Assembly (NCBI GenBank): GCA_902555055.1
Contig: CACDQN010000005.1
Coordinates: 1 to 62,226 of the forward strand
DNA: 62,226 bases
From: an uncultured Candidatus Actinomarina sp.
GTDB taxonomy: Bacteria; Actinomycetota; Acidimicrobiia; Actinomarinales; Actinomarinaceae
Direction of reading: 5' to 3'
How positions within the stretch are numbered: position 1 is the stretch's first letter; the number at the start of each line of letters is the position of its first letter. A program made the translations under genes and the position numbers. Below, piece after piece: positions 1-62,226 of the stretch. The notes beneath the pieces were generated by a model that had not been told where the DNA came from, did no database searches, and saw nothing but the letters and a program-made list of their open reading frames with translations.

Positions 1-1719
1 AGATCTGAAATTATTCAATTAAGAATTTTCTTTTATTTATTTTCTTTTGGAATAAGAAAGTTCTTTATAAAAGACTCAAAAATTCCTGAGTTTATTAAAA
101 ATTTACAAAGCTCTAATTTATCTTTATTGAGAAAACTTGGTTCTGGAATTACTGCATTGTTTGGTTTAAGTACTGCACGATCACTTGATGGCGAGGGTTC
201 AGTATACAAATACCTTGACTACCCCGTACATAAAAATACAAAAATTGAAAAGAAAGCTGTCTCAATTCCAAAAAGTATAGAAGTTGCAGTAATTGGAAGT
301 GGATCTGGTGGAGGTGTTGCTGCAAATATACTTAATGAAAAATATGAAGTAGGAATATTTGAAAAAGGTAGTTATGGAAATGGAGAAATTAACAATGAAA
401 CATTTGGTTACCACAACTTTTATGACACTAATGGAATACAGCAAACCAGAGGATACAAAGTTCTACTTTTAGCTGGTAAAGGAATTGGCGGAGGTACAAG
501 TATTAACTGGACAACTTCTTTAAGAACCCCAGATAAGATATTGAGTGAATGGGATACGCTTACTGGTCAAGATAACTATTTCAATTCCAACGAATTCAAA
601 AGCAGCATGGATTATGTTTGTAGTGAATTAAATGTAGATATAGCAAATAATAAAATACCCCAAAAAGAAGTTAAATTAGCTGAAGGACTTGAACTTAATA
701 ATCTAAATTATAAAATCATTCCAAGAAATACGATTAATGATGAATGTACTGAATCTGGTTTTAGTACTTTTGGACGATACGATGAGAGCATTAACTCATC
801 AAATAAAGTTTGGTTCTCAGAGGATAAATTCAACCTAGAAAATATATTTAATGATACAAATATTAAAAGTTTGGTTATTTCAAACGGAAAAGCAACTCAC
901 ATAAACGTAGAAAATAGTGGTATATTGCATAAAGTCAAAGTAGATAAAGTAATACTCGCAGCTGGTGCTTTAAATACTCCTAAAATTTTGCTAGATAGTG
1001 GATATAAAAACAAACATCTTGGTCAAAATTTAAAACTTCATCCTGTGTCAGGTGTTGCTGGGAAATTCTCTGAGGAGCAAAAGCCCTGGGCAGGCTCAAT
1101 GCAAGGAATTTATTCTGATGATAATTTGTTTTTGAAAGATAATTATGGATACCTTTTAGAAGGATTACCAATGCATCCAAGTCTATTCTTTCCATTTTTC
1201 CCAAATAATCAAGATAAGTTTGATGATTTTATTGAAAGTTATAACTATTGGTCTGGTGGGATTGTTTTAACATCAGACACTAGCTCTGGTTCTATTATTA
1301 ATAAAAATCCTCAACACTTGTGGGACTACAATCTAAATGACACTGACCATAGCAATCTACTTCACGGTATAGAGAACCTTGTAAGAGCAAACTATCTAGC
1401 TGGAGCAGAAGAAATTATGGTCGCAGCTTCGCCAACTATGCATTGGAAAAAATCATCGACTGTAAATATTGAAGAATTCATAAATAATATAAAAGCAATA
1501 AAAAATGAGCCTTTTAGAATTCTTCTTGGTTCAGCACATCAAATGGGAACAGCAAGGATAAACCCAAACCCAGATCATGGAGTTGTTGATTTAGATGGGA
1601 AAGTGCATGGTTTAGAGAATGTATATATAGTTGATGCTTCTAACTTTCCAAGATGTTCAGGAGTCAACCCTATGATTAGTATTCAATCCATGAGCCACTT
1701 TTTGACTTCAAAAATTTAG
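1..1719 (+). CDS. GMC-family FAD oxidoreductase (long-chain alcohol oxidase-like), 5' truncated by the window edge
   Basis: Has the GxGxGG FAD motif (IGSGSGGG), GKGIGGGTSINW, C-terminal SAHQMGT and GVNP. The frame is open from base 1, so the true start lies upstream of the window. Confidence 0.85.
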   Translation, partial: RSEIIQLRIFFYLFSFGIRKFFIKDSKIPEFIKNLQSSNLSLLRKLGSGITALFGLSTARSLDGEGSVYKYLDYPVHKNTKIEKKAVSIPKSIEVAVIGSGSGGGVAANILNEKYEVGIFEKGSYGNGEINNETFGYHNFYDTNGIQQTRGYKVLLLAGKGIGGGTSINWTTSLRTPDKILSEWDTLTGQDNYFNSNEFKSSMDYVCSELNVDIANNKIPQKEVKLAEGLELNNLNYKIIPRNTINDECTESGFSTFGRYDESINSSNKVWFSEDKFNLENIFNDTNIKSLVISNGKATHINVENSGILHKVKVDKVILAAGALNTPKILLDSGYKNKHLGQNLKLHPVSGVAGKFSEEQKPWAGSMQGIYSDDNLFLKDNYGYLLEGLPMHPSLFFPFFPNNQDKFDDFIESYNYWSGGIVLTSDTSSGSIINKNPQHLWDYNLNDTDHSNLLHGIENLVRANYLAGAEEIMVAASPTMHWKKSSTVNIEEFINNIKAIKNEPFRILLGSAHQMGTARINPNPDHGVVDLDGKVHGLENVYIVDASNFPRCSGVNPMISIQSMSHFLTSKI

Positions 1720-1720
1720 C

Positions 1721-2221
1721 TTAAGGATAATTTTTATCTGGAGCAAAGAACTCTGCCGCATCTAATCCTAAATCAATGAACATGCCATGTGCCTCAACAT
1801 GAATTTCTTCACCTAGTTGAATTATCGCTTCGGTATAAACTTTTTTATTATTAACTTCCTTAACCCAGGCGAAAAGTTCAAATTCTTTTTCAACTGGAGT
1901 TGGTTTAAGAAAGTTAACAGATAAATTTGCAGTTACAGAAAATATATTGTGAATAACTGTTGAATAACCCATCATGTCATCCAAAGCAGCTGAGAGTATG
2001 CCGCCATGAACCAATCCTGGCCCTCCTTCAAATCGCTTGGCGAATGAGTATTTCGCATAAACTTTACGATCTTTAATTTCTGGTTTCATTTGCATGCTAT
2101 CTGTATTGTTACCACTTACAAAAGAAGAGTCCGGATAAATGTCATTTAACAACGTTCCATCAGTCCAGCCAGAAGAGGGATCCATAGCTAATACTTCTCC
2201 AGATATATATTTATAATTCAT
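1721..2221 (-). CDS. PaaI-family hotdog thioesterase
   Basis: EGGPGLVHGGILSAALDD motif; TANLSVNFLKPTP. Confidence 0.85.
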   Translation of the reverse strand: MNYKYISGEVLAMDPSSGWTDGTLLNDIYPDSSFVSGNNTDSMQMKPEIKDRKVYAKYSFAKRFEGGPGLVHGGILSAALDDMMGYSTVIHNIFSVTANLSVNFLKPTPVEKEFELFAWVKEVNNKKVYTEAIIQLGEEIHVEAHGMFIDLGLDAAEFFAPDKNYP

Positions 2222-2840
2222 CTTTATTTATATTAGATATATCTTTTCTTAATGATTCATTAATAAAAGCATTTGTTATATCAGATCTTGTTCTTTCTAT
2301 AATTGATCTTGCATTGTCCGCATATCTTCTTAATCCACCCGTTAATGCATCTGGGTAATCTAGTTCATTTAGAATTCCTATGGATTCTTCCATTATATTT
2401 AAGTATTTCTCAGCCTCTGCTATTTCTAAGTTTCTAAGATGTTCTAAAGCTTTCCTTCTCCACTCCCCTATAGTGTCTCCAATACCTTGGATATAACTAG
2501 AAGGATGGACATTAAAATTTGCAAATGGTTCGATAATTCCATTTACTTCAAATGAATAAAACATTACCGCTTCAACAAATTCTCTTTCAGCATCCAAAAC
2601 ATAGCCTGCATAGCTTATTTCTGATACTTCACTACACAATCTATTCAATTTATCAATTTTCTCTTTAGCACTATTTATATAGTCTTCAGAACCTTTTGCA
2701 TCGTTTCTGTGCATGAATCTGATGCTTTTTGAACAATCTCGAACAACTTCACGAGAAATAGATAAAGATTGTTCGCGGATTTCATTCAGAGTATTAAATG
2801 TATCTACTAAATGGTTTAGATTAGATTCTGAATTAGACAA
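2211..2840 (-). CDS. Translin/Trax (C3PO) family protein
   Basis: Motifs REQSLSISREVVRDCSKSI, EREFVEA, YIQGIGDTIGEWRR and LRRYADNARSIIER. The start is probably TTG at 2840, just after the upstream stop; the ORF track extends it to 2882. Confidence 0.8.
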   Translation of the reverse strand: MSNSESNLNHLVDTFNTLNEIREQSLSISREVVRDCSKSIRFMHRNDAKGSEDYINSAKEKIDKLNRLCSEVSEISYAGYVLDAEREFVEAVMFYSFEVNGIIEPFANFNVHPSSYIQGIGDTIGEWRRKALEHLRNLEIAEAEKYLNIMEESIGILNELDYPDALTGGLRRYADNARSIIERTRSDITNAFINESLRKDISNINKDEL

Positions 2841-2841
2841 A

Positions 2842-3219
2842 TTAAACAGCTTGCTTGAGGTACTCGATACTTTCATCTTCAAAAGTTAGATCATTCATAA
2901 AGGCTATATTTCGCTGTTGAATGCTAGCAGCTCTAACTTGAAATGAAGCATAAGCATAAATACCAAACAGGGTATCAATAATTAGATGTAGCAAAAATAA
3001 GCCTACAGAAAGGGTTTGGAGGGAAACAAAAAATGTACCAACAGCTAATACACCCAAGATTAAAAATCCTCTTCTTTGTTTATCAACCATAAAATCATAT
3101 TCATCTGTGTGAACGTTGATACTAGATTTTGAATACTTAAGCTCAGGAAAAATTACAGCTATCGAAAGTGATACCATAAGTGATATTAATACAAGTGTTG
3201 ATCCCATGCCCTGTCCCAA
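2842..3219 (-). CDS. hypothetical membrane protein (about 3 TM segments)
   Basis: 125-aa ORF with hydrophobic segments, filling the gap between plsY and the Translin gene. Confidence 0.65.
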   Translation of the reverse strand: MGQGMGSTLVLISLMVSLSIAVIFPELKYSKSSINVHTDEYDFMVDKQRRGFLILGVLAVGTFFVSLQTLSVGLFLLHLIIDTLFGIYAYASFQVRAASIQQRNIAFMNDLTFEDESIEYLKQAV

Positions 3220-3265
3220 CTTTTACTAATTTAATATTAACCAAAAAAGAAAATTTTTTCAGTTT

Positions 3266-3868
3266 TTAGAACTTATTTTCATTCCCTTGAATTAACCTTT
3301 TTATATTTTCAGAATGTTTAAACACTATAAGAACAAAAATAATAGTTATCAATAATTTATCTGTAGTCTCATTTACTTCGTAAATAAGCAAAGCATTTGA
3401 AATAAGTACGGTACTTAAACTAGCAATAGCTGAAACTCTAGAAATTTTAAAAATTACAAAATAAAAAAGAGCAAGTGTAGGTATGTTTAAATACAAGAAA
3501 TATAGATTTTCAAACAACATGCTTCCAATTGGATTAACTATTGTAAATGCGATATATACCCCTAGATATGTTGCAACGCCCTTACCTCCCTTAAATTTAT
3601 AAAAAATTGGGTATATATGACCTACAACTGCTGCAACTCCATAAATAATTAAATTTTGGTCAAATAATAAAATTGGTATTATTCCTTTTAATACATCACC
3701 GAGCAATACAAAAGCAGCATATTTTTTACCTAATATTCTCATAACATTGGATGTTCCGGGATTTCCACTACCTGATGATGAAATATCAAGATTTTTCAAA
3801 CTTGCAACTATATACGCAAAATTGATTGAACCAATTAGGTAACTCAAAAATATGAACAAAAAACTCAC
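3266..3868 (-). CDS. plsY: glycerol-3-phosphate acyltransferase PlsY
   Basis: YLIGSI, GSGNPGTSNV, GHIYPIF, FKGGKGVAT and HSENIKRL motifs. Confidence 0.95.
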   Translation of the reverse strand: MSFLFIFLSYLIGSINFAYIVASLKNLDISSSGSGNPGTSNVMRILGKKYAAFVLLGDVLKGIIPILLFDQNLIIYGVAAVVGHIYPIFYKFKGGKGVATYLGVYIAFTIVNPIGSMLFENLYFLYLNIPTLALFYFVIFKISRVSAIASLSTVLISNALLIYEVNETTDKLLITIIFVLIVFKHSENIKRLIQGNENKF

Positions 3869-3946
3869 TACTTTGATTGTAATTCATTAAAAATTAATAA
3901 GTTATAACCCATTTATACATTTTTTAAATTTATTGTTAATTAAGTA

Positions 3947-4102
3947 ATGGATAATGAAAAAAGATGCGAAAATAAAAGATTATTTTCAACTGAAATAGAA
4001 GCAAGAAAAGAAAGGCTGTATGTTGAAAAAGAATACAATAAGAAATTTCGTATATATAATTGCAATGATTGCAATGGTTGGCATTTTTCAACAATAAATT
4101 AA
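3947..4102 (+). CDS. small Cys/His zinc-finger-like protein, 51 aa (not in ORF track)
   Basis: Translates as MDNEKRCENKRLFSTEIEARKERLYVEKEYNKKFRIYNCNDCNGWHFSTIN. Its stop is 1 nt before the uppP ATG. Confidence 0.7.
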   Translation: MDNEKRCENKRLFSTEIEARKERLYVEKEYNKKFRIYNCNDCNGWHFSTIN

Positions 4103-4103
4103 T

Positions 4104-4868
4104 ATGATTGACATTTTTTTAGGAATTTTACAAGGTATAACAGAATTTTTACCGATTTCTTCAAGTGGACACCTTGTTGTTTTTTCATCATTATTTAAAG
4201 AAAATAATTTTAGTACTAATGAAATTGCTTTTTTACACTTGGGAACAGTTTTATCTATTTTATTCTTTTATTACAAAGATTTAATTAAATTAATAAAAAA
4301 TAAGTCTTCGCTTTTAAAAATTATTAAGTTACTAATAGTTGGGATGATACCTGCAGCATTTGTTGGACTAGTGCTTCCGATTAGTCAACTTATTGATGAA
4401 AGTAAATATATATTACTTATTACCGGATTTGCATACATTTCATTTGCAGTAATTATGTATTACTCAGAAAAAAGTGGTGACGGTGAAACGATTATTGAAA
4501 ATATATCAATTAAGGAAGCTTTCACTATTGGAGTAGCTCAAGGTTTTGCTTTGTTACCTGGTGTTTCTAGGTCTGGAATAACATTAATAACTGCAATGTT
4601 CTTAAAAATTAAAAAGACTGACGCAATTTTCTTCTCACTACTTTTGGGGATTCCAACAATTTTTGGCGCCTGGCTAATAACTCTATTACAAAGTTCTGAA
4701 GGCATAAATAGCAACTTAGTTATTCCAACACTATTTGCATTTGTAGCTGGAACGATTGCCATAAAAATACTTATTAACTTTACAGTAAATTCAAAACTTA
4801 AAATATTTTCTTATTATTGTTTTGCAATGGGAATTATAAGCTGTGGCGCCTTCTTAATTAATCTTTAA
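4104..4868 (+). CDS. uppP: undecaprenyl-diphosphate phosphatase
   Basis: GILQGITEFLPISSSGHL and PGVSRSG motifs. Confidence 0.95.
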   Translation: MIDIFLGILQGITEFLPISSSGHLVVFSSLFKENNFSTNEIAFLHLGTVLSILFFYYKDLIKLIKNKSSLLKIIKLLIVGMIPAAFVGLVLPISQLIDESKYILLITGFAYISFAVIMYYSEKSGDGETIIENISIKEAFTIGVAQGFALLPGVSRSGITLITAMFLKIKKTDAIFFSLLLGIPTIFGAWLITLLQSSEGINSNLVIPTLFAFVAGTIAIKILINFTVNSKLKIFSYYCFAMGIISCGAFLINL

Positions 4869-5879
4869 GTCAATAGGCTTTTTCTTTGGCTGAAATTTTA
4901 ATATCTCATTAGCTATATTTAAAATTTTCTCAAATTCAGGCTTTTCTTTAAATGCAAATAAATTACTTCCCTCTGATGAAACCGTAATATCTTCAAGAAG
5001 AGGAAGTTCCCCTAAAAATGGTACATCTAGTTTCTTTGATAAGTCTTTTCCACCATCTTTTCCAAATGGATATATTTTATTGCCATCCACTTCCATATAA
5101 GACATATTTTCAATCACTCCTATAATGCTTGCATTTACTTTCTTAGACATAATTCCAGACCTCTCAGCAACTATAGTTGCATTTGTTTGAGGAGTTGTAA
5201 TTACTATATTTTCGAAATATTTCAAGAATTGAGATAGAGAAATAGACACATCACCTGTTCCAGGCGGCATGTCTATAAGTAAAACGTCAACATCATTCCA
5301 AAGGACCTCAAATAAGAATTGTTCAATTGCTTTATGAAGCATTGGACCTCTCCAAATAACTGCTTCATCTTGTTTGACAAAGTACTCCATAGAGATAACA
5401 TTTAAATTATTTATTCTTGATGGAAAAATTCTTTCATTAAAAGGGATCGGAGGAAACTTAGCACCAAGAATCTTAGGAACAGAGTAACCCCAAATATCAG
5501 AATCTAATATTCCAACTTTTTTTCCTAATGTATCAAAAGCTATTCCAAGCAAAGATGTTATTGTTGACTTACCTACTCCACCTTTACCTGAAGTTATACC
5601 AATAATTCTTTTATTTTTATGGAAGTTATTTTTTAGTTCTTCTAAATCAATATCGGCTCCAACTAAATTGGATACATGTTGTATTTCTTCATCTGTAGCT
5701 TTAGTAAATTTTATTTTAAAATCGCCTATTTCATCAATTCTGTGCTTAAGAACATCTCTAACCCATTCAATTTCAGTTAAATCGACTATCTCACAAGATT
5801 TCTTTTTAATTTTTGATATAGCTTTAAGTTCAGAAAGACTTTTATTAAAACCGGGGTATATAATATTTTCTAGTTCCAT
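4854..5879 (-). CDS. mrp: Mrp/NBP35 (ApbC) family P-loop ATPase
   Basis: SGKGGVGKST, WRGPML, IDMPPGTGD and GVIENMS motifs. Confidence 0.92.
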   Translation of the reverse strand: MELENIIYPGFNKSLSELKAISKIKKKSCEIVDLTEIEWVRDVLKHRIDEIGDFKIKFTKATDEEIQHVSNLVGADIDLEELKNNFHKNKRIIGITSGKGGVGKSTITSLLGIAFDTLGKKVGILDSDIWGYSVPKILGAKFPPIPFNERIFPSRINNLNVISMEYFVKQDEAVIWRGPMLHKAIEQFLFEVLWNDVDVLLIDMPPGTGDVSISLSQFLKYFENIVITTPQTNATIVAERSGIMSKKVNASIIGVIENMSYMEVDGNKIYPFGKDGGKDLSKKLDVPFLGELPLLEDITVSSEGSNLFAFKEKPEFEKILNIANEILKFQPKKKPIDLKIN

Positions 5880-5918
5880 GTTTAGTATTGTATGTGTATT
5901 AGGTTATTAAATTAAATT

Positions 5919-6407
5919 ATGTTAAAAAGAAATCTTATTCTTCTACTGTTGGCTTTAACCCTCGGTGTAGTCATTGTTAACTCACCTCTGAAAAGTAATT
6001 CAGAAAGTAGTATGTATTCGACAGTTAACGATGGTATTGTTTTAAATGAACTTCTAGAGATTGATAATTTCACTAAATCTAACAATATTACAATATTGAA
6101 TCTTTGGGCAAGTTGGTGCATTCCATGTCAAAATGAGGTAGAAGAATTAAAGAAAATAAGCCAAAATGAAAATTATCAAGTAATAGGAATATTAGTTGAT
6201 GACTCTGTTGAAAATGGTAAAGAGTTTATTCTAAAAAATAATATCAACTACATCAATGTACTGGATGAATTCAGTGCAGACCAATTATTAATTAAATTTA
6301 TGTGGAGTGGTATCCCAACAACTATAATACTTAATCAAAATCTTGAGATTCTTTACACAATTAATGGAGAAATAACTGCAAAAGAAATATTTAATCTTTC
6401 AGATTAA
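5919..6407 (+). CDS. TlpA/ResA-like thiol-disulfide oxidoreductase
   Basis: N-terminal signal or TM segment, NLWASWCIPC, GIPTT cis-Pro motif. Confidence 0.88.
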   Translation: MLKRNLILLLLALTLGVVIVNSPLKSNSESSMYSTVNDGIVLNELLEIDNFTKSNNITILNLWASWCIPCQNEVEELKKISQNENYQVIGILVDDSVENGKEFILKNNINYINVLDEFSADQLLIKFMWSGIPTTIILNQNLEILYTINGEITAKEIFNLSD

Positions 6408-6438
6408 TTATTAATTAAGAAAAGTTTATAATTTAAGT

Positions 6439-6577
6439 ATGGATGCAATACTTTTCTGGAGAATTTTTTTTAGTACTAGGTAGTCTTTTATACCTTGGTG
6501 CATCTGGTTTATTTACACTTAAATTGCTGGCAGCTGCAACAGGCAGAAAAAGAATAATAGATTTATTTATTAGGTAG
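6439..6577 (+). pseudogene. small membrane protein (about 45 aa) interrupted by a +1 frameshift in a T8 tract
   Basis: TATAAT lies 6 nt before the ATG. Removing one T from 6464-6471 gives MDAILFWRIFLVLGSLLYLGASGLFTLKLLAAATGRKRIIDLFIR. Confidence 0.5.
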
Positions 6578-6581
6578 TTAG

Positions 6582-6655
6582 TAGCGGGGGTAGGATTTGA
6601 ACCTACGACCTCTGGGTTATGAGCCCAGCGAGCTACCAGACTGCTCCACCCCGCG
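6582..6655 (-). tRNA. tRNA-fMet (initiator, CAT)
   Basis: CGCGGGGTGGAGCAGTCTGGTAGCTCGCTGGGCTCATAACCCAGAGGTCGTAGGTTCAAATCCTACCCCCGCTA. C1 mismatch and GGG/CCC anticodon stem; CCA is not encoded. Confidence 0.97.
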
Positions 6656-6708
6656 CTGATTTATTAATAGTAACTAGATTTAAATTAAACTCAAGAAAAT
6701 TCTAATTG

Positions 6709-9519
6709 TTATTTGTTTAGCAATTCAATAGCAAGGTCAACATACTGTTGAGCTTGGTCAATTAAAGTTTGGTACCTACCTAGATTTCCATTCTGTAACT
6801 CTTTTTGAGCACTCTCAAAAGCTTCTGTTGCTTTTGCCAGTATATCAAGTGGACTTTCACCTTGTGATTCCTCTATAGATTCACTTATAGCACCCTCTCC
6901 AAAAATACTGGCTATTGCATCTGAAAGAGTTTCTTCCATAATTATTTTGTCTTGGAAGACAACAACTACAAATTTAAATTCAGGTAATGGATTCTGTTCA
7001 CCTTGCAAGTAAATCGGCTGATAATATAAGACAGATTGATCAATCGGGACAACAAACAAATTACCTTTGATAACACTGGAGCCTTGTTGGTCAAGTAATG
7101 TAAATATCTGAGATATATCAGGATCTTGATTAATTCTTGTAGCAACCTGACTTGGTCCGTCAACAAATTCTCCTTTAGGGAGTCTAAAGTCAATCAATTG
7201 GCCGTAGTTTTCAGGATCTGCATCTGCTACTAGAAAAGACTGCATATTTGGTCTATTTTCGGGATTGAATGGTTGGAAAATCAAATAGCTGAGGTCTGTT
7301 TCACCAGGCAAGCTCATAAGCAAGTAATATGGCAACATTGGCTTAAATCCAATCTCTGTAAATTCTCCTCTTAAGGTAGCAACTCTTGGTGTTGTGGACG
7401 AGTCAGAAGGAATAACCCAAGGATCTTCATCTGCATAAAAAACTTTTGGATCGGTCATGTGATAATCACGATACATATCTGATTGAATAGTGAAAAGATC
7501 TTCAGGGTAACGGATATGGTCTAATAAGTCATCACTCATATCTGCTCCTAGTGAAAAAAGGTCAGGAAATATATCTTGATAGGATTGAATTATTGGGTCT
7601 TTATCATCTACAACATAAAAATTCATTGTTCCATCGTACGCATTAACAACAGCTTTGACAGAGTTTCTTAAGTAATTAAAATTCATCGGAAGTCCAGAGT
7701 TTTCATTTATTCTTCTTGTATCAGCAGGTTGAGCATATGGATATTTATCTGATACGGTATACAAATCGATAATCCAAAATAAATCACCATCAATTAAAGC
7801 AAGGTAGGGATCATTATCAGTGTAAAGAAAAGGAGCTGCTTTTTTAACACGACTTACAATATTTCTTTCCATAATTAATTTTGAATCATCAGAAAGTTGA
7901 TTTGAAATCATCAAGTTAAGCTCACTATATCTAAGAGCAAAACCTAGTCTCTTAAAAAATGAACCAATACTTACACCACCTTCTCCTGAGTAATTTGTAT
8001 ATGCAACAGATTGCCCTTCAGTTGATAGAGGGTAATCAACTTCTTCTTGCAATGAGTTAACAACAACATACTCAATTGAGTCAGCTGACTCTCCAAAATA
8101 AATTCTTGGTTGTTCTATTTCTAATTCTGAAACGGTAGTTGTAGCTGGTACTCCTTTAACATAAAAATCTGGTTGGCCTTGGCTTGCTACGTTATTAGCA
8201 GGACTAAAAACTACACCAAACCCATGAGTGTATTGCAATCTTTCATTAACCCAACCTACAGCAGGAAGGTTAGTTTGATCTAGCTCTCTAGCTGCGACCA
8301 TTACCTGTGTGAGCTCTCCATTTATTTCATACCTGTCTACATCTACTTCATCAAGGGCATAATAAGCTCTAATTTCTTGAAGCTGGCTGTATGTTTCAGC
8401 AAGAACTGTTGGATCCCAAAGCCTAATATTGTCCACTGTTTGTTGATTGTTGGCTATATTTTCTTGTGTGAGATTTGGTGATGCTTCAAAAGATTTTTCT
8501 TCAATTGCATCTAAGCCGTAAGCAAGTCTTGTGTAATCAATATGATTTTCAACATAAGTTAACTCTTTGTTTAGTTCATCAGGAATAACTCTAAATCTTT
8601 GAATGGCTGCAGGAACCAAACCACCTACTATTATTGAAACAGCTAGCCATAAACTAATTGCCGTTACAGGTAATAGCCATCCTCTTCTTTTTATATTTAC
8701 TAATAAAAGAACTGCACCAAATAGTGAAATTAAAATCAATAAATTTAGTGCAGGTAAATGAGCAACAACATCTGTGTAACTTGCACCAAATACTTTACCC
8801 CTTGGAGAGTAGAGAAGTTCCAGTGAATCTAGTCTGTAAGCAAAAGCTTTTAAAACAGCAATAAAAGCTAATAAAACAGATAGATGCGCTTTTGCACCGC
8901 TACTTACTTCGGGCAACTGGCCTTGTCTAAGTTGAAGTGCGCCTGTTGCAATAAAAAATAGAACAATAATCAAAGATGTAAAGACTACAAGTTGGAAACC
9001 CCATGAAACAAAAAGGCGGTATAAAGGCAGTCCAAAAACAAAGCTTGATACATCTGCATTAAAAATAGGATCTGTAATGCCGAATGATTTTTGATTTAAA
9101 AATAATAGAACCTGTTCCCATAATTGAGATGCTCCAGCACCTAAAAAGAGTGATAAACCAATTGAGCCCCATAATCTATATCTTAAGAATCTTTCATTTG
9201 TCCATGCTCTAAACCTTGAAAGTGGATCTTGAGATTCAAATGATTCAAAAATATCCATAACAGGAGTTGCTCTTACTGCTAATCGTAAATTTGTAAATAT
9301 GAATATAAAAGCTAGCAATGAAGTAGCACCAACTAAGGAGGCTTTGGTAAGTAGTATCTTTAGCCATACAGAGTTTAATTGAACAGAATCAAACCATAAG
9401 TAATTTGTGAAGAAGGTTGCAATTGCTCTAGCTATTGAAAATCCAATTATTACAATAAAAACAACAAAAGAAAATCCTCTTCTGTCGTTTCCTGTATTAG
9501 CTCCACCTATATTTACCAT
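6709..9519 (-). CDS. UPF0182 family membrane protein
   Basis: NYLWF, NIRLWDP, YTHGFG, QPRIYFGE and NYLRNSVK motifs. Sits in the typical actinobacterial position between tRNA-Met and the PDZ protease. Confidence 0.93.
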   Translation of the reverse strand: MVNIGGANTGNDRRGFSFVVFIVIIGFSIARAIATFFTNYLWFDSVQLNSVWLKILLTKASLVGATSLLAFIFIFTNLRLAVRATPVMDIFESFESQDPLSRFRAWTNERFLRYRLWGSIGLSLFLGAGASQLWEQVLLFLNQKSFGITDPIFNADVSSFVFGLPLYRLFVSWGFQLVVFTSLIIVLFFIATGALQLRQGQLPEVSSGAKAHLSVLLAFIAVLKAFAYRLDSLELLYSPRGKVFGASYTDVVAHLPALNLLILISLFGAVLLLVNIKRRGWLLPVTAISLWLAVSIIVGGLVPAAIQRFRVIPDELNKELTYVENHIDYTRLAYGLDAIEEKSFEASPNLTQENIANNQQTVDNIRLWDPTVLAETYSQLQEIRAYYALDEVDVDRYEINGELTQVMVAARELDQTNLPAVGWVNERLQYTHGFGVVFSPANNVASQGQPDFYVKGVPATTTVSELEIEQPRIYFGESADSIEYVVVNSLQEEVDYPLSTEGQSVAYTNYSGEGGVSIGSFFKRLGFALRYSELNLMISNQLSDDSKLIMERNIVSRVKKAAPFLYTDNDPYLALIDGDLFWIIDLYTVSDKYPYAQPADTRRINENSGLPMNFNYLRNSVKAVVNAYDGTMNFYVVDDKDPIIQSYQDIFPDLFSLGADMSDDLLDHIRYPEDLFTIQSDMYRDYHMTDPKVFYADEDPWVIPSDSSTTPRVATLRGEFTEIGFKPMLPYYLLMSLPGETDLSYLIFQPFNPENRPNMQSFLVADADPENYGQLIDFRLPKGEFVDGPSQVATRINQDPDISQIFTLLDQQGSSVIKGNLFVVPIDQSVLYYQPIYLQGEQNPLPEFKFVVVVFQDKIIMEETLSDAIASIFGEGAISESIEESQGESPLDILAKATEAFESAQKELQNGNLGRYQTLIDQAQQYVDLAIELLNK

Positions 9520-9545
9520 ATTATTATTGTATTTACGTCCCGTCT

Positions 9546-10568
9546 TTAACGTGAACTATACTCAGAAATTACTTTAAGCGCCTCTTCGAAACTGTCAACC
9601 GCGACAATAGCTGTTTCATCAGTTGACAAAGGAGATGCTTCTTCATAATTTGCAGTTGGTACCAAAATTAATTCTGAACCAGCTCTTTTTGCAGCAATAA
9701 CTTTTTGCCTAATTCCTCCAACAGGTCCTACTGACCCATCAATTTCTATTGTTCCAGTGCCCGCAATAATAAGTGAGTTTGTTATGTCGTTTGGAATCAA
9801 GTTATTATAGACATTAAGAGCCATCATAAGCCCAGCAGAAGGACCTCCTACATTACCTGTTTTGATATCTATTTCAAAAGGAAAATCGAACCTTTCATTA
9901 ACTGTAGTTGCCAAAAATCCTACCATAGGTTCATTATCGTATTCAATATGTTCAATTAATTGGGTGCTTATAGAGATTTCAGTATCTACACCATCAATGT
10001 CTCGGGTTAAACCAATTGTTACAGTTTCACCAATATCGTATTTTCTTAGTGTTGCAATAAATTCAGAAGCAGAAAAAATTTGTTCATTATTAATTGTTGT
10101 AAGTAGGTCACCTTTTAGCAATTTATCTTTTACAGGAGAGTCATCCAATATTCCAACAACAAGAACTCCGTCACCTTTAGAATCAATATCATAATTTAAG
10201 TTTTTTAAAGCAACTGCAATTGCAACATTCTCTGAAGTTTTCATGTTTTGAATACTGATTTCACTTAATTCTTGTGGAGTTACTCCTTTTGGTAAAATAA
10301 CTTCTCTTGGATATAAATCAAAAGAATTATCGATATAAGACCAAAGATAAATTAAAGCTGAAGCTTCATCTCTTCTCACGGTAAGCTGAAAAAGCTTGCC
10401 ATCAAAATCATAATATTCAGTGTCACCATAATCTATATCCCACTGGTATGGAGGTCCAGGTGACATAAAATAATACTCAGTTTTAATCAAAGACAATGAT
10501 GAAACTGAAATAAATATTACCAAAAATATTAATAATCTTTTTTTTGATTTAATGGATAAATTTTTCAC
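9546..10568 (-). CDS. PDZ domain + Lon-like (S16) protease, YlbL family
   Basis: GGPSAGLM (Ser), IAGTGTI, VGGIRQK (Lys), central PDZ domain. Confidence 0.92.
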   Translation of the reverse strand: MKNLSIKSKKRLLIFLVIFISVSSLSLIKTEYYFMSPGPPYQWDIDYGDTEYYDFDGKLFQLTVRRDEASALIYLWSYIDNSFDLYPREVILPKGVTPQELSEISIQNMKTSENVAIAVALKNLNYDIDSKGDGVLVVGILDDSPVKDKLLKGDLLTTINNEQIFSASEFIATLRKYDIGETVTIGLTRDIDGVDTEISISTQLIEHIEYDNEPMVGFLATTVNERFDFPFEIDIKTGNVGGPSAGLMMALNVYNNLIPNDITNSLIIAGTGTIEIDGSVGPVGGIRQKVIAAKRAGSELILVPTANYEEASPLSTDETAIVAVDSFEEALKVISEYSSR

Positions 10569-10595
10569 AATTTTGATTTTAGGATATCAAATAAA

Positions 10596-10623
10596 TAAAG
10601 AGCCGGCAAAAGCCGGCTCTTTA
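10596..10623 (-). terminator. intrinsic terminator after the ABC substrate-binding gene
   Basis: Perfect hairpin TAAAGAGCCGGC-AAAA-GCCGGCTCTTTA followed by a U-rich tract on the minus strand. Confidence 0.85.
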
Positions 10624-10641
10624 AAATAAGTTAATTAAAAC

Positions 10642-12021
10642 TTAACTACAAGGACCTGATTCCCAGTCATGTGCTCCTGCAGTAGGGCCAACATAGTTCC
10701 CTGCTAACAATTTCACACCACTACCAATAGTTCCGTCTGGTATAGCAATAAAGCTTTCAGCGTCTGCTCTGTTTTGTCCTAATTCTCTTGTTGGCATCAT
10801 GCCATCAGAATCAACATAAACGTTTGCAGCTGCTCTTCTAATACCAGCTCTTGTTAAGTCTCCACCTTTAGCTGCAGCTTCTAATACACCTTTTAAGTGG
10901 TGTTGTGAAGCCCAACCAGCTACTAAGAATGTATTCGCTGAATCAATTCCCATAGCTTGGAAAGTTCCTCTCATTGTTGCGTGTCCTGGTGTGTCCATTT
11001 CATAAGGACCAACGAAGGCCATTAAGTACATGGATCCAGAATTAAACAACGGAGCTAAAGCAAATCCTTCTCTAACAAATGCATCATTAAAAGATGGTGC
11101 AGCCATCATAGAAAGAGGTGTTAAACCTTGTTGGAATGCTCCACCAGCAACTTGCGCCATATGAGTAGGCCCAACAGCTGGGAAATAGGCATCAACTGGT
11201 TGCGTGACCATGAGTCCGACTGCTTGCGCAACGTCAAACTCTGGACTTGGAACTACATATTCCCAAGCAACAGTTAAGCCATTTGCTTCAGCAGCAGCTC
11301 TTACACCTTTGGCATAATCGCCACCATAGTCTCCAGCATATCCCATTATTCCAATTGTCTTTACATCAACTGGATAATTTGCCAAAGCCCAATCAACTGA
11401 GTTCATTCCGTCAGCACAGTATGCTGCACCGAACTCAATTACTAGACCTTTGTCAACAGATTTATATGACCAACCTGAGTACCAACTCATTGGAGCTGCT
11501 ATCAAGTTATCTTTATCCATTTCGTCAAGAATAAATAATGTTTGAGGCGTACCAAGTGACATAGCTAAAGCAGCAACGCTATCTTTTTGAGCGTTGTAGC
11601 CTTCTAAGTGTTTTTGAGGATTGTATCCTGTGTCATAACCTTCTACGATTGCAACACTGTAATCTCCAACACCGCCTGATTGGTTAGCCCATAGCCAAAA
11701 TGCTCTTTGGCCTGTTTCTAACGCAGGTCCTAATGGTCCATATGGTCCTGTATAATCATTGAGTAAACCAAGATATATACATCCTTTAGAAGGATCTGCA
11801 CCTGTTGGTACTCCACCTATTTCTGAAGGACAAGGATCTGACGTAACTCCAACACCTGTGTCAACTGTAGATGCAGTAGTAACAGCTGGGGAATCAAGAG
11901 TTTCCACAACTTCAGGAGTTGCTTCCTCTACTGTTTCCTCCGCGGTATCTCCACCACAAGCTACTAGGACAAGGGCTAGAACTGTAAAAAGAATGATTCC
12001 CTGCTTACGCAATGGTTTCAT
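10642..12021 (-). CDS. LIV/HAAT-type ABC transporter substrate-binding lipoprotein
   Basis: Lipobox LVACG, acidic linker, LGLLNDYTGPY, DTGYNP; last gene of the ABC operon. Confidence 0.88.
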   Translation of the reverse strand: MKPLRKQGIILFTVLALVLVACGGDTAEETVEEATPEVVETLDSPAVTTASTVDTGVGVTSDPCPSEIGGVPTGADPSKGCIYLGLLNDYTGPYGPLGPALETGQRAFWLWANQSGGVGDYSVAIVEGYDTGYNPQKHLEGYNAQKDSVAALAMSLGTPQTLFILDEMDKDNLIAAPMSWYSGWSYKSVDKGLVIEFGAAYCADGMNSVDWALANYPVDVKTIGIMGYAGDYGGDYAKGVRAAAEANGLTVAWEYVVPSPEFDVAQAVGLMVTQPVDAYFPAVGPTHMAQVAGGAFQQGLTPLSMMAAPSFNDAFVREGFALAPLFNSGSMYLMAFVGPYEMDTPGHATMRGTFQAMGIDSANTFLVAGWASQHHLKGVLEAAAKGGDLTRAGIRRAAANVYVDSDGMMPTRELGQNRADAESFIAIPDGTIGSGVKLLAGNYVGPTAGAHDWESGPCS

Positions 12022-12080
12022 TTTTCCCCCCTATATTTAATTAGTACTAATAACTATTAGGTTACTAGATTTTTGGAATC

Positions 12081-13184
12081 CTAGTAGGAAAATGGCCAAG
12101 CTTTAAAATAATTGCGTAACCTAAACCAAATACCCCAAAGCCCTCTGGGTTCAAAAATTAGGAAAGATATGATAAATAAACCAAATAAAATTCTCTCAAT
12201 CTGGCCCAAGTTTAAGGGAAGAGATTGTTCACCTATTTCAAAAACATGCAATAATAACTGAATTATGGCTGGGAACATAGTGTAGAAAAAAGCACCAAAT
12301 AAAGGACCCAGAACAGTTCCAGCACCTCCAATAACAACAATTGCAACAAAAACAATAGAATAAAGTAGGTTGAAAGTTCCCGGTTCAACTCCTCCAGAAA
12401 CTGTAAAAAACATAGCGCCACTTATGCCACCAAAAAAGCTAGACAAAGCAAAAGCAGAAGCTTTGTATCTAAATATATTTATACCTATGGCTTCAGCAGC
12501 TATATCTCCATCTCTGATTGCAGAATAGGCTCTTCCTGCTCTAGATCTAACTAAGTTTTTAATTCCAAGTCCACACAAGATGCATAAAGTTAAGGAGAGC
12601 AGGTAAAGTATTTGATTTTTTTCAAGAAAATAATCGCCAATTTGATATCCATTTTCTAGATATATTCCAAATAATTTTAATCTTGCTACTTTTCTACCTA
12701 ATCCCGCTCCACCTGTCAAAGATTTAAAATTTGAAAATAAGTGTGATCCAATAAAAACTAAAGCCAAAGTTACCAATCCTAAATTTAAACCCTTTAATCT
12801 GACAGTAATTGGTGCAATAATTAATCCAACAATTGCTGCTGTAATGCCTGCAACTGGCAACCATATAAGCATATCCAACTCAAAACCAATTACATTTGCT
12901 CCTGCGATTCCTCCAAGAACGGCTGATGTATAAGTACCAATACCTACAAAAAACCCATGTGCAAGGTTAATTTGCCCAGCAAAACCAGAAACTATATTTA
13001 AACCCCATGCTGCGATAGACATTAAAAATGATGAAGTAAGTAGATAGATCCAATATTCTGATGCTGTAAAACATAGAGAAAAAGAAAAAGCGACCATAAT
13101 AAAGAACCAACTTTTTTGGGTATTATTAGAAAATATTGCAGATTCTTTATTGTAATCTGTATAAAGATTTGGCCTACCTCTCAT
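12081..13184 (-). CDS. livM: LIV-type ABC permease (LivM-like)
   Basis: GLNIVSGFAGQINLAH, GRAYSAIRD...AAEAIGIN. Confidence 0.88.
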   Translation of the reverse strand: MRGRPNLYTDYNKESAIFSNNTQKSWFFIMVAFSFSLCFTASEYWIYLLTSSFLMSIAAWGLNIVSGFAGQINLAHGFFVGIGTYTSAVLGGIAGANVIGFELDMLIWLPVAGITAAIVGLIIAPITVRLKGLNLGLVTLALVFIGSHLFSNFKSLTGGAGLGRKVARLKLFGIYLENGYQIGDYFLEKNQILYLLSLTLCILCGLGIKNLVRSRAGRAYSAIRDGDIAAEAIGINIFRYKASAFALSSFFGGISGAMFFTVSGGVEPGTFNLLYSIVFVAIVVIGGAGTVLGPLFGAFFYTMFPAIIQLLLHVFEIGEQSLPLNLGQIERILFGLFIISFLIFEPRGLWGIWFRLRNYFKAWPFSY

Positions 13185-14101
13185 ACCCTCTCAACCTCCT
13201 CAGTGCCGAACAGGCCATCAGGTCTGAAGATTAAAATTACAAACATTATTAAGTAAGGAGCTAAAAGAGAAAAACCACTTCCAAGAGAAAAACCAATTAG
13301 ATTTTCAAACGGTATTTGATAGTAAGCAACATAACCTTGAGTAAGACCGATAATAATAGAACCAACAACAGCTCCTGGTATTGAATCTAATCCACCAATT
13401 ACAACAGCTGGGAGGGCTCTTAGAGCTATAAGAAAACTAAATTGACCTAACGTATTGAATCCACCAGTGATAAAAAATCCAGCAAATGCAGCCAAAATTC
13501 CTGCAATAAACCAAGCAAGGCCAAAAATTCTACCAACATTTATACCTTGAGCTAATGCAGCCTCCTGATCAAATGATGTTGCCCTCATCGCAACACCGTA
13601 TTTAGATCTTTTAAAGAATACAGATAGTATTAAAATTATTAATATTGCAGTCACCAAAGCAGTTAATTCTAAAAATTTTAAATTTACCCCTCCAACATTT
13701 ATTGCACCGAAGTTTCCAAAAGTTGGGAATGGATCGCCAAGATATCTTGGATTTATACCAATCCAACTATCAAGTACAGTTCTTAGCAAAATATCAATAC
13801 CAATAGTTAATATAGCTACTGAAAAAACCGGTTCCCCAACCATTGGCCTCAGAAAAGTTCTTTCAATAATTAAACTCAGCACACCGGTAAGAAATATACC
13901 TAAGATCAAAGCAAGCCAAAAAGGTATGCCTCTATCAACTGCCAAAGAGCTAATAATTCCTGCACCAACAACTGCAAGTGCAGGTTGGGCGAAGCTTAGA
14001 ACATCCATTGACTTGTAAATCAAAACAAAGCCAATAGCAACTAAGGAATATATCGCTGCAAGCGAAAGACCTTCAACAGTTGCTTGTAAAAATATTGTCA
14101 A
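13181..14101 (-). CDS. livH: LIV-type ABC permease (LivH-like)
   Basis: YSLVAIGFVLIY, GVAMRATS, IGGLDSIPGA, RPDGLFG. Confidence 0.88.
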   Translation of the reverse strand: MTIFLQATVEGLSLAAIYSLVAIGFVLIYKSMDVLSFAQPALAVVGAGIISSLAVDRGIPFWLALILGIFLTGVLSLIIERTFLRPMVGEPVFSVAILTIGIDILLRTVLDSWIGINPRYLGDPFPTFGNFGAINVGGVNLKFLELTALVTAILIILILSVFFKRSKYGVAMRATSFDQEAALAQGINVGRIFGLAWFIAGILAAFAGFFITGGFNTLGQFSFLIALRALPAVVIGGLDSIPGAVVGSIIIGLTQGYVAYYQIPFENLIGFSLGSGFSLLAPYLIMFVILIFRPDGLFGTEEVERV

Positions 14102-15948
14102 CTATACATTCCCTCAATTAGTTCACTAAATTGCTCCATTAACACATTTCTTTTAATTTTTTGAGTAGCAGTTAACTCTCCGTCTTCATGGTCAAGCTCT
14201 TTTGGTATCATTCTAAATTTTCTAATTTCTAAAGATGATGTCTGTTCATTTGCTTTAATAATCTCTCTCCAAACTAAGTCTTGGACCTCTTTTTTTTCAG
14301 ATAGATCCCTGTAAGTAGTGTGAGGAATATTTTTTCTTAATGCCCAATTTGAAACTGTATCAAACTCAATCGCTATCAATGCTGATAAAAATTTTCTTTT
14401 ATCTCCAATAACAATCGCATCTTTAATAAATGGTGATATTTTTATCTTATTTTCAATTTCTTGAGGTGAGACATTCTTTCCTCCACTAGTGATAATGATA
14501 TCTTTTTTTCTATCAACAATTTTGAGAAACTCTCCTTCAAAAACTCCGACATCTCCTGTGTGGAGCCATCCGTCTTCATCAATAGTTTCTTTTGTTGCCT
14601 CTTCATTTTTAAAATATCCTTTAAAAACTGCTCCCCCTCTTGTTAAAACTTCACCATCTTCCGCAAGCTTGATTTCCATTCCGTGATTTGGTACGCCTAC
14701 TGTTCCTAATTTCATTTTTTTATCATTATTTCCAGATGCATATCCACAATTCTCTGTCATGCCATATCCTTCAAAAATTGGAACTCCTAATGCTAAAAAG
14801 AACTTAAGAATTTCAGGTGCTATTGGTGCAGCGCCTGATATAGCTGTTTCTGCTTTGCTTAATCCTAATTTTTTCTTAAGAGCTCTAAATGAAAGAAGCC
14901 AACCTATTTTTAATAAAATATTTGCGATAGGGTCATTAAAATTACGGTTTAATTTGCGTTCAGCTGCAATATTCCCTAGATACATTGATACTTTAAATAG
15001 CTGTCTCTTAATAAAAGTAGCATCCTTCATTCTGACTATTGCTGCTGAATGCATTCTTTCTAAAATTCTTGGTACTGCCGGAAAAATTGTTGGCTGAATT
15101 TCGGCTAAGTCCATTTGTACAGTATCAATTGATTCGGCAAAGTTTATGGTAGCCATCGTGTGTGAAGCAATTAATAAATCAGTAAGCCTCCCAAAAATAT
15201 GACACAATGGTAAATACGAGAGAAACTGTGGTTCTTTTGATTTTACGCTCTCGACTAAAGAAAAATTTGGAATCTGTGATGCAACCCATGAAATGTTGCC
15301 ATGTGTAATCATAGAACCTTTTGGTCGACCTGTGGTACCTGAGGTGTAAACCAAAAATGCTACATCATCATCAACTAATGTTTCAAGCTGTTGATCAACA
15401 TATTCTGGAAAAGACTCAAACTCAGACTTTCCAATTTCAAGAAATTCATCAAAATGCATTAATTTAGGATGGTCGTAGTTATATAAACCCCTGTCTTCAA
15501 AATATACTATTTTTTCAAGCTCCGGAAGGTTATCAATAACCTCGAGTGCTTTATCAACTTGTTCTTGATCCTCGGCAAACAATATTTTTGTTTCTGAGTG
15601 CGAAAGTAGATACTCTACCTCTGATGCCGGGTTTGTTGGATAAAGACCTACACTAATCGCACCAATTGCTTGAATTCCTATATCAGCAATAAACCATTCA
15701 GGCCTATTCTCAGAATGGATTGCAACAGAATGTCCTTTTTCAATACCAAAAAATTTTAGGCCCATTGATAGATAGTTTGATTTCTTCCAAAACTCTTCAT
15801 AAGTAGTCTCCTGCCAAACTCCAAATTCTTTGTATCTCATTGCAATTTTATTAGGAAATCTAATAGAAGTATCTTTAATTTTTTTAGATGGAGTCATTCC
15901 ACCATCTCTTAAAATCTCTTCATAGATTTCTGTCATTGTCATTGTCAT
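14098..15948 (-). CDS. fadD: long-chain fatty acyl-CoA synthetase (AMP-binding)
   Basis: YTSGTTGRPKG, EGYGMTE, GWLHTGDVG, DRKKDIIITSGGKNVSP. Confidence 0.9.
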   Translation of the reverse strand: MTMTMTEIYEEILRDGGMTPSKKIKDTSIRFPNKIAMRYKEFGVWQETTYEEFWKKSNYLSMGLKFFGIEKGHSVAIHSENRPEWFIADIGIQAIGAISVGLYPTNPASEVEYLLSHSETKILFAEDQEQVDKALEVIDNLPELEKIVYFEDRGLYNYDHPKLMHFDEFLEIGKSEFESFPEYVDQQLETLVDDDVAFLVYTSGTTGRPKGSMITHGNISWVASQIPNFSLVESVKSKEPQFLSYLPLCHIFGRLTDLLIASHTMATINFAESIDTVQMDLAEIQPTIFPAVPRILERMHSAAIVRMKDATFIKRQLFKVSMYLGNIAAERKLNRNFNDPIANILLKIGWLLSFRALKKKLGLSKAETAISGAAPIAPEILKFFLALGVPIFEGYGMTENCGYASGNNDKKMKLGTVGVPNHGMEIKLAEDGEVLTRGGAVFKGYFKNEEATKETIDEDGWLHTGDVGVFEGEFLKIVDRKKDIIITSGGKNVSPQEIENKIKISPFIKDAIVIGDKRKFLSALIAIEFDTVSNWALRKNIPHTTYRDLSEKKEVQDLVWREIIKANEQTSSLEIRKFRMIPKELDHEDGELTATQKIKRNVLMEQFSELIEGMYS

Positions 15949-15950
15949 AA

Positions 15951-16721
15951 TTAACTAACTCCTAAATATGCATCAATTACTTTTGAATCTTTAACAATTT
16001 CTTCTGGCCGACCCTCAGCTAATTTTTCACCAAAATTGAGTACCATAACTTCTTCAGCAATATCCATCACCATATTCATATCATGATCAACTAAAATAAT
16101 TGTTTTTCCCATCTCTTCATGAATATCAATTATAAATCTAGCAATATCTTCGGTTTCTTCATTGTTCATACCAGCAGCTGGTTCGTCTAATAAAAGCACT
16201 TCGGGGTTTAATGCTAAGGCCCTTCCAATTTCAACTCTTTTTTGTACTCCATATGGCAAAGATAAAATATAAGAATACCTAAATTGTTCTATTTCTAAAA
16301 AGTCGATTATTTCTTCAGCAATCTTACGTGCAGCTAACTCACTTTTTCTAGTTTTTTTTGTATAAAGTAAGCTAGAAATAGGCCCATAGTTAAGATGCCT
16401 GTGAGCACCAATTAAAATATTATCAAGTACAGTCATGTTTTCAAATAGTTCTATATTTTGAAAAGTTCTAGCTATACCTAAATCTGCTACTTGGTCAGGC
16501 CTCAAATCTTTAATATTGTTTTCTCCAAAGCTCACATCGCCCTCTGTAGGCCTGTATATCCCACTGATACAATTAAAAATTGATGTTTTGCCAGCGCCAT
16601 TTGGGCCAATAATAGCGTAGAGAGATTTTGGCTTAACTTCGAAACTTACATTATTTAGAGCCGTAATTCCTCCAAATTTAAGTGTCACGTTGTCAAATTT
16701 TAATGAACTCATGACAACCAC
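15951..16721 (-). CDS. livG: LIV-type ABC ATPase (LivG-like)
   Basis: GPNGAGKT, RTFQN, LPYGVQKRVE, LLLDEPAAG. Confidence 0.9.
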   Translation of the reverse strand: MVVMSSLKFDNVTLKFGGITALNNVSFEVKPKSLYAIIGPNGAGKTSIFNCISGIYRPTEGDVSFGENNIKDLRPDQVADLGIARTFQNIELFENMTVLDNILIGAHRHLNYGPISSLLYTKKTRKSELAARKIAEEIIDFLEIEQFRYSYILSLPYGVQKRVEIGRALALNPEVLLLDEPAAGMNNEETEDIARFIIDIHEEMGKTIILVDHDMNMVMDIAEEVMVLNFGEKLAEGRPEEIVKDSKVIDAYLGVS

Positions 16722-17497
16722 CTCTTCTTCCTTTTATAATGCTTAACATCTTTAAATGATTTTCTTTTTGTTCCTTCCGGATTTAGTCCTAAGTAAAACT
16801 CGCGAACATCTTCATCTTTTAGTAAAACTTCACTTGGGTTATCCATAACAACATTTCCAGTCTCCATAATATATCCATGATCAGAAACGTTTAAAGCCAT
16901 ATTCGCATTTTGTTCAACTAGCAGGACCGTAACACCCTGTTCATTAATTTCTTTTATTAAATCTGCTATTTGATCAACTAATTTTGGTGCTAAACCTAAG
17001 CTTGGTTCATCTAATAAGAGATATGAAGGATCTGACATTAAAGCTCTTCCTATTGCTAACATTTGTTGTTCCCCTCCAGATAAATAACCAGCTTCACCTT
17101 TAGACCTCTGTTTTAATATTGGAAACATATCTAACACTTTTTCAATATTTGATTGAATGTCTTGGCTATTTGTATGACCTCCTAATCTTAAATTTTCAAC
17201 AACAGTTAATTCAGAAAAAATTCTTCTTCCTTCTAGCACTTGGGCTATACCTTTTTCAACAATCTTTGAAGGATTGAAATTTGTGATATCTTCACCATCA
17301 ACAGATATTGTGCCTTTAGTTATATCTCCATTTTGTATATCTAATAAACCAGTTATTGAGCGAATTACAGTTGTTTTACCAGAGCCATTACTTCCTAATA
17401 ACGAAACGATTTTACCCTTAGGTATTTCAAAAGATACTCCCCTTAACACTAGGATTACATCCTGGTACACAACTTCTAAATTTTGAACAGATAACAT
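16709..17497 (-). CDS. livF: LIV-type ABC ATPase (LivF-like)
   Basis: GSNGSGKT, LSGGEQQMLA, LDEPSLGLAP. Confidence 0.9.
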   Translation of the reverse strand: MLSVQNLEVVYQDVILVLRGVSFEIPKGKIVSLLGSNGSGKTTVIRSITGLLDIQNGDITKGTISVDGEDITNFNPSKIVEKGIAQVLEGRRIFSELTVVENLRLGGHTNSQDIQSNIEKVLDMFPILKQRSKGEAGYLSGGEQQMLAIGRALMSDPSYLLLDEPSLGLAPKLVDQIADLIKEINEQGVTVLLVEQNANMALNVSDHGYIMETGNVVMDNPSEVLLKDEDVREFYLGLNPEGTKRKSFKDVKHYKRKKRWLS

Positions 17498-17629
17498 TTA
17501 CGTACTCACTTTAAGGAATCCGGAAATAATTTTCAACTTATAGGGAATTTTATGTAATAAAGTATGAAACCTTTCAAAAAATTTGATTTGAAATATTGGT
17601 TACAATTAACCTCTATTTAATATAGATAC

Positions 17630-18838
17630 ATGGAAAAAGATAACTACTCTCAACAAGAGCTCTTTGAACAGAAAAAATATATTTCTGATTTAATTGAAGA
17701 AAAGTCTGAAAAGAAAAAAAGTTCATTGAATTTAATTATTGGCTCTTCTCTCTTGTCTAGTGGCATAATTTTATCTTTCTTATTTTTATTTGGCATATTT
17801 GATGAAGAAGAAATTGTCCTTCCTGAACCGATAACAATTACAGAAACTGTTAAAGAAAAAGAACTTGTAATGCCAAGAGTTGATTCAACAGAAGTTGTTT
17901 CAATTGCAGAATTGGCAACAAAAACAATAGTACAAGTTCAAGTTGGAACTCTTTCTGAAGATGGCGAGTTCTTTTCTGCTGGAGGTGGCTCAGGTGTGGT
18001 TATATCTGACGAAGGTTTAATAATGACTAATCATCATGTTATTGATAATTCAACAGAAGTTCGAGTTATATTCGAAGATGGAAGGTTATATGAAGCAACA
18101 ATTATTGGATCTGATAAGTTAACTGATATTGGATTAATAAAAATTAATGCATCCAATCTTATTCCCATTGCAATTGGTAATAGTGACAAAATGCTAGTTG
18201 GAGATTTAGCAGTCGCAATTGGACATCCTTTGACTCTAGGTGCTGCTCCAACTGTAACTACAGGGGTGGTTTCTGCACTTGAGAGGCGTCTTGATGTTGG
18301 GGGTGACACAATGGGTTCAGCAGTTACATTATTTGGATTAATGCAAACTGATGCTCCAATAACAAGGGGTTCAAGTGGTGGAGCTTTAATAAATAAAAAC
18401 GGTGAACTTATAGGAATCACAACTGCAATTGCTACCGCAGATGTGGGAGCTGAAGGACTTGGGTTTGCTGTACCTATAAACTTAGCATTAGGTATTGCTG
18501 AAGATTTAATTAGTGATGGAAAAATTTTACATGCCTTCCTAGGGATATTAGGCGCACAACATTTTGAAACTGCTGCTGATGGTGCAAGAGTCTTCTCTGG
18601 TGTGTATATACAAGAATTGTATGGTCCCGGAGGAGAAATATTTGCTATAGGTAAAGCTGGAGCACTTCCTGGTGATGTAATTAAAACAATTAATGGCGAA
18701 AGTGTAAAAACACTAGACGGCCTCATAACTATATTACGTACTAAAAGAGCGGGTGATCAAGTTGAGATTCAAATAATGAGAGATGCTCAAGCAATTACTT
18801 TAGTTTTCCAGTTAGATTTACGACCCTCTGATGTTTAA
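17630..18838 (+). CDS. htrA: HtrA/DegP-family membrane serine protease with PDZ domain
   Basis: TM anchor, TNHHV (His), TDIG (Asp), QTDAPITRGSSGG (Ser), C-terminal PDZ. Confidence 0.9.
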   Translation: MEKDNYSQQELFEQKKYISDLIEEKSEKKKSSLNLIIGSSLLSSGIILSFLFLFGIFDEEEIVLPEPITITETVKEKELVMPRVDSTEVVSIAELATKTIVQVQVGTLSEDGEFFSAGGGSGVVISDEGLIMTNHHVIDNSTEVRVIFEDGRLYEATIIGSDKLTDIGLIKINASNLIPIAIGNSDKMLVGDLAVAIGHPLTLGAAPTVTTGVVSALERRLDVGGDTMGSAVTLFGLMQTDAPITRGSSGGALINKNGELIGITTAIATADVGAEGLGFAVPINLALGIAEDLISDGKILHAFLGILGAQHFETAADGARVFSGVYIQELYGPGGEIFAIGKAGALPGDVIKTINGESVKTLDGLITILRTKRAGDQVEIQIMRDAQAITLVFQLDLRPSDV

Positions 18839-19878
18839 TGTCTGACGATATCTTCTCACAACTTTTTAATTTATTTAACAGTGACGATGAGAATGTAAAC
18901 TGGAAGCTTGCAGAACAAATCAACAATCATATTAATAAAGAAAGCCAAACTGACTATCTCTTATCAAATCAAGACTTAAACTATCAAGAAATTTTCAGAG
19001 TTATTCAACTAAGTGAGGAAAGTCAGGGAGATTTAAAGGATTCACCTAAAGAAATTTCAATGCTAGATTCAAAAGATTATGGTCTTTGGTTTTTGAACTC
19101 AATTAAACATTTTGACTTTAGCAATCTACAGATGATTGATACTAACACATTAGGATTAGCTGGAAATCAATCTTCATTAATAGGAATGCAATTAGGAAAT
19201 ATTGCAGGTTTTTTGAGCAAGAATACCTGGGGACTTAGTCACTTTGGAATTATTCTTCCAAAAAATGATAAGTTAGCAATAAACAAAAAAAACTTTGACT
19301 TACGTGTAGAGCAATTTGAAATCGATGATAAAGAAGCAACAATGGCTCTAATTCTATTAGAATTTGTTGCACTATCTCTAGGAAAGTACTCTGCTCCTTT
19401 CTCATATGTTGTTGAGCAAATGAGAAAAAGCAACGAGGAGCTTCTTAATCAAATAAAAGATATTGAACCAAATTTTGATGCTACAAATTTTTCAAATCCT
19501 GAAGAGCTTATGCAAAATATTCCGCAGCTTAACAACTTTGATATGGAATCTATCTTAGATGTAATATTTGCACCTTTAAGTTTTTATAGATCAGTAATAA
19601 AATTTTTAGCAAAAAATATTCTTAATATCATTGACGAAAGTGTAATTGATCTTGTAATGGATTTAGGTCTAGTTTCTAATCAAGGCCCTACCAGTGATTT
19701 TGAATTAAAAATTTCAAAATACGATGATGCTTCAGATGGATTCATTAAATTTTTAAATAATTCATCAAATCAATTATCACTGCTTGAAATTATTTCGGAT
19801 CAACATTTAATACCATCACTTGATGAGCTTAATGACCCAATATCATGGGCTGCAAGAACTTCTTTACCGCCTATTTAA
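18838..19878 (+). CDS. divergent homolog of the actinobacterial zincin-like putative hydrolase family
   Basis: VNWKLA at the N-terminus, LIGMQLG, and C-terminal PSLDELNDPISWAAR; syntenic with UPF0182/PDZ-Lon. The metal-binding motif is not recognisable. Confidence 0.6.
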   Translation: MSDDIFSQLFNLFNSDDENVNWKLAEQINNHINKESQTDYLLSNQDLNYQEIFRVIQLSEESQGDLKDSPKEISMLDSKDYGLWFLNSIKHFDFSNLQMIDTNTLGLAGNQSSLIGMQLGNIAGFLSKNTWGLSHFGIILPKNDKLAINKKNFDLRVEQFEIDDKEATMALILLEFVALSLGKYSAPFSYVVEQMRKSNEELLNQIKDIEPNFDATNFSNPEELMQNIPQLNNFDMESILDVIFAPLSFYRSVIKFLAKNILNIIDESVIDLVMDLGLVSNQGPTSDFELKISKYDDASDGFIKFLNNSSNQLSLLEIISDQHLIPSLDELNDPISWAARTSLPPI

Positions 19879-19921
19879 TTCAAACTTCGCTATTATATAT
19901 TTATTAAGAAAGGACTAAATT

Positions 19922-20377
19922 ATGTCATTGAATATTGGAGATAAAATACCAGAATTTGAGCTGTACAATCATGATAAAACGAAACATAGCAATGAAGATT
20001 ACCTCGGTCAAAAAACAATGTTTGTTTTTATGCCATTTCCCTTCAGCAGTGTTTGTGACAAAGAAATTTGCGAACTTAGAGATTATCAAGAATCATTTAC
20101 TAAAGAAGAAACCAACACTGTGTTAATTACTGTTGGTGCGAGTCCGACTAATAGAGCCTGGTCTGAACACTATAAAATTGAATTTCCAATTCTATCTGAC
20201 TTTTGGCCTCATGGTGAAGTTGCTAAGAAGTTCGGATGCTTTCATGATGTAGCTGGTATTTCTTTGAGGTATACATATATTACCAATGAAGAAAATGTTA
20301 TAACTGAAATTATTAAGAGTGACGAAATAGGTGTTGAAAGAGATTTCAGTGAATATTCAGAAAGTTTCGGTATTTAA
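19922..20377 (+). CDS. peroxiredoxin (AhpE/BCP-like)
   Basis: PFPFSSVCDKEIC and LSDFWPHGEVAK (AhpE-like signature). Confidence 0.88.
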   Translation: MSLNIGDKIPEFELYNHDKTKHSNEDYLGQKTMFVFMPFPFSSVCDKEICELRDYQESFTKEETNTVLITVGASPTNRAWSEHYKIEFPILSDFWPHGEVAKKFGCFHDVAGISLRYTYITNEENVITEIIKSDEIGVERDFSEYSESFGI

Positions 20378-20655
20378 CCTACATCCCTTATATCAAATTC
20401 AGCAGCTCTTTGTCTCTTGATTCGTCTTCTTTCTCTTTCAGAAAGTCCACCCCATATACCAAACTTTTCTGAATTTTCCACGGCATATTCAAGACATTGG
20501 TCTTGCACTGTACATGCTCTACATATTGCTTTAGCTTTACGAGTAGAAGCTCCTCTTTCAGGAAAAAATAAATCTGCATCTGCCCCTTTACAATTTGCCT
20601 CTTCTGTCCATGATGGCATTCCGCCGATTAGCTCTTCTACAATTGATTTTTCCAC
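20374..20655 (-). CDS. whiB: WhiB-family Fe-S transcription factor (WhiB2-like)
   Basis: Four Cys (C..CRAC..C), FFPERGAST, GIWGGLSERER; AAGGAG SD before the GTG start. Confidence 0.93.
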   Translation of the reverse strand: MEKSIVEELIGGMPSWTEEANCKGADADLFFPERGASTRKAKAICRACTVQDQCLEYAVENSEKFGIWGGLSERERRRIKRQRAAEFDIRDVG

Positions 20656-20670
20656 CCGTACTCCTTATTG

Positions 20671-20715
20671 TAAATTACATATGTGTAATTTATAACGACT
20701 CCTCTCAATTGTCAA
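20671..20715 (-). promoter_or_regulatory. whiB promoter (TTGACA-17-TAAATT) overlapped by a palindromic operator-like site
   Basis: Minus-strand TTGACA at 20715-20710, 17-nt spacer, then TAAATT. Inverted repeat TAAATTACA-N4-TGTAATTTA at 20671-20692. Confidence 0.6.
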
Positions 20716-20771
20716 GGGGTGAATTATCTAATTAATTTAGAGTTATTTTTTGAATGTAGGATAATTAAATA

Positions 20772-21230
20772 ATGCAAAATCAAAATATGGTTTCTACTGG
20801 TTCAGTTTATAAAGGTAGAACAGGTATGTGGCTTTATTTGTTTCATCGTATAACTGGTGTTGCGTTATTTGGATATTTACTACTCCACATAATTTCAACT
20901 GCATTAATCCTCGCAGGGCCCGAAATTTATGAAGGGGCAGAAGCAATTTATAAAAACTTTTATTTCAGACTAGGTGAGGTTGGTTTGATGGCAGCTGTGT
21001 TAGCTCATGCCATAAATGGTCTTCGTATTATTACTGTGGATCTATGGAGCAAAGGTTCTAATTACCAAAAAAGTTTAAACATTGCAGCACTTCTTATCTT
21101 TGTAGGTATTTTTGTTCCTACAACATATCAAATGATTACCTCTTATTTTGATATTTGCATTGAAAAAAGTTCAGCTGGAACCACCATTGTTGATTGCATG
21201 ATAAGACCTTTACCAGATTGGAAATCGTAA
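20772..21230 (+). CDS. sdhC: succinate dehydrogenase cytochrome b556 subunit
   Basis: HRITGV, HAINGLRII; first gene of the sdh operon. Confidence 0.92.
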   Translation: MQNQNMVSTGSVYKGRTGMWLYLFHRITGVALFGYLLLHIISTALILAGPEIYEGAEAIYKNFYFRLGEVGLMAAVLAHAINGLRIITVDLWSKGSNYQKSLNIAALLIFVGIFVPTTYQMITSYFDICIEKSSAGTTIVDCMIRPLPDWKS

Positions 21231-21628
21231 TGAAAAGTATATCAAGAACTGATTGGGGTAGACGACAACCTCCTATTGGTGGTAGTAATTTTGAATTATA
21301 TGCTTGGTTTTTTATGAGAGTGAGTGGTTTATTTTTGGTCCTTTTAGCTGCAGGTCATATGTTTATAATGCATGTGTTTAATGACACGCTTAATTTAGAT
21401 TATGAATTTGTTGCAGCAAGATGGGATACCCCATACTGGAGAACTTTCGATTGGCTTTTATTAGCACTAAGTATTCTTCATGGAACTAATGGTTTAAGAA
21501 TTGTAATGCATGACAATATTGCAAATAAGCTCTACAGACAAGTTGCTTTGTATAGTTTGTATTTTATCTCTTCTGCATTTTTCATATTAGGTACATACGT
21601 TCTGATAGCATTTGTGAGTGAAGCATGA
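21230..21628 (+). CDS. sdhD: succinate dehydrogenase hydrophobic anchor
   Basis: WFFMRVSG, HGTNGLR. Start taken at the TAATG overlap with sdhC. Confidence 0.9.
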   Translation: MKSISRTDWGRRQPPIGGSNFELYAWFFMRVSGLFLVLLAAGHMFIMHVFNDTLNLDYEFVAARWDTPYWRTFDWLLLALSILHGTNGLRIVMHDNIANKLYRQVALYSLYFISSAFFILGTYVLIAFVSEA

Positions 21629-23367
21629 AGATTATAAGACATTCTTTTGACGGAGTAATTGTCGGGGCAGGTGGAGCTGGGCTAAGAGCGGCTATTGAAG
21701 CTGCTCCCCATATGAAACTAGCTGTAATAACTAAACTATATCCAACACGATCTCATACAGGAGCTGCTCAAGGTGGTATGAGTGCAGCACTAGCAAATGT
21801 TGAAGAAGATAATTGGAATTGGCACGCCTTTGATACAGTAAAAGGCTCCGATTATCTCGCAGATCAGCCAGCAGTTGACATCCTGTGTAAGGAAGCTATT
21901 GACTCAGTAGTTGAGTTAGAACATTGGGGATTACCATTTAGCAGATTAGAGAATGGGAAAATAGCACAAAGAAGATTTGGTGGCCATACTGTAAAAGAAG
22001 GTGAAGCACCAGCATTTCGAGCCTGCTATGCAGCTGATAGAACTGGTCATATGATTCTCCAAACCCTTTATCAGAAATGTGTTTCTATGGGTGTAACTTT
22101 TTTTGATGAATTTCAAGTATTAGATATAAAAATTGATGATGGTGTCTGCAAAGGTGTTGTAGCATATGAGATTGCAACAGGAGATATTCATATATTTGAA
22201 GCAAGGGCTGTAACTTTTGCGACTGGTGGATTTGGTAAAATTTATAAAGTAAGTTCAAATGCACACTCTTTAACTGGAGATGGTCCAGGAATTTTATATC
22301 AAAAAGGTATACCTCTTGAAGATATGGAATTTTATCAGTTTCATCCTACAGGTATTTATAGGCTTGGTATTTTACTTTCTGAGGCTGCAAGAGGAGAAGG
22401 TGGAATTTTAAGAAACAAAGATGGAGAAAGGTTTATGGAAAGATATGCTCCATCGATTAAAGACTTAGCTCCAAGAGATATGGTTTCTAGAGCCATTGCA
22501 ACAGAAATCAGTGAAGGAAACGGAGCTGGTCCTAATAATGATTTTGTATATTTAGATTTAACTCATCTTGGGGCTGAAACAATAAAGCAAAAACTTCCTG
22601 ATATTACCGATTTTGTTAGAACTTATGTGAAAATCGAACCAATTGATGAACCAATTCCTGTTCAACCAACTGCACACTATGCAATGGGAGGAATTCCGAC
22701 TGATGTAGATGCAAGGGTGCTTAGCGACGCTCAAGGAAGTATATTGCCTGGAGTTTACTCTGCTGGTGAATCAGCATGCGTCAGCGTACATGGAGCTAAT
22801 AGACTTGGAACTAATTCACTATTAGACATAGTCGTATTTGGAAAAAGAGCCGGTCAAAGTATGGTTGATTATGTATCAAGTACTAAACCCTACTCGCTTT
22901 CAGATAATGCTGCAGAAGACCTTAAAAATAAAATTGTAAATTTTATGGAAAAAGAGCATGATCCTAATTTCTCAGTCCCAAAAATAAGAGAAGAACTGCA
23001 AGACTCTATGGAAGAAAATGCAAAAATATTTAGATCTGATGAAACACTAACAGAACAGACTAAAATCCTTTCTGATCTGAGAGATCGTTATGATAATATA
23101 ACAATTTCTGATAAAGGCAAAGTTTTTAATACTGAGTTATTAGAAGCGATTGAACTTGAATATTTACTTGATATGTCAGATACCACTGTTGCAAGTGCTC
23201 AAGCAAGAAAAGAAAGTAGAGGGGCACATTCTAGAGTCGACCATGTTGAAAGAGATGATCAAAATTGGCTTAAACATTCCTTTGCGTTCAAAAATGGAGA
23301 TTCAGTTAAACTAGATTATAAAGATGTTGAACTTGGTAATTATGAACCTAAAGAGAGAAAGTATTAA
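21625..23367 (+). CDS. sdhA: succinate dehydrogenase flavoprotein
   Basis: GAGGAG, RSHTGAAQGG, QFHPTG, HGANRLGTNSL. Confidence 0.97.
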   Translation: MKIIRHSFDGVIVGAGGAGLRAAIEAAPHMKLAVITKLYPTRSHTGAAQGGMSAALANVEEDNWNWHAFDTVKGSDYLADQPAVDILCKEAIDSVVELEHWGLPFSRLENGKIAQRRFGGHTVKEGEAPAFRACYAADRTGHMILQTLYQKCVSMGVTFFDEFQVLDIKIDDGVCKGVVAYEIATGDIHIFEARAVTFATGGFGKIYKVSSNAHSLTGDGPGILYQKGIPLEDMEFYQFHPTGIYRLGILLSEAARGEGGILRNKDGERFMERYAPSIKDLAPRDMVSRAIATEISEGNGAGPNNDFVYLDLTHLGAETIKQKLPDITDFVRTYVKIEPIDEPIPVQPTAHYAMGGIPTDVDARVLSDAQGSILPGVYSAGESACVSVHGANRLGTNSLLDIVVFGKRAGQSMVDYVSSTKPYSLSDNAAEDLKNKIVNFMEKEHDPNFSVPKIREELQDSMEENAKIFRSDETLTEQTKILSDLRDRYDNITISDKGKVFNTELLEAIELEYLLDMSDTTVASAQARKESRGAHSRVDHVERDDQNWLKHSFAFKNGDSVKLDYKDVELGNYEPKERKY

Positions 23368-24062
23368 TGGATATTAATCTCAAAATTCTAAGATATAACC
23401 CTGAGACTGACAGAAAAGGTCATTGGGAAGAGTATTCACTTGATGCTGATCCAGATGAAAGAATTTTAGATTTATTACATAAGGTAAAGTGGTTCGATGA
23501 TGGCAGCTTAGCATTTAGGAGATCATGTGCCCATGGTGTTTGTGGTTCTGATGCGATGGTTGTAAATGGAGAAAATATGCTAGCTTGCCAAGTTTTAGTT
23601 AAAGAAGTAAGCAATCCTATCAAAATAGAACCAATTAGAGGATTGCCTGTTATAAAAGATTTAGTTGTAAATATGGATTCGTTTTTTGATTCTTACAAAA
23701 AAGTTATGCCATATCTTATCAATGAAGAAGAACCGGGTGAACGAGAAAGGCTCCAGTCGCCTGAAGACCGTGACCGTTTTGAAGATACTACGAAGTGCAT
23801 CCTCTGTGCAGCATGTACCACTAGTTGCCCTGTGTTCTGGACAGCTGATACCTACGTTGGACCTGCAGCAATAGTAAATGCACACAGATTTGTATTTGAT
23901 TCACGAGATAATGCATCAAAACAGAGACTAGAAATATTGAAAGATGTTAATGGTGCATTTAGATGTCGAACTGCATTCAATTGTACAACTGCATGCCCTA
24001 GGGGAATACAGGTTACAAAAGCAATTGAAGATGTTAAACGAGAAACTTTAACAATTAATTGA
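23367..24062 (+). CDS. sdhB: succinate dehydrogenase Fe-S subunit
   Basis: SCAHGVCGSD, CILCAACTTSCP, CRTAFNCTTACP. Confidence 0.97.
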   Translation: MDINLKILRYNPETDRKGHWEEYSLDADPDERILDLLHKVKWFDDGSLAFRRSCAHGVCGSDAMVVNGENMLACQVLVKEVSNPIKIEPIRGLPVIKDLVVNMDSFFDSYKKVMPYLINEEEPGERERLQSPEDRDRFEDTTKCILCAACTTSCPVFWTADTYVGPAAIVNAHRFVFDSRDNASKQRLEILKDVNGAFRCRTAFNCTTACPRGIQVTKAIEDVKRETLTIN

Positions 24063-24331
24063 TAGAAAATCTACTTAAAAATTTTAAAGAAAAAATAACT
24101 GAAACAAATTTTAAAACAAAAGATGTGTATTTTTACTTTACAGATCTAGATGAAATGTATTCGTTAAACGAAATTGAAAAAAGTGAAAAAATAATAAAAA
24201 AAGATAGATATTTAATTTTTAAAATATCAAGTTTGGATTTATTAGAGATTGTAAATGGAAAAATTCATCCAGAAGACCTACTTTTTAATAAAAAAATTAA
24301 AATTTCAGGTGATATTAGTTTACTTTCATAA
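24059..24331 (+). CDS. small SCP2 sterol-carrier-like protein
   Basis: C-terminal DLLEIVNGKIHPEDLLFNKKIKISGD resembles the SCP2 motif; the TTG start overlaps the sdhB stop. Confidence 0.6.
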   Translation: MIENLLKNFKEKITETNFKTKDVYFYFTDLDEMYSLNEIEKSEKIIKKDRYLIFKISSLDLLEIVNGKIHPEDLLFNKKIKISGDISLLS

Positions 24332-24343
24332 TTGATTTCAAAA

Positions 24344-24369
24344 GAAAAGACGGCAATTGCCGTCTTTTC
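24344..24369. terminator. bidirectional intrinsic terminator between the sdh operon and hup
   Basis: GAAAAGACGGC-AATT-GCCGTCTTTTC hairpin between convergent genes. Confidence 0.85.
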
Positions 24370-24387
24370 AAATTAGTTAAAAGAACT

Positions 24388-24660
24388 TTAATTTAAAGCG
24401 TCTTTTAATCCTTTTGCAGCTTTAAAAGCTGGGGCATTTTTCGCAGCAATTTGGATTGTTTCACCTGTTGCTGGATTTCTACCTTGTCTTGCAGCCCTGT
24501 ATCTTGACTCAAAGTTACCAAAACCAGCGATACTTACTTTATCGCCATTTTTCATACCATTTGTTACGCCATTAAACACGGCTTCCACAGCTTTTTTAGC
24601 ATCAGTTTGTGACAACCCTACTTCTGCTGCAACAACGCTAGCTAATTGATCTTTATTCAT
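24388..24660 (-). CDS. hup: DNA-binding protein HU
   Basis: MNKDQL, GFGNF, GRNPATGE, PAFKA. Confidence 0.96.
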   Translation of the reverse strand: MNKDQLASVVAAEVGLSQTDAKKAVEAVFNGVTNGMKNGDKVSIAGFGNFESRYRAARQGRNPATGETIQIAAKNAPAFKAAKGLKDALN

Positions 24661-24779
24661 AGCTGTTTAGCCTTTCTGTATTGAGTTTTTTTAAAAACTC
24701 CCTATAAGTATTATAGTTTTTTAATATGATTTGTCTTAATATACTAAATTTATTGATTTTTTTTTAAAAAAACCTGATT

Positions 24780-25718
24780 TTATTGGTTAATTATGCTATT
24801 TAGTTCTTTTACTTTGTCTTTAACAGCTTCAGATGCACTTTTTAAATCTGTAAGCTCATCATTATTCAATTCAAGTTCAACAACCTCTGTAACACCATTT
24901 TTACCCAATTTAGTTGGTACCCCTAGGTATACATCACTAATTCCATACTCGCCCTCTAGCCATGAGCAAGCCGGCATTACATCATTTGTATCAGAAATAA
25001 TTGATCTAACCATAGTTGCAGCTGCAGAAGATGGTGCAAAATAAGCACTGCCCGTTTTCAATAAACCTACAATTTCAGCCCCACCATTTGAAGTTTTTTG
25101 AACAATCTCATCAATTTCTTCTTTAGACAACATTTCAGTAAGTAGCTTTTCATTCACCCTACACTGTGACGGAACTGGTACCATTGTTTCTCCGTGGCTA
25201 CCCAATGTGAGAGCCTCAACATCACTCATGTTGACATTTAATTTCTCAGAGATGAAATAAGCAAACCTAGAAGTGTCCAAAACACCAGCTTGACCAATTA
25301 CTTTATTTTTTGGTAAACCTGAAATTTCAGATACTAAGGTAGTCATTTGATCTAAAGGATTTGTAACAACTACTATTGTTGGACTCTCTGAAAACTTCAT
25401 TATATTTTTAGTAACATCTGTAACAATTTTTGCGTTAACCTCTAGAAGGTCCATACGAGACATTCCTGGTTTTCTGGGAAGTCCAGCTGTAATTACTACT
25501 ACGTCGCTATCATGAGTATCTTCATATTTGTTAGTACCGGAAATTTTTGTAGAAAACTGTTCAACATATCTAGATTGGTTCATGTCAAGTGCTAAACCTT
25601 GGGGTAAGCCATCGACAATATCAGTCATAACTACAGAATCAACAATATCATACTCAGCAATTCTCAAAGCTGTCATTGAACCGTATTTACCTGAACCAAC
25701 AACCGTTACTCTTTTCAT
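24780..25718 (-). CDS. mdh: malate dehydrogenase (LDH-like)
   Basis: TAGLPRKPGMSRMDLL, LGSHGE, GSAYFAP. Confidence 0.95.
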   Translation of the reverse strand: MKRVTVVGSGKYGSMTALRIAEYDIVDSVVMTDIVDGLPQGLALDMNQSRYVEQFSTKISGTNKYEDTHDSDVVVITAGLPRKPGMSRMDLLEVNAKIVTDVTKNIMKFSESPTIVVVTNPLDQMTTLVSEISGLPKNKVIGQAGVLDTSRFAYFISEKLNVNMSDVEALTLGSHGETMVPVPSQCRVNEKLLTEMLSKEEIDEIVQKTSNGGAEIVGLLKTGSAYFAPSSAAATMVRSIISDTNDVMPACSWLEGEYGISDVYLGVPTKLGKNGVTEVVELELNNDELTDLKSASEAVKDKVKELNSIINQ

Positions 25719-25720
25719 TT

Positions 25721-26956
25721 CTAAAAACCTTCTATGTTTTCAGTTAAAGATTTAGCAAAATCAGAGGAAGACAATGTTGTCGCATCTGTTCTGCCTCGGG
25801 CAAGATCGTACGTTACATTACCTTCACTTATTGATTTCTCCATTGATTTTACAATTAAATCAGCAGCTTCATTCCAACCCATATATCTGAACATCATCTC
25901 GCCAGATAATATCAATGACCCAGGATTAGCTTTGTCTTTTCCTGCATGTTTAGGTGCTGTACCGTGTGTAGCTTCAAAGACTGATTTACCATTTTCATAA
26001 TTAATATTTCCACCTGGGCTAATTCCTATACCTCCAATTTGTGCTGCTAATGCATCTGAAGCATAATCGCCATTTAAGTTAGTAGTGGCTATAACATCAA
26101 ACTCTTGTGGCTTTATTAGGATTTGCTGAAGGAACGCATCAGCAATAACATCCTGGACTAAAATCTTATCTCCAGGATCTCCATTGCAATCATCCCACGC
26201 GACCGCAACGTCTGAAAATTCTGACTTAACCAGTTCATACCCCCACGCTCTAAATGCACCTTCGGTGAACTTCATGATGTTCCCTTTGTGGACTATTGCT
26301 AAATTCTTCTTATTATTCTCAACAGCATAATTGAGCGCAGCTCTAATTAATCTTTCTGAGGCAGTTTTTGATATTGGCTTAATTCCAATTCCACTATCCT
26401 CTCGAATTTCCCAACCAAATTCTGAATTTAAAAATGCGTTAAGAGATCTTACTTCATCAGAATTCATTTCAAGTTCCTTACCAGAGTAAACATCTTCCGT
26501 ATTTTCTCTAAATAATGCAATATCAACATCACCAGGATTTTTTGTAGGTGATTCTATGCCAGAAAACCACCTTAAGGGTCTTAAACATGCATAGAGATCT
26601 AATTTCTGCCTAATAGCAACATTTATAGACCTTATTCCACCCCCAACAGGTGTAGTAAGTGGACCTTTAATTCCAATTCCATAATTATCAAAAAGTTCCA
26701 GAGTTTTATTCGGAAGCCACTCGTCAGTTGCATCAAATGCTTTCTGCCCTGCTAAAACTTCTGTCCATTCAATTTTTCTTTGGTCTGAATATGCTTTTTT
26801 TACTGCCGAGTCAAAAACTTTTTGTGAAGCTGGCCAAATATCAACCCCAATACCATCTCCTTCAATAAATGGAACTACTGGGTTATCTGTATCGAATGAA
26901 GTACGGGTCTCGTCAATAGCAGCTATTAAATCATCTCTTTTTAAATTTTCCTTCAA
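25721..26956 (-). CDS. icd: isocitrate dehydrogenase (dimeric, NADP-type)
   Basis: [37 protein letters not shown]. Confidence 0.95.
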
Positions 26957-27822
26957 ATTACATCCCTAATTGCTTGTCCAATCTTAGTTGGATTTTTAAC
27001 TACATTTACTCCTGCTTTAGTAAGTGCTTCAATTTTAGCAGAGGCTGTTCCCTTATTGCCTGAAACTATAGCACCAGCATGACCCATCTTTTTTCCCGGA
27101 GGCGCTGTAACTCCGGCAATGTAAGAAACTACGGGTTTAGTAACATGATTTTTAATATACTCAGCTGCTTCCTCTTCTGCACTACCGCCTATTTCCCCAA
27201 TCATAACAATTGCTTCAGTTTGAGAATCTAATTGGAAACCTTCAAGTACGTCTATAAATGACATTCCAGGCACAGGGTCTCCACCTATGCCAATACATGT
27301 TGATTGTCCAATATTGATTCTTGTCAGCTCGTGTACAGCTTGGTAAGTCAAGGTCCCTGATCTTGATACAACTCCAACATTACCTTCCTGTGTAATTTCA
27401 TGAGGCATAATTCCTACATTAGATTTTCCTGGAGAAATTAAACCAGGACAGTTTGGACCAAGTAATTTAGCATTTGTATTTGTTTTTAATAAATCATACA
27501 TTTTAGCTTCATCTTTTGCAGGTATACCTTCAGTAATGCAGACAATAAGATCACAGCCAGCATCTCCAGCCTCTAAAACAGCATCCTTAGCAAAAGCAGG
27601 CGGTACAAAAGTGAGAGCTGTATTAGCACCTGTTGCTTCAATTGCATCTTTTACAGTATTAAAAATTGGAATTCCCTCTACTTTTTCTCCACCTTTCCCA
27701 GGTCTGGTTCCAGCAACAACTTGTGTGCCGTAATCTCTGTTCCGGAGTGCGTGAAACTTACCTTGCTCCCCTGTTAATCCTTGTACTACAACTTTTGTGT
27801 CTTCATTAATTAGAATTGACAT
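26953..27822 (-). CDS. sucD: succinyl-CoA synthetase alpha subunit
   Basis: [20 protein letters not shown]. Confidence 0.96.
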
Positions 27823-28955
27823 TATTGACCAGCCTGTACTGCAATTTGAGCTGCTTCATCCATGGACTCTGAAATTGTTATTTTTTCGTTCTTATTATTT
27901 TCAAGTATTTCTAAGCCTTCTTTTGAATTTGTTCCATCAAGGCGAACTGTGATGGGCCATTTTAGTTCTTTACCTTTAGTTGCTTCGACGATACCTTCAG
28001 CGACTAAATCACATCTTGTTATTCCTCCAAATATATTGATAAGAACACTTTTAACATCATCTTCGGTTTCAAGAACTTCTAAAGCAGCTGTAACAGTTTC
28101 GGCTTTAGCTCCTCCACCTATATCAAGAAAATTTGCTGCTTTACCACCATGCTCAACAACAACATCAAGTGTTGACATAACTAGACCAGCACCATTTCCA
28201 ATAATTCCTACGCTCCCATCTAATTTTATAAAATTCAATCCTTTACTCTTTGCAAATTTTTCTGATTCAGGTATCGGAATGTCTTTTTCAAATTCTTTAA
28301 ATTCCTCATGTCTATATTCAGCATTCACATCGAGCGATACTTTTGAATCTAAAGCTGAAACACCTTTTGATGTTATAGCTAATGGGTTTACTTCTACAAG
28401 ATCACAATCATTGTCTGCAAACAAACTATAAAGTTTAGAAATTATCTCGATAAGTTGATCTTTATATGCAAAATCTAGCTTGGCGTTAGTAATTGCATGT
28501 TCTATATCAGAATCATCTAAGCCAACTGATGGTGAAATATAATGCTTTATCAAATCATCTGGAGAGTTTTCTGCAACTTCTTCAATATCCATACCACCTT
28601 TTGAACTGAGCATCATTAAATATTTTTTTTCAGACCTATCAAGGGTAAATGAAATATAATACTCGCTAATAATTTCGGAAGCTTCTTCAATAAGTAAACT
28701 CTCAACTAAATGACCTTTAATATCCATTCCTAAAATATCATCAATAAACTGATCTAATTCCGCATCATTATTAGCAACTTTAATTCCGCCAGCTTTGCCT
28801 CTACCTCCAACTTGTACTTGAGCTTTCACTACTAGTGGATAACTTAAACCATGATCCGATTGGAGTTCAGATTTAGATTTTATAAATGTTGATTTTGGTG
28901 TAGGTATAGAAAATTTTTTATAAAGTTCTTTACCTTGGTATTCAAATAAATTCAT
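27822..28955 (-). CDS. sucC: succinyl-CoA synthetase beta subunit
   Basis: [35 protein letters not shown]. Confidence 0.96.
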
Positions 28956-29007
28956 ATTGTTACAACAAGAATATAGGTTACAAAAAAATAAAAATTATGC
29001 TTGCTAT

Positions 29008-31149
29008 TTATTGAAATTTTATTGGAGCCCATTCGATATCCAAGTACTTTGTGCCTATGTCATCAGAAAACTTAACTGTTATCTCATTGCCTTGAATTTC
29101 CTTAACAACTCCTTCTCCATATTTTTCATGAATTACTATTTGACCAATTGCAATATTGCTTTCTGAAGTATCGTTATTTTCTGCATCTGTTGAAAAGTCA
29201 ATTGTTTGAAAATGCTCCAATCCTTCATCCAAAAAGCGGCTTGGAAGATTGTAAACTGTGCCTCCCCAAAGTGTCCTTGACCAAGCATGTGTTAAGTAAA
29301 GTTTTTTTTCAGCCCTAGTGATACCGACATAACATAGCCTCCTCTCTTCTTCAATTTCAGATGCGTCACCTTGTGAGCTTCGTTCATGGGGAAATAAGTT
29401 CTCTTCCATTCCAGTCATGAAAACATAAGGAAACTCTAATCCTTTTGCATTATGTAAAGTCATGAGTAGAACTCTGTCAGCATCTTCTAAATTGTCAGTT
29501 TCTGAAAATAAAGCTATTGACTCCAAATAGTCTCGAAGTTTTGTATAGGGTTCTTCAATTTCTTCTTCATAAGTATTTTCAAAGTTGTATGCAGAATTAA
29601 GCAATTCTTCTATATTTTCCATTCTCATTTGAGCCTCTAAAGTGCCCTCTTTAATCAAATTCATTTTATACCCAGTTAGCTCGATAACTTTTTGGATTGC
29701 TATAGAGGGCCCTTGTATGGAGTATGATTTGAGTTCAGTAATCAAATTTTTAAAATCTATAAGTTTACCTTTAATACGTGGTGAAATATTCTCTACATCA
29801 TCTAAAGAATCTAAAATTTCAGAAATTGATTTATTTGAAGTATTAATAAATTCTCTAAGCTTTTTAACGCTTGATTCACCTATACCTCTTCTTGGTACAT
29901 TAACAACTCGTTCAAATGAAACTAAATCACTATCATTAATGAGAAATTTTAAGTATGAAATTATATCTTTTATTTCTTTGCGATCATAGAAGCGAACACT
30001 TCCAATGAGCTTATAATTTATATTTAATTTTCGTAACTCTTCTTCAAAAAGACGTGACTGACTGTTAGTTCTATAAAATACAGCTACCTCAGCTTTCTTA
30101 TCTTCAAGTAAAATTCTCCTAGTTTCCTCTGCTACCCATCTTGCCTCATCTTTTTCTGATCTAAACCTAGTTGAAGAAATATCTGCCCCTTCTTCATTAT
30201 CTGTCCATAAATTTTTTTCAATTTTTCTTGGATTGTTTGAGATAACTGTATTTGCTAAATCCAAAATTTTTTTTGATGATCTATAGTTTTTATCAAGTTG
30301 AATAACTTTTGCATCTTTAAAATCTTTTTCAAATTCTATTATATTCCTTATATCTGCACCTCTAAATGCATATATGCTTTGGTCAGAGTCACCTACAACA
30401 CAAACATTTTGATTATTTGAGCCTAGGAGTTCAACAAGTTTATATTGAACATAGTTTGTATCTTGATACTCATCAACCATGATGAATTGAAATTTGTTTG
30501 ACCAAAACTTTAATATACCTTCATTGGTTTGTAGAAGTTCAACAGCTTTTATTAAAAGATCATCAAAATCCATTGCATTTGACATGATGAGTTTCTTTTC
30601 ATAACTTGAGTAAATTTCTGCAACCTTAACATCAAAGAAAGACTCCGCATTTTGTAAGGCTTCTCCAGGAGATATCATATTATTTTTCAAATTTGATATG
30701 TGTGCTTGAAATCTTTTTGGAGAATACTGTTTAAGATCTACATTATTCTCAGACATACAATTTCTAACAACTTTATTAGAATCAGATTGATCATATATTG
30801 TAAAGTTGTTTTTATATCCAATTTTATCACCATGTATTCTTAAGATTTTTACACATAAGCTGTGAAATGTAGATATCCATTTTGGTGAAATTTTCAAATT
30901 CAATAAATCACTTATACGTGTTTTCATTTCTTCAGCAGCTTTATTTGTAAAAGTTATTGCTAAAATTTGTTCAATATCAACCATATGATTCTGGACTAGA
31001 TGAGCATATCGATGTGTGAGTACTCTAGTTTTACCAGAACCCGCACCGGCCATAATCAATACAGGTCCATTTATAGTTTCTATTGCCTCTATTTGACTAG
31101 AGTTTAAAAATTCTTTCCATGAATTAGGAATTTTTGAAATTGAATCCAT
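29008..31149 (-). CDS. pcrA: ATP-dependent DNA helicase PcrA/UvrD
   Basis: AGAGSGKT, VDEYQD, TLHNAKGLEF, EERRLCYVGITRA, C-terminal Tudor-like domain. Confidence 0.95.
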   Translation of the reverse strand: MDSISKIPNSWKEFLNSSQIEAIETINGPVLIMAGAGSGKTRVLTHRYAHLVQNHMVDIEQILAITFTNKAAEEMKTRISDLLNLKISPKWISTFHSLCVKILRIHGDKIGYKNNFTIYDQSDSNKVVRNCMSENNVDLKQYSPKRFQAHISNLKNNMISPGEALQNAESFFDVKVAEIYSSYEKKLIMSNAMDFDDLLIKAVELLQTNEGILKFWSNKFQFIMVDEYQDTNYVQYKLVELLGSNNQNVCVVGDSDQSIYAFRGADIRNIIEFEKDFKDAKVIQLDKNYRSSKKILDLANTVISNNPRKIEKNLWTDNEEGADISSTRFRSEKDEARWVAEETRRILLEDKKAEVAVFYRTNSQSRLFEEELRKLNINYKLIGSVRFYDRKEIKDIISYLKFLINDSDLVSFERVVNVPRRGIGESSVKKLREFINTSNKSISEILDSLDDVENISPRIKGKLIDFKNLITELKSYSIQGPSIAIQKVIELTGYKMNLIKEGTLEAQMRMENIEELLNSAYNFENTYEEEIEEPYTKLRDYLESIALFSETDNLEDADRVLLMTLHNAKGLEFPYVFMTGMEENLFPHERSSQGDASEIEEERRLCYVGITRAEKKLYLTHAWSRTLWGGTVYNLPSRFLDEGLEHFQTIDFSTDAENNDTSESNIAIGQIVIHEKYGEGVVKEIQGNEITVKFSDDIGTKYLDIEWAPIKFQ

Positions 31150-31155
31150 TAATGC

Positions 31156-32130
31156 TTAATCTATCCCTAAAGCTGTTTCAATTTCTGAAATTGTTAACTC
31201 GGCTGACTCTCTTGCCAATTTTAAATTATTTTCCAATGCGGAATCAACTTCGCTATCAGATATTTCTTCAAATCTTTCTGCAATTGGTTCTAAATAGTTA
31301 ATAACAGTTTCCGCAACAGCTAATTTAAAATCTCCATATCTAAAATCTTGAAATTGTTTTTCTGTTTCTTTTATTTCATTACCATTAATTGCAGAATAAA
31401 TTTCTATCAAATTACTAATACCTAGTTTTGATTCTAAGTCATATTTGATTTCATTTTGAGAGTCAGTAACAGACGACTTGAATTTTTTAATTATTGAATC
31501 TTTAGAATCATTAAAGTAGATTGTTCCATTAATATCATCTGAACTTTTAGACATCTTATTTTCTGGATGTCTCAAAGACATCAACCTTGCTCCGTGTTTA
31601 CCACTTGTTTTTTCAGGAATTGGAAAGATGTCACCATAATTGTTATTGAATCTCTCAGCAATATTTCTTGTAAGTTCTAAATGCTGTGTTTGGTCATCCC
31701 CTACAGGTACCTCATTTGCTTTATGAATTAATATATCTGCTGCCATCAAAATTGGATATGTTAATAGTCCGGAATGTGTGCCAAATGAATTAGATTTCTC
31801 CTTGAATTGGGTCATTCTTTGCAGCTCACCCACCTGACAAAAATTTGATAAGACCCAAGACAAATAAGCATGTTCTTTAAGATCACTCTGCACATAAATA
31901 ACAGAATTTTTCATATTAATTCCACTTGCCATTAAAACTTTTAATGTATCTCGTATACTTGTTTTCAAACTTGTTTTATCTGGTAATGCAGTTAGAGAAT
32001 GTAAATCTACGATACAGAAATAATTTTTTGATTCTTCATTTGAAAGCTTTACCCAATTATTTATTGCGCCTAATAGATTACCTAAATGAACTAAGCCACT
32101 GGGTTGAATTCCGGAAAAAACTGTTTTCAT
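31156..32130 (-). CDS. trpS: tryptophanyl-tRNA synthetase
   Basis: SGIQPSG..HLGN, VPVGDDQTQH, KMSKS. Confidence 0.96.
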   Translation of the reverse strand: MKTVFSGIQPSGLVHLGNLLGAINNWVKLSNEESKNYFCIVDLHSLTALPDKTSLKTSIRDTLKVLMASGINMKNSVIYVQSDLKEHAYLSWVLSNFCQVGELQRMTQFKEKSNSFGTHSGLLTYPILMAADILIHKANEVPVGDDQTQHLELTRNIAERFNNNYGDIFPIPEKTSGKHGARLMSLRHPENKMSKSSDDINGTIYFNDSKDSIIKKFKSSVTDSQNEIKYDLESKLGISNLIEIYSAINGNEIKETEKQFQDFRYGDFKLAVAETVINYLEPIAERFEEISDSEVDSALENNLKLARESAELTISEIETALGID

Positions 32131-33078
32131 ATCTGCTATTCTAATAAACTAAATCAAATTGGAGAGTTTTTTATCAAATCTGAAAGGCCAATATCTGCTT
32201 ATTCTGGATTGAGAAATATTATTTTAATCGGTACTCTATTTGGGTTTCATGGGTTATTAAATAGAAGTCTATTACTTGATGGCATAAGTGAAATATTTAT
32301 TGTAACTGCAAGGATTACCTTAGTTACTTTTTTAATAAGTTTATATTGTTTCAAAGAGTTCTATAGTGAGTTAAACTTGTCTTTTTTCATCAAAGGTTGT
32401 CTTACTGGATTTTTAGCAATATTTATTCCTGGATGGACTTTTATTTATGCATTAAAAAATATATCTTCAGGATTACAAAGTATATTTATATCAACTATTC
32501 CACTATTTACAGTTTTTTGGGTATTGCTATTTTTTAAAGAGGAAAAAATTACCAGAATTAAATTAGTTTCTGTATTAATTGGACTCCTAGGTTTAGTAAT
32601 TCTCTTTTTCTCAGGAGAAACAGGGCTTTCAAATGAAGGGGATCTAATTACTGGTGGCCTATTAGCTTTAGTTGGAGTTCAGGGATTAGCGCTTAGTAAT
32701 ATTACAAATAAAAAACACCTCAAATATATACCGGGAAAAACTTACCTTCTAACTCAATGGTTATTTGGTGCTGGTCTTTCCATAATTTTATTTTTTACCT
32801 TAGGAGGAAAAATTGAAATTCTTTCGTTATCAGAGTCATTGAAATTAACAGGCTTAGCTTTTATAGATATTTTTAATTATTCATTATTTTTGTACACAAT
32901 TAAAAGATTTTCTGCAACATTTACTACATTAGTTGATTACATTGTGCCTATTGTTGGAATATTAATGGGCTATATATTCTTGAATGAAGTTATAAGTAAT
33001 GTATTTTTTGTAACTTTATTATTAATTTTTATTTCTTTATATTTAGCAGTTAAAGACGAATCAAATAGTTTGTCTTAA
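32104..33078 (+). CDS. EamA/DMT-family transporter (true start probably downstream of 32130)
   Basis: About 10 hydrophobic segments, ALKNISSG...STIPLFT, FLNE. The ORF's N-terminus overlaps the trpS start. Confidence 0.82.
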   Translation: MNSGKNCFHICYSNKLNQIGEFFIKSERPISAYSGLRNIILIGTLFGFHGLLNRSLLLDGISEIFIVTARITLVTFLISLYCFKEFYSELNLSFFIKGCLTGFLAIFIPGWTFIYALKNISSGLQSIFISTIPLFTVFWVLLFFKEEKITRIKLVSVLIGLLGLVILFFSGETGLSNEGDLITGGLLALVGVQGLALSNITNKKHLKYIPGKTYLLTQWLFGAGLSIILFFTLGGKIEILSLSESLKLTGLAFIDIFNYSLFLYTIKRFSATFTTLVDYIVPIVGILMGYIFLNEVISNVFFVTLLLIFISLYLAVKDESNSLS

Positions 33079-33591
33079 ATCTAAATTTAATAACCTTCGT
33101 GTTATTTTTGCAGTTGCCCCCCACAAGATTTCATTTCCAATCATAAAGATCCAATCATCAGGATAGATGCCTCGGTAACTCCAATTATTTGGATTTGACA
33201 ACTTTTTGATTTCAACAAAAAATATTGCCTGAACTTCACTTATATTATAATTTTTAGGCTTTTCGAACAATTGGCAAACAACAGGATAAACATCAAATTT
33301 ATATTCAACAGTATCTATAGAATTTAGATAACCAAAAGGTCTAATAGCTGATACAGGCAATAAAAGTTCCTCCGTTGATTCTCTAACTGCAGTACTTACA
33401 ATATCTATATCTTCTTCTTCTCTTTTACCGCCAGGAAATGCAATTTGGCCTTTGTGTGTTGGCATTTCGTTAGATCTTTTTATGTATAGGATTTCTTTTT
33501 TATCAATAATCAAAATTGAAACTGCAGCGTAATTATTTGTAATTGCAACATGGGGAGTTTCTAACTCATGGTAATTCAGTTTTACGTTCAA
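33061..33591 (-). CDS. Nudix hydrolase (CoA pyrophosphatase-like)
   Basis: HKGQIAFPGG...AVRESTEEL, ILWGATA. Confidence 0.88.
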   Translation of the reverse strand: MNVKLNYHELETPHVAITNNYAAVSILIIDKKEILYIKRSNEMPTHKGQIAFPGGKREEEDIDIVSTAVRESTEELLLPVSAIRPFGYLNSIDTVEYKFDVYPVVCQLFEKPKNYNISEVQAIFFVEIKKLSNPNNWSYRGIYPDDWIFMIGNEILWGATAKITRRLLNLDLRQTI

Positions 33592-34305
33592 TTAATCTTT
33601 TAATCCAGCAACTAATTCCACTTTTATACCTATTGGATTTAAAACTTCCCAAGCATTAAATTTTGTGGGTGCATCAAATCCAAACCAAGTTGTGTCAACT
33701 TCAGTAAAACCTGATATAAATATCTTATCTCCATCCAAAAAGGCTGTAATAGAAAAAGGTGTATCTAATTCAATTTCTCTAATAGATAATTTTCCAACAA
33801 TAGTGTCTTCAACCTTTGAGTCAAAATCTTTATTAGGTAATACCAGTTCATCTATTCTGAATACAGCTTCAGGAAAGAGAGTAGACTGAAGCCATTGATT
33901 ATTTAAAGCTTGATCTCTAATTACACTATTACTCTTCAATGTTGAAATATCTGCTCTAATAATTAAGTTCGTGATTAAAAGACAAGAATCTGCTTGATCA
34001 CATTCAGATAAAGAAAGGGTGAACTCGCCAATTATTTCATTTGTGATTCCCTCTACAGTTTCTAATCCAGAATTCAAAAACTGTTTTGGAGCAAGATATC
34101 CAACTCTACTTTTTTCCTTAATAATTGAATAGGATATATTTTCAAATGAATCTAGTTGAAAAATTTCAATACTTGTTGTTGTTGCATCATCTTTAACTTC
34201 CATAGTCGAAGTAGGAGCTTCTGGCTCTATTACAATATTTTCTATTGCGTCATCTTGACTACAGAAACTCAGGAAAATAAATATTAAAATAGAAAATTTT
34301 TTCAT
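33592..34305 (-). CDS. YceI-family exported lipid/polyisoprenoid-binding protein
   Basis: Signal peptide, SRVGY, RDQAL...WLQSTLFPEAVF, GKLSIR. ATG at 34305 follows TAGAAT. Confidence 0.75.
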   Translation of the reverse strand: MKKFSILIFIFLSFCSQDDAIENIVIEPEAPTSTMEVKDDATTTSIEIFQLDSFENISYSIIKEKSRVGYLAPKQFLNSGLETVEGITNEIIGEFTLSLSECDQADSCLLITNLIIRADISTLKSNSVIRDQALNNQWLQSTLFPEAVFRIDELVLPNKDFDSKVEDTIVGKLSIREIELDTPFSITAFLDGDKIFISGFTEVDTTWFGFDAPTKFNAWEVLNPIGIKVELVAGLKD

Positions 34306-34356
34306 TATCAATATTCTACTTGGTTTATATTTTTTTTTAGCTTGTATCCTTTGTGA

Positions 34357-34944
34357 ATGTCAACAAAGTTTAGACAACTTCTACAAGTTTTATCAGGCAC
34401 ATCGTTAATTGGGATTGGGATTTCTTTAAATTATTTAGCTAATTTAGGTCTTGGTCCATGGGGAGTTTTCCATGATGGGCTTTCAAAAACCCTAAATATT
34501 ACCTACGGAAGAACAATTATAATAACAGGTATTGCGGTGATGCTTTTATGGATTCCATTAAAACAGAAACCAGGTGTAGGAACTATTATCGATATATTTC
34601 TAGTTGGAACTGTTGCTGATTTGATAATTCCTAATTTTCCATTATCTGAAAATATTTTTGTAAGTTTACTCCTTATTTTTTGTGGAATCATTCTTATAGG
34701 GGCAGGAACTGCCATTTATGTTGGGGGCAACTTAGGAGTAGGGCCTAGAGATGGAATAATGGTTGGGCTTGAAGATAAAGGTCTTAAAATTGGTACAGCA
34801 AGAAACATTATTGAATTACTCGCATTTTTAATAGGATGGCTTTTAGGTGGTCTTGTAGGCTATGTTACTATTCTTTTTGTGATTGGTATTGGTCCAGTGG
34901 TTCAAAAGGTTTTACCTTATGTAGACATGCGAAACAATGTTTAA
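34357..34944 (+). CDS. YczE/YitT-family membrane protein
   Basis: ANLGLGPWGVFHDG, PGVGT, LGVGPRDG. Confidence 0.85.
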   Translation: MSTKFRQLLQVLSGTSLIGIGISLNYLANLGLGPWGVFHDGLSKTLNITYGRTIIITGIAVMLLWIPLKQKPGVGTIIDIFLVGTVADLIIPNFPLSENIFVSLLLIFCGIILIGAGTAIYVGGNLGVGPRDGIMVGLEDKGLKIGTARNIIELLAFLIGWLLGGLVGYVTILFVIGIGPVVQKVLPYVDMRNNV

Positions 34945-36067
34945 ATTCATAGTTAAAGAAATAGTAACATCTATAATTTCAATTTTAATATTCCTGTTAA
35001 TAATGTTTTATGGCATCAATATCCTTATCCCAGGAGACTTTTTAACTCCACTAAGGCTAATGCTGAGCCAAGCAGAATTAGATGCGCTCAGAGAGACACT
35101 AGGTGTCAATGACCCACTTTACCAAAGATATTTTAGATGGATACTAGGTGTGTTTAACGGTGAAATTACTACTGGTGGATTTAGACAGAGGTCTGGTAAA
35201 GATATCATGTCTACAGTATTACCTACTATTCAAGTCCTAATACCATCTTTCACTTTAGCATTTTACTTATCAAGAATTCCGTCAATTAAAACTCCCATAT
35301 CAAAACTTCATAAAAATAAAATCTTTTCTGATACTTTAGCAACTCTTTTTATCAGCTTGTTTCCCCCAATTGTGTTGTTTCTTATAGATGAAAAAATTGA
35401 AAATTTTTATACTTTCATAGCTATTACTTTTGACCTTGAAAAAACTCCTGTAAGTATTCTGACAATTAGCGAAAATAAATTTGATATTATTTTACTTTTA
35501 TTTCTTTTCAGTGTGACTCTCTTCATTGTTCAATCCCTAGATGTTCTCTTAAACAATAAAATCAGAAAAAGTGGATTTGTATTTTCGATTATGATTCTTT
35601 TTTATATATTTTTATTCCAAAATGATATCTTGATTTCTGATATTATCCTAAATTCAAAAAATGCATTTAAAACAATTGGGATATTGTCAATATTTTTTGT
35701 TGGTGAATATATTCTCATTAATAATGTTATCACTCAGAATATAGCTCGAGAACCTCACATTTTAACTGCTCGAGCACTTGGCTACTCTAAACACAAAATT
35801 TATAACAAGCATATTCTAAGAAACTCTTTTGGTCCATTTGCGACAAGATTGACACTAGGTCTTCCGTATACGATTGCATCCCTGGTGATTGTTGAATCTA
35901 CTACTGGCTGGAAAGGAATGGGAAGTGTATTGTACCAATCAATCATGAACCAGGACTCCAATGCAGCTATGGGGTTATTTTTACTTTTAGCTCTCTTAAC
36001 AGCAATTTTAAGAATAACAATTTCTGTAGTTCAAGTAATAATTGACCCAAGAGTGAGGCTTAAATGA
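34937..36067 (+). CDS. peptide/nickel ABC permease (DppB-like)
   Basis: IPGD, LGVNDPLYQRY, EAA-like TARALG, HILRNS, IDPRVR. Confidence 0.85.
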   Translation: MFKFIVKEIVTSIISILIFLLIMFYGINILIPGDFLTPLRLMLSQAELDALRETLGVNDPLYQRYFRWILGVFNGEITTGGFRQRSGKDIMSTVLPTIQVLIPSFTLAFYLSRIPSIKTPISKLHKNKIFSDTLATLFISLFPPIVLFLIDEKIENFYTFIAITFDLEKTPVSILTISENKFDIILLLFLFSVTLFIVQSLDVLLNNKIRKSGFVFSIMILFYIFLFQNDILISDIILNSKNAFKTIGILSIFFVGEYILINNVITQNIAREPHILTARALGYSKHKIYNKHILRNSFGPFATRLTLGLPYTIASLVIVESTTGWKGMGSVLYQSIMNQDSNAAMGLFLLLALLTAILRITISVVQVIIDPRVRLK

Positions 36068-36939
36068 TCATTTATATACTAAAAAGCACATATAAAACAT
36101 ATCATGGAAAAATTGGTTATTTCTGTTTGGGTCTTTTAATTATTAGCAGCTTAGTTCATACTTGGCTGCTTGGAAATATCTGGCCTGAAAATATTTATGA
36201 CCCTATTGTGGGCTTCGATATAGAAATGTTTCCTCATCCCACAACACCTTCCTCTTCTCATTTTTTGGGTACAGATCCCCTTGGAAGAGACGTGTTGAGT
36301 ATGCTTATGGCAGGTTCTAGACCATTAATTCAGTTATCAATCTTTTCTTTTTTTATTGGTATTGCAACAAGTCTATTCTTTGGAACAACTATTCCATTTA
36401 TATTAAAAAGAACCGATAAAATTATAAAAGAAGTATCTTCAAGTTTGATATTGATATCTCCTCCAATAATTTTATTAATTCTTGGGACTGGAGATTTTAC
36501 AGATAAACTCTCACCCTCTCTTGTTGGGATTATTTACGGCTTTATGTCCGGACTAGGAATTTGTTATTTAGTAGTCAGGTCAAAAGTTATAGAAGTCTCA
36601 ACCCAGGAATTTATTACTGCTTCAAAACTACTGGGCGCAAGAAACTTCTATATAGCCACAAAACATATAATGCCGATTGTTGTTCCGTATTCTGTGAGTT
36701 ATATGCTTGCAAGTACTACTTATGGAATACTTGCATATGGGTTTGCTTCTTTCTATGGACAGGTAGGCTGGACTCCAAACTGGGGAATGATGATATATGA
36801 TGCGATTACCTATGGATCTTATCTTGGAGGAGTAAATTATTGGAATTTATTACCTCCAACAGTTGGATTTATATTATGTGCAAGTTCATTCTACTTTTTG
36901 AGTATTAGCGTCAAAAAACAATTTGGTATAAGTATTTGA
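36064..36939 (+). CDS. peptide/nickel ABC permease (DppC-like)
   Basis: HFLGTDPLGRDV, EFITASKLLGA, KHIMP, PNWGMMI. Confidence 0.87.
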   Translation: MIIYILKSTYKTYHGKIGYFCLGLLIISSLVHTWLLGNIWPENIYDPIVGFDIEMFPHPTTPSSSHFLGTDPLGRDVLSMLMAGSRPLIQLSIFSFFIGIATSLFFGTTIPFILKRTDKIIKEVSSSLILISPPIILLILGTGDFTDKLSPSLVGIIYGFMSGLGICYLVVRSKVIEVSTQEFITASKLLGARNFYIATKHIMPIVVPYSVSYMLASTTYGILAYGFASFYGQVGWTPNWGMMIYDAITYGSYLGGVNYWNLLPPTVGFILCASSFYFLSISVKKQFGISI

Positions 36940-36971
36940 AAACACATATGTTTGTTTCTTAGAATACAATT

Positions 36972-37700
36972 ATGTCACAAAAAATAACAGTTAAAATATT
37001 TACAAAAACTTTTATTTTGTTTCCTATTTTTATGGTTTGTGTCTTTTCTCCACTGATGATCTCGATAGTCTTAACTTCGTTTTTGCCAAAAGGAAGGCAT
37101 CTTGCAACTAAGCTATATGAATTTTTTGGATGGATTGGTTTAAAATTTGTTGGAATTAATTTAATAGTAGAAGGTGTAGAAAAAATAGACACTAATAAAA
37201 GTTATGTAGTTGTATCCAATCATCCTTCAACACTAGATATTTTTACACATATAACCGCACTTCCGGTATCTATTCGATTTTTAACTAAATCTGAATTATT
37301 TAGAATACCTATTTTTGGAAGAGTGCTTAAAGTTTTAGGATTACCAAGAATTGATAGAGAAAATGCTAGTGCAAACTTTGATAAAATAAATTACTCTATC
37401 AAAAAAGTATTAGAACATAAAAACTCGATAATGATTTTTCCCGAAGGCAAGAGAAGTAATCAGAAAGATTTACTCCCTTTCAAAAAAGGAGCTGCATTCA
37501 TTTCTAAAGATTTTAATTTACCTATCATTCCTGTAGTTTCACATAATGCTCATAATTTAATGGTTAAAGGAAAAGTTTGGCTTAAAAGTGGAGATGTTCG
37601 TATAGAAATTATGGATCCAATTGACAACCCCAATGACTATACAGTAGACGAACTTACTTCTAAATTAGAATCGATAATTAAAAAAAAATTACTCGTTTAA
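36972..37700 (+). CDS. plsC: 1-acyl-sn-glycerol-3-phosphate acyltransferase
   Basis: NHPSTLD, IFPEGKRS, PFKKGA. Confidence 0.92.
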   Translation: MSQKITVKIFTKTFILFPIFMVCVFSPLMISIVLTSFLPKGRHLATKLYEFFGWIGLKFVGINLIVEGVEKIDTNKSYVVVSNHPSTLDIFTHITALPVSIRFLTKSELFRIPIFGRVLKVLGLPRIDRENASANFDKINYSIKKVLEHKNSIMIFPEGKRSNQKDLLPFKKGAAFISKDFNLPIIPVVSHNAHNLMVKGKVWLKSGDVRIEIMDPIDNPNDYTVDELTSKLESIIKKKLLV

Positions 37701-38234
37701 AAATTTATCAATAAAAATATGTAACGATTCTAAAATTTCATTATTTTCAGTTATATCATCAAGATTTAAATGGTCAGACTTGGTAATAAGATGAAAGTTT
37801 TCAAAGACAAACAAGCCATAATTTGATAATTGCATACTCAAAATTTCGAAAGCTTTTTCTGCATTTCCACCCACTCCTTTTACAGTTGTTACAACTGCTA
37901 CGTGTTTATCTTTAAAGAGTGAGTTATATCTTCTGTCATCATAAGCTAATGAAAGCCAGTCTAAAGCATTCTTTAAATGCGCAAGGAAACCTCCGTTATA
38001 AACTGGACTAAAAATAATTAATTTATTTGATTTTTCTAAAGATTTTCTCATATTAACTATTTTTTCTGGAACATTGTCATTTGGATCAAGTAAAAATGGA
38101 ATACCCTCAAAAAGATTTTCATAAATATTATTATCAAGATTATTTTCACTCATGTGATCACTAAGATGCCTTGCTAGTTGGCTGTTGTGTGAATCTTTGC
38201 TTGTGCCAGCACTTAAAATTAATATTTTTGACAT
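37689..38234 (-). CDS. NADPH-dependent FMN reductase family protein
   Basis: SPVYNGGFLAHLKNALDWLS. Confidence 0.88.
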   Translation of the reverse strand: MSKILILSAGTSKDSHNSQLARHLSDHMSENNLDNNIYENLFEGIPFLLDPNDNVPEKIVNMRKSLEKSNKLIIFSPVYNGGFLAHLKNALDWLSLAYDDRRYNSLFKDKHVAVVTTVKGVGGNAEKAFEILSMQLSNYGLFVFENFHLITKSDHLNLDDITENNEILESLHIFIDKFLNE

Positions 38235-38262
38235 GATATAAGTATGTAATTAAATTTGTTAT

Positions 38263-38598
38263 ATGGAAAACGAAAATATAAATTTATTTTCAAAACTGGA
38301 TATTCGAGTGGGAAAGATAGTCTCAGCTGAAAAATTCAAAGAAGCGATTAAACCAGCATATATATTAACCATAGATTTTGGTTTGGATATTGGCATTAAG
38401 AAAACCAGTGCTCAAGTTACAAATTACACATTAAAAGAGCTTGAAAATAAAAACTGTATTGCTGTTATTAATCTTGGTGATAAACAAATTGGACCAATCA
38501 TGAGTCAATGTTTAGTTTTAGGTTCTATATCTCCTAATGGGGATGTACTCCTATTAAGTCCAGATACAAATGCAAAATTAGGCGATAAGATTTCTTAG
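38263..38598 (+). CDS. csaA: CsaA/Trbp111-like tRNA-binding chaperone
   Basis: LDIRVGKI, KPAY..IDFG, KKTSAQ, KQIG..MSQCLVLG. Confidence 0.9.
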   Translation: MENENINLFSKLDIRVGKIVSAEKFKEAIKPAYILTIDFGLDIGIKKTSAQVTNYTLKELENKNCIAVINLGDKQIGPIMSQCLVLGSISPNGDVLLLSPDTNAKLGDKIS

Positions 38599-39068
38599 CT
38601 TGTTTTGTTTAAAAAATAATTGGGGTTAAATGTCCCAACTCTTCGACCCAGTTTTTCACCATGATTATCGATTAATACATACGTAGGAGTGTTATAAAGT
38701 TTGTAAGTTTCTATAAATGGGTGGTCTTTCTGCTTACTTGCATTTATAGAAACAAAATATATTTTGGGGTTATTCTTCTTAAATTCATCAACTATGAATT
38801 TTGATGCTGTACATCCCAGTCAGTAATCTGAATAGAATTCAATGATTGAGTATTCATGATCAGAAAAGTTATATGAATCATCTACCATTTTTCTATTTGA
38901 AGTATAAAAAAATAGAGCATAAAATATTCCAATAACTCCAAAACTTAAAAAATAAAGTGCTGATATAGGTTCAAAAGCTATAAAAAATATTGCAAGGCCT
39001 ACAACCCAAGCAACAGGTAAATATATCAAACTATATCTGTTTAATATTTTTAAAAATTTTTTTTTCAT
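38595..39068 (-). CDS. membrane-anchored thioredoxin-fold protein with in-frame TGA at a U-x-x-C site (candidate selenoprotein, 157 aa)
   Basis: Readthrough of TGA at 38822-38820 gives ...IIEFYSDY-U-LGCTASKFIVDEFKKNNPKIYFVSINAS...YKLYNTPTYMLIDNHGEKLGRRVGTFNPNYFLNKTS*, ending at TAA 38597-38595. Confidence 0.8.
38781..38801 (-). promoter_or_regulatory. candidate bacterial SECIS hairpin
   Basis: AAAUUCAU-AGUUG-AUGAAUUU: 8-bp stem, with 26 nt between the UGA and the loop and G at loop position 2. Confidence 0.5.
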
Positions 39069-39102
39069 GACTTCGGTATCCTTCCTTATAATATACTTGA
39101 AT

Positions 39103-39513
39103 ATGGACTTCGCTAATCATTTGAAAAAAAGGGGTTACAGAATTACCAATGCTAGAGAAGTAATTTGTACAATCTTAGAAAATGCAGGACATAAACACTT
39201 TACTGTTGAGGAGCTGCACAATGAATCAATAAAGAGGGATAAAAATATTGACTTAGCAACAGTATATAGAACTTTGGAAGTGTTAGAAGATATTGATATT
39301 ATTGAGCACTCTCATCAAGTACATGGATCTGGTGTTTTTTATTTAAAGAATGAGTACTCAAACTTTCATATTATTTGTGAATTTTGTAAAAAAATTTTTG
39401 ATTTAGAAGAAAGCACTAGTAAAAAAATAAATGATTTAGTAAGAAAAGATTCTAATTTTAAGGTTATAAACAACGATTTTATATATTCAGGTCAATGTAA
39501 AAACTGTAATTGA
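39103..39513 (+). CDS. Fur-family metalloregulator, Nur-like
   Basis: GYRIT..R, ATVYRTL, HSHQVHG (Nur-type HxHxxHG) and two CxxC motifs. Start taken at ATG 39103. Confidence 0.85.
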   Translation: MDFANHLKKRGYRITNAREVICTILENAGHKHFTVEELHNESIKRDKNIDLATVYRTLEVLEDIDIIEHSHQVHGSGVFYLKNEYSNFHIICEFCKKIFDLEESTSKKINDLVRKDSNFKVINNDFIYSGQCKNCN

Positions 39514-39516
39514 TTC

Positions 39517-39543
39517 TGTTATTGCAAACTATTTGCAGTAACA
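39517..39543. promoter_or_regulatory. Nur-type operator palindrome upstream of cbiQO
   Basis: TGTTATTGCAAA-CTA-TTTGCAGTAACA, 11 of 12 positions symmetric; core TTGCAA-N5-TTGCAG. Confidence 0.7.
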
Positions 39544-39552
39544 TAATAAATT

Positions 39553-40317
39553 ATGGACACAAGTCATTCGCATCATTTAGAAATACATGGAAATTCGATA
39601 TTAAGCGAATTAAAGCCAGAACTTAAAATATTTACAACATTTTGTATTGTTTTTTCAATAGCTTTTTTAAGCCTTGAAAATAATCTTTTTATATTTTTAC
39701 AATTTTTTATAGTTTTATATTTTCTTTTTATTTCAAAAATTAAAGTTAAAACATACTTTAAAAGACTCTCAATTGATATACCTTTCATACTTTTTGCATT
39801 ATTTTTACCATTTATTAGTAAGGGTGATAATAAAGTAATGTTTGAATTCTTCTCAGTTTCTGTATATGAAACTGGTTTTAATGAGATGATATCGATTTTA
39901 ATAAAAATTACCCTTTGTGTTTCTTTGGCCATAGTTTTAACCGCAACTACATCAAATATTGAAATAATATATGGACTTCAAAAATTAAAATTGTCACCAT
40001 TATTAATATCAATTCTTTCATTTGCAATTAGATATATTGATGTATTTATTGATGAGTTCAAGCGAGTAAGAGTTGCAATGAAATCTAGAGGATATGATGA
40101 GAAAGGCATCAAAGGACTTAAGCCTATTGCTTATGCTTCTGGCGCACTCCTCATAAGAGGCTATGAAAGAGGTGAGAGGGTTTATAACTCTATGCTTTCA
40201 CGAGGGTTTACTGGTTCCATAGAGCTTAAAGAAAGAGAGTATAAATCTTCTAAATCATTACTGCTATTTTCTACAATTTCCATATGTATAACAATTATTG
40301 ATAGGGTTCTAATATGA
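39553..40317 (+). CDS. cbiQ: Co/Ni ECF transporter T component
   Basis: His-rich N-terminus, IRYIDV, AMKSRG, RGYERGERVYNSMLSRGF. Confidence 0.9.
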   Translation: MDTSHSHHLEIHGNSILSELKPELKIFTTFCIVFSIAFLSLENNLFIFLQFFIVLYFLFISKIKVKTYFKRLSIDIPFILFALFLPFISKGDNKVMFEFFSVSVYETGFNEMISILIKITLCVSLAIVLTATTSNIEIIYGLQKLKLSPLLISILSFAIRYIDVFIDEFKRVRVAMKSRGYDEKGIKGLKPIAYASGALLIRGYERGERVYNSMLSRGFTGSIELKEREYKSSKSLLLFSTISICITIIDRVLI

Positions 40318-41060
40318 AGAAACCATATTTAAGTGTAAAAGATTTGAGCTTCGAGTATCCTGATGGATTTAAAGCCCTAAAGAACATTACTTTCGAACTT
40401 TCAAAAAATGAACGAGTTGCAGTTCTCGGGCCAAATGGTGCCGGTAAAACAACATTTATTCTTCATCTAAATGGAATTCTTGGAAATTTAGATGAAGAAA
40501 TAGAAATAAATCATTTAAAATACTCACAAGAAAATATTAATAAAATTAGAAAAACTGTTGGTTTAGTATTTCAAGATCCAGATGACCAGTTGTTTATGCC
40601 GACAGTGTTAGAAGATGTCATGTTTGGGCCAAAAAATTTTGGATTTTCAATCGAAGAAGCAGAACAAAATGCAATAGAGGCACTTCAAAAAGTAAAAATG
40701 TTAGATTATGCAGAAAAACCTCCTCACCATTTAAGTTTTGGTCAAAAAAGAAAAGTGGCAATAGCATCTGTCTTGGCTTCAAAACCAGAACTCTTGGTAC
40801 TAGATGAACCAAGTTCCAACCTAGACCCTGCGTCCCGTAGGGAACTAGTCGAAATATTAAAAAATTTAGATATATCTTTAATTCTTGTAACGCATGATAT
40901 ACCAATGGCACTAGAAATTTGTAAACGAAGCATAATTTTAAATGGCGGGAAAATTACGACAGATGATGAGACGTATATGATCTTAAAAGACAGAAATACA
41001 ATGGAAGAAAATAGATTAGAACTTCCGTTTGGGTTTGCTCTACATCATTTGGATGAATGA
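40314..41060 (+). CDS. cbiO: Co/Ni ECF transporter ATPase
   Basis: GPNGAGKT, VFQDPDDQLF, LSFGQK, LDEPSS. Confidence 0.92.
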   Translation: MKKPYLSVKDLSFEYPDGFKALKNITFELSKNERVAVLGPNGAGKTTFILHLNGILGNLDEEIEINHLKYSQENINKIRKTVGLVFQDPDDQLFMPTVLEDVMFGPKNFGFSIEEAEQNAIEALQKVKMLDYAEKPPHHLSFGQKRKVAIASVLASKPELLVLDEPSSNLDPASRRELVEILKNLDISLILVTHDIPMALEICKRSIILNGGKITTDDETYMILKDRNTMEENRLELPFGFALHHLDE

Positions 41061-42058
41061 ACCTCTAAAGATTTAATATAACTAATAATATTGTCTATTG
41101 CCTCATAGGATTCTTTAATAGGGAAAAACTGCCAAGCATGCCAGACGCCACTCCAAGTTTGTAGTTCTACATTGACATTTTTATCTCTTAACTTTTTTGA
41201 AAATTCAATTGCATCGTTGTAAAGTAGCTCATCAGTTGAAACTTGAATCAAAACATCAGGAAAGCTTTTTACATCAGCGTAAATAGGTGAAAGAATTGGA
41301 TTACTGGTTCCATATTCTCCTGCATAATACTCTCCTACTTCATACATGCCTTCGATAATAATTGTCACATCTTTATTTTTTAAATACTTCTTGTCCTCTG
41401 CTGAATCTGATAAATCTAACCATGGCGAAAGAAGAATTAGATTATCAGGTTTGATGTTATAAGAATCATCAACAGTGACTCCAGTCGCAAGTCCTCCACC
41501 AGCTGATTCACCAATCCAAATACTTTGTTGGTTTTTGTGAAGTTCATCAATATAGCTCACAGCTAGTTTTGCATCATCGTGAGCAGCAGGAAAATTATGC
41601 TCTGGGCTCAACCTATACTCAAAAAAATATATTATTAAGTTAGAATTATTCGAAATTATTGAAATCAAATTTTTATGAGAATTTATACTACCAGCAAAAT
41701 AACCGCCACCATGAAAATAAACTCCATATTTTTCCTTGTTTGCGTTTGGAGGAGTGAACTTGAACGTTTTAACAGGGGCTCCATGAATTTCTTCAAGCAA
41801 AACTTCTTCATTATATTTATGTAGTTTTTGACCTGAAGTGTTAAGGTTATTCCTTGAGTCTAGTGCGTAATCCATGCGTTCCTGAAATGTTGGATTGTTA
41901 GATGTAACATCGAGTCTTAATCTATCTCTAACTTTCCTTAACCTTAAAATATTGACGTATAAAGGGGTTCTAGTAAAAAGTGGTAGTTTAGGAATAAATT
42001 CGATCGTAAATTTTTCAAGAATTGTTGCTAATAAAGATATCACAGTACAATTATACAC
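41045..42058 (-). CDS. HSL-family esterase/lipase
   Basis: HGGG, YRLSPEH, GESAGG, HAWQ. Confidence 0.9.
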   Translation of the reverse strand: MYNCTVISLLATILEKFTIEFIPKLPLFTRTPLYVNILRLRKVRDRLRLDVTSNNPTFQERMDYALDSRNNLNTSGQKLHKYNEEVLLEEIHGAPVKTFKFTPPNANKEKYGVYFHGGGYFAGSINSHKNLISIISNNSNLIIYFFEYRLSPEHNFPAAHDDAKLAVSYIDELHKNQQSIWIGESAGGGLATGVTVDDSYNIKPDNLILLSPWLDLSDSAEDKKYLKNKDVTIIIEGMYEVGEYYAGEYGTSNPILSPIYADVKSFPDVLIQVSTDELLYNDAIEFSKKLRDKNVNVELQTWSGVWHAWQFFPIKESYEAIDNIISYIKSLEVHSSK

Positions 42059-42094
42059 CTTTAGATGATTACAAAAAAAATATATAATAGATAG

Positions 42095-43168
42095 ATGAAA
42101 AGTGAACTTGGAAAAATAGCAATATTAGGCTCGGGTGAGACTAGTCCTAATTTAGTTAGTGTGCATCGGGAACTTTTAGATGATGATGCAGCATCATCTA
42201 ATTGCTATATGGTTGACTCACCATTTGGATTTCAAGAAAATGCTGATCAACTTGTTGAGAAAATCCAAGATTTTTATAAAACGAGTTTAAATATAAAGAT
42301 GAATTTAGCTTCATTTAGAAAAATTGAAGAGCTTAATAGTAAATCTTTTTTTAAAACAATTCAATTATTAGAAAGTGCATCATTCATTTTTGCTGGTCCT
42401 GGTAGCCCTAGCTATGCAAGCAAACTTTGGTCAGATAATCAAATTCAATCAATATTGTTGGACCATCTTTCAAAGGGGAAAAACGCTTTGTTTGCAAGCG
42501 CAGCAGCTACAACTTTAGGTGAGAATACACTTCCAGTCTATGAAATATACAAAGTTGGTAAAGACCCTTTTTGGGAAAAGGGATTAAATATTTTAAATGC
42601 TTATGACTTATCCTGTTCAGTTATTCCACACTTTAATAACAAAGAAGGAGGTAACCATGATACTAGTTATAGTTATGTTGGGAAGAATAGAATAGAAAAA
42701 CTCCTTAAACAGTCTTATTCAAACATTCTTGGAATAGATGAGCATACTGCGCTTATTATTTCTGGTAAAGAGGGGTTGTTTCAAGTAAAGGGTCTTGGAA
42801 AATTGACGGTAATCAATAAAAAAGGAGTTCATGAATTTGATAATGGTACTGCTGAAAACCTTTCAATTCTTCAAGATCTTCTAAAACCAGATAAAAAAAA
42901 TACAGAAAATCAAAAAGAAATTTTGAAAAATGAAAGTCAAGATACTCATTATTTAAAACAAATAGCAAGATTAGAAATTGAAGTTGAAAATAATAAATTG
43001 AACAATGAACGTTTTTCAAAAATAGTTGAAGAGCTTATTTCTCTTCGTGGAAAGCTAAGGGAAGAAAAAAATTATGAGCTTTCAGATACTATTAGAAATA
43101 TATTGGAATCTTGTAATCTACAAATTGAAGATAGTGGAGAAGATATAAAGTGGTCTATTCTTGATTAG
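42095..43168 (+). CDS. peptidase S51/cyanophycinase-like domain fused to a CysRS-like C-terminal helical domain
   Basis: GSGE, FAGPGSP, FASAAA, IPHFNN and GIDEHTA motifs; C-terminal LRGKLREEKNYELSDTIRNIL...IEDSGEDIKW. Confidence 0.75.
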   Translation: MKSELGKIAILGSGETSPNLVSVHRELLDDDAASSNCYMVDSPFGFQENADQLVEKIQDFYKTSLNIKMNLASFRKIEELNSKSFFKTIQLLESASFIFAGPGSPSYASKLWSDNQIQSILLDHLSKGKNALFASAAATTLGENTLPVYEIYKVGKDPFWEKGLNILNAYDLSCSVIPHFNNKEGGNHDTSYSYVGKNRIEKLLKQSYSNILGIDEHTALIISGKEGLFQVKGLGKLTVINKKGVHEFDNGTAENLSILQDLLKPDKKNTENQKEILKNESQDTHYLKQIARLEIEVENNKLNNERFSKIVEELISLRGKLREEKNYELSDTIRNILESCNLQIEDSGEDIKWSILD

Positions 43169-43967
43169 CTTTTGGATAGTGTCCTAATATTTTAAATTCT
43201 TTACTTACTAAGTCTATTCTTTCAATCAATTCATTTTGTAGATTTGAATCACTCAATTCATAATCAATATAAAATTTGTATTCCCAAGGCCTTCCTAGAA
43301 TTGGTCGAGATTCAAGTTTTGTTAGGTTAATATTTAAATCATTAAATATATTTAAAGATTTAAGTAATGACCCAGGCCTGTCATCAGAAATTAAAACTGA
43401 AGAAAATTTGTTGTTAATGAGTGAAATATTTGGAGGTTGTAAACCTATAAATAAAAATCTTGTAAAATTTTCTGAGTCATTGGAAATATTTTTTTCTAAG
43501 ATTTTAAATCTATCATCACTATCAAAATGTTCTCCAGCTATGGCAGCCGTTGTATTGTCGTTTGTTCTTAATACTTCATAAACACTTCCCGCGGTGTCAA
43601 AAACAGGTGTAATTTTAAAATTATTTTTTTGTAGGTATTTACTACATTGCTGAAGTGCTTGAGGGTGAGAAATTACGTTAGATATGAGTTCTAAACTAGA
43701 TTCTGGAAGTGCAATTAAACTATGTTTAATTTTTTTTATATACTCCCCAAATATACTTAAGTCGCTTTCAATAAGCTCTTCATAAGCTTCATTTACTGTA
43801 CCAGCAATTGAGTTCTCTACAGGAAGAAGCCCGAAATTCCCCGACTCGCTTGCAAAGTCAATTAATGATGAAAAGGTTTCACATGGCTGATAAAGCGAAT
43901 CCGGAAAAATAGTTTTTAGTAATTGCTCGGAATATGATCCGGGGGTTCCCTGATAGGCGATGTTCAT
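43155..43967 (-). CDS. pheA: prephenate dehydratase
   Basis: AYQGTPGSYSE, PVENS, SHPQALQQC, NFTRF, LTKLESRP. Confidence 0.94.
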   Translation of the reverse strand: MNIAYQGTPGSYSEQLLKTIFPDSLYQPCETFSSLIDFASESGNFGLLPVENSIAGTVNEAYEELIESDLSIFGEYIKKIKHSLIALPESSLELISNVISHPQALQQCSKYLQKNNFKITPVFDTAGSVYEVLRTNDNTTAAIAGEHFDSDDRFKILEKNISNDSENFTRFLFIGLQPPNISLINNKFSSVLISDDRPGSLLKSLNIFNDLNINLTKLESRPILGRPWEYKFYIDYELSDSNLQNELIERIDLVSKEFKILGHYPKANQE

Positions 43968-43968
43968 T

Positions 43969-44412
43969 TTATTCTCCATCAATATACTCCAATGCTTTCA
44001 AATATCCATCTACTCCTTGACCAATAATTGAGTGCTTGGAAAATTCTTTTATGAGGTTTATTTTTCTAAAATCTTCTCTTTTATTTATGTCTGAAATGTG
44101 TACTTCGACAATTTTGTTATTTTGAGAAAATATTGATATTGCATCTCTTATTGAGACACTTGTGTGTGTAAAAGCTCCTGGATTAAAGATAAGCCAAACA
44201 TCATTAAATTGACTAATCATTTGAATATAATCTACAACCTCTCCTTCATTATTAGATTGAAAAAATTCAACTTCTAAATTTAAACTTGATGCTTTACGTT
44301 CAATTGTTTGAATTAATTCGGAATAAGTTGTTGAGCCATACTTTTCTAATTCTCTTATTCCAAGGAAATTAAGATTAGGACCATTAACAATAAAAATTTT
44401 TTTAATAGTCAA
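43969..44412 (-). CDS. aroQ: type II 3-dehydroquinate dehydratase
   Basis: NGPNLNFLG.RE..YG, NPGAFTHTS, EVHIS. Confidence 0.95.
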   Translation of the reverse strand: MTIKKIFIVNGPNLNFLGIRELEKYGSTTYSELIQTIERKASSLNLEVEFFQSNNEGEVVDYIQMISQFNDVWLIFNPGAFTHTSVSIRDAISIFSQNNKIVEVHISDINKREDFRKINLIKEFSKHSIIGQGVDGYLKALEYIDGE

Positions 44413-45397
44413 TCACCTCAAATAATTCATCGAAGCTTAAATTGATTATATTTGGCATAGATATACCCGAAAGAAGCACTATATCAACATTGTCTATTAA
44501 ACTTTTTTTATCATTCTTTAAAGCTTCCATAATGGAATCCTTTCCTTTAGAAAATTTATAAGTATAGTTGTAGTTAATTTTTTCTATATATTTTAAATAT
44601 GAGTTGATTACTTCCTGTGGTAATCCCATATGTTTCTTTGAAAGCAATAATTCATAATAAATTCCAATTGCTACAGCCTCTCCATGGGAAACTTTAAATT
44701 CAGAATCTTTCTCAATGAGGTGTCCAATAGTATGACCAAAATTTAATAATTTTCTTTTATTTAATTCTGTAAAGTCTTCACTTACAATATCCAGCTTTAT
44801 TTTTATTCCTTTTTTGATTGTGTCAAGACTAACTTTATACTCTGAACCCAGAGATAATTTTTCATAAATCTCACTACTTCCTATTAGGCCATGTTTAATT
44901 AGCTCAATTAAGCCATCCTTGTAATCTTTTTCAGAAAGTGAATCTAGTAGCTCATGGCAGACAAAAATTGACTTAGGCTCGGTAAAGGTTCCTATTTGAT
45001 TTTTACCATAATTATTATTAAAACCATTTTTTCCACCATGTGCTGCATCAACCATTGCAAGAAGGGTTGTTGGCACTAAACAAAAAGAAATACCTCTTTT
45101 ATAGGTACTAGCTGCAAATGCACATACATCTAAAAGAACTCCTCCTCCTATTATTAATAAATTGCTCATCCTATTTAAATTATGCTCAAATAATGCATTC
45201 CAAACTATTTCAACAGATACTAAATTCTTTGTACTTTCAGAAATATCAATATATAAAACGTCTGTGTTTAGTAGTTTTTCAAAATTATAAAATTCTAAAT
45301 TAGAATCAACAATAACTAAATCGTAATTGTTATTAGTTTGGTTCAAATCATTTAAAAGCTCTTCAAAAGTTTCTGAATATTTATTACTATCTGTCAT
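44402..45397 (-). CDS. aroB: 3-dehydroquinate synthase
   Basis: GGGVLLD, PTTLLAMVDA..GGK, LNFGHTIGH, HGEAV. Confidence 0.94.
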   Translation of the reverse strand: MTDSNKYSETFEELLNDLNQTNNNYDLVIVDSNLEFYNFEKLLNTDVLYIDISESTKNLVSVEIVWNALFEHNLNRMSNLLIIGGGVLLDVCAFAASTYKRGISFCLVPTTLLAMVDAAHGGKNGFNNNYGKNQIGTFTEPKSIFVCHELLDSLSEKDYKDGLIELIKHGLIGSSEIYEKLSLGSEYKVSLDTIKKGIKIKLDIVSEDFTELNKRKLLNFGHTIGHLIEKDSEFKVSHGEAVAIGIYYELLLSKKHMGLPQEVINSYLKYIEKINYNYTYKFSKGKDSIMEALKNDKKSLIDNVDIVLLSGISMPNIINLSFDELFEVIDY

Positions 45398-45891
45398 TTA
45401 TTTAATTCCAAAGCATTGAGTAAGGCCGTATAAGAATTTTCTTCACTTGAAATCGGTAATATATGTTGAAGAGATTGATATTTATCTATTCTTTTTTCGA
45501 ATAAGCCTCTTACTGATTCTTTTCCAAATTTCACTAAAGGCCTATTAGAGTTTTCAATTCTTTTCCAAAGGATGTCGAAATCAACCTCAAGATAAATTGC
45601 TTTACCACTTTTTAATATATGTTGATAGATTTCATTATTTTCAACTGCTCCCCCTCCTAGTGCTATTAAGTCAAATTTATCAACTTGTTTAAAAAATTCT
45701 TCTTGTTCTATTGATCGAAAATAATTTTCCCCTTTATCTTCAAAAATTTTATTTATTGGTCCATAAAGATTTTCAATATGAAGATCTAAATCCATACAAT
45801 CAATATTTTCTTTAGAGTTAATTTCTTTAATAAGGGTACTTTTGCCAGCACCCATGAACCCACACAAAAAATTACTTCTACTCGTTTTCAT
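45394..45891 (-). CDS. aroK: shikimate kinase
   Basis: GFMGAGKS, GE.YFR..E, LGGG, RPL. Confidence 0.93.
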   Translation of the reverse strand: MKTSRSNFLCGFMGAGKSTLIKEINSKENIDCMDLDLHIENLYGPINKIFEDKGENYFRSIEQEEFFKQVDKFDLIALGGGAVENNEIYQHILKSGKAIYLEVDFDILWKRIENSNRPLVKFGKESVRGLFEKRIDKYQSLQHILPISSEENSYTALLNALELNK

Positions 45892-47059
45892 ATCCCATTG
45901 TCCATTTTTTATTACTTAACTCAAAGTCCTCAATATTATAATTTTGAAGATTATCCACTCTTTTGGCTATCTCCTCTTTTGAATCACCACCAGTTTTTTC
46001 AATGAGAGAGTTCAGTAAATCTAATGAAAGTACTCCTTCAAATATTGGAACTGCTCTTGGCACTGCACATGTGTCAGATCTTTCATAAATTGTTTCAGTT
46101 TCTTTGCCAGAATGAAGATCTACACTTTTGATTGGAGTCAATGTTGTGCTAATTGGTTTTAGATATGATGTTACCATGATCGGTTCACCAGTTGACATTC
46201 CCCCCTCAAATCCTCCTAGATTGTTAGATATTCGTTTAATTTTATTATTGTCAAGTTTTATTTGGTCTTGTACTTCAGTGCCGTATTTCTTTGATGCTTC
46301 AAATCCATTACCAATCTCTACTGCTTTAACACTCTGAACTGAAATCATTGAGGATGAAATTTTTGCATCAAGTTTTCTATCAAATTGAACATAGCTTCCA
46401 CACCCTGGTGGATAATTAATTGCTACACACGTTATGGCGCCCCCAAGAGTGTCTTTTTTCTTTCTTGCATCTTTTATCTCTTTAATCATCAAATCTGCAG
46501 CATTTTTATCAGGACATGATACATCAGATTGCTCAATTAAATTTTTAAAAGAAGTGATATCAGTTATGTTTGTTGGATTGAAACTTTGACCACCTATAGA
46601 TGAAACAAATCCAACTAGTTGAATATTTAATTGAGAAAGTATCTGATGAGCAATTGCACCAACAGCACACCTTATAGCGGTTTCACGAGCACTAGCTCTT
46701 TCTAATGTAAGGCGAATATCATCATGGTTATATTTTAAGGTTCCTACTAAGTCTGCATGACCTGGCCTTGGAACAACATAAGGTTCTATTTCCTTATCTT
46801 TCCAGTTTTGCCAATCTTGATTTATTATCTTTAATGCAATTGGACCGCCAGTAGTAAGTTTGTTGACAACACCGGAAGTAATTAATACTTGGTCTTTTTC
46901 AATATTCATCCTTCCACCAGACCCTAGAGTTTTTTGTCTTCTTAAAAGAAATTTATCAATATATTCTTTAGTGACTTCAAAATTAGATGGGATGCCTTCA
47001 ACAATAGCCGTAAGTTCAGGACCGTGACTTTCTCCAGCTGTTAGGTATTTAATCTTCAT
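45878..47059 (-). CDS. aroC: chorismate synthase
   Basis: TAGESHG, PRPGHAD, ERASARET, KPIST, RSD.CAVP. Confidence 0.96.
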   Translation of the reverse strand: MKIKYLTAGESHGPELTAIVEGIPSNFEVTKEYIDKFLLRRQKTLGSGGRMNIEKDQVLITSGVVNKLTTGGPIALKIINQDWQNWKDKEIEPYVVPRPGHADLVGTLKYNHDDIRLTLERASARETAIRCAVGAIAHQILSQLNIQLVGFVSSIGGQSFNPTNITDITSFKNLIEQSDVSCPDKNAADLMIKEIKDARKKKDTLGGAITCVAINYPPGCGSYVQFDRKLDAKISSSMISVQSVKAVEIGNGFEASKKYGTEVQDQIKLDNNKIKRISNNLGGFEGGMSTGEPIMVTSYLKPISTTLTPIKSVDLHSGKETETIYERSDTCAVPRAVPIFEGVLSLDLLNSLIEKTGGDSKEEIAKRVDNLQNYNIEDFELSNKKWTMGYENE

Positions 47060-47844
47060 TATTTAGCCTTTCCAGTATTTCATGGTAAACATGATCAAAC
47101 TTGATTTCTTGCCCTGTCCATAAATTAAATGATGAAATAGCTTGTCCAATTAACATTGTTATTCCATCAATACTTTGAACATTTTGAGAAAATCCTTCTG
47201 TAAGTTTTGAATTAGTCTTATATCCAAAGTTAAAAAAAAGTTCGAGATTCTCAAATAATTCATAAGGCACTGGAAGCATTTCATCTTCAAAAGGAGGCAT
47301 TCCAATTGGTGTTGTGTTGATTAGGACTTGAATTTCAGGCACTAAATTTAATATTTCATTATATAGTTTTGTGTCTTCGTTTTTTTTGTCTTGAGACGAT
47401 TACGACTTCATTACTTGAATCACAAAAATAGTTAAATGTTTGTGTGCTTCCTCCATTGCCTAGGATTAATATTTTTTTATTTCTTAAATCATAGTTGATA
47501 GATTCAAAGGTTTTTTTTATTCCCTCAATATCAGTATTAGTAGCATGGATTATTGAATTTTTAAGGACAACTGTGTTCACCGCCTGAGTTCCCTGAGCGA
47601 GATCTGTTATATTAGAACAATCTTTACTTTTTATTAAATCATAAATTTTTCTTTTGTGTGGGATTGTCACATTGTATCCATCATATTTAGTATGAATATC
47701 ATCTAACTTTTCTGCACTCAAATTTTCTACTGGTAATTTTTCATACACTAAATCTACACTTGAAAACTCCGCAAGCATGTTATGTATAGAAGGTGAAAGA
47801 GTTTTAGTAAGTGGCCAACCTAAAATGCCAATTTTAAGAGACAT
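47049..47844 (-). pseudogene. aroE: shikimate dehydrogenase split by a +1 frameshift in an A8 tract
   Basis: The 5' part has TLSP.IH, NVTIPHK, AVNT, NTD and LGNGG; the 3' part has INTTPIGM and DGITMLIGQA. Deleting one A at 47380-47387 joins them (…SRQKNEDTKLYNEILNLVPEIQ…). Confidence 0.88.
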
Positions 47845-49105
47845 ATTCTGCTCCTATATTTTCAAGATCAGAAAAAAAACTCGGATAAGAATCAGAAATA
47901 CATTCAGTGTTATCAATTTTTATTTCTGAATTAATACATAAGTTAGCAACTACTCCCGTCATAGCAATTCTATGATCTTCTTCTGTTTTAATAAGTCCAC
48001 CTTGAAGTTTTTGAATTCCTGAAATCTTATACCCATTACTACTGGTATTTATTTGACCGCCCAGATTTAGTATGAAGTTTTCCATTGCCATTATTCTGTC
48101 CGATTCTTTAAGCCTCAACTCTTCTGCTCCTTCAACTACTGTATTTCCCTCTGCTTGTGATGCTAAAAGTGTAAAAACTGGAAACTCATCAACCATATCA
48201 GCAACATCTTTGCCCTCTACCATTACTCCTTTTAATTTAGATTTTTTAACAACTATGGTTCCAACATTTTCATTATTTTGAACTTCAACATCTTTAATGG
48301 TTATATCTGCATTCATTTTTCGTAAAATTTTTAAAAATCCGATTCTACGTTCATTTAATAATACATTTTGAATATTAAGTTCTTTGCTTCTTAGAACTCC
48401 AATAGCTATTAAGAATGCTGCGGATGAGGGATCTCCGGGTACATTGTAATCAATATTTTGTAATTTTGATTTAGGTTCCACTGTAACACTGTTGCCCAAC
48501 CTAACTAAATTAACACCCATAAGACTTAACATTCTTTCTGTGTGATCCCGAGTAGGGGTTTCCTCAGTTATAGTGGTTTGAAAACTTTCATGATAAAGAG
48601 ATGCTAGGAGTAAACCACTTTTAACTTGCGCACTAGGTTTACTTGAATTTATATGTTCAAATGTATATTCCGAAGGTGTAAAAAATAATGGTAATTTACC
48701 ATTATTATCATTTATTTTTGCACCATTTTCACATAAAGGTTTAATGATTCTCTCCATAGGTCTCTTGGTTAATTGAGCGCTACCTTCTAACGTAGATTCA
48801 AATTTCTGTTTGGAAAGTAATCCCGTAAGCAACCTTGCAGTAGTCCCCGAGTTCACAGCATTTAAGGGTTCTATAGGTTTTTGTAACCCATTTAAACCCA
48901 CTCCTTCAATTTCAATATAATTTTCTGAAGGGTTATTAATCTTTACACCCATTTGTTTAAAAATTTTTATAGTTGAAAGTGTGTCTCCTGATAATAAAAT
49001 ATTCTTAATTTTTGAAACACCAGTAGCTAGAGAACCAAGAATTACTGTTCTGTGAGAAATTGACTTATCACCAATAATTTTTATTGAGCCCCCTATAGTG
49101 TTCAT
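47834..49105 (-). CDS. aroA: EPSP synthase
   Basis: GDKSISHR, NSGTTARL, SAQVKS, RDHTE, KESDRI, DHRIAM. Confidence 0.96.
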   Translation of the reverse strand: MNTIGGSIKIIGDKSISHRTVILGSLATGVSKIKNILLSGDTLSTIKIFKQMGVKINNPSENYIEIEGVGLNGLQKPIEPLNAVNSGTTARLLTGLLSKQKFESTLEGSAQLTKRPMERIIKPLCENGAKINDNNGKLPLFFTPSEYTFEHINSSKPSAQVKSGLLLASLYHESFQTTITEETPTRDHTERMLSLMGVNLVRLGNSVTVEPKSKLQNIDYNVPGDPSSAAFLIAIGVLRSKELNIQNVLLNERRIGFLKILRKMNADITIKDVEVQNNENVGTIVVKKSKLKGVMVEGKDVADMVDEFPVFTLLASQAEGNTVVEGAEELRLKESDRIMAMENFILNLGGQINTSSNGYKISGIQKLQGGLIKTEEDHRIAMTGVVANLCINSEIKIDNTECISDSYPSFFSDLENIGAEYVS

Positions 49106-49944
49106 TATGACAAGTCTCTTTCTCCAAATTTAGTTGCTAAAGCTCTTCTCCATTCAACAGTCTCAAATAAGTACTTATGCATCACACCTTCATCTTCAAT
49201 AGCTAAGATTTCTTGAAGTTCATCAATTAATTTGGTAATTAAATTCTTTACATTTTCCATATTTGTTAAATACATGTCTGAAATCATATTTGGTGAAGTC
49301 CTAGATAGTCGTGTAGCACCATCAAACCCCCCTGATGCTAAATTAAGCAATTCAGTAAGATTTTGTTCTTTCATTGCAACTGATACTAAAGCTGAACTTA
49401 ACATATGAGGCAAATGGCTTGTAAGTGAAATCAGTTCATCATGCTTTTCTGAGTCAATCCAAATCTCTTTTGAGTCAATTAATGAGACAAAGTATGAAGC
49501 AATTTTTATAACTTCATCATTTGATGAATTTGTCTGACAAAGTAGAAAAGGGGCATTGTTATAAATCTCTGGGTTTGGTTCCCATGTTTCATTATCAGCA
49601 ACTCCACAAAGTGGATGTCCTCCTACACAAGGTATTGCTGAATCATCCATTTTCAGCCTTATCAAATGTTTTGTTCCTCCTAGGTCTATAATCAATTTTG
49701 TTTTTGTTAAGGAAAAATCATTATCAAAAAAACTAATAATCTCATTTATTGGCATAGACAAAATTGTCAGATCATAATTATCTTCAGATTCAAATTCACT
49801 ATTTAAAGCGCCATATTCTTTTGCTCTTGCAATATTTTTGTCAAGAATATCAGTACCACTTACAAGGATCCCCTTTTCAACTAATTTTATACCTAAATTT
49901 GTACCCATTAAACCTAGGCCTATTATGTGAACTTTCTTTATCAT
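49105..49944 (-). CDS. tyrA: prephenate dehydrogenase
   Basis: GLGLMG, DLGGTK, GGHPL, HDE...TSHLPH. Confidence 0.92.
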   Translation of the reverse strand: MIKKVHIIGLGLMGTNLGIKLVEKGILVSGTDILDKNIARAKEYGALNSEFESEDNYDLTILSMPINEIISFFDNDFSLTKTKLIIDLGGTKHLIRLKMDDSAIPCVGGHPLCGVADNETWEPNPEIYNNAPFLLCQTNSSNDEVIKIASYFVSLIDSKEIWIDSEKHDELISLTSHLPHMLSSALVSVAMKEQNLTELLNLASGGFDGATRLSRTSPNMISDMYLTNMENVKNLITKLIDELQEILAIEDEGVMHKYLFETVEWRRALATKFGERDLS

Positions 49945-50958
49945 CTATACAGACCTTCCAACCGCCTTTGCAACAATTGAAGTTTTATCAATTAAAGTTT
50001 TTAATTCTGTTGGTAGTAATGCTTGTGGACCATCACATAAAGCCTCATCTGGTCTTGGGTGAATCTCAATTAAAAGGCCGTCTGCTCCAGCAGCTATAGC
50101 AGCCAATGCTACCGGTTCGACTAATTGATTATCGCCAGTTGCATGACTTGGATCAGCAATGACTGGTAAGTGACTATTTTGTTTTAGAAACGGAATTGCA
50201 TTGATATCAAAAGTGTTTCTAGTTGCTGTTTCATATGTTCTAATGCCTCTCTCACACAACATAACATTTTCATTACCTCTGGACAAAATATACTCACTAG
50301 CAAGAAGTAACTCGTCTAATGTTGCGGACATTCCTCTTTTCAATAAAACAGGAAGTTCAGATTCCCCTACTGCTTCAAGGAGCTTAAAATTTTGCATATT
50401 TCTTGCCCCAATTTGTAAAACGTCTACATATTTTTCCATCATAGATAAATGCTGTGCATCCATAATCTCGCTAAATAGAGGTAAAGAAGTTATTTCTGAG
50501 GCTTCTTTTAACATTTTCAGACCGTCCTCGCCTAACCCTTGAAAGCTGTAAGGAGAGGTTCTTGGCTTAAACGCACCACCTCTTAATCCATTTGAACCAG
50601 CTTCTTTTGCAGCTAACGCAGTTTCAATAGTCTGTTCTTGAGTTTCGGCACTATCTGGCCCTGCAATTATTGCTAACTTATCTCCTCCAATAGACAAATC
50701 TTTTATTTTTACAATTGAATTATCTTTTTTATAATTTTTACTTGCTAACTTATATGGTTTGCCCACAGGTATTACTCGACTTACATTTGGTAATAATTTC
50801 ATCACAGCTCGGTGATCATCATTAACTTTTCCACTAACAGCTACAACATTTCTTTCTACACCATAAATAACCAAAGGTTCGTGTCCCTGCTGAATTGCTT
50901 TCTCCTTAACCTTTTCTACATCCTCTTCACTTGAAGACTGTTTCATTACTACTATCAA
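49945..50958 (-). CDS. aroF: DAHP synthase class I-beta with N-terminal regulatory domain
   Basis: MIVVMK at the N-terminus, GGAFKPRTSPYSFQG, QIGARNMQN, CERGIRT, DPSHATG; AGGAGG SD before the TTG start. Confidence 0.93.
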   Translation of the reverse strand: MIVVMKQSSSEEDVEKVKEKAIQQGHEPLVIYGVERNVVAVSGKVNDDHRAVMKLLPNVSRVIPVGKPYKLASKNYKKDNSIVKIKDLSIGGDKLAIIAGPDSAETQEQTIETALAAKEAGSNGLRGGAFKPRTSPYSFQGLGEDGLKMLKEASEITSLPLFSEIMDAQHLSMMEKYVDVLQIGARNMQNFKLLEAVGESELPVLLKRGMSATLDELLLASEYILSRGNENVMLCERGIRTYETATRNTFDINAIPFLKQNSHLPVIADPSHATGDNQLVEPVALAAIAAGADGLLIEIHPRPDEALCDGPQALLPTELKTLIDKTSIVAKAVGRSV

Positions 50959-50970
50959 TTTTCCTCCTAT

Positions 50971-50997
50971 AAAAAAAAATCGGGCTTTTGCCCGATT
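50971..50997 (-). terminator. attenuator terminator of the aro operon leader
   Basis: AATCGGGC-AAAA-GCCCGATT followed by a long U tract, immediately before the aroF SD. Confidence 0.88.
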
Positions 50998-51021
50998 CTA
51001 CAATACATACTTTAGGGCAAC

Positions 51022-51066
51022 TTATATGTGCTCACTAAAGTAAAAGTATGTGTTGTTTAAATTCAT
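51022..51066 (-). CDS. Phe/Tyr attenuation leader peptide MNLNNTYFYFSEHI
   Basis: 14-codon ORF with tandem TAC TTT TAC TTT. It is preceded by an extended -10 (TGcTAGTAT) 7 nt upstream and followed by mutually exclusive hairpins. Confidence 0.8.
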   Translation of the reverse strand: MNLNNTYFYFSEHI

Positions 51067-51108
51067 TAGAAATATACTAGCAGGATATTTATTAATACAA
51101 ATAAATTT

Positions 51109-51453
51109 TTATCTATCTGGTCTTAAGGTTTTAGCATCATTCAAATATACGTGCTTAACATCATTTGAGCTGTTGTTAATTGTTAAAAGTACCCTTATGC
51201 AACCAGCTAAGTCATCTTTAATATTTGGAGCAACAGTATCAATTGCAGCAACAGAATTCATACCTAATTCTCTGAAAGCCTTTGCAGGAAAAGCTTGATC
51301 TAAGTCCTGCGTTACAGTAAATAACGCAAATACAACATCTTCTTCTGTGATGTTGTTTTCCTTCATAACTGAGAGAATTAAAGATTTGGCCGAAGAAATA
51401 ATGCTCAACTCATTATTATCAACTACAGCTATTGCACCGCGAATACTTTTCAT
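51109..51453 (-). CDS. aroH: chorismate mutase, AroH (Bacillus) type
   Basis: IRGAI, FTVTQDL...FPAKAFR, CIRVL, HVYL..AK.LRPD. Confidence 0.93.
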   Translation of the reverse strand: MKSIRGAIAVVDNNELSIISSAKSLILSVMKENNITEEDVVFALFTVTQDLDQAFPAKAFRELGMNSVAAIDTVAPNIKDDLAGCIRVLLTINNSSNDVKHVYLNDAKTLRPDR

Positions 51454-51471
51454 AATATTTGTTTACTATAT

Positions 51472-51501
51472 AAAAAGAGTGGAACAATGTCCACTCTTTT
51501 T
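51472..51501 (-). terminator. intrinsic terminator after groEL
   Basis: AAAAAGAGTGGA-ACAATG-TCCACTCTTTTT. Confidence 0.85.
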
Positions 51502-51523
51502 TAAAAACTAAGATGCAACTCAG

Positions 51524-53164
<1,641 letters not shown>

Positions 53165-53458
53165 TTACTTACTAACTTTGGCAAGAATATCTCTACTAGA
53201 CAATATAAGATATTCAGTACCTTCAACTTTAATTTCGGTCCCACCATATTTTGAATAAACTACTTTGTCGCCTTTATCAACATCTGGTTTTACCATTTTG
53301 CCTGATTCATTTGGCTCCCCGGGGCCAACTGCTACTACTTCACCTTCTTGAGGTTTTTCTTTAGCAGTGTCAGGAATATATATCCCTGATGGGGTTTTAT
53401 TATCTTCTTCTGACAATGGTTTTACAATTACCCTGTCTCCTAACGGTTGAAGATTCAT
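53165..53458 (-). CDS. groS: co-chaperonin GroES
   Basis: [28 protein letters not shown]. Confidence 0.98.
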
Positions 53459-53539
53459 ATATATTTACCTCCTAAATAAATATCCACATTGTGAATTTAA
53501 TACTGTCTTGTTTATATATGTAAACAATTTATCTAAAAA

Positions 53540-54541
53540 TTAAGTGATTATTGAGCTTAAACGTACATCTTCAATGTTCATATCGTTAGTTATTAAGTTA
53601 TTTTGTGCAGCTACGCATATCATTGCAGCATTATCTGTAGACAATTTTGGTGTTGGTAAATAAATATTGAGTTCTTTTTCTTCTGCAAAAATATTCATTT
53701 TTTCTCTGAGTCTAGAATTGGCCATTACTCCTCCTCCACCAGAGATACTTTTAACGCCAGTATCGTTAACAGCTTTAACAAAGTTTGATAATAGAGAATC
53801 AACTATAGCTTCTTGGTATGAAGCAGCAAAATCAGCTCTAGTGACTTTATCCTCAATATCTAAATTATTTAGAAAGTTTGTTGCAGCTGTCTTTAAGCCT
53901 GAAAATGAATAATTATATTCATGTTTTGTTTTTGGTCTTGGGAGCTCTATTTTTGCTGGATCTCCTCCTTCACTAATTTTTTGAATTGCAGGACCACCTG
54001 GAAATCCAAAACCACAAAATCTTGATAATTTATCAAAAGCTTCACCAGCTGCGTCATCAATTGTTGTCCCAAGTAATTGGTAACTACCCCACTCTTCTAC
54101 TAAAACAATTTGTGTATGACCACCAGACACTAAAAGTGTTATAAAAGGAGGCTTCATTGTTTTATTTTCAATTAAAGGAGCAGCTAAATGACCAACCATA
54201 TGATCAACAGTAAAAAATGGTTTATCTATTGACCACGCTATTGATTTTGCAAAATTATAACCAACAACGAGGCTTCCTACGAGGCCAGGTCCATCAGTAG
54301 TGGAAACTATATCAATATCGGAAATTTGCAGATTTGCATTATTTAAAGACGAATGAAATATATTTCGTATCATCTCGGCATGCGCTCTTGATGCAACTTC
54401 TGGAACTACTCCTCCAAATTTTTCGTGTATGTCTATTTGTGATGAAATAGTATTTACTAATAGCTCATCACCCTTCATTATTGCAATAGCGGTTTCATCA
54501 CAAGATGTTTCAAACCCAAGAATTATTTTGTCATCAAGCAT
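53540..54541 (-). CDS. tsaD: t6A tRNA threonylcarbamoyltransferase
   Basis: ETSCDET, GGVVPEVASRAH, H..GH, DDAAGEAFDK, TDNAAMI. Confidence 0.96.
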   Translation of the reverse strand: MLDDKIILGFETSCDETAIAIMKGDELLVNTISSQIDIHEKFGGVVPEVASRAHAEMIRNIFHSSLNNANLQISDIDIVSTTDGPGLVGSLVVGYNFAKSIAWSIDKPFFTVDHMVGHLAAPLIENKTMKPPFITLLVSGGHTQIVLVEEWGSYQLLGTTIDDAAGEAFDKLSRFCGFGFPGGPAIQKISEGGDPAKIELPRPKTKHEYNYSFSGLKTAATNFLNNLDIEDKVTRADFAASYQEAIVDSLLSNFVKAVNDTGVKSISGGGGVMANSRLREKMNIFAEEKELNIYLPTPKLSTDNAAMICVAAQNNLITNDMNIEDVRLSSIIT

Positions 54542-54977
54542 AAATTTTCTCTCTTTGAAATAGCTTTGCGTCTTCGTTTACATAATAATTTTTTCTGACA
54601 CCATATTGTTTGAAGCCAAATGATTGGTAAAGGTTCACAGCAGCTTCATTTGATTCCCTTACTTCTAAAAGAATTTTATCGAATTGAGAAATTTCAAAAT
54701 ATGATATTAATTCCTGTGTAAGTTTTTTTGCAATTGATTGATTCCTGTAATCCTTAAGAACTCCAATGCCTAATATATGCAAATCATTTAAAGTTTTTTG
54801 AATTGCTAAATATCCAATAATTTGATCATCTTGCTCGTAGACCCAATATAGGAATTCACCTCGATTAATTTTTTCGTTGATTGTGACCCTATCCCATGAA
54901 GTAGTAAATAAAGTCTCCTCAAGTTTTGCTAGGTTTTCAGCGTATTCTAAAGTAGATTTTTCAATCATCTTAATCAT
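54534..54977 (-). CDS. rimI: ribosomal protein S18 N-acetyltransferase
   Basis: LEVRESN..A..LY..FGF...G.RKNYY; located between tsaB and tsaD. Confidence 0.9.
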   Translation of the reverse strand: MIKMIEKSTLEYAENLAKLEETLFTTSWDRVTINEKINRGEFLYWVYEQDDQIIGYLAIQKTLNDLHILGIGVLKDYRNQSIAKKLTQELISYFEISQFDKILLEVRESNEAAVNLYQSFGFKQYGVRKNYYVNEDAKLFQREKIYA

Positions 54978-55674
54978 AAAAATTTATCTCACCTTCTAAG
55001 CTCTTTGTAGAAAAAGAAACATCAGGCTCTCTCATATATTCAAGCCTGACTTCATTGAAATTTGGATAATCGTCATTCTTAAATATTTCTTTGCCAATAC
55101 TATAAATATGCTCTGATGATACGTGTTCTGGAGACCCTAGTTTAATATATGAATTTTCACCAAAGAGATTTTCCTCTAAACTACGCCAATCACCTACAAC
55201 AAGCTTCTTATCATTATCTTCATTCAATTTGATTTTCAGCTTCGCTGCATCTAAAACTTCCGGCTCTGTATCTTTTACCACTCCGCCGGGAACGGGTTTA
55301 TACAAACAAAAAGCAAACTCTTCTCTTTTAATGTCGATAATAGTACAAATTTTTCTATGCCCAGTATGTGCGGCAAATGCTAAAGCATCAAGCCCATTTA
55401 CAGGTACCAGTGGAATACCGAGACTTCCACATATGCCTTGTGCTACTGCTAATCCAATCCTTAAACTGGTATAGTACCCTGGGCCAATATCAAGATATAC
55501 AACACTTATTTCAGATCTATTAATTTTTGATTTATTAGTTATCTCTTCAATTGACTTCATTAGAAGATTGGTGGTACCATTTTCTGACAAAACAGAGCTG
55601 CTAGATATTAATTTCTCATCATGTATGGCAACTGAAATATATTTACCAGAAGTTGAAATAGATAAGCTATACAT
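54970..55674 (-). CDS. tsaB: t6A biosynthesis protein TsaB
   Basis: GPGYYTSLRIG, C-terminal YMREP; operon context. Confidence 0.9.
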   Translation of the reverse strand: MYSLSISTSGKYISVAIHDEKLISSSSVLSENGTTNLLMKSIEEITNKSKINRSEISVVYLDIGPGYYTSLRIGLAVAQGICGSLGIPLVPVNGLDALAFAAHTGHRKICTIIDIKREEFAFCLYKPVPGGVVKDTEPEVLDAAKLKIKLNEDNDKKLVVGDWRSLEENLFGENSYIKLGSPEHVSSEHIYSIGKEIFKNDDYPNFNEVRLEYMREPDVSFSTKSLEGEINFYD

Positions 55675-56080
55675 TTATAAAAATTTCTCTTTTTTCATGG
55701 TCAACTATTTCAATTTTAATCAAATCCATATTAGGAATGTTTGCTTCCATCATTAGACTAGCCCATTCTATTAATACCAATGTATTGTCTTCTGATAATG
55801 GTAAATCTAAATCGATAAATTCAGACCAACTATTTAACCTATACAAATCTACATGAAAAATCTTTATTTCACCTACTTCGTAGCTTTTTACAATATTAAA
55901 AGTAGGTGAAGTAACAACTTCATTACAACCAAAGAATTTGATAATCTTTTTTGCAACCGTAGTTTTACCAGCTCCAAGAGGGCCAGATAGTCCAATAATT
56001 TTAGGGAGAATAATTCCCTTTAAATAATCATCTAAAAAACTATCTAGATCTTCTTCTTTTACAAATCTACTCAATTTCAA
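55667..56080 (-). CDS. tsaE: t6A biosynthesis ATPase TsaE
   Basis: GPLGAGKT, VTSPTF, HVDLYRL, IEWA. The start is probably a TTG overlapping the end of alr. Confidence 0.92.
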   Translation of the reverse strand: MKLSRFVKEEDLDSFLDDYLKGIILPKIIGLSGPLGAGKTTVAKKIIKFFGCNEVVTSPTFNIVKSYEVGEIKIFHVDLYRLNSWSEFIDLDLPLSEDNTLVLIEWASLMMEANIPNMDLIKIEIVDHEKREIFINV

Positions 56081-57146
56081 CCCTATCAAGTCTTTTTGAC
56101 ATATTTGTGAGAATTTCCCATTCAATTGTTTTGTTCCAGTTCGCAATATCAGATACTGAAATATTTAATTTACCATCATCTGAGTTCCCTAATACAGTAA
56201 CTTCATCATCTATTTGAACGTCTAGCCCTGTTACATCAAATAATATTTGGTCCATAGTTACTCTGCCAATTAATTTACAAAATTGATTTTTTACAATAAC
56301 TTTTCCGTCAGGAAAAGTATTCCAAGGATACCCATCCCCGTAGCCAATTGGTGACGTTGCTATTACAGAATCTCGGTCTAGGATTTTTGCTTTTCCATAT
56401 GAAACCGCTTCGCCTTTTTTCCTATGTTGTAAATTAGAAATTCTCGTTTTTATTTCCATAGTTGGTTTTAGTTTATTTAGACTTTCAACTGGTGAGATTT
56501 CAACACCATATGCCGCAATACCAACCCTTACCATGTTAAAAGAGTCATCCAAGTTATAAAAAGTTGAAGCCGAGTTATCTACATGCAAAAGCAAATTATC
56601 TGTATCAATAGTTGAAATCGTTTTCTTAAATAAATCAATTGCCTTTTGAGTATCTTCTTTGTTGGTATCTGCTTCTGGAAAATGTGTGCAAATACCTGCA
56701 AGGTTTAATTTTGAATCTTTTATTTTTTTAAGGAAATAATCAAATTTCTCTGGAGAACATCCTATTCTGTGCATTCCAGTATCGATTTTAAGATGTACGT
56801 TGTATTTATAGCCTGTTCCAATAAGTGCATCTATAAAACTATCGCTATATACAGTTAGATCTAAATCATTTTTTAAAATATTATCAATCTGACTTACAGA
56901 AGGCTCGGCGAGAAGAAGTACTCTTGAATCTTTGAACGCTTGTTTTACTTTTATCCCTTCATCAATTGATGCAACTGCAAACCATTCCACACCAATCTCT
57001 TTTGCATTTCGTACACTCCATTCAATCCCATGACCATAAGCATTAGCTTTTACAACAAGACAGGTCTTTTTTTTTGAAACTTGAGATAAATATTTTAGAT
57101 TGTTAACAAAGCTCTTTTTATTAACGTATATGTACCCTCTATCCAT
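56067..57146 (-). CDS. alr: alanine racemase
   Basis: VVKANAYGHG, KIDTGMHRIG, GYGDG, GRVTMDQ. Confidence 0.96.
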   Translation of the reverse strand: MDRGYIYVNKKSFVNNLKYLSQVSKKKTCLVVKANAYGHGIEWSVRNAKEIGVEWFAVASIDEGIKVKQAFKDSRVLLLAEPSVSQIDNILKNDLDLTVYSDSFIDALIGTGYKYNVHLKIDTGMHRIGCSPEKFDYFLKKIKDSKLNLAGICTHFPEADTNKEDTQKAIDLFKKTISTIDTDNLLLHVDNSASTFYNLDDSFNMVRVGIAAYGVEISPVESLNKLKPTMEIKTRISNLQHRKKGEAVSYGKAKILDRDSVIATSPIGYGDGYPWNTFPDGKVIVKNQFCKLIGRVTMDQILFDVTGLDVQIDDEVTVLGNSDDGKLNISVSDIANWNKTIEWEILTNMSKRLDRVEIE

Positions 57147-57188
57147 ATCTAATTATTACCTTACAGGAACAAAGTATTCATAGAGGTA

Positions 57189-57359
57189 TTAATCTTCATT
57201 TTGAATTTTTGGTTTTCGCGAACTAAGCGCTGCACCAATAGCAACACCTACTGCTATCCAGGTTGGTTCATTTGTGACAGCAAAAACTGCTACACCTATC
57301 GCTGAGCCAGCACCAACCCACTGTGTACCATTACTTGAGTTCTTAAATTTATTTAACAT
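57189..57359 (-). CDS. small glycine-zipper membrane protein, 56 aa (not in ORF track)
   Basis: MLNKFKNSSNGTQWVGAGSAIGVAVFAVTNEPTWIAVGVAIGAALSSRKPKIQNED, with an AAGGA SD just after the glmS stop. Confidence 0.78.
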   Translation of the reverse strand: MLNKFKNSSNGTQWVGAGSAIGVAVFAVTNEPTWIAVGVAIGAALSSRKPKIQNED

Positions 57360-57372
57360 TTTATTTCCTTTT

Positions 57373-59169
57373 CTACTCCACCGTAACTGACTTGGCTAGG
57401 TTTCTTGGCTGGTCAATAGATTCACCATTTAAATTTGCCACATGATAAGCAATAAACTGAAGTGGGATTATTGATATAACAGTAGAAAGCATTTCACTTG
57501 CCTCTGGAAGTGTAATGTAATCATTTGAAATATCCTGCAACTTTTTTGATGAACTATCTCCGACCGCAATAACGTAAGCTCCTCTTGCTTTAACTTCCTG
57601 AACATTACTTGTGGTCTTATCTAATAAATGGTGCTGACTAGCAGTAACTATTATGGGCGTACCCTCTTCTATTAGAGCTAACGTACCATGCTTGAGTTCT
57701 CCTGCAGCTAATGCCTCTGCATGCAGATAAGAGATTTCTTTCAGTTTTAAAGCACCTTCTGCTGCTAATGCGTAATCAAGTCCTCTTCCTATAAAATAAA
57801 TATCATTCTTTTCATTTATAGATTTTGAAATCTTTTTTACCTGGTCTTCACATTCAAAAGTTTTTTCAATTAATGCAGGTAGCTGTTTTATTTCATCAAA
57901 TGAGGTATCAAGTTTTCCTTCAGAGTCCCAATGTTTGGCTAAAAGTAATTGCCCTACAAGCATTCCTAAATATGCTTTAGTAGAAGCTACTCCAATTTCT
58001 GGCCCAACATGTAAGTAAAATACACTATCAGCCATTCTTGCTAGTGAGCTTCCTACAACATTAACAAGTGCTAATACATGAGAACCGTTTTCTTTTAATA
58101 ACTCCGTTGCTGCAATCGTGTCCATTGTTTCACCTGACTGGGAAATAACAATTCCTAAATCATTTTTTCCAACAATTGGTTCTCGATATCTAAATTCTGA
58201 AGCAAGCTCTACACTTACAGGCACACCTAAAACTTTTTCGAACAGGTCTTTTCCAAAAAGTCCTGCATGATAAGCAGTACCACAAGCAACTATCCAAATT
58301 TTTTCAAATCCTTTCGCTTTGTTTAAATCAATTGGAATTTCTTCTGATCCAACCTCGAGTCGTCCAGAGATTGTTCGTTCAATGACTTCAGCTTGCTCAA
58401 GTATCTCTTTATACATAAAGTGGTCATACCCAGACTTTTCTGCTTCAGATACTTTCCAATCAATTTCTTGTATTTCTCTTGAAATTTCATTCATATTTAT
58501 GTCAAATAATTTAAATTTTCCATTTGTGATTTCTACAAAATCACCATTCTCAAGAAATATCATTTTATTTGTATGTTCTAAAATTGCTGCAGAATCCGAT
58601 GCTAAAAAAGTTTCTCCTTCACCAACACCTAAAACCAGTGGACTCATCATTCTTCCTGCAACAATAGTTCCAGGTTCTTTTGTAGATGTCACAACAAGAG
58701 CATATGTTCCATCTAGTTTTTTAGCTACATTTGTAACTGTTTCCAGAAGTCGTCCAGTCCACTGATTACCTAGCTCTACAGCTACTACCTCTGTATCAGT
58801 GTCTGATTCAAATATAAAATCTTCCTTAAGAAGATCATCTTTCATTTCAGCATAGTTTTCAATTATCCCATTATGAATAATTGCAAATTCTTTTTGATTA
58901 TCTGAATGGGGGTGGGCATTTACATCATTTGGAACTCCATGTGTTGCCCATCTTGTATGGCCAATTCCAATATTGCCATTAATTTTACTATTTTCAAGAT
59001 GGTCTTTTAAAATCTGTAACTTGCCTTCTTTTTTTTCTATGGTTAACTTTTCACCATCTAAAATTGCTACTCCAGCTGAGTCATAACCCCTGTATTCCAA
59101 TCTAGATAAACCACCAATCAGAATTGGCAAAGGTTCTTTTGGGCCCGAATACCCGATAATTCCGCACAT
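57373..59169 (-). CDS. glmS: glutamine--fructose-6-phosphate aminotransferase
   Basis: MCGI, LEYRGYDSAG, GHTRWATHG, SQSGET, PRNLAKSVTVE. Confidence 0.98.
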   Translation of the reverse strand: MCGIIGYSGPKEPLPILIGGLSRLEYRGYDSAGVAILDGEKLTIEKKEGKLQILKDHLENSKINGNIGIGHTRWATHGVPNDVNAHPHSDNQKEFAIIHNGIIENYAEMKDDLLKEDFIFESDTDTEVVAVELGNQWTGRLLETVTNVAKKLDGTYALVVTSTKEPGTIVAGRMMSPLVLGVGEGETFLASDSAAILEHTNKMIFLENGDFVEITNGKFKLFDINMNEISREIQEIDWKVSEAEKSGYDHFMYKEILEQAEVIERTISGRLEVGSEEIPIDLNKAKGFEKIWIVACGTAYHAGLFGKDLFEKVLGVPVSVELASEFRYREPIVGKNDLGIVISQSGETMDTIAATELLKENGSHVLALVNVVGSSLARMADSVFYLHVGPEIGVASTKAYLGMLVGQLLLAKHWDSEGKLDTSFDEIKQLPALIEKTFECEDQVKKISKSINEKNDIYFIGRGLDYALAAEGALKLKEISYLHAEALAAGELKHGTLALIEEGTPIIVTASQHHLLDKTTSNVQEVKARGAYVIAVGDSSSKKLQDISNDYITLPEASEMLSTVISIIPLQFIAYHVANLNGESIDQPRNLAKSVTVE

Positions 59170-59202
59170 ATATGCTCCATTCCAACGAGCTTGTTGAAAT
59201 TT

Positions 59203-59340
59203 TACTGCTTTAACCTACCTCTGTTCAACAATTTCTTGCTGTTTTTAATAGCTTATAACGACTGCAGTGCCGAGTATGCATCCGCCGAATTTTTCGATAA
59301 CATACTACCTCGTCACCTTTTTCAAGGCCTGGCGCTTATT
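59203..59340 (-). ncRNA. glmS riboswitch-ribozyme
   Basis: Minus strand reads AGCGCCAGGCCTTGAAAAAGGTGACGAGGTAGTATGTTATCGAAAAATTCGGCGGATGCATACTCGG..., matching the glmS ribozyme core, in the glmS 5' leader. Predicted cleavage is between 59336 and 59335. Confidence 0.93.
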
Positions 59341-59369
59341 AGCTCGTTAGTATCATTATAAATTATATT

Positions 59370-60677
59370 TCAGGTAAATAAATGATTTTTAATATTGATT
59401 ATTAATTCTTCACTAAAATTAGATAACTCTTCTTCGCTTTGTGCCTCAACTAGAACTCTTAAAATAGGTTCGGTACCAGACTTTCGTATTAAATATCTGC
59501 CATCTAAACCAACCTCATTATACAAATTGTCGGCAATGACATTCAATTCTTTAATTTTCTCATCACTAGGTAAAGTATCTAGTTCTAAATTAATTAATTT
59601 TTGTGGATATTCAGTAATGTTAGAGTCTTTAAATTCTGACAATGAAGTGTTAAAAAAAGCTAGAGCTTTTAGCGAGTAAATCAAAGACACTAATCCATCG
59701 CCAACAGGTAGTTCGTCAGATATAATAATATGGCCTGACTGCTCTCCTCCCAAAGAAGCGTTGTGCTCACTCATTGCTGCAGCTACGTATTTGTCACCAA
59801 CTGATGTTTCTATATTGTGATAATTGTTCTTTTCTGCAGCTTTTTTAAAACCAAAGTTAGACATAACTGTTGAAACAACAATATTATTATTTAATTTATT
59901 TATCGCTTCTAGATATTTTGCTATTAATAAAATAATCACATCTCCGTTACAAGAAGATCTGTTCTCATCAACAAGAATCAATCTATCTGCATCACCATCA
60001 AAAGCTGCTCCTATTTGATTTTTGCCTAAATTAGATACTAGGTTATCTAAATGTGTTGCTCCACAATTCGAATTAATATTTTGACCGTCAGGAGCATTTG
60101 CAATAATTTTAAATTTTGACTTCGTTGACTGAAATAAATCTTCAATAATTTTATATGAAGACCCATTTGCCGTATCAAAAAGAATATTAAATGATGACAA
60201 ATCAAAATCAATCAGGCTTTCAAGATATTCTAAATATGCATCATAACCTTCTGTTGAAGATTTTGAAATTGATGTTTTTTCAGGCAGTGAAATCGTTTGA
60301 AGGTTATTTTCAATATTTATTTCTACCTCATCTGTGAGCTTTGACCCAACATCATTTATTAGCTTAATACCGTTATACTCACTTGGATTATGTGAAGCCG
60401 AGATTATCACACCTAGGTCATGTTCAAATTTTTTAAGCAATATTGGCATTGAGCCTGAAGGTAAAACTCCATAGTTGACAACTTGAACATTTTCCGATAA
60501 CCCGTTACAAATCCACCCTAGAAGTTCTAATGAAGAACTTCTAGTATCTAAAATAACCGCAACAGATACTGGTGATAATTCTTTTTCAACAGAAGAAAAG
60601 ATTTTTGAAACTAAATCTTTATTTAGAGTTTTATTTGGAATACCTCGGATTCCATCAGTACCGAAATATTGTTTCAA
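59370..60677 (-). CDS. glmM: phosphoglucosamine mutase
   Basis: YFGTDGIRG, SASHNP, DGDADR, GGEQSGH, SGTEP. Confidence 0.95.
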   Translation of the reverse strand: MKQYFGTDGIRGIPNKTLNKDLVSKIFSSVEKELSPVSVAVILDTRSSSLELLGWICNGLSENVQVVNYGVLPSGSMPILLKKFEHDLGVIISASHNPSEYNGIKLINDVGSKLTDEVEINIENNLQTISLPEKTSISKSSTEGYDAYLEYLESLIDFDLSSFNILFDTANGSSYKIIEDLFQSTKSKFKIIANAPDGQNINSNCGATHLDNLVSNLGKNQIGAAFDGDADRLILVDENRSSCNGDVIILLIAKYLEAINKLNNNIVVSTVMSNFGFKKAAEKNNYHNIETSVGDKYVAAAMSEHNASLGGEQSGHIIISDELPVGDGLVSLIYSLKALAFFNTSLSEFKDSNITEYPQKLINLELDTLPSDEKIKELNVIADNLYNEVGLDGRYLIRKSGTEPILRVLVEAQSEEELSNFSEELIINIKNHLFT

Positions 60678-60685
60678 TTTTGATT

Positions 60686-61075
60686 CTATCTCTTAGTGAA
60701 TTGTTCAGCTCTTCTTGCTTTTTTAAGACCATATTTTTTTCTTTCAACTTTTCTAGAATCTCTTGTTAAAAGTCCTGCTTTTTTAAGTTTTGGACGTAAA
60801 TTTTGGTCTACTTCCAATAAAGCCCTTGATATTCCGAGTGATACTGCATCTGACTGTGCTGATAGTCCACTTCCTGAGACATTTACAATAACATCAAAGT
60901 TGTCTTCCATATTTACAACTTTAAAAGGTTTCTCAATTGTCATCTTCATGCTTGGGCTTGGAAAGTACTGGGAGATATCTTTTCCATTAAATGTATACTT
61001 GCCAGATCCCTCAACTAAAGTTACTCTCGCAACAGAAGTCTTTCTTCTTCCAGTACCATAAAATTTGTTAGCCAT
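60686..61075 (-). CDS. rpsI: 30S ribosomal protein S9
   Basis: GTGRRK, LTRD.RKVERKKYGLKKARR. Confidence 0.98.
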   Translation of the reverse strand: MANKFYGTGRRKTSVARVTLVEGSGKYTFNGKDISQYFPSPSMKMTIEKPFKVVNMEDNFDVIVNVSGSGLSAQSDAVSLGISRALLEVDQNLRPKLKKAGLLTRDSRKVERKKYGLKKARRAEQFTKR

Positions 61076-61529
61076 TACCTTCTACTTTCTTTATATTAAA
61101 AATTAATTCCTGAGGATTTTGGCTTTCATGAGGATGTTCAGCATTTGCATAGATATGTAATTTCTTTAAAATTGATCTTCCTAATCTATTTTTTGGCAAC
61201 ATTCCCCAAACAGCACGTTCTATTATTCTTTCTGGTTTTCTTTGACGTAGAGAATTAAAACTTTCTGACTTTATACCACCAGGAAAGCCTGAATGAGAAT
61301 GATACATTTTTTGCTCGGGCTTTTTAGATGTAATAGCAATTTCTGATGCATTTATTACTACAACATGATCTCCTACATCTAAATGAGGTGCATACTGTGG
61401 TTTATGCTTTCCTCTTAATATTTGAGCAATTTCACTTGCAAGCCTACCAATAGGCAAACCGCTAGCATCAACTAAGTGCCAATTACGCTCGGAAGCATCT
61501 ATTCCTTCAAATGTAGTTTTAATGTTCAT
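61068..61529 (-). CDS. rplM: 50S ribosomal protein L13
   Basis: GRLAS..A.ILRGKHKP, GMLPKNRLG, HPH. Confidence 0.98.
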   Translation of the reverse strand: MNIKTTFEGIDASERNWHLVDASGLPIGRLASEIAQILRGKHKPQYAPHLDVGDHVVVINASEIAITSKKPEQKMYHSHSGFPGGIKSESFNSLRQRKPERIIERAVWGMLPKNRLGRSILKKLHIYANAEHPHESQNPQELIFNIKKVEGNG

Positions 61530-61589
61530 TTATCAATCTTTTGAATTGTAACGAACTACTAGTATAAAGTGCATTAATATTTATGAAAA

Positions 61590-62225
61590 CTAGTATTTAA
61601 CTTTCCAAAGTATCAAACCGTGTGATGGTGCAATAAAGTTTAATCTTCCACCCGATGGCTTTTTAAGTTCATTTAAAATTTCTTTAAGAGATAATTTTTG
61701 GTCAGCATAAGCTAGTTGTACTCCAACGATATTTCTGACCATATTTCTAAGAAAAGAATTAGCAATTATTGTATATTCATAAATTTCATTTTTCTTTGTC
61801 CATTTACTAGATAAAATGCTCCTTCTAGGATTATTAAACTTTTCAATTTTAGCGAAAGAAGAAAAGTCATATTCACCAACAAATAATTTTGCAACTTTAT
61901 TTAGATCATCCAAATTTAATAGTGAATGAAACTGATAAGTGTTTTTATTTAAATGTGGGTAATTTGACTTTGAATCTCTTACTAAATACTTGTAAGTTCT
62001 TTCAGTAGCTCCATATCGTGCATGAAAATTATCAGAAACAACCTTGAAGGAGTTTATTGAAATCGAATCTCCCAGAATCTTATTTAAAGAATTAATCTTT
62101 TTACTATCAAGAACGAAAGCTGTTTTAATATTTACAATTTGCGATTTAGCATGTACACCGGCATCAGTTCTACCAGAATAATTTAATTCATACGAATCTA
62201 AAAGAACATTTAAAGCTTCTTCTAA
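61590..62225 (-). CDS. truA: tRNA pseudouridine(38-40) synthase, 5' truncated by the window edge
   Basis: The frame extends past 61913 to the window end and includes SGRTDAGVHA; also FLRNMVR and APSHGL. Confidence 0.93.
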   Translation of the reverse strand, partial: LEEALNVLLDSYELNYSGRTDAGVHAKSQIVNIKTAFVLDSKKINSLNKILGDSISINSFKVVSDNFHARYGATERTYKYLVRDSKSNYPHLNKNTYQFHSLLNLDDLNKVAKLFVGEYDFSSFAKIEKFNNPRRSILSSKWTKKNEIYEYTIIANSFLRNMVRNIVGVQLAYADQKLSLKEILNELKKPSGGRLNFIAPSHGLILWKVKY

Positions 62226-62226
62226 T

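What the first reader, a model, noticed from the sequence alone, without database searches (positions are those of the whole stretch)
38595..39068. Hidden candidate selenoprotein: membrane-anchored thioredoxin with UxxC and a SECIS-like hairpin
Seen: the 82-aa ORF called at 38820-39068 stops at a TGA exactly where the first Cys of a thioredoxin CxxC belongs (IIEFYSDY-TGA-LGC). The frame then stays open for 74 more codons with a thioredoxin pattern (helix, FVSIN strand, cis-Pro NTPTY, LID..G...G) and ends overlapping the csaA stop by 4 bp, like other convergent genes here. Without readthrough a roughly 220-bp gap would be left in a very compact genome. An 8-bp hairpin with a G at loop position 2 lies 26 nt after the UGA. 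TGA ends other genes normally (sdhD, sdhB, cbiO, glmM), so global recoding is unlikely. Known: Sec replaces the attacking Cys in UxxC oxidoreductases, and bacterial SECIS elements sit just 3' of the UGA. Inference: this is a two-TM selenoprotein, possibly an undescribed family, implying Sec machinery in a streamlined actinobacterium.
Basis: partly seen in the sequence, partly recalled or inferred. Interest (0 to 1): 0.9.

Follow-up and report, generated by a model that had tools for sequence, protein, structure and literature searches.

The report
Membrane-anchored selenocysteine thioredoxin of Actinomarina
A small gene that seems to be cut short by a stop codon is really a complete membrane-tethered thioredoxin whose reactive cysteine is replaced by selenocysteine, and it is kept in this form throughout a very abundant genus of tiny ocean bacteria.

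Summary
On the minus strand, 39068..38595 is one 157-codon gene with an in-frame TGA at 38822..38820. It encodes two membrane helices and a thioredoxin fold with U83-L-G-C86 and cis-Pro128 (AF2 pLDDT 91.9).

The genome has selA, selB, tRNA-Sec and a Sec-containing selD. TGA ends 107 of 478 long ORFs, and the only UCA-anticodon tRNA is tRNA-Sec.

- All 31 congeneric homologs and all 50 Candidatus Actinomarina/Actinomarinales loci keep TGA.
- Distant full-length homologs carry Cys there (19 of 22).
- Further Sec forms occur in other lineages.
- A 7-bp hairpin lies 19 nt after the UGA with loop A/G-G-U-Y-G/A. Its synonymous sites are frozen. Its stem is rewritten by compensatory changes between lineages: 5 of 7 pairs, 98% of cells paired, 0 of 500 shuffles.

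This is a new member of a known kind. UxxC Trx-like selenoproteins are known from ocean metagenomes, and Sec use in Actinomarina was reported in a 2026 preprint. The membrane side, the substrate and the protein product remain untested.

The parts
38595..39068 (-). Complete selenoprotein gene, 157 codons plus TAA stop: a two-helix membrane anchor followed by a thioredoxin-fold domain
   Evidence: Translation with TGA=U. Full-length homologs with one TGA in 31 of 36 congeners and in 50 of 50 named loci. AF2 model pLDDT 91.9, pTM 0.83.
38820..38822 (-). Sec codon UGA (residue U83), aligned with the first Cys of the CxxC motif in homologs
   Evidence: In alignment A2, column U83 is C in 19 of 22 distant homologs and W (TGA read by table 4) in 3. 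TGA is invariant.
38782..38800 (-). Bacterial SECIS core: 7-bp stem AAUUCAU/AUGAAUU with 5-nt loop AGUUG. In this window an 8th pair (38801-38781) can form but is not conserved.
   Evidence: Paired in 30 of 30 congeners. Synonymous sites are frozen. Across four lineages, 5 of 7 pairs show compensatory change and 98.1% of cells are paired, reached by 0 of 500 shuffles. The geometry fits the published bSECIS model (PMC13188914).
38811..38813 (-). Resolving cysteine C86 of the U-L-G-C redox motif
   Evidence: Invariant column C86 in A2. One congener (L031) has F here.
38685..38687 (-). cis-proline P128 (T-P-T-Y) of the thioredoxin fold
   Evidence: Invariant column P128 in A2. It precedes strand 129-134 in the model.
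38982..39032 (-). Membrane helix 1 (residues 13-29), preceded by a Lys/Arg-rich N-terminus and the conserved N10-x-x-S13 motif
   Evidence: AF2 helix 13-29. Hydropathy 2.5 and N-terminal K+R = 5. N10 and S13 are nearly invariant.
38898..38966 (-). Membrane helix 2 (residues 35-57)
   Evidence: AF2 helix 35-57. Hydropathy 2.1.
38598..38858 (-). Thioredoxin-fold domain (residues 71-157), which spans the UGA
   Evidence: Pfam Thioredoxin_2 matches residues 71-153 (24 bits, cut-off 27) and Thioredoxin matches 71-145 (23.0 bits, cut-off 23.5). Foldseek best hits are thioredoxins 2e0q and 2yzu, TM(target) 0.75-0.77.

Best explanation
Window 39068..38595 (minus strand) is one intact gene for a 157-residue selenoprotein.

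Decoding. UGA83 is decoded as selenocysteine. SelB carrying Sec-tRNA(Sec) is recruited by a small stem-loop inside the coding sequence. The stem starts 19 nt after the UGA, has a 7-bp core and carries the loop AGUUG. The organism supplies the machinery: selA, selB, selC and a selD that is itself a selenoprotein.

Product. The protein is a hairpin of two membrane helices that tethers a minimal thioredoxin fold. Its redox centre is U83-L-G-C86, opposite cis-Pro128.

Inferred chemistry, not shown. The selenolate attacks a substrate disulfide or sulfenic acid. C86 resolves the mixed selenenylsulfide, and the resulting Se-S bond is re-reduced.

Membrane side (about 55:45). The Lys/Arg-rich N-terminus and the uncharged inter-helix loop predict that the catalytic domain faces the cytoplasm. 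There, thioredoxin reductase (present) could recycle it.

Shown here: the gene structure, the conservation of the UGA, the Cys/Sec homolog pairing, the constraint and covariation on the hairpin, the Sec machinery and the fold. Inferred: actual Sec insertion, the redox role, the topology and the partners.
For: Gene and fold.
- The frame is open across one TGA.
- The Pfam thioredoxin matches span the TGA.
- AF2 gives pLDDT 91.9 and pTM 0.83, with helices 13-29 and 35-57 followed by beta-U83-alpha-beta-alpha-(cisP128)-beta-beta-alpha.
- The best Foldseek PDB matches are classical thioredoxins.

Machinery.
- selA scores 307.8 bits.
- selB is adjacent and matches positions 2-570 of 581.
- tRNA-Sec was found by Rfam (74.8 bits) and by ARAGORN.
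- selD has one in-frame TGA at the active site.

Not a code change.
- 107 of 478 long ORFs end in TGA.
- tRNA-Trp has anticodon CCA.
- The only UCA-anticodon tRNA is SeC.

Conservation.
- 31 of 36 congeners have the gene, and all 31 carry exactly one TGA, down to 47% identity.
- The 5 congeners without it also lack the neighbouring csaA, which points to assembly gaps.
- 50 of 50 Actinomarina/Actinomarinales loci have TGA.
- dN/dS is about 0.12 downstream and about 0.20 upstream of the TGA.

Cys/Sec pairing.
- 19 of 22 distant full-length homologs have CxxC at the aligned site.
- The 3 homologs with W are represented by 6 metagenomic loci, all with TGA.
- Four further full-length Sec forms occur in two other Actinomycetota families with GC 48-71%.

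SECIS.
- The 7-bp stem is paired in 30 of 30 congeners.
- Third-position entropy over codons +6..+12 is 0.19 bit against a gene mean of 0.92. This is the lowest of all 7-codon windows among 53 distinct sequences.
- dS there is 0.40 against 1.6-2.0 in the flanks.
- Across 22 sequences of four lineages the stem sequence differs (AAUUCAU, AGCCUGU, AGCCCGU, GUCCAU) but stays paired. 98.1% of cells are paired, 5 of 7 pairs and 35 cells show compensatory change, and the covariation score is 0.65. All of these were reached by 0 of 500 shuffles. Slid registers pair in 45% of cells or fewer.
- Loop size (5 nt), stem length (7 bp), G at loop position 2 followed by U, and a 26-nt UGA-to-loop distance all fit the published bSECIS model (PMC13188914).

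RNA. A 271-nt contig from one metatranscriptome library, identical to the window, spans 38635..38902 across the TGA.

Topology.
- N-terminal K+R is 4-5 and loop K+R is 0-1 in 7 of 7 Actinomarina-group sequences.
- TrxB and TrxA are present.
- A separate single-anchor WCIPC Redoxin protein at window 5919..6407 already fills the usual extracytoplasmic ResA/TlpA role.
Against: - There is no protein-level evidence: no 75Se labelling and no peptide.
- The hairpin is weak, at -3.7 kcal/mol alone and -3.72 as a consensus. It does not meet the model's MFE criterion of -7.5 or lower on its own. The 81-nt region is no more stable than shuffles (z -0.14).
- Within the genus, covariation is thin: one compensatory pair, reached by 55 of 500 shuffles.
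- The cross-lineage covariation rests on about four lineages, so on few independent events. Part of the loop (codons V-D) is also conserved at protein level in Cys forms.
- P0001 scores just below Pfam's cut-offs (24 against 27, and 23.0 against 23.5). selB is below NCBIfam's cut-off (223 against 242).
- The RNA-library contig may derive from DNA carried in the library, as the tool itself warns.
- Topology rests only on the positive-inside rule. 16 of 29 family members show the opposite charge bias. CcdA, which could feed an outward-facing domain, is present in 30 of 40 congeners, though not found in this 82%-complete genome.
- No conserved gene neighbourhood across lineages points to a substrate.
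Confidence: 0.88

Rival explanations
1. The selenoprotein is the same, but the thioredoxin domain faces outward (N-out/C-out). It would then act like TlpA/ResA/CcmG-type extracytoplasmic thiol-disulfide reductases, drawing electrons through CcdA. This rivals only the topology and partner part of the best explanation.
For: 16 of 29 family members have a Lys/Arg-rich inter-helix loop and an uncharged N-terminus, which predicts an outward-facing domain. Homologs rarely differ in topology. CcdA (DsbD_TM) is found in 30 of 40 congeners. The Thr before the cis-Pro is, from recall only, typical of periplasmic reductases and isomerases.
Against: All 7 Actinomarina-group sequences have 4-5 Lys/Arg before helix 1 and 0-1 in the loop. 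A canonical single-anchor WCIPC Redoxin protein is already present at window 5919..6407. The best structural matches are cytoplasmic-type thioredoxins, not TlpA/ResA. No ccdA or cytochrome-maturation gene lies nearby in any lineage examined.
Confidence: 0.4
2. The TGA is a real stop. The gene makes only the 82-residue membrane peptide, and the downstream frame is an untranslated relic or a separate gene.
For: Standard gene callers stop there: 4 of 72 database proteins end at ...YSDY. TGA is a normal stop elsewhere in this genome.
Against: The downstream 74 codons are under purifying selection, with dN/dS about 0.12. They stay open in every homolog and have no start codon that would give an ORF of 40 aa or more. 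They also complete a single thioredoxin fold whose first strand lies upstream of the TGA. Homologs have Cys at the site.
Confidence: 0.03
3. The UGA is read through as a standard amino acid (Trp, Cys or Gly), by near-cognate decoding or a local recoding signal unrelated to selenocysteine.
For: Public gene calls translate it as W under table 4 in 65 of 72 cases. The hairpin could in principle stimulate readthrough of another kind.
Against: There is no suppressor tRNA: tRNA-Trp is CCA and the only UCA-anticodon tRNA is tRNA-Sec. A complete Sec machinery is kept in a 1-Mb genome. The site is the catalytic Cys position. The hairpin matches the bSECIS geometry, including the G-U in the loop.
Confidence: 0.05
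4. Sequencing or assembly error turned TGT/TGC into TGA.
For: None beyond the general possibility in single-cell and metagenome assemblies.
Against: TGA occurs in 31 of 31, 50 of 50, 6 of 6 and 4 of 4 independent assemblies from many studies. No variant appears at 38820..38822 in the RNA-library contigs that cover it.
Confidence: 0.005

Closest known systems
[quoted passage not shown]
   Same: Thioredoxin fold. Sec replaces the first Cys of CxxC. A bSECIS lies just 3' of the UGA and Cys homologs exist. The setting is marine surface water. GOS 'Trx-like 3' (UxxC, weak cd02950 similarity, 212 Sec sequences in 33 samples, 183 Cys homologs, enriched in marine samples) could be this very family (PMC2398784, passages read; family table of PMC13188914).
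   Different: The passages read do not mention a two-helix membrane anchor. The words 'membrane' and 'transmembrane' occur 0 times in PMC2398784. No curated selenoprotein model of NCBIfam matched P0001 at E<=0.01. Identity with Trx-like 3 could not be tested, because no sequences are given in the text and supplements are closed.
Predicted Actinomarina selenoproteome (bioRxiv 10.64898/2026.04.03.716425)
   Same: Same genus. The preprint reports selA, selB, selC and selD in all 84 complete genomes, SelD as a selenoprotein, and about 5 deep-Sep-predicted selenoproteins per genome. This gene is probably among them.
   Different: The main text never uses the words 'thioredoxin' or 'membrane' and has no '157'. 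Its Rfam SECIS searches found nothing significant. Families were grouped by the first 20 residues and mostly left uncharacterised. Its supplementary tables could not be read.
TlpA / ResA / CcmG (DsbE) membrane-anchored thiol-disulfide reductases
   Same: A membrane-tethered thioredoxin-fold reductase with CxxC and a Thr-cisPro.
   Different: Those proteins have one N-terminal anchor, an outward-facing domain, a WCxPC motif and an extra insert. Here there are two helices, Y-U-L-G-C and a minimal fold that resembles classical thioredoxin. Only weak sub-threshold DsbE/TlpA hits were seen, and only in two distant homologs. A canonical member already exists at window 5919..6407.
Escherichia coli fdhF-type bacterial SECIS (consensus bSECIS model)
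   Same: A stem-loop inside the coding sequence, with G then U/G at the start of a small apical loop, 16-37 nt from the UGA (PMC13188914). The high-GC relatives carry loop GGUCG.
   Different: The hairpin is very short and AU-rich in Actinomarina, at -3.7 kcal/mol. No conserved lower stem was found.

Membership tests
Bacterial selenoprotein gene (Sec-decoded UGA) | In-frame UGA conserved among orthologs, with conserved coding sequence on both sides | tested here: met
   31 of 31 congeners, 50 of 50 named loci, downstream dN/dS about 0.12.
Bacterial selenoprotein gene (Sec-decoded UGA) | Homologs with Cys aligned to the UGA position | tested here: met
   19 of 22 distant full-length homologs have C at the column of U83. 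None was found within the genus.
Bacterial selenoprotein gene (Sec-decoded UGA) | [quoted passage not shown] | tested here: met
   selB is full-length but 223 bits against a cut-off of 242.
Bacterial selenoprotein gene (Sec-decoded UGA) | Selenium actually incorporated into the protein | not testable with these tools
   Needs 75Se labelling or mass spectrometry. The organism is uncultured.
bSECIS consensus model (PMC13188914, Fig. 2 legend) | 3-9 nt apical loop and 4-16 bp upper stem | tested here: met
   5-nt loop and 7-bp conserved stem.
bSECIS consensus model (PMC13188914, Fig. 2 legend) | G in one of the first two loop positions, usually followed by G or U | tested here: met
   The loop is AGUUG/AGUUA in Actinomarina and GGUCG in high-GC relatives. 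G37 and T38 are invariant in A5.
bSECIS consensus model (PMC13188914, Fig. 2 legend) | 16-37 nt between the UGA and the apical loop | tested here: met
   26 nt for the 8-bp form (18-nt spacer plus 8-nt arm), in the same register in all lineages.
bSECIS consensus model (PMC13188914, Fig. 2 legend) | Minimum free energy of -7.5 kcal/mol or lower | tested here: inconclusive
   The hairpin alone is -3.7. The 81-82 nt context gives -9.9 to -11.2, but through unconserved pairs and with z -0.14. The 60-nt regions of relatives fold at -18.9 to -26.3 kcal/mol in other Actinomycetota, and 75-nt regions at -15.7 to -19.3 in the metagenomic loci.
Thioredoxin fold / Pfam PF00085, PF13098 | Score at or above Pfam's gathering cut-off | tested here: not met
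   P0001 scores 23.0 against 23.5 (PF00085) and 24 against 27 (PF13098). All 8 scanned distant homologs (6 Cys forms and 2 W/TGA forms) pass PF00085, at 26.3-42.7 bits.
Thioredoxin fold / Pfam PF00085, PF13098 | CxxC-type motif at the N-terminus of helix 1, cis-Pro before strand 3, and a beta-alpha-beta-alpha-beta-beta-alpha core | tested here: met
   U83-x-x-C86 precedes helix 84-99, and P128 precedes strand 129-134. Foldseek thioredoxin hits have probability 1.00 and TM(target) up to 0.77.
TlpA/ResA/CcmG (DsbE) family | Single N-terminal anchor, outward-facing domain, WCxPC-type motif and a family-model match | tested here: not met
   Two helices, the motif Y-U-L-G-C, and no DsbE/TlpA model hit for P0001 at E<=0.01. 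Orientation was not determined.
GOS 'Trx-like 3' selenoprotein family (PMC2398784) | Sequence membership in that cluster (UxxC, weak cd02950 similarity) | not testable with these tools
   Only the table rows were read. No sequences are in the text, no CDD library is on hand, and supplements are closed.

The most novel reading that the evidence does not exclude
This gene may found an uncurated family of two-helix, membrane-tethered selenothioredoxins. The family would have switched between Cys and Sec several times, carrying the same in-frame SECIS register (loop N-G-U-Y-R, 26 nt from the UGA) across genomes of 30% to 71% GC. It would also have inverted its membrane topology between lineages. 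In Actinomarina the domain would face the cytoplasm and act as a dedicated membrane-proximal reductase, for example repairing oxidised membrane proteins or lipids in a light-exposed rhodopsin photoheterotroph. No Cys back-up was seen anywhere in the genus. If that holds, selenium would be an obligatory micronutrient for one of the most abundant bacteria of the surface ocean.
Probability: 0.25. Interest if true: 0.7.

Novelty: new member of a known kind. Interest (0 to 1): 0.5.

Why it matters
This is a clean, strongly supported case of a gene that standard annotation breaks. Public databases hold it either truncated at 82-87 residues or mistranslated with Trp at the catalytic site.

It gives a function-bearing target, a thioredoxin-fold redox protein, for the Sec machinery that a roughly 1-Mb streamlined ocean bacterium pays to keep. 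The universal TGA, with no Cys variant in 50 species-level genomes, suggests a real dependence on selenium.

The cross-lineage SECIS alignment has the same loop and register with rewritten stems. It offers a compact, testable model of a minimal AU-rich bacterial SECIS. It also gives a seed for a covariance model that could find such genes where Rfam models fail, as the preprint reports they do in this genus.

Tried and rejected
1. Genome-wide hunt for other selenoprotein genes. I used my own codon-usage score on ORFs with in-frame TGA. It produced 253 noisy candidates dominated by antisense frames and missed both selD and the target gene. I dropped it, so no count of selenoproteins in this genome is claimed.

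2. selD SECIS comparison. The best fold has a UCA loop without G and no obvious likeness to the target's hairpin. Nothing was concluded from it.

3. Gene-neighbourhood inference.
- Within the genus the whole block cbiO-cbiQ-fur <> gene >< csaA-FMN_red-plsC is syntenic. Five of the six neighbours were each found in 49 of 50 loci and cbiO in 47, with the gaps at contig ends. The block therefore says nothing specific.
- In other lineages the neighbours differ: GNAT, ClpS, DUF3326, ABC-2, GFO/IDH, HD, hydrolase, HlyIII, SBP_bac_3 and PALP. No partner could be inferred.

4. 'Sec-ResA' idea, in which the protein would be the cytochrome-c-maturation reductase. A canonical WCIPC Redoxin protein exists in the window, which weakens the idea. 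ResB and CcdA were not found in this 82%-complete genome, so this remains untested.

5. Hairpin control in Cys forms. I obtained DNA only for four Cys-form Trx-like genes of a different, single-anchor type (L127, L130, L131, L133). None shows the G-U-loop hairpin at that offset. The sample is small and not from the two-helix subfamily, so this is a weak control.

6. RNA evidence. All four runs laid are Logan contigs from RNA libraries. Parts without cover mean nothing, and only one contig bridges the TGA.

Supplementary tables of the preprint and of the GOS paper could not be read. They may list this very gene.
Full report
**The observation**

On the minus strand an 82-codon ORF (39068..38820) stops at TGA 38822..38820, directly after ...IIEFYSDY. 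With TGA read as U, the frame continues for 74 codons to TAA at 38597..38595, giving a 157-residue protein (kept as P0001 with C for U). The end overlaps the stop of the convergent tRNA_bind (CsaA-like) gene by 4 bp. No separate ORF of 40 aa or more exists after the TGA. Pfam's Thioredoxin_2 and Thioredoxin models match residues 71-153 and 71-145, so both span the TGA. Both score just under their cut-offs, at 24 against 27 bits and 23.0 against 23.5 bits.

**The organism can decode Sec and has not reassigned TGA**

The window is contig C5 of a 1.01-Mb, 26-contig, 82%-complete genome with about 30-36% GC.
- It encodes selA at 307.8 bits.
- A full-length selB lies immediately downstream, matching model positions 2-570 of 581. 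It scores 223 bits against a cut-off of 242.
- tRNA-Sec scores 74.8 bits in Rfam, and ARAGORN calls it SeC with anticodon tca.
- selD scores 374.9 bits, and its own active site reads HGAG-TGA-ACK.

TGA ends 107 of 478 ORFs of at least 300 codons, including the neighbouring cbiO, cbiQ and Fur-family genes. tRNA-Trp has anticodon CCA, and tRNA-Sec is the only tRNA with a UCA anticodon.

**Conservation of the in-frame TGA**

A six-frame search of 60 relatives found the protein in 31 of 36 genomes of the same genus. Each of the 31 has exactly one TGA, at 47-81% identity over nearly the full length. None of 24 genomes from other families of the class gave a match. The five congeners without a match also lack the neighbouring csaA, so the region is probably unassembled there.

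A scan of species-representative genomes returned 50 loci. Most titles read Candidatus Actinomarina, Actinomarinales or OCS155. All 50 have TGA at the site. This set overlaps the first.

Of 72 database proteins, 65 carry W at the position, which is the same TGA read under table 4 on short low-GC contigs. Four end at ...YSDY, and three are chimeras or fragments. None has Cys.

Against the window's sequence, dN/dS is about 0.12 for codons +14..+66 and about 0.20 for the 24 codons before the TGA. Only 16-18 of 52 comparisons had unsaturated dS.

**Cys homologs and further Sec forms**

An exhaustive HMMER search found 158 proteins with E<=0.001. I fetched 23 of them. Twenty-two are distant (19-30% identity) proteins of 157-180 residues with the same layout: a short N-terminus with a conserved N-x-x-S, two hydrophobic helices, then the thioredoxin domain.

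In the 29-row alignment A2, U83 falls on the first Cys of CxxC. The site is C in 19 of the 22 and W in 3. S80, C86 and P128 are invariant. The three W forms led to six metagenomic loci, all with TGA at that codon.

A profile search of 400 genomes of the phylum found four more full-length matches with one TGA in two other families: L110, L112 and L113 (GC 66-71%) and L111 (GC 48%). None of these four comes from a genome flagged as unpublished.

No NCBIfam model specific to a selenoprotein family matched P0001 at E<=0.01. Only generic thioredoxin-type models did, far below their cut-offs. Eight distant homologs (six Cys forms and two W/TGA forms) pass Pfam's Thioredoxin cut-off.

**The SECIS**

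Within the genus, the 7-bp core AAUUCAU/AUGAAUU pairs in 30 of 30 sequences. It shows one U-A to C-G exchange and U.G or G.U intermediates. The eighth pair is not kept. That is too little variation for the shuffle test, which reached the observed value in 55 of 500 shuffles.

The stronger signals are these.
1. Synonymous freezing. Among 53 distinct sequences, the third-position entropy of codons +8..+11 is zero. The 7-codon window starting at +6 averages 0.19 bit against 0.92 for the gene, the lowest of all windows. dS there is 0.40 against 1.6-2.0 in the flanks.
2. Covariation between lineages. In a gap-free alignment of 22 sequences from Actinomarina, the metagenomic clade and the two other actinobacterial families, the stem reads AAUUCAU, AGCCUGU/AGCCUAU, AGCCCGU or GUCCAU. 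It stays paired in 98.1% of cells. Five of 7 pairs and 35 cells show changes on both sides, and the covariation score is 0.65. No shuffle of 500 reached these values, and slid registers pair in 45% of cells or fewer.

The loop is A/G-G-U-Y-G/A throughout.

Loop size, stem length, G at loop position 2 followed by U, and a 26-nt distance all meet the published bSECIS model (PMC13188914, passages read).

Caveats:
- The Actinomarina hairpin alone is only -3.7 kcal/mol.
- The surrounding 81 nt fold no better than shuffles (z -0.14).
- The lineages number about four.
- The V-D codons in the loop are also conserved as protein.

**The protein**

AlphaFold2 on A2 gives pLDDT 91.9 and pTM 0.83. The model has helix 2-11, membrane helices 13-29 and 35-57, then strand 73-79, U83, helix 84-99, strand 103-109, helix 117-121, cis-Pro128, strands 129-134 and 139-144, and helix 149-156. 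Foldseek's best PDB matches are classical thioredoxins (2e0q, 2yzu and E. coli TrxA variants; TM on target 0.69-0.77) rather than TlpA/ResA types.

Charge counts put 4-5 Lys/Arg before helix 1 and 0-1 in the loop in all 7 Actinomarina-group sequences and in 5 distant ones. By the positive-inside rule this places the domain in the cytoplasm. Sixteen other members show the reverse pattern and one is ambiguous.

The genome has TrxB and a TrxA. It also has a separate single-anchor WCIPC Redoxin protein at window 5919..6407. CcdA was not found here but is present in 30 of 40 congeners. I therefore favour a cytoplasm-facing, membrane-tethered reductase, but only at about 55:45.

**Context and expression**

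Within the genus the block cbiO-cbiQ-Fur family <> this gene >< csaA-FMN_red-plsC is fully syntenic. Five of the six neighbours were each found in 49 of 50 loci and cbiO in 47, with the misses at contig ends. In other lineages the neighbours are unrelated. Context therefore gives no partner.

Four metatranscriptome libraries from four studies hold parts of the stretch. One 271-nt contig, identical to the window, bridges the TGA (38635..38902). These are contigs, and DNA carry-over cannot be excluded.

**What is known**

UxxC thioredoxin and Trx-like selenoproteins are established families (table in PMC13188914, passages read). The GOS survey lists Trx-like 1 and Trx-like 3. Trx-like 3 has UxxC, weak cd02950 similarity, 212 Sec sequences in 33 samples and 183 Cys homologs, and it is enriched in marine samples (PMC2398784, passages read). 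This gene may belong to it, but I could not test that.

A preprint of April 2026 reports selA, selB, selC and selD in all 84 complete Actinomarina genomes. It also reports a Sec form of SelD and about 5 deep-Sep-predicted selenoproteins per genome, mostly uncharacterised. Its main text contains neither 'thioredoxin' nor 'membrane', and its Rfam SECIS searches failed (10.64898/2026.04.03.716425; abstract and passages read).

My only search for earlier reports on this organism was 'Actinomarina' plus 'selenocysteine', which found that one paper. The searches were for selenoproteome reviews.

**Verdict**

The gene is a genuine, misannotated selenoprotein gene with a well-supported minimal SECIS. 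It is a new, uncurated member of a known kind rather than a new kind. Open points are Sec incorporation at the protein level, which side of the membrane the domain faces, and the substrate.

Noticed in passing
G000 contig C1:109467-110393 (outside the window): selD is itself a selenoprotein gene: one in-frame TGA at the active site, HGAG-U-ACK. This agrees with the 2026 preprint's statement for the genus.
   Followed up: partly
window 5919-6407 (+): A canonical single-anchor thiol-disulfide oxidoreductase of the ResA/TlpA type: signal-anchor N-terminus, WCIPC motif, Redoxin 33.5 bits. It sits in the same window and is distinct from the selenoprotein.
   Followed up: partly
alignment A2 (family of P0001): The two-helix thioredoxin family splits into two opposite charge-bias classes. 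Twelve members have a Lys/Arg-rich N-terminus and a neutral loop, 16 have the reverse, and 1 is ambiguous. This suggests inverted membrane topology among homologs.
   Followed up: partly
L031 (G032:C29), codon +3 after the TGA: One congener reads U-L-G-F-A, so it lacks the resolving cysteine. The SECIS hairpin is intact. It may be an assembly error or a one-cysteine variant.
   Followed up: no
database proteins P0002-P0073: Public gene calls for this gene are mostly wrong. Of 72, 65 carry Trp at the Sec codon (table 4 chosen for short low-GC contigs) and 4 are truncated at 87-117 residues. One truncated piece (P0065) is named 'c-di-AMP phosphodiesterase-like protein' by its source.
   Followed up: yes
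L074 (JAKVCV010000044.1, titled Saprospiraceae bacterium MAG): A 4.7-kb contig of a Bacteroidota-labelled MAG carries the Actinomarina-type gene (62% identity) with the full Actinomarina synteny. It is probably a binning contaminant.
   Followed up: no
loci L114, L117, L120, L129, L135, L137 and many rows: Many other Actinomycetota genomes carry single-anchor or lipoprotein-like Trx-like genes with one in-frame TGA at the CxxC site (U-P-x-C). They have a hairpin over the P-I/V-V-D-G-L codons at the same offset. This is a related and apparently widespread set of Sec-Trx-like genes.
   Followed up: partly
window 36972-41060 and loci L048-L097: The gene order cbiO-cbiQ-fur / selenoprotein / csaA-FMN_red-plsC is kept in every locus whose contig reaches far enough. 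[quoted passage not shown]
   Followed up: partly
window 39067-39103: The Fur-family ORF as listed starts 2 bp inside the selenoprotein's start codon on the other strand. tblastn matches in relatives begin about 35 nt from the selenoprotein start, so the two divergent genes share an intergenic region of only about 35 bp.
   Followed up: no
G000 contig C2:27750-27833: A second Rfam tRNA-Sec hit just over the gathering score (49.2 against 47 bits). ARAGORN finds only one tRNA-SeC in the genome, so this is probably a long-variable-arm tRNA.
   Followed up: no
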